Positions 1-18,978 of a DNA stretch of 18,978 nucleotides are shown in pieces. A model generated the notes under the pieces. It saw only the letters and a program-made list of their open reading frames with translations, had not been told where the DNA came from and did not search any database. This DNA is from Azolla caroliniana. Lineage: Eukaryota; Plantae; Polypodiophyta. The number at the start of each line of letters is the position of its first letter. Position 1 is the first letter of the stretch. Position numbers and translations under genes: made by a program. The DNA is taken from NCBI GenBank assembly GCA_043228905.1, contig JBHGNT010000621.1, positions 1 through 18,978 of the forward strand, given 5' to 3'.

Positions 1-620
1 CTCGCACAGCACTACTAACACATGATTACACAAATTGGATTGAGAAATGAAGAATTTCTCGTAAGTCTAGACACGCAGTATTAAGGGGAGTTTTATTAAC
101 ATTGTTAGCGAACGCCGGGCGATAATTATATTTGGTTCGGTAACTAAAATATTACTGTTATCCCATCGGTAAAAACCTGTACTACTTATTGATTTTTTTT
201 TGTATTGTATAAGTTAAATAAATTCTCCACAAATATTAGAACATGCATTCCATTCATTTAGCGACCAGTCCCTTTTTGATTGATTTATTATATCTAAATC
301 TGCAAAATCAAAACTCGTAACGACATCTATCGGTAGTCCAAGGTAGTTCAAAAGGTAAGCAGGGAATAAATTGCTGGATAAACGGGAATGGTGTCCCATG
401 ACGGATAATGGAAAGAGGGCGGGTGAATATGTTATTCAACATTTTTAAATATATTTTATTGAAAAGCATTAAAGGAAATTTAATAGTTTTAAATATTTCA
501 GGGTATTACTTTTTTTAATTAGTTTCATAAGCTTATATGTAAACGCTTAAGTATTTCAAAGTACTGTATTATTATAAAATTCCAAGTAGAAAGCTTAGTG
601 ATGTTAAGATCTATATCTGA

Positions 621-808
621 TTTCACCCCAACGACATCTTTCGACCTGCTTGGAACTATGTCAGTTCTCATCAGGCAAACTAGTCGAAGGATGAATATCT
701 CTGAAAAATTCTCATACTTAACCAATCTTTTTTGGCACTAAGCCATCAAAATAAGACCGACACGCCATCTACTATTAGAGGTAGAAATCACAGGGCGAGA
801 CCGGTATC
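621..808 (-). mobile_element. Copy of hammerhead-bearing dispersed repeat (Penelope-like/retrozyme-like), ribozyme degenerate
   Basis: Minus strand of 631-688 reads TTCGACTAGTTTGC-CTGATGA-GAACTGACATAGTTC-CAAG-CAGGTC-GAAAG; GAAA is mutated to CAAG. The plus strand then continues with the family blocks CATACTTAACCAA...GGCA and CGCCATCTAC...GGTAGAAATCA, also seen at 15.5 kb and 16.5-17.3 kb. Confidence 0.8.
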
Positions 809-2899
809 AATAAGACTTTTTTTCACCTCTTTCTAATTGAGCTAGGGACTTGATTTTTGTTTAGTTTTGTAGATATTTTTACGACTCATTATCCAAAAAA
901 AAAGTTTGGATCTATAGATCCGTTTGTTCGGGCGTGACAGGCTGTCTAAAACAGCAAAAGTAGAAGTTTTGAAAAAAAAAATCACATTTTTATTAATATT
1001 GCGCGTGGAGGTCCAAAATTTTAAATGGAACCTAAACTCACCCCCGGGTTTAATTTGGGTAAAATGTAACAAAATACCCACTTAAGGTCCTTTAAAATAT
1101 GAAATTAATAACCTGGCGAACAACCCTTATCATTTATTTTAAAATTCCGTTTATTTATTCTGGTTTATTGACAGTTCATTATAATCAAGCCAAGTTTGCA
1201 AAAACCGATAAAATTAAAAAAAAAAGCTCCAAGGTATTTTAAAACAAAAATATATGTAAATACTTTGCTTGCGGACCAAATTAATTAAAGGCAAATACGT
1301 TCCGGTTGGATTAATTTAAAATATTATATTGCTCCGAATAGGCGCAATTTGAACTAGTCAAACGAAATACCAAATTAAAAAAAAATTGATTTATTGTAGT
1401 TTAAAAGTTTCTAGGTCAGTTTTCAAGAGGTTCAGTATAAACATTTGGTTTTTAAAAAAATAATGACATTTTTAAAATCATTTAATTTTGTACTTTGTGT
1501 TTGCTTATATTACCGCTTTTGTCCTTTTATACTCTCGTTAAATTTTTAGTATATCGATTATTTTTCATTTTATTCATGAGTGGAATTTAAAATCGAAAAG
1601 AAGCGATTGCGCATAAATTAAATAACTATAAAAAAATCGTAGTTTTGAAACTCCAGAAAAAAGTCTCCAATTGAACCTCATTAAAATCATATATACACAA
1701 AAAAGAGGTTCAATTTTTAAATTAAGCAGACCCCAAAGATTCGATTTTTTTGTTTTTGTAGACATATAGGGACTCGATGAAACGAAAAAACGACACTAAA
1801 AAGAGACCTACATATAAATTTTTGTAGTATATAGCTTGCAAGAGAATGAGATAGAACACAGTTATATTCGAGATTATTTAAACGCTCAAAGATGGCGTAA
1901 CGAAACAGCGACATCTACGAAAAGAGTCCCGAAGTGGCAAGATTTAAAAAATTAAAATTGTAGATCGCTTGACTGACTTTGAAAATCAGTGCAACCACAG
2001 ACCTATAGAGAGCCTTTTTTTATCTGGTGGTTAATAATTGTGTAATACAAAAGTGCGTCTGAGGGTCACACGCGATAGAAGCGAAACCTTCTGTAAAACA
2101 AACTGAGAAAGAATTACACGAAGACAGTATTACGAGCGGAATAATTATATGCTCATTACTATATTGCTATAAAGATCATTTGAATTTATGCACTTTTGAG
2201 AATTTTTTTTATAATGATACCGTTGGATATTACAAATTAATGTGAAATAACATTTTCCACGATATTGTAATACTTAAGCCGTTGATAATTTAATTTTTAT
2301 TTGGTTTTTAAACGACGAGAACGTTGTTGTAAAATACCTGCTTTACTTTAACGCGCATCCAAAATAAATTAATATTTCCTCCCCATAATCACCCCCGTAG
2401 AAGGGCGAGGAACCCCGCCGCGTTTTCCGATCCAAGAAGGGAAACGAAAAGATTTATTTTGATGATGACACTTTGATTTTCTCACAACAATAATAATTAA
2501 AACAAAGGTTTTGTTTCGTCGAACAATGAGTTTAGAGCTTGCATTGTTTGCGTTATTTACTACGTGACAGACCGAATAGAAACGCGGGATAGGTTAGAAT
2601 AATTCCGTGGCGAAATCTCAAACTTTGTCTTGTATCGGTTGAATAGTAGATATAATAGTATATGACGTTTCGTGGTTCGTTATATGCGGTTTTTTTCACA
2701 TCTAACCAGGAATTTCATTTGTTGTTTGTGGACTTTAAAAAAGCCTTTAAGAGAGTACCTCTGGTAAAATTATGGAAAGCTCAATGTGTAATAATGTAAG
2801 AAAAACAAAAGTTGCAAATAACTTAACAACTAGATTTACGGTGACAAAGGGAATCATATAAGGATGTTGTGTATCTTTCTGAATGTAACCAGAAAGGAC

Positions 2900-4113
2900 T
2901 ACTTAAAAATGCATAACTTTTTGTTGGGCCCCATTAGAATGTTAACATTGTGGAGATTCAAAGAAAACAAACGCGTCTACAATATACTATAAGTTGGTTT
3001 GCCTATCGTGACTGGAAATATTTTTTTTGAGCATTTAAAGTCAACCTTTTATATCTTTATCTATATAAAACAGACATGTTGTCACTTAAAAAGTCATAAC
3101 TATTTGTTGAGCCCCAATAGAATGTTAATATTGTGGTGATTCAAAGAAAACAGATGCGTCTACAACATACTATAAGTTGGTTTGCCTATCGTGACTGGAA
3201 ATATTTTTTTTGAGCATTTAAAGTCAACCTTTTTTAACTTTATTTATATAAAAAAAATACGTTGTCACTTAAAAATTCATAATTTTTTGTTGAGCCCCAA
3301 TAGAATATTAATATTGTGGTGATTCAAAGAAAACGGATGCGTCTACAACATACTATAAGTTGGTGTGCCTATCGTGACTGGAAATATTTTTTTTGAGCAT
3401 TTAAAGTGAACCTTTTATATCTTTATCTATATAAAACAAACATGTTGTCACTTAAAAATTTATATCTTTTTGTTCAGCCCCAATAGGATGTTAATATTGT
3501 GGTGATTCAAAGAAAACGGATGCGTCTACAACATACTATAAGTTGGTTTGCCTATCGTGACTGGAAATATTTTTTTTGAGCATTTAAAGTCAACCTTTTG
3601 TATCTTTATTTATATAAAAAAAACATGTAGTCACTTAAAAATTCACAACTTTTTTTTGAGCTCCCATAGAATGTTAATATTGTAATGACTCAAAGAAAAC
3701 AGATGCGTCTACAATATACTATAAGTTGGTTTGCCTATCGTGACTGGAAATATTTTTTTTGAGCATTTAAAGTCAACCTTTCATAACAAAAAAAACATGT
3801 TGTCACTTAAAAATTCATAATTTTTTGTTGAGCCCCAATAGAATGTTAATATTGTGGTGATTCAAAGAAAACAGATGCGTCTACAATATACTATAAGTTG
3901 GTTTGCCCATTGTGACTGGAAATATATTTTTTGAGCATTTAAAGTAAAGCTTTTATATCTTTATTTATATAAAAAAACATGTTGTCACTTAAAAAGTCAT
4001 AACTATTTGTTTAGCCCCAATAGAATGTTAATACTGTGATGATTCAAAGAAAACAGATGCGTCTGCAACATACTATAAGTTGGTTTGCCTATCGTGACTG
4101 GAAATATTTTTTT
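2900..4113. repeat. Satellite A: tandem array of about 7 copies of a ~183-bp monomer
   Basis: Anchor GCGTCT recurs at 2973, 3156, 3339, 3522, 3705, 3877 and 4059 (spacings 183,183,183,183,172,182). Confidence 0.97.
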
Positions 4114-4899
4114 TACCTTTGACAAGCTATCTCTGGTACATAGCACAATAATTAAATTAAAAATTGTATTTAATTAAACTAAATGTTGATCGAAATTGAG
4201 TCAAATAAGCATTTTTTTTTTGTTTTATAAACCGAAATTTCGTAAATGCATCAAACGGCTTATATCCAGTGTTTTGCAATAATGCGGAGGATTAGGCTGA
4301 TAAATTTATTGTTGGATTTGTAGGAGCAATTTAACGTTCGGATAAATCCCTGTTTCCAACACTCGCGGCTAAACAATTTAAACCTGGATATTAGAGTAAA
4401 CAATATCGTTTTTCTTTCTGCTAATAAAAAATACGTCGGTGCATTTTTTAATGTAAATAAAATCAATCTAATGATTAGTCGAAACATAACAAATCTAAAA
4501 CAACGAAAATATTTAATTATTACAGATGCTTTAATCTAATTAAAATTACACATTATGATATTAAATATTTATTGAATGATATTCGACGAATTCAAATAAT
4601 TTTGGCGATGAAACAAATTAAAATTGTTTAATTAATAAAGGTTTTTTTGAGTTTTGAATTTAATATAGGTTAAATAAATAAAACAATGCGTAATTTTAAA
4701 TTTTGATATGTGACGAAATAGTTTCATTTTAATTTAATGGGAGTATATGTAATATCATCATTTCAAATCCTTTCCTTCGGAAATCCCTTAAATCCAGTAA
4801 ATGTATCTCATATTTGTGAATATTCGTCAACTAACTTTAAATTTCGTACAAAAATAACATAAGTAATATGTTGCTCTGTTACTTTTTATGTATATTTTA

Positions 4900-5222
4900 A
4901 AAATTATTTGAATTTCGATACTAGACTCAGTATTTTAAAACAAGCTAACCGTATATCACATATATATGGTAGCTCAAAAGTAAAGTCGTGATTTATTGCC
5001 ATTTTCTTATGAGTAAAAAACTTTATTTATTAATTAATAAATTCGCAGCATTTTTAATTGTTGGTCGCAAAACATCCGTCATTCAATTTGACAATTTCCA
5101 TAGTCAAAACAAAAAATCTCGTGCTGTTAGATCCGGCGATATAGACGGCCAGTTAAAATATCCAAATCACTCGACCTTTAAATACTTGTTTTAAAATATT
5201 TATGGTTTTTAGAGCTGTGTAA
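4900..5222 (-). pseudogene. Decayed C-terminal remnant of a Tc1/mariner (DD41D/rosa-like) transposase
   Basis: Minus-strand translation gives TALKTINILKQVFKGRVI, then after a frameshift NWPSISPDLTARDF. This resembles the HTA...FPGRVIS...WPPRSPDLTPLDFFLWG block of DD41D-type transposases. Stops and frameshifts are present; the left boundary is uncertain. Confidence 0.65.
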
Positions 5223-5284
5223 AACCAACAATTATCCAGAAATAATGCAGTAACTTATGATATTCTTAATACAATGAAAAGCAT

Positions 5285-7924
5285 GCGCCATCTAGCGGTA
5301 GAGACAAAAAACCTAACTGAAATAATTCAAAACAGGTCATAAAATGTCGGTTGATGAAATACATTTGGCTTATATTTGACAAAAATTCATTTTAATATAC
5401 TTCTAATGGTAATATGTTCAATTTTTTACTGTTTAATTTAAAATATTTTCGTTAAAAAAATCACTTTTACACTTCCGAAGAACCTACAACTTGACCGAAA
5501 GTTAAAGTAAAAAACAGGATACAAATGTCTTTTTTTACATAGTTTAAAATACAAACTGATGGTATATTGTGGTAAACACGAGATTTTAAAGATTTCCAAA
5601 AGAAGAAGTCCAGTACTCTTAGATCTGGGAATCTGGATGGCCAGTTGATACACATACTCGTTTTAAAATCACGGAGATTTTTACAACATAATGAGACCCA
5701 TGCGTCCTGATATAGTTCAAAACCGGTCATAAAATGTCGGTTGATGAAATAAATTTGACCTATATTTAACAAAAATTAATTTTCCATTTTCCAATTTCTA
5801 TTTCCAAAAGAAGAAGTCCTGTACTCTTAGATCTGGGAATCTGGATGGCCAGTTGATACACATACTCGTTTTAAAATCACGGATATTTTTACAACATAAT
5901 GAGACCCATGCGTCCTGATATAGTTCAAAACCGGTCATAAAATGTCGGTTGATGAAATAAATTTGGCCTATATTTGACAAAAATTCATATTCCATTTTCC
6001 AATTTCCATTTCCAAAAGAAGAAGTCCCGTACTCTTAGATCTGGGAATCTGGATGGCCAGTTGATACACATACTCGTTTTAAAATCACGGAGATTTTTAC
6101 AACATAATGAGACCCATGCGTCCTGATATAGTTCAAAACCGGTCATAAAATGTCGGTTGATGAAATAAATTTGACCTATATTTAACAAAAATTAATTTTC
6201 CACTTTCCAATTTCTATTTCCAAAAGAAGAAGTCCTGTACTCTTAGATCTGGGAATCTGGATGGCCAGTTGATACACATACTCGTTTTAAAATCACGGAG
6301 ATTTTTACAACATAATGAGACCCATGCGTCCTGATATAGTTCAAAACCGGTCATAAAATGTCGGTTGATGAAATAAATTTGGCCTATATTTGACAAAAAT
6401 TCATATTCCATTTTCCAATTTCCATTTCCAAAAGAAGAAGTCCCGTACTCTTAGATCTGGGAGTCTGGATGGCCAGTTGATGCAAATACTCGTTTTAAAA
6501 TCACGGAGATTTTTGCAACATAATGAGACCCATGCGTCCTGATATAGTTTAAAACCGGTCATAAAATGTCGGTTGATGAAATAAATTTGGCCTATATTTG
6601 ACAAAAAATTAATTTTCCATTTTCCAATTTCTATTTCCAAAAGAAGAAGTCCAGTACTCTTGGATCTGGGAGTCAGGTTTTTGTATATTGTGGTAAACAC
6701 AAGGTTTTAAAGATTTCCAAAAGAAGAAGTCCAGTACTCTTAGATCTGGGAGTCTGGATGGCCAGTTGATGCAAATACTCGGCTTAAAATCACGGAGATT
6801 TTTACAACATAATGAGACCCATGCGCCCTCTACCGGTAGCGGCAAAAAACCTAACTGATATAGTTCAAAACCGGTCATAAAATGTCGGTTGATAAAATAA
6901 ATTTGGCCTATATTTGACAAAAATTCATTTTAATATACTTCTAATGGTAATATGTCCAATTTTTTATTGTTTAATTTAAAATATTTTCGTTGAAAAAATC
7001 ACTTTTACACTTCCAAAGAACCTACAACTTGACCGAAAGTTAAAGTAAAAAACAGGATACAATTGTCTTTAATTACATAGTTTAAAACACAAACTGATGA
7101 TATGTTGTGATAATCACGAGATTTTAAAGATTTCCAAAAGAAGAAGTCCAGTACTCTTAGATCTGGGAGTCTAGATGGCCAGTTGATGCAAATACTCGTT
7201 TTAAAATCACGGAGATTTTTGCAACATAACGAGACCCATGCGTCCTGATATAGTTCAAAACAGGTCATAAAATGTCGGTTGATGAAATAAATTTGACCTA
7301 TATTTGACAAAAATTAATTTTCCAATTTCCATTTCCAAAAGAAGTCCCGTACTCTTAGATCTGGGAATCTGGATGGCCAGTTGATGGAAATACTTGTTTT
7401 AAAATCATGGACATTTTTGCAATACAATGAGACCCATGCGCCCTCTACTGGTAGCGACAGAAAACCTAACTGATATAGTTCAAAACCGGCCATAAAATGT
7501 CGTTTGAAGAAATGAATTTGGCCTATATTTGACAAAAATTAATTTTAATACACTTTTTATGATGATGTGCCCAATTATTTACTGGTTGATTTAAAGTATA
7601 GACAAATTTATATTACAGTTAAAATTAAAATAAAAAAAAATAGGATACAATTGTCTTTTTTTACATTGTTTAAAACACAAACTGATGGTATGTTGTGTTA
7701 AACAGGAGATTTTAAAAAAGTCACGTTTTGTTAGATCTGGCAATCTGAAGGACCAGTTTAAATATTCACATATGTTTTTGTATCAAAATTTTAATACTTT
7801 TTCGAGCTGTGTGTAATTAACAAATATCGACAAAACAACTCTTTTGTTAGCATAATTAGACGGCAGGCGTCACCTATGGGTAACGGTAGAAAACCGTTCT
7901 GTTATAGTTCGAGACCGGCCACAA
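5285..7924. repeat. Composite tandem array with a 208-bp core unit: transposase fragment (-) fused to hammerhead 3' half (+)
   Basis: Anchor GAGACCCATG at 5693, 5901, 6109, 6317, 6525, 6814, 7231 and 7429, with more diverged units at both ends. Each unit encodes INWPSR[F/L]PDLRVxDFFFW on the minus strand and contains CTGATATAGTTCAAAACCGGTCATAAAATGTCGGTTGATGAAAT on the plus strand. Confidence 0.95.
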
Positions 7925-7949
7925 GGCAGTGGTATCAACGCAGAGTACT
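7923..7949 (+). other. SMART / PacBio ultra-low-input amplification adapter (library artefact)
   Basis: AAGGCAGTGGTATCAACGCAGAGTACT versus adapter AAGCAGTGGTATCAACGCAGAGTACT: 24 consecutive identical bases at 7926-7949. Confidence 0.95.
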
Positions 7950-8758
7950 ACCAAACATTAATCAAATTTTAATTTAAATAATATTTGTGGTAACTTTATA
8001 TTAACCGTTGCAAAAACTCCAACTTATTGGATAGTTTCATGAGGGATCGAGATAAGATGCAATGTCATTATATTGTTCCTTCAGGGATTATTTCCGCAGA
8101 TGATTTTGATTGGGGCATGAAGTTACGACAAATCCTTGGGAATGCTCGGGACTTTTCGGAAAGAATGATTGAATTCAGAATCCGCGCGGTTTGTTGGGAA
8201 AAAGAAACATTGTCTTTATAGCCATTGGCTTCGTACGGGGGAGAGTATTTGCTGGTAACAATATTACTGGTTATTATAAGATTTTTAAACCAAAATTTAC
8301 ATAAACCGTTTGATAAAGGACAGTGGTCACAAAGAGACGCAAAACAGTACTAAAAAAACAAAGAAAACTAACAATGAAAATGGGACGAAAAAAATCTTGA
8401 AAAAATATCAATTTAATGGAAAATGGCTTTTACGTTTTCATTAAACGCGGGGCTGCAAATAATTATAATGAAAGCTCTTCGCCGCACTCAATTGATTTCG
8501 AGCCGCTATATATTATGAAACTGTCTTTAATGTGCGAGTTGAGTGGAGCAAACGCCGAAAGTAATTTACTAAAACAATATGGTCCCGCTTGCGCTCCCAT
8601 AGAGCTCACTCTAAGTAAATTATTGCAAATAGTTTAAAGTAAGTAATGGCGCCCATAAATTGAGTATTCTATGCCAAATAACGGCTATTTTAATTTAGTT
8701 TGAAATAAAAAGCGATAACCATTAAATAGAGGCTTCAATTGAATTCGGAATAAAAAAC

Positions 8759-9362
8759 TTACAGACGTGCCTCGACGAAAATGTGTTGCAATCATTGGGA
8801 ATGTTGTGCTCTATAATTAAGCGGAATCATATATTGGAAATGTTTCATCCAACGACATCGTTTCGAACTATATCAGTTCTCATCAGGCAAGCTAGTTGAA
8901 TAACGAATATTTACTTTAATTCTCATAACTTAAATAATATTTGATAGCATTAAGCAATACATCTAAACGAACGCGACATCTTCCGGTAGCGATAGAAAAT
9001 CGTAACGCTAACAAGGTTCAACTGAAAAGTCTCACAGATATGCTTCGATAAAAATGTGTTGTAAACAGTTTGTATATTTGGCTCCATTTTTGAGCAAAGA
9101 GATTCAAATAACTAAAGTTTGGTTAAGTAAATTTATATTTTAGAGACTACAACCATTAAAACTGTTCTCTTTAGACAACAAAAGTTATTAAAATACTGTT
9201 GAACAAAACAAATAAAGAACTCACAGACGTGCCTCGACGAACATGTGTTGCAAACAATAGGAATGTTGGGCTCCATACTTGAGTGGGAACATTAATATTC
9301 GAGTTTGGTAAACCAAACATATAATTGAAATGTTTCATCCAACAACATCTTACGACCGGTTT
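8759..9362 (-). mobile_element. Two partial copies of the hammerhead-bearing repeat with a triplicated flanking block
   Basis: 8851-8900 (-): CTTGC-CTGATGA-GAACTGATATAGTTC-GAAAC, with the cleavage-site segment deleted. 9331-9362 (-): AAACCGGTCGTAAGATGTTGTTGGATGAAACA, the 3' half only. Block ACAGACGTGCCTCGACGAA.ATGTGTTGCAA recurs near 8760, 9033 (diverged) and 9223. Confidence 0.8.
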
Positions 9363-9894
9363 ATAATATATACGATATCGATAAATAAAATACGAAAAAG
9401 AACAATGGATGTTTAACAATTTCTTTAAAAATCATTTACAGCGCGAATTTTTCCATTTTTTACTTTATATATCCATTGAACCCTCAAGTTTAATAAACTA
9501 TGGTTTCTTTTTGTTCTTACAAATCTCGTCCGACAAAAAGCGCAAAAAGGGTCAGGACATAAAAAAAGGCATTTTAATTAGGTCAGTCCTCTGCAAATAT
9601 TAACTCAAGCGCTTAATCTTTAACCCCCCTAATCTAAATTCAAACAGATAGAACAAATAAATTGTTCGCGAGCTTATTCGGGATCGATTTTTAAATTGTG
9701 TGTGTTCGTAAAAAAAGCCAGGCGGTGTTAGACGATAAGTACCTACTTTTGCTTGTGTTTTAAATTAAAAAGATCAAGGCAAAGAATTATAAATATATAA
9801 AAAAGTTAAGCCTTAATGGATCTAAGAAAAATATATTTCAATATTTTTGTTATTCTGAGTTCGAATGCATGAAAGATGCCAGATATATGTTCTT

Positions 9895-10125
9895 TTAATT
9901 CTGAAAATTTTCATATATCATTGTGTCACTTGGAGCTCTAAAAAAGTATTTTTGATTAAAATGGGTCATTTATATTTTAATATGTTAAATATGCAACATT
10001 TTTACACAGATTGACTCAAACTAGACGTTTTTATATGCCTTCCTAATAAGGTTATGAATTTTTCTTTGATATCGTGTTTAAGGGTTAGAAATTTTAAATA
10101 TAATTATGTCACTTTAGAGCACTAA
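9895..10125. repeat. Diverged satellite B monomers, left of the LINE insertion
   Basis: GTCACTT.GGAGCTCTAAAAA..TATTTTTGATTAAA...ATTGACTCAAACTAGAC...AAGGTTATGAATTTT matches the 184-bp monomer at 12.6-14.9 kb. Confidence 0.9.
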
Positions 10126-11397
10126 TAATAATAAAAGCGGAGAGGGGTGCAAAAGCACCTACAGAACCTGGGCATGAGCCCTTTGTTCCCTCTTAGGCAT
10201 TGCCGCGATAGTCATTCCCCATTTACTGGTACCGTGAGAAGAGTTCGCAGAAACCTATCCCTCAGCACCAGAGGTCGTGTATCGCACCGTTACTACGTAA
10301 ACAGCGATTGTCATTCCCCCATTGCTGGCTCTAACGAAGGAAGCTCGAGGAGCTTCCTCGTGATCCAGGGTGCTCGACACATCGCACCGTCACATGAAGG
10401 ATATGGCATCAACAGGAGAGTCCACTCCCCTCGAAATTGACTGTGAGTCAACCAGGGTCCATGGTGTCTCCTGTTTCTGTATGCTGGTAGCCGTTCAGAA
10501 GATTCCCGCCTCAGCAGGTATAATGTCCCTGCACAGACGGAGAATCCTTTTTGGTGTAAGGTTCCTTATTGTTTTAATCTCCTGCGGAAGATCCCCAAAT
10601 GCGGCAGCCCTCCCGGCCGAGAGAGCTCTGCACTCGCATAGCACGTGCATCGCCTCCTCGGCCTCTGTTTTACACCACCTGCATAAAGGTGACTCGACCA
10701 AATGAAGATTGAACATGTGTTTGTTGAGCGGTGCGTGGCCGGTAACCACCTGAACCAGGGCTCTGGCCTCGCAGCGCTTCAACTTTTTGAAATCTGTTTT
10801 CCATTCCGGGTGGAGGAGGGAGCCCAGGGCAGCCTTGGCTTGTCTGCCTGCACTCTCCCACCTCCGTCTGTGTTGTCCTTCGACCCAGTCTGCCAGAGAT
10901 TTCTTAACGATTTCTCGGGATGGACCGGGAGCGAAGCCCTGATATCGCTGACCTGCCCTAGAACCTAGCCTGGCCAGTCGGTCTGCCGCTACGTTCCCAC
11001 TTATGCCTATGTGTCCCGGAACCCAGTTCAGGTGTAGCTGGCAGAGCCCACCCAGTCTGTTTAGTGTCCGGGCACACTGAAGCACTACCTGCGAGTTAAT
11101 ACACACCCTGGATAGGGCCTGTAGGGCCGCATTACTGTCCGTACAAATGTGCACTAATCTGCCTCTTGTGTTGCCCTCGGCTAGTCTGTTCAGAATTATC
11201 TATGACCGCTAAGCGATAGGAACCTGTTAAAACCGCCTCTCCTGTTATATATTCCCATACCCACAGAGTTGCCACTTTTGGCTCCATCAGTGTACCAGAT
11301 GTCCCCGTTGCGCGGAAGGAGCTGGTCACCACTAATGGTCCACTCGGCTTTGCTGCTGAGGCTGACCCGGTACTTCTTATCGAAGACTGGGCATTGT
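10126..11397 (-). mobile_element. 5'-truncated non-LTR retrotransposon with RNase H and C-terminal CCHC zinc knuckle (LOA/Lian-like; clade tentative)
   Basis: GC-rich island flanked by a 7-bp TSD, GCACTAA, at 10119-10125 and 11398-11404. Short (TTA)n-type 3' tail on the minus strand near 10126-10136, ~370-bp 3' UTR, and coding remnants as listed in the next feature. Confidence 0.92.
10495..11390 (-). pseudogene. LINE ORF2 C-terminus (RNase H + zinc knuckle), frameshifted
   Basis: WYTDGAKSGNSVGMGIY in one frame. ICTDSNAALQAL...LNWVPGHIGISGNVAADRLA (RNase H) and CRWCKTEAEEAMHVLCEC (CCHC) in another. The usual ..QAE.. helix between them is missing at a frameshift near 11200. Confidence 0.9.
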
Positions 11398-11635
11398 GCA
11401 CTAAAAACAATATATTTTTGATAAAAGTGAATCATTTATATTTTACTATATTGAAAATGCACTATTTTTTTATAAATTGACGCAAACTAGACATTTTTAT
11501 CCGCCTTCAAAATAAAGTTATACATTTTTGTTTTAGATCGTGTTTAGGCTTACAAATTTCATTATGTCACTTTGGAGCTGTAAAAAAAATATTTTAGATT
11601 AACGTAGGTCATTTATATTGTAACACGTTAATGAT
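11398..11635. repeat. Diverged satellite B monomers, right of the LINE insertion
   Basis: Continues the monomer interrupted at 10125: TATTTTTGATAAAAGTG...TTGACGCAAACTAGACATTTTTATCCGCCTTCAAAATAAAGTTAT. Confidence 0.9.
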
Positions 11636-12589
11636 GCGTTATTACAGTCTTTTGTAAGCCGGACAAAAAAATATTTAAGTTATTCCTACTTTTAATTAAA
11701 AATTACTCAAATCGTATCCTCCTTATCAAATACGATTGGAGTCATTTCAAATTTAATATCTCATCTTCGTATTTGACCTATTTATTAAATTGCAGTCGCA
11801 GCGACGTATCGTGCAATCGATGTATGCAAATACAATTTGATTGAGAGCACTCGATCTTTCGATACGTCCACATGCTTTTGACAACTATGTGTACTTCCCC
11901 TTTTTTCGCTCACCAATAAAAAGTTAAGTTTTCTTTCATTATCGAAAAGTGAGGCAAACTAAAATACCAGCAATACTTGCTTTGAAGTTTGGAGGATGCT
12001 AAAATTTAATTTTGAAATGCTCAGATTCATGATCAAGTAAATTTAAATATTTTTACTGTGCAAAACGAGATTTATTGTCTTTAAAGGACTCCGAAAAACT
12101 TTGAAATTGCATAAAATAATCCAACTATTCTACATAAAACTCAATATGTTTGCAATGAAACATCTGCCAGTAATAAAATGGTTATTTATGCTCCGTACAC
12201 GTAAAGAATATAAATGTTCAATAGTAAGATTCGACATGGAGACATTATCTACGGAGAATGCTGGACTTTTCAATGGCATTAAAATTTTTATATTACTTTT
12301 TGTATTGGATAAAATTAAAACAAAAAAATTGTATATTAAGTTAATACTTTGTATACTAGATAAACATTATAAGTGTACTTTTGGCGAGGTTTTGCACATT
12401 ATAATGTGCTTTATCATGATGTATTTTATAATAGATTTAACAACTCTGAAATTCTTTAAAACTTATAAACATGTGGTGTTAGTATTTTACTGCAATTAAC
12501 TTGTTTTTTTGTTACTACTATTATTGAACATACCTTAAGGACCTTTTGGAAAGTGACAAGGCATTATGTTATTGCATTATTTTTTTAGA

Positions 12590-14955
12590 GATTCAAATTT
12601 CATTATTTCACTTCGGAGCTATAAAAAAATATTTTTAATTTAACTGGCTTATTTATATTTTAATATGTTAAAGAAGCAACACTTTTTTAGAGATTGACGC
12701 AAACTAGACATATTTATCTGCCTTCAAAATAAAGTTATGAATTTTTTTTCGAGATCGTGGTTGGTCTTAGAATATTCAAACATAATTATGTCACTTTGGA
12801 GATCTAAAAAAAATATTTTTGATTAAAGTGGGTGATTATATTTTGATATGTTAAAGATGCAACATTTTTCCATAAATTGACGCAAACTAGACATTTTTAT
12901 CTGCCTTCAAAATAAAGTTATGAATTTTTGTTTGAGATCGAGTTTAGTCTTAGAATTTTCAAATATAATTATGTCACTTTGGAAATCTAAAAAAAATAGT
13001 TTTGATTAAAGTGGGTGATTTATATTTTGATATGTTGAAGATGCAACATTTTTCTATAGATTGACGCAAACTAAACATTTTTATCTGCCTTCAAAATAAA
13101 GTTGTGAATTTTTGTTTCAGATCGTGTTTAGTCTTAGAATTTTCAAATATAATTATGTCACTTTTGAGATCTAAAAAAAATATTTTTGATTAAAGTGGGT
13201 GATTTATATTTTAATATGTTAAAGATACAACATTTTACTATAGATTGACTCAAACCAGACACTTTTATCTGCCTTCAAAATAAAGTTATAAATTTTTGTT
13301 CGAGATCGTGTTTAGTCTTAGAATTTTCAAATATAATTATGTCACTTTGGAGATCTAAAAAAAATATTTTTGATTAAAGTGGGTGATTTATATTTTGATT
13401 TGTTAAAGATGCAACATTTTTCTATAGATTGACGCAAACTAGACATTTTTATCTGCCTTCAAAATAAAGTTGTGAATTTTTGTTTGAGATCGTGTTTAGT
13501 CTTAGAATTTTCAAATATAATTATGTCACTTTTGAGATCTAAAAAAAATATTTTTGATTAAAGTGGGTGATTTATATTTTGATTTGTTAAAGATGCAACA
13601 TTTTTCTATAGATTGACGCAAACTAGACATTTTTATCTGCCTTCAAAATAAAGTTGTGAATTTTTGTTTGAGATCGTGTTTAGTCTTAGAATTTTCAAAT
13701 ATAATTATGTCACTTTGGAGATCTAAAAAAAATATTTTTGATTAAAGTGGGTGATTTATATTTTGATATGTTGAAGATGCAACATTTTTCTATAGATTGA
13801 CGCAAACTAAACATTTTTATCTGCCTTCAAAATAAAGTTGTGAATTTTTGTTTCAGATCGTGTTTAGTCTTAGAATTTTCAAATATAATTATGTCACTTT
13901 GGAGATCTAAAAAAAATATTTTTGATTAAAGTGGGTGATTTATATTTTAATATGATAAAGATACAACATTTTACTATAGATTGACTCAAACCAGACACTT
14001 TTATCTGCCTTCAAAATAAAGTTATAAATTTTTGTTTGAGATCGTGTTTAGTCTTAGAATTTTCAAATATAATTATGTCACTTTGGAGATCTAAAAAAAA
14101 TATTTTTGATTAAAGTGGGTGATTTATATTTTAATATGATAAAGATACAACATTTTTCTATAGATTGACGCAAACTAAACATTTTTATCTGCCTTCAAAA
14201 TAAAGTTGTGAATTTTTGTTTCAGATCGTGTTTAGTCTTAGAATTTTCAAATATAATTATGTCACTTTGGAGATCTAAAAAAAATATTTTTGATTAAAGT
14301 GGGTGATTTATATTTTAATATGATAAAGATACAACATTTTACTATAGATTGACTCAAACCAGACACTTTTATCTGCCTTCAAAATAAAGTTATAAATTTT
14401 TGTTTGAGATCGTGTTTAGTCTTAGAATTTTCAAATATAATTATGTCACTTTGGAGATCTAAAAAAAATATTTTTGATTAAAGTGGGTGATTTATATTTT
14501 AATATGTTAAAGATGCAACATTTTTCTATAGATTGATGCAAACTAGACATTTGTATCTGCCTTCAAAATAAAGTTGTGAATTTTTGTTTGAGATCGTGTT
14601 TAGTCTTAGAATATTCAAATATATTTATGTCACTTTGATGATCTAAAAAAAATATTTTTGATTAAGGTGGGTGATTTATATTTTAATATGTTAAAGATGC
14701 AACATTTTTCTATAGATTGACGCAAACTAGACATTTTTATCCGTCTTCAAAATAAAGTAATGAATTTTTGTTTGAGATCGTGTTAAGCCTAAGAAATTTC
14801 AAATATTATGTCACTTTAGAGCTCTTAAAAAAATACTTTTGATTAAAGTGTGACATTTATATCTTAATACGTTGCATACATGCATTATTTTATAACAGAT
14901 TTACGCAAATTAAACATTTCTAGTATATTTAAAATGGAGTTATGAATTGTTGTTT
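12590..14955. repeat. Satellite B: tandem array of about 13 copies of a 184-bp monomer
   Basis: Anchor GTCACTTT at 12790, 12973, 13157, 13341, 13525, 13709, 13893, 14077, 14261, 14445, 14629 and 14810. The centre is homogeneous and the edges are diverged. Confidence 0.98.
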
Positions 14956-15460
14956 AAAAGTCGACATTGAACCGAATGCTAAAACCGTCCATCGTTACTC
15001 TCCCCTATAATCTTGCAAAATAATTTTATTCCCATCGCTAATTTTTGCAATTACAAAAGTAATTATACACGAACACGGCTAACTCATTTACACCAAAAAC
15101 AAGCTCTTTATGCGTTTTCCATAGCCGTAATCATTAAAATAACCGGGGCTCGGCTTGTTAATATTTCGCTAAGCATTGTTAAAGTAATAGCAACTTTAAT
15201 TGTTCGCGTCCTACTAGTCCGGTTTAATTTTGAATCCAATCCTTTTGTGGAAATTTTACTCTGACGGCAACGTAATATCGGACAACGGATCTCATATTTG
15301 GGAGTGTTTGCATAACGTTAAAAGTGGTATATTTCCGCATATAGGAGCTTATTTTTCTTTGAGCTTAAATACCCCGCGAAATCAAAAATTAAGGCTTGAA
15401 AGTAATCTCTTCGAGAATATCTTGACTGTTAGATAGATGGTTAACGTAATTCAGAATGAA

Positions 15461-15593
15461 CATCTCTCAAAAGTTTCCATACTTAACGAATATTTGTTGA
15501 CATTAAGCTGGTAAAAAAATCGTCTGACACGCCATCTACCATTAACGGTAGAAATCAAAGGGAGACAGAGATCATCGAGCACAGTTCCAAAGT
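15461..15593 (-). mobile_element. Partial copy of the hammerhead-family repeat without the ribozyme
   Basis: CCATACTTAACGAATATTTGTTGACATTAAGCTG...GACACGCCATCTACCATTAACGGTAGAAATCAAAG matches 16525-16600. Confidence 0.8.
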
Positions 15594-16399
15594 TGGACGG
15601 AAGGTGTCACTACAAGTAACTTTGTAATTTTGTTATCAGACCAAGTGGGCCAATTTTTCAATATATTTCCTAATTTTAAATTATTCGTTTATCCCTTATT
15701 AAAATTAATTTTAGCTACGCTAACGTAACGTCGAGAAGATTATTTCAAAAACTGCGAATATACCTACCGAGGGTTTAAGTGGAAACAACTCGTTAAAATA
15801 ATGACTGTATTCAAGTTTCCCATTAAAGTCAAATATGAGCTTTGTTTTTCTTACAACGATTTTCGATATAACGGTAAGAAAATTCGAAGACCAAATGAGA
15901 AAAAGTAATTTGTTTTAAATTTAAAATTCATTGATGATTTAATTTTAATCTTGTGAGAGAACTAGAAAAGGGAACGTTTTTTTTTCATTCAAGTTCCACG
16001 GATAAAAAAATTGTAGAACTACGTTATCCATGTATTCATTGACTCTATAAACGAGGAACTTGGTTGTAATGATATTAATAAAAAATCATACTTGTTCCCT
16101 CTCTTGCTTAAAGTAATAAAACAAATATTCAGCAACCAATTATTGTTTTTAGATGTGACGCAAAGAATAGTGTTATAATATAAGTTTGCTTAGGCTCTGG
16201 TAAAATCGTTTAAAGAAAATATGAAACACAAAAAAGATACTTTTTTGTATAGAGGTGGGAGAAATCATGCGTAATAATTTCTAATTGGTCAACACGAATT
16301 GTTGTTGACCAATTAGTTATTTTCAACAGTTATTTAGAAAATATATTCCGACAAAATTACCACATATCCTAGTTAACCAATATAAATGTAAAAAAAATC

Positions 16400-17418
16400 C
16401 AGTCTGGTTGAAAACCAAACACATATTTAAAAAATTTCATCCCAATGACATCTTACGACCAGTTTCGAACTATGTCAGTTCTCATCGGACAAGCAAGTCT
16501 AACAATAAATATTTCTCTAAAACTCCCACACTTAACCAAATTTTGTTGGCATCGAGCTGTTAAATATTGATCCGACGCGCCATCTACCATTAACGGTAGA
16601 AATCAAAGCGAGACTTTGGAACTGTCCTCGATGATACTGGTAGATGGCGCGACTTTACTGGAATGACAAAATACATATCATTTATACGAATGAATTGATT
16701 TTAAGAATATATTTGCTTTATTAACAATAATGACCTAATTCTAAAGAGTAAAAATTAATTTTTAGAAATTCTTTTACTTTTCTGGTTTCGAACTATGTCA
16801 GTTCTTATCAAGTAAGCTAGTCCAACAATAAATATTTCTCTAAAATTCCCACACTTAACCAAAATTTGTTGGCATCGGGCTGTTAAATATTGGTCTGAAG
16901 CGCCATCTACCATTAACGGTAGAAATCAAAGCGAGACTTTGGAACTGTCCTCGATGATACCGGTAGTTAGCGCGACTTTACTGGAATGACAAAATACATA
17001 TCATTTCTACGAATGAATTAATTTTAAGCATGTATTTGCTTTATTAACAATAATGACCTAATTCTCAAGAGTAAAAATTAATTTTTAGAAATTCTTTTAC
17101 TTTTCTGGTTTCGAACTATGTGAGTTCTCATCGGGCAAGCTAGTCAAAGAATAAATATTTCTCTAAGCTTCCCATACTTAACCAATATTTGTTGGCATCG
17201 AGCTGTTAAAATATCTGACGCGCCATCTACCATTAACGGTAGAAATCAAAGCGATACTTTGGAACTGTACTCGATTATACCGGTAGATGGCTCGTCGGAC
17301 TAATTTTGATGCTATATGTATGTCTCTACTGGAACGTCAAAATACATATCATTTCTACGAATTAATTGTTTTTAAGAATATATTTGCTTTATTAACAATA
17401 ATGAACTAATTTTAAAAG
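16400..17418 (-). repeat. About 3 tandem copies (323-bp period) of the hammerhead-family repeat
   Basis: GTTTCGAACTATG starts at 16462, 16785 and 17108. Each unit has an HHR remnant, a CGCCATCTACC...GGTAGATGGCG fold-back and an AT-rich spacer. Confidence 0.93.
16445..16499 (-). ncRNA. Type I hammerhead ribozyme, variant core (U4C), cleavage site retained
   Basis: Minus strand: CTTGT-CCGATGA-GAACT GACAT AGTTC-GAA-ACTGGT-C-GTAAG. Confidence 0.7.
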
Positions 17419-17496
17419 GTTAGCAGCTCTAAGCCATATACTAATTAAACATTTTGACAGACACACAATTGACAACTATTATAGACAGTTAAAGTT

Positions 17497-17660
17497 TTTA
17501 ACAGTTTGATACCAACAAATATTGGTTAAAATGGGAACCTTTGAGAGACATTGATCGTTCGGCTAACTTGCCTGATGAGATCTGACATAGTTCGAAACCG
17601 GTCGTAATATGTCGTTGGGATGAAATGTTTCAAAAATACGTTTGTTTTTTAAACAAATTG
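17497..17660 (+). mobile_element. Copy of the hammerhead-family repeat, inverted relative to the 323-bp tandem
   Basis: Reverse complement of the 16405-16565 segment (CCAACAAATATTGGTTAA..TGGGA...CTTGCCTGATGAG...GTCGTTGGGATGAAAT). Confidence 0.88.
17560..17614 (+). ncRNA. Minimal type I hammerhead ribozyme with complete canonical core
   Basis: Helix I TTGC (17568-71)/GTAA (17604-07), plus distal CGGC/GTCG. Core CTGATGA at 17572-78. Helix II GATCT/AGTTC (one U-U mismatch) with loop GACAT. GAA at 17594-96, palindromic helix III ACCGGT at 17597-602, and GUC cleavage triplet ending at C17603. Confidence 0.88.
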
Positions 17661-18162
17661 TATATTTTTAATTAAAGACAGTCCTACCAACGTGGGAAAA
17701 ATGTACCTATCTTTCTAGGAACTTTTAAATGACAATTTCACCTTAATTATTATCACAGCAATATATCGAATCGTATACACTCTACCACCTAATAAAATTT
17801 TAACATTTAGTTATCTACGTAAGGAAAATATATGCGAGAAACATTTGGACAATTTCCCTATCTCCAACAGAGTTGTAATATATGTGTGCTGGATTAGTAT
17901 AAAGTACCGCTGACCAAGGCTATAAACCGAGAATTATTTCTACATTATATTATCTAAACTCTCCATATGCGCTCGTAAAACTACTTTCGCATACTTACAA
18001 CCCTTTACGTCTTGTTAAGCGTTTTCAAAAATTTTCATTTGATTTTAAAAAATCTAAATAAAATGGATTAATAGTTATTTTTTGCTACCATTGTATTGTT
18101 ATTTGGGTATTTTTTTTTAACTTTGTGAGACTAAAATCAAAAAGAAATTATACTTTGATTTT

Positions 18163-18183
18163 TGTATGTATGTATGTATGTAT
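18163..18183. repeat. (TGTA)5 microsatellite
   Basis: TGTATGTATGTATGTATGTAT read directly. Confidence 0.9.
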
Positions 18184-18551
18184 TTAAAATATTGTTATTT
18201 TAAACCTTCATACCACAAAATTTTGCAAATTTTTCCACTTTGATTTGTTAATTTTAGTGTTTTAGTAGCAACAAAAAAATTAAATTTTAATACCCCTCAA
18301 TTTAAATTAAAATTAGACACACTATGTAATTTATATTTCACTTCTATAATCTCGTTACAAAGATAACTTTTAGAAAATATTACGCCACTGTTTTAAGATA
18401 AAATGCTAAATGGATATTACTGCAAGTACGTGGTTATGGACTTTATTATTCCCGGCGGAGTTTTGTATGTACGCAAATTAAAAGATAACTCGGATGTCTA
18501 GAAAGATATTTTTAATGGCGACCAAAATTAAAATAATAATTTTTGTGTTTT

Positions 18552-18817
18552 AAACAGAAAAGTAATAGAATTTCCAATAATAATTTTTTACATTTTGGAA
18601 TTAGTTCATTATTGTTAATTTAGCAAATATATTCTTAAAATCAATTCATTCGTAAAAATGATAGATATGTTGTCATCCCAGTACAGTCGCGCCATCTACC
18701 GGTATCATCGAGTACAGTTCCAAAGTCTCGCTTTGATTTATACCGCTAATGGTAGATGGCGCTTCAGACCAATATTTAAGAGCTCGATGCCAACAAATAT
18801 TGGTTAAGTATGGGAAG
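18552..18817 (+). mobile_element. Inverted copy of the 323-bp unit, cut off before its ribozyme by an RTE insertion
   Basis: Reverse complement of about 16525-16788. Similarity stops after TTGGTTAAGTATGGGAAG. Confidence 0.88.
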
Positions 18818-18978
18818 AACAACATGTAACAAACAAGGAAATCTTAAGAAGGATGAAAAAAGAAACAGAAATACTCAACACAATAAAGGAAAGGAAAATA
18901 AGCTATTTTGGTCATATATTAAGAGGTGACAAGTATGAGTTGATGCGATTGATAGTACAAGGGAAGGTGAAAGGAAAG
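18818..18978 (+). mobile_element. 5'-truncated RTE-clade non-LTR retrotransposon fragment (continues past the window)
   Basis: Open frame QHVTNKEILRRMKKETEILNTIKERKISYFGHILRGDKYELMRLIVQGKVKGK fits the post-RT motif of RTE elements (..VTNxEVLRR...RKLxYFGHIxR...LxxIxQGKxxGKR). Not called in the ORF track. Confidence 0.88.

Follow-up and report, generated by a model that had tools for sequence, protein, structure and literature searches.

On the minus strand of an 18,978-nucleotide (nt) stretch of Azolla caroliniana DNA (contig JBHGNT010000621.1, hereafter the window), the enzyme half of one damaged hammerhead ribozyme and the substrate half of its damaged neighbour together spell out a split hammerhead. 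The sequence is real, its architecture is a known one and, as far as the letters allow a judgement, it is most likely a product of decay. The locus closes a small and decaying tandem array on its downstream side, and the array belongs to a very abundant non-coding retroelement family. The complementarity of the two halves, which lie in units 1 and 2 of that array, is best read as complementarity by descent and not as a chance match, and no sign is seen that the hybrid ribozyme of the array is used or selected.

Every letter, coordinate and base pair of the split hammerhead proposed in an earlier sequence-only reading was reproduced on the minus strand, with each piece lying where that reading had placed it. 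Unit 2 (16785-17107) supplies the enzyme half. Its helix I 5' strand, GGACUAGCUUAC (16812-16823), contains CUUAC at 16816-16812, in which a G to A change at 16813 is private to unit 2. The core UUGAUAA (16805-16811) follows, with U3 (16811), U4 (16810) and A8 (16806) each private to unit 2, and then helix II, GAACU-GACAU-AGUUC (16790-16804), which is identical to the family consensus. The last piece (16782-16789) consists of GAA (16789-87) and the ACCAG arm (16786-82). Family homology stops at 16784, and the AG of ACCAG (16783-82) is the beginning of the next repeat unit, which bears out the earlier caveat that this arm derives in part from the duplication junction. Unit 1 (16462-16784) supplies the substrate half, made up of the helix III 3' arm CUGGU (16462-58) and C17 (16457), which together span 16457-16462 and carry a U at 16461 where the family has C, and of the helix I 3' strand GUAAGAUGUC (16447-16456), which contains GUAAG (16456-52). 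The predicted cut falls between 16457 and 16456 in unit 1. All 15 proposed pairs are Watson-Crick; helices I and III have five each, as had been proposed, and the arms of helix III are separated by the expected loop of 319 nt. Helix I can be extended by pairing GAC (16822-20) with GUC (16449-47) across a small internal loop.

The hammerhead core rule applied here was C3 U4 G5 A6 N7 G8 A9, with C3 paired to G8. The hybrid 5' core reads U3 U4 G5 A6 U7 A8 A9 and keeps the 3-8 pair as U-A. The remaining elements of the rule, G12 A13 A14, the A15.1-U16.1 pair and a position 17 other than G, are present as GAA at 16789-87, A15.1 at 16786 with U16.1 at 16458, and C17 at 16457. The U3-A8 covariation, which had been called a known and tolerated one, is documented in natural Penelope-type minimal hammerheads, with about 1,300 matches in Schistosoma mansoni (PMC4209133). 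A long helix III hairpin inside unit 2 itself (ACC ... GGUC, near 16730) was also considered and was rejected, because the sequence 3' of that hairpin is unable to pair with helix I.

The family to which these units belong is a non-coding repeat with a minimal type I hammerhead, in which helix III is the loop-less palindrome ACCGGU. A motif scan found six enzyme halves and four substrate halves of the family in the window, and the window copies give the consensus CUGAUGA ... GAAAC CGGUC GUAAG. Copy D (17497-17669, plus strand) is canonical: CUGAUGA to GAAAC occupies 17572-17598 and includes a 5-bp helix II, CGGUC occupies 17599-17603 with the predicted cut after 17603, and GUAAU and a tail of about 70 nt follow. 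Copy B (8860-8950, minus strand) retains a canonical core (CUGAUGA, 8860-8886), and a 9-nt deletion of CGGUCGUAA removes its cleavage site. Copy B' (9310-9362, minus strand) starts at AAACCGGUC and comprises the substrate half and tail only. Copy A (620-801, minus strand) has a canonical CUGAUGA core (638-674), a GAAAC that has decayed to CAAGC, and mutated helices. Copy E (18552-18816, plus strand) is an inverted array-unit body that ends before the ribozyme, at a LINE-like fragment. Copies D and B' have the palindromic 15.2-16.2 stretch intact as ACCGGU, which the DNA runs also show as the majority letter; unit 1 has a broken version (ACUGGU), and units 2 and 3 stop short of completing it.

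Rfam covariance models expect a helix III hairpin in hammerheads. At gathering scores no hammerhead was matched in the window, and at a relaxed threshold none was called for units 1-3; copy D alone matched Hammerhead_HH9 at the relaxed threshold (16.6 bits against a gathering score of 52, E = 2). An exact-pattern scan of metagenome contigs for the family core plus helix II gave no match, so no outside copies are at hand for a covariation test. No open reading frame (ORF) with RT and GIY-YIG was found in the window; coding remnants were confined to LINE-like ones (RNase H, zf-RVT). These remnants lie in a 219-aa ORF (10495-11154, minus strand) within a GC-rich (about 50%) island, and they identify that ORF as a LINE fragment. 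An ORF-like stretch at 18817-18978 (plus strand) resembles, in translation, the C-terminal portion of a non-LTR reverse transcriptase and has no Pfam match. Just upstream of copy E, the sequence at 18530-18552 (plus strand; GUUUUAAAC-AG) bears a loose likeness to that of the array junction (GUUCGAAACCAG), so copy E may derive from an array-type unit rather than be a free-standing source of the unit body. Further tandem arrays occupy 2901-4114, 5592-6671 and 12592-14873, with periods of 183, 208 and 184 nt respectively, and the motif scan found the family hammerhead in none of the three. An AT-rich, sub-threshold Rfam match to SmY at 17999-18075 (minus strand; 20.1 bits against 39, E = 0.31) is probably noise.

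Tandem Repeats Finder reported the array itself at 16462-17288, with a 323-nt period, 2.6 copies and 91% matches. BLAST and MAFFT extended it to three units covering 16462-17427 on the minus strand, and inter-unit identity in the BLAST comparison of the array units was 93.6% and 91.9%. Unit 1 is the last unit of the array. Unit 3 (17108 to about 17427) is a truncated one with 28 nt inserted near 17289-17316. In unit 1 the enzyme half, CCGAUGA to GAAAC, lies at 16462-16488 and has C at position 4 (16487); that of unit 3, likewise CCGAUGA to GAAAC, lies at 17108-17134. Unit 1 is a complete but mutated ribozyme, with C4 and with ACUGGU in place of ACCGGU, in agreement with the U4C core (CCGAUGA) and broken palindrome that had been ascribed to it. 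The region at 16391-16461, which seems an unrelated flank below unit 1, proved to be a homologue of the tails of copies D, B, B' and A; the family tail proper, 3' of the unit 1 cleavage site, spans 16391-16456 (minus strand).

Units 2 and 3 depart from the family sequence after GAAACC and pass directly into the next repeat unit. Motif scan and alignment both agree with the earlier statement that unit 2 ends there and lacks a cleavage site, and the same holds for unit 3, so that the site is retained by unit 1 only. The start of the repeat body, CAGAAAAGUAA..., showed no convincing homology to the family substrate half past GAAACC. Since the junction is identical in units 2 and 3, it was evidently made once and later duplicated; and since the duplicated segment ends within the ribozyme, these two units hold an enzyme half only. 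Three independent rearrangement breakpoints in the window, at 8860, 9362 and 16784/16785 with 17107/17108, lie no more than about 10 nt from GAAAC/CGGUC: the 9-nt deletion in copy B, the start of copy B' and the array junction after GAAACC. Such a cluster could reflect breakage at the palindrome, or reverse transcription starting or stopping near the ribozyme.

The sequencing runs found to match the locus are contig runs of DNA from one sample only, and no RNA run was among them. Contigs of runs X1, X2 and X3 (one sample, share <=0.16) were aligned to 16300-17700 at >=80% likeness; depth is summed contig depth, and letter counts are given for the best-supported differences (16487, 16461 and 16811). 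At this likeness 3,238 X1 contigs matched. Ribozyme and tail reach summed depths in the thousands, which makes the family very high-copy, and the first 140 nt of the unit body (16629-16769) are near single-copy, at a depth of about 2-9. The part of the unit body with a 12-nt inverted repeat (GCGCCAUCUACC ... GGUAGAUGGCGC), found at 16535-16628, 16864-16957 and 17146-17286, is also very high-copy, with a depth of up to about 9,700. With such a part beside near single-copy 16629-16769, the 323-nt unit is a mosaic of at least two repeat modules and low-copy sequence. High-copy contigs on the unit 2 ribozyme break at 16784 and go on with the canonical substrate half. The array junction is spanned by low-depth contigs only and is therefore a local, low-copy feature.

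At 16487, position 4 of unit 1, the plus strand of the window has G (C4 on the RNA) where the family has A in 598 of 632 units of X1 depth; the family letter is thus U4, and C4 is a minority letter. At 16461, position 15.3 of unit 1, the window has A (U on the RNA) where the family has G in 8044 of 8679 units of X1 depth, corresponding to C, and U is a recurrent minority letter of the family at about 7% of X1 depth. At 16811, position 3 of unit 2, the window has A (U3 on the RNA) where the family has G, or C3, in 738 of 748 units of X1 depth. The U3 letter makes up about 1.4% of X1 depth on unit 2, and a far smaller share of the total depth of the family. Its residual depth is about 10 in X1, about 16 in X2 and about 14.5 in X3, and its presence in all three runs indicates a real letter carried by one or a few copies. 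A read error in UUGAUAA, which the sequence-only reading had itself raised against its proposal, is made unlikely for U3 by these contigs, although the runs possibly come from the window's own sample and are then not fully independent. For the motif as a whole an assembly or read error is very unlikely, as it would take four wrong letters within 8 nt that all happen to be transitions.

The fit between the two halves finds its explanation in the anatomy of the family. Minimal type I hammerheads of Penelope-like elements and related repeats are thought to be active as dimers with an extended helix III (PMC4209133; PMC6765202). With a loop-less, palindromic helix III, the topology implies that the 15.x strand of one copy can pair only with the 16.x strand of another, and that the three-way junction would close only if helix I joins the 5' strand of the first copy to the 3' strand of the second. 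Each active site of a normal dimer would then be built from one copy's enzyme half and its partner's substrate half. This topology is consistent with the dimer drawings in PMC4209133 and with the newt and viroid double hammerhead in the part of PMC6155905 that cites it. The split hammerhead of units 2 and 1 is one half-site of the normal dimer of the family; the reciprocal half-site is dead, because the enzyme half of unit 1 has C4 and unit 2 has no substrate half. The earlier description of an asymmetric version of the dimeric minimal hammerhead, with an enzyme half in one unit and a substrate half in the other, therefore had the architecture right.

When the enzyme halves and substrate halves of all window copies were set against each other in a matrix, nearly every combination gave four or five of five pairs in helices I and III. 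With the unit 1 substrate, the unit 3 enzyme gave 5+5 including one wobble and the copy D enzyme 5+5 including two; no combination among the window copies other than unit 2 with unit 1 was Watson-Crick throughout. Set against the consensus substrate, the unit 2 arm makes a central A-C mismatch in helix III. As the pairing is inherited from the helix I and palindromic helix III of the family, it is not independent evidence of function.

Three departures from the consensus had been said to preserve pairing and to look compensatory. Pairing is kept, and the change from C3-G8 to U3-A8 is a true double change, private to unit 2, but compensatory evolution is not supported. The helix I change is one-sided, a G to A in unit 2 that turns the family G.U into A-U with no double change; the helix III A of ACCAG lies at the array junction and is common to units 2 and 3; and the U of unit 1 is a minority letter of the family. 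At the CG centre of the palindrome, transitions on opposite strands of different copies are complementary by construction. CpG decay was tried as a cause of the helix III change and of the U4 reversion and was set aside, the CpG observed/expected ratio of the window being 1.1, with no depletion.

Unit 2 carries 13 private substitutions in 295 compared columns, and four of them fall within 8 nt (positions 2.2, 3, 4 and 8). All four are transitions, giving A2.2, U3, U4 and A8, and U4 is restored from the C4 of the array. The chance of 4 of 13 substitutions clustering in 8 of 295 columns is P of about 0.019; of the features of the split hammerhead, this clustering alone is statistically unusual. 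Each of the four respects or restores the hammerhead rules; with transitions placed at random, four in the 35-nt enzyme half, a rule-abiding core would result in about 1.3% of cases, and one that includes the 3/8 pair in about 0.03%. Given the very many copies of the family and the hundreds of genome windows scanned, one such coincidence is unsurprising.

Alternatively, gene conversion or template switching could have brought in the whole cluster as a single short patch from a rare family member with a functional U3-A8 core, an origin that we consider unlikely. The compensation would then have evolved elsewhere, selected for the propagation of the element, and its presence in the array would be incidental. 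The density of the cluster, four changes in 8 nt against 9 in 287 columns in the remainder of unit 2, would suit a patch, and in other genomes Penelope-type minimal hammerheads include U3-A8 subfamilies (PMC4209133). In X2 and X3 the U3 depth is about 15, against about 0-9 for single-copy sequence, so a few more copies could exist. However, the small share of U3 in X1 means that no sizeable U3-A8 subfamily is visible within 80% likeness, and the motif scan found no donor copy in the window.

In a 411-nt minus-strand transcript the hybrid structure is absent from the minimum-energy fold and costs +5.1 kcal/mol to enforce, with pair probabilities of about 0.002, 0.01 and 0.0002 for helices I, II and III respectively. 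The core of unit 2 is predicted to pair instead with 16721-16727, and the substrate of unit 1 is drawn into a local hairpin with 16470-16477. As two short strands, unit 2 enzyme and unit 1 substrate are predicted to form the three-way junction as the minimum-energy structure, at -16.0 kcal/mol, and the same junction is predicted for unit 3 enzyme with unit 1 substrate. The hammerhead dimer of canonical copy D is likewise not predicted by the energy model, so that folding energies discriminate poorly here and argue only weakly.

It is improbable that unit 2 and unit 1 form a working asymmetric hammerhead maintained by compensatory change, in which read-through transcripts of the array would be cut at 16457/16456, with enzyme-only units perhaps also acting on transcripts of the family in trans. 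Such a ribozyme would agree with the core rules through the known U3-A8 pair, with the 15 Watson-Crick pairs and extended helix I, with the unusual clustering of rule-preserving changes and with the correct fold predicted for the two-strand mini-construct. The Clec2 discontinuous hammerhead, as cited in PMC6155905, tolerates a long insertion separating its two halves. Against it, the pairing is inherited and did not evolve at the locus, unit 3 has the same helix III A at its junction, and only one side of helix I changed. Folding of the 411-nt transcript disfavours the structure, the arm of unit 2 is mismatched to the consensus substrate, and the runs matching the locus are of DNA only. A single cleavage site in the array also means that no unit-length or circular RNA would be released. 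Moreover, kindred ribozymes of the minimal type are slow in vitro even as intact dimers (PMC4209133; PMC6765202). One Penelope-like element inserted in vitro without any need for cleavage, and RNA-seq showed no ends at the site (PMC11167929).

Neutral decay with inherited complementarity is therefore the account that we favour and hold to be probable. The ribozyme of the family is a Penelope-type minimal type I hammerhead with palindromic ACCGGU and no helix III loop. A DNA-level duplication of a 323-nt segment ending inside the ribozyme, after GAAACC, produced the array, and the one substrate half left in it (GGUC, then GUAAG), together with the family tail, is that of unit 1. By the dimer topology, all enzyme halves of the family would be complementary to all substrate halves, and the split hammerhead would be inherited pairing between two damaged neighbours. 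The array ancestor would already have been without U4, as C4 in units 1 and 3 suggests. Unit 2 would later have gained its four clustered transitions, which by chance restored U4 and replaced C3-G8 by U3-A8, and the cluster would represent neutral drift or a single patch event and not selection at the locus. The hybrid may cleave weakly in vitro.

A bolder form of the proposal is that enzyme-only units made by duplication were kept working by compensatory change, through the restored U4 and U3-A8, and act on the array-end substrate or in trans as a natural asymmetric hammerhead. We regard this as very unlikely. If the hybrid did cleave and did recur, nature would offer a hammerhead whose enzyme and substrate parts sit in different units; such complementation between defective repeat copies would bear on how far ribozyme-carrying retroelements tolerate decay. 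Under neutral decay the lesson is mostly a cautionary one. In ribozyme families that act as dimers, complementarity of neighbouring damaged copies is expected by descent and is thus not to be taken as evidence of covariation.

Several known systems resemble the locus in part. Animal non-LTR retrozymes (PMC7229834; Li et al. 2026 preprint 10.64898/2026.07.22.740005) are likewise low-GC tandem repeats of about 300 nt with a type I hammerhead, and have a link to Penelope pLTRs. Each retrozyme unit carries a complete ribozyme and yields monomers and circles, whereas the inner units of the present array are without a cleavage site. The release of unit-length or circular RNA defines a retrozyme (PMC7229834). 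The 323-nt unit fits the size range of about 170-400 nt in that definition, but a complete ribozyme is not found in every unit: the cleavage site is missing from units 2 and 3, and position 4 is C in units 1 and 3.

The discontinuous hammerhead of the Clec2 3' UTR (Martick et al. 2008, as cited in PMC6155905) also has halves that lie hundreds of nt apart in one RNA. In the description that accompanies this citation, the Clec2 ribozyme is of type III, has its insert in helix I, is conserved across mammals and has been shown to cleave; the present one has its insert in helix III and is known from sequence alone. In newt satellite 2 and the avocado sunblotch viroid double hammerhead (Forster et al. 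1988), as presented where PMC6155905 and PMC4209133 cite them, tandem copies in one RNA similarly share an extended helix III, and a copy on its own has poor activity or none. In those accounts both partners are intact and both sites are cut, whereas here one of two possible sites is complete.

A close likeness in anatomy is to the minimal hammerheads of Penelope-like elements (PMC4209133; PMC6765202), which are of type I, without a helix III loop and palindromic at 15.x-16.x. Helix II has 5 bp here and no unpaired base after A9, against 7-8 bp with a bulge in the Penelope-like minimal hammerheads (PMC4209133). Unlike the setting of these hammerheads, the window holds no Penelope RT/GIY-YIG ORF. 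The pair of units 2 and 1 is a heterodimer half-site of two damaged copies, whereas the dimer of Penelope-like minimal hammerheads consists of two intact motifs. Lunse, Weinberg and Breaker (RNA Biol 14:1499, as cited in PMC6765202) reportedly also dealt with minimal hammerheads of Penelope-like elements. With these ribozymes the present family further shares a massive copy number, high sequence variation, a proposed action as dimers and a natural U3-A8 pair.
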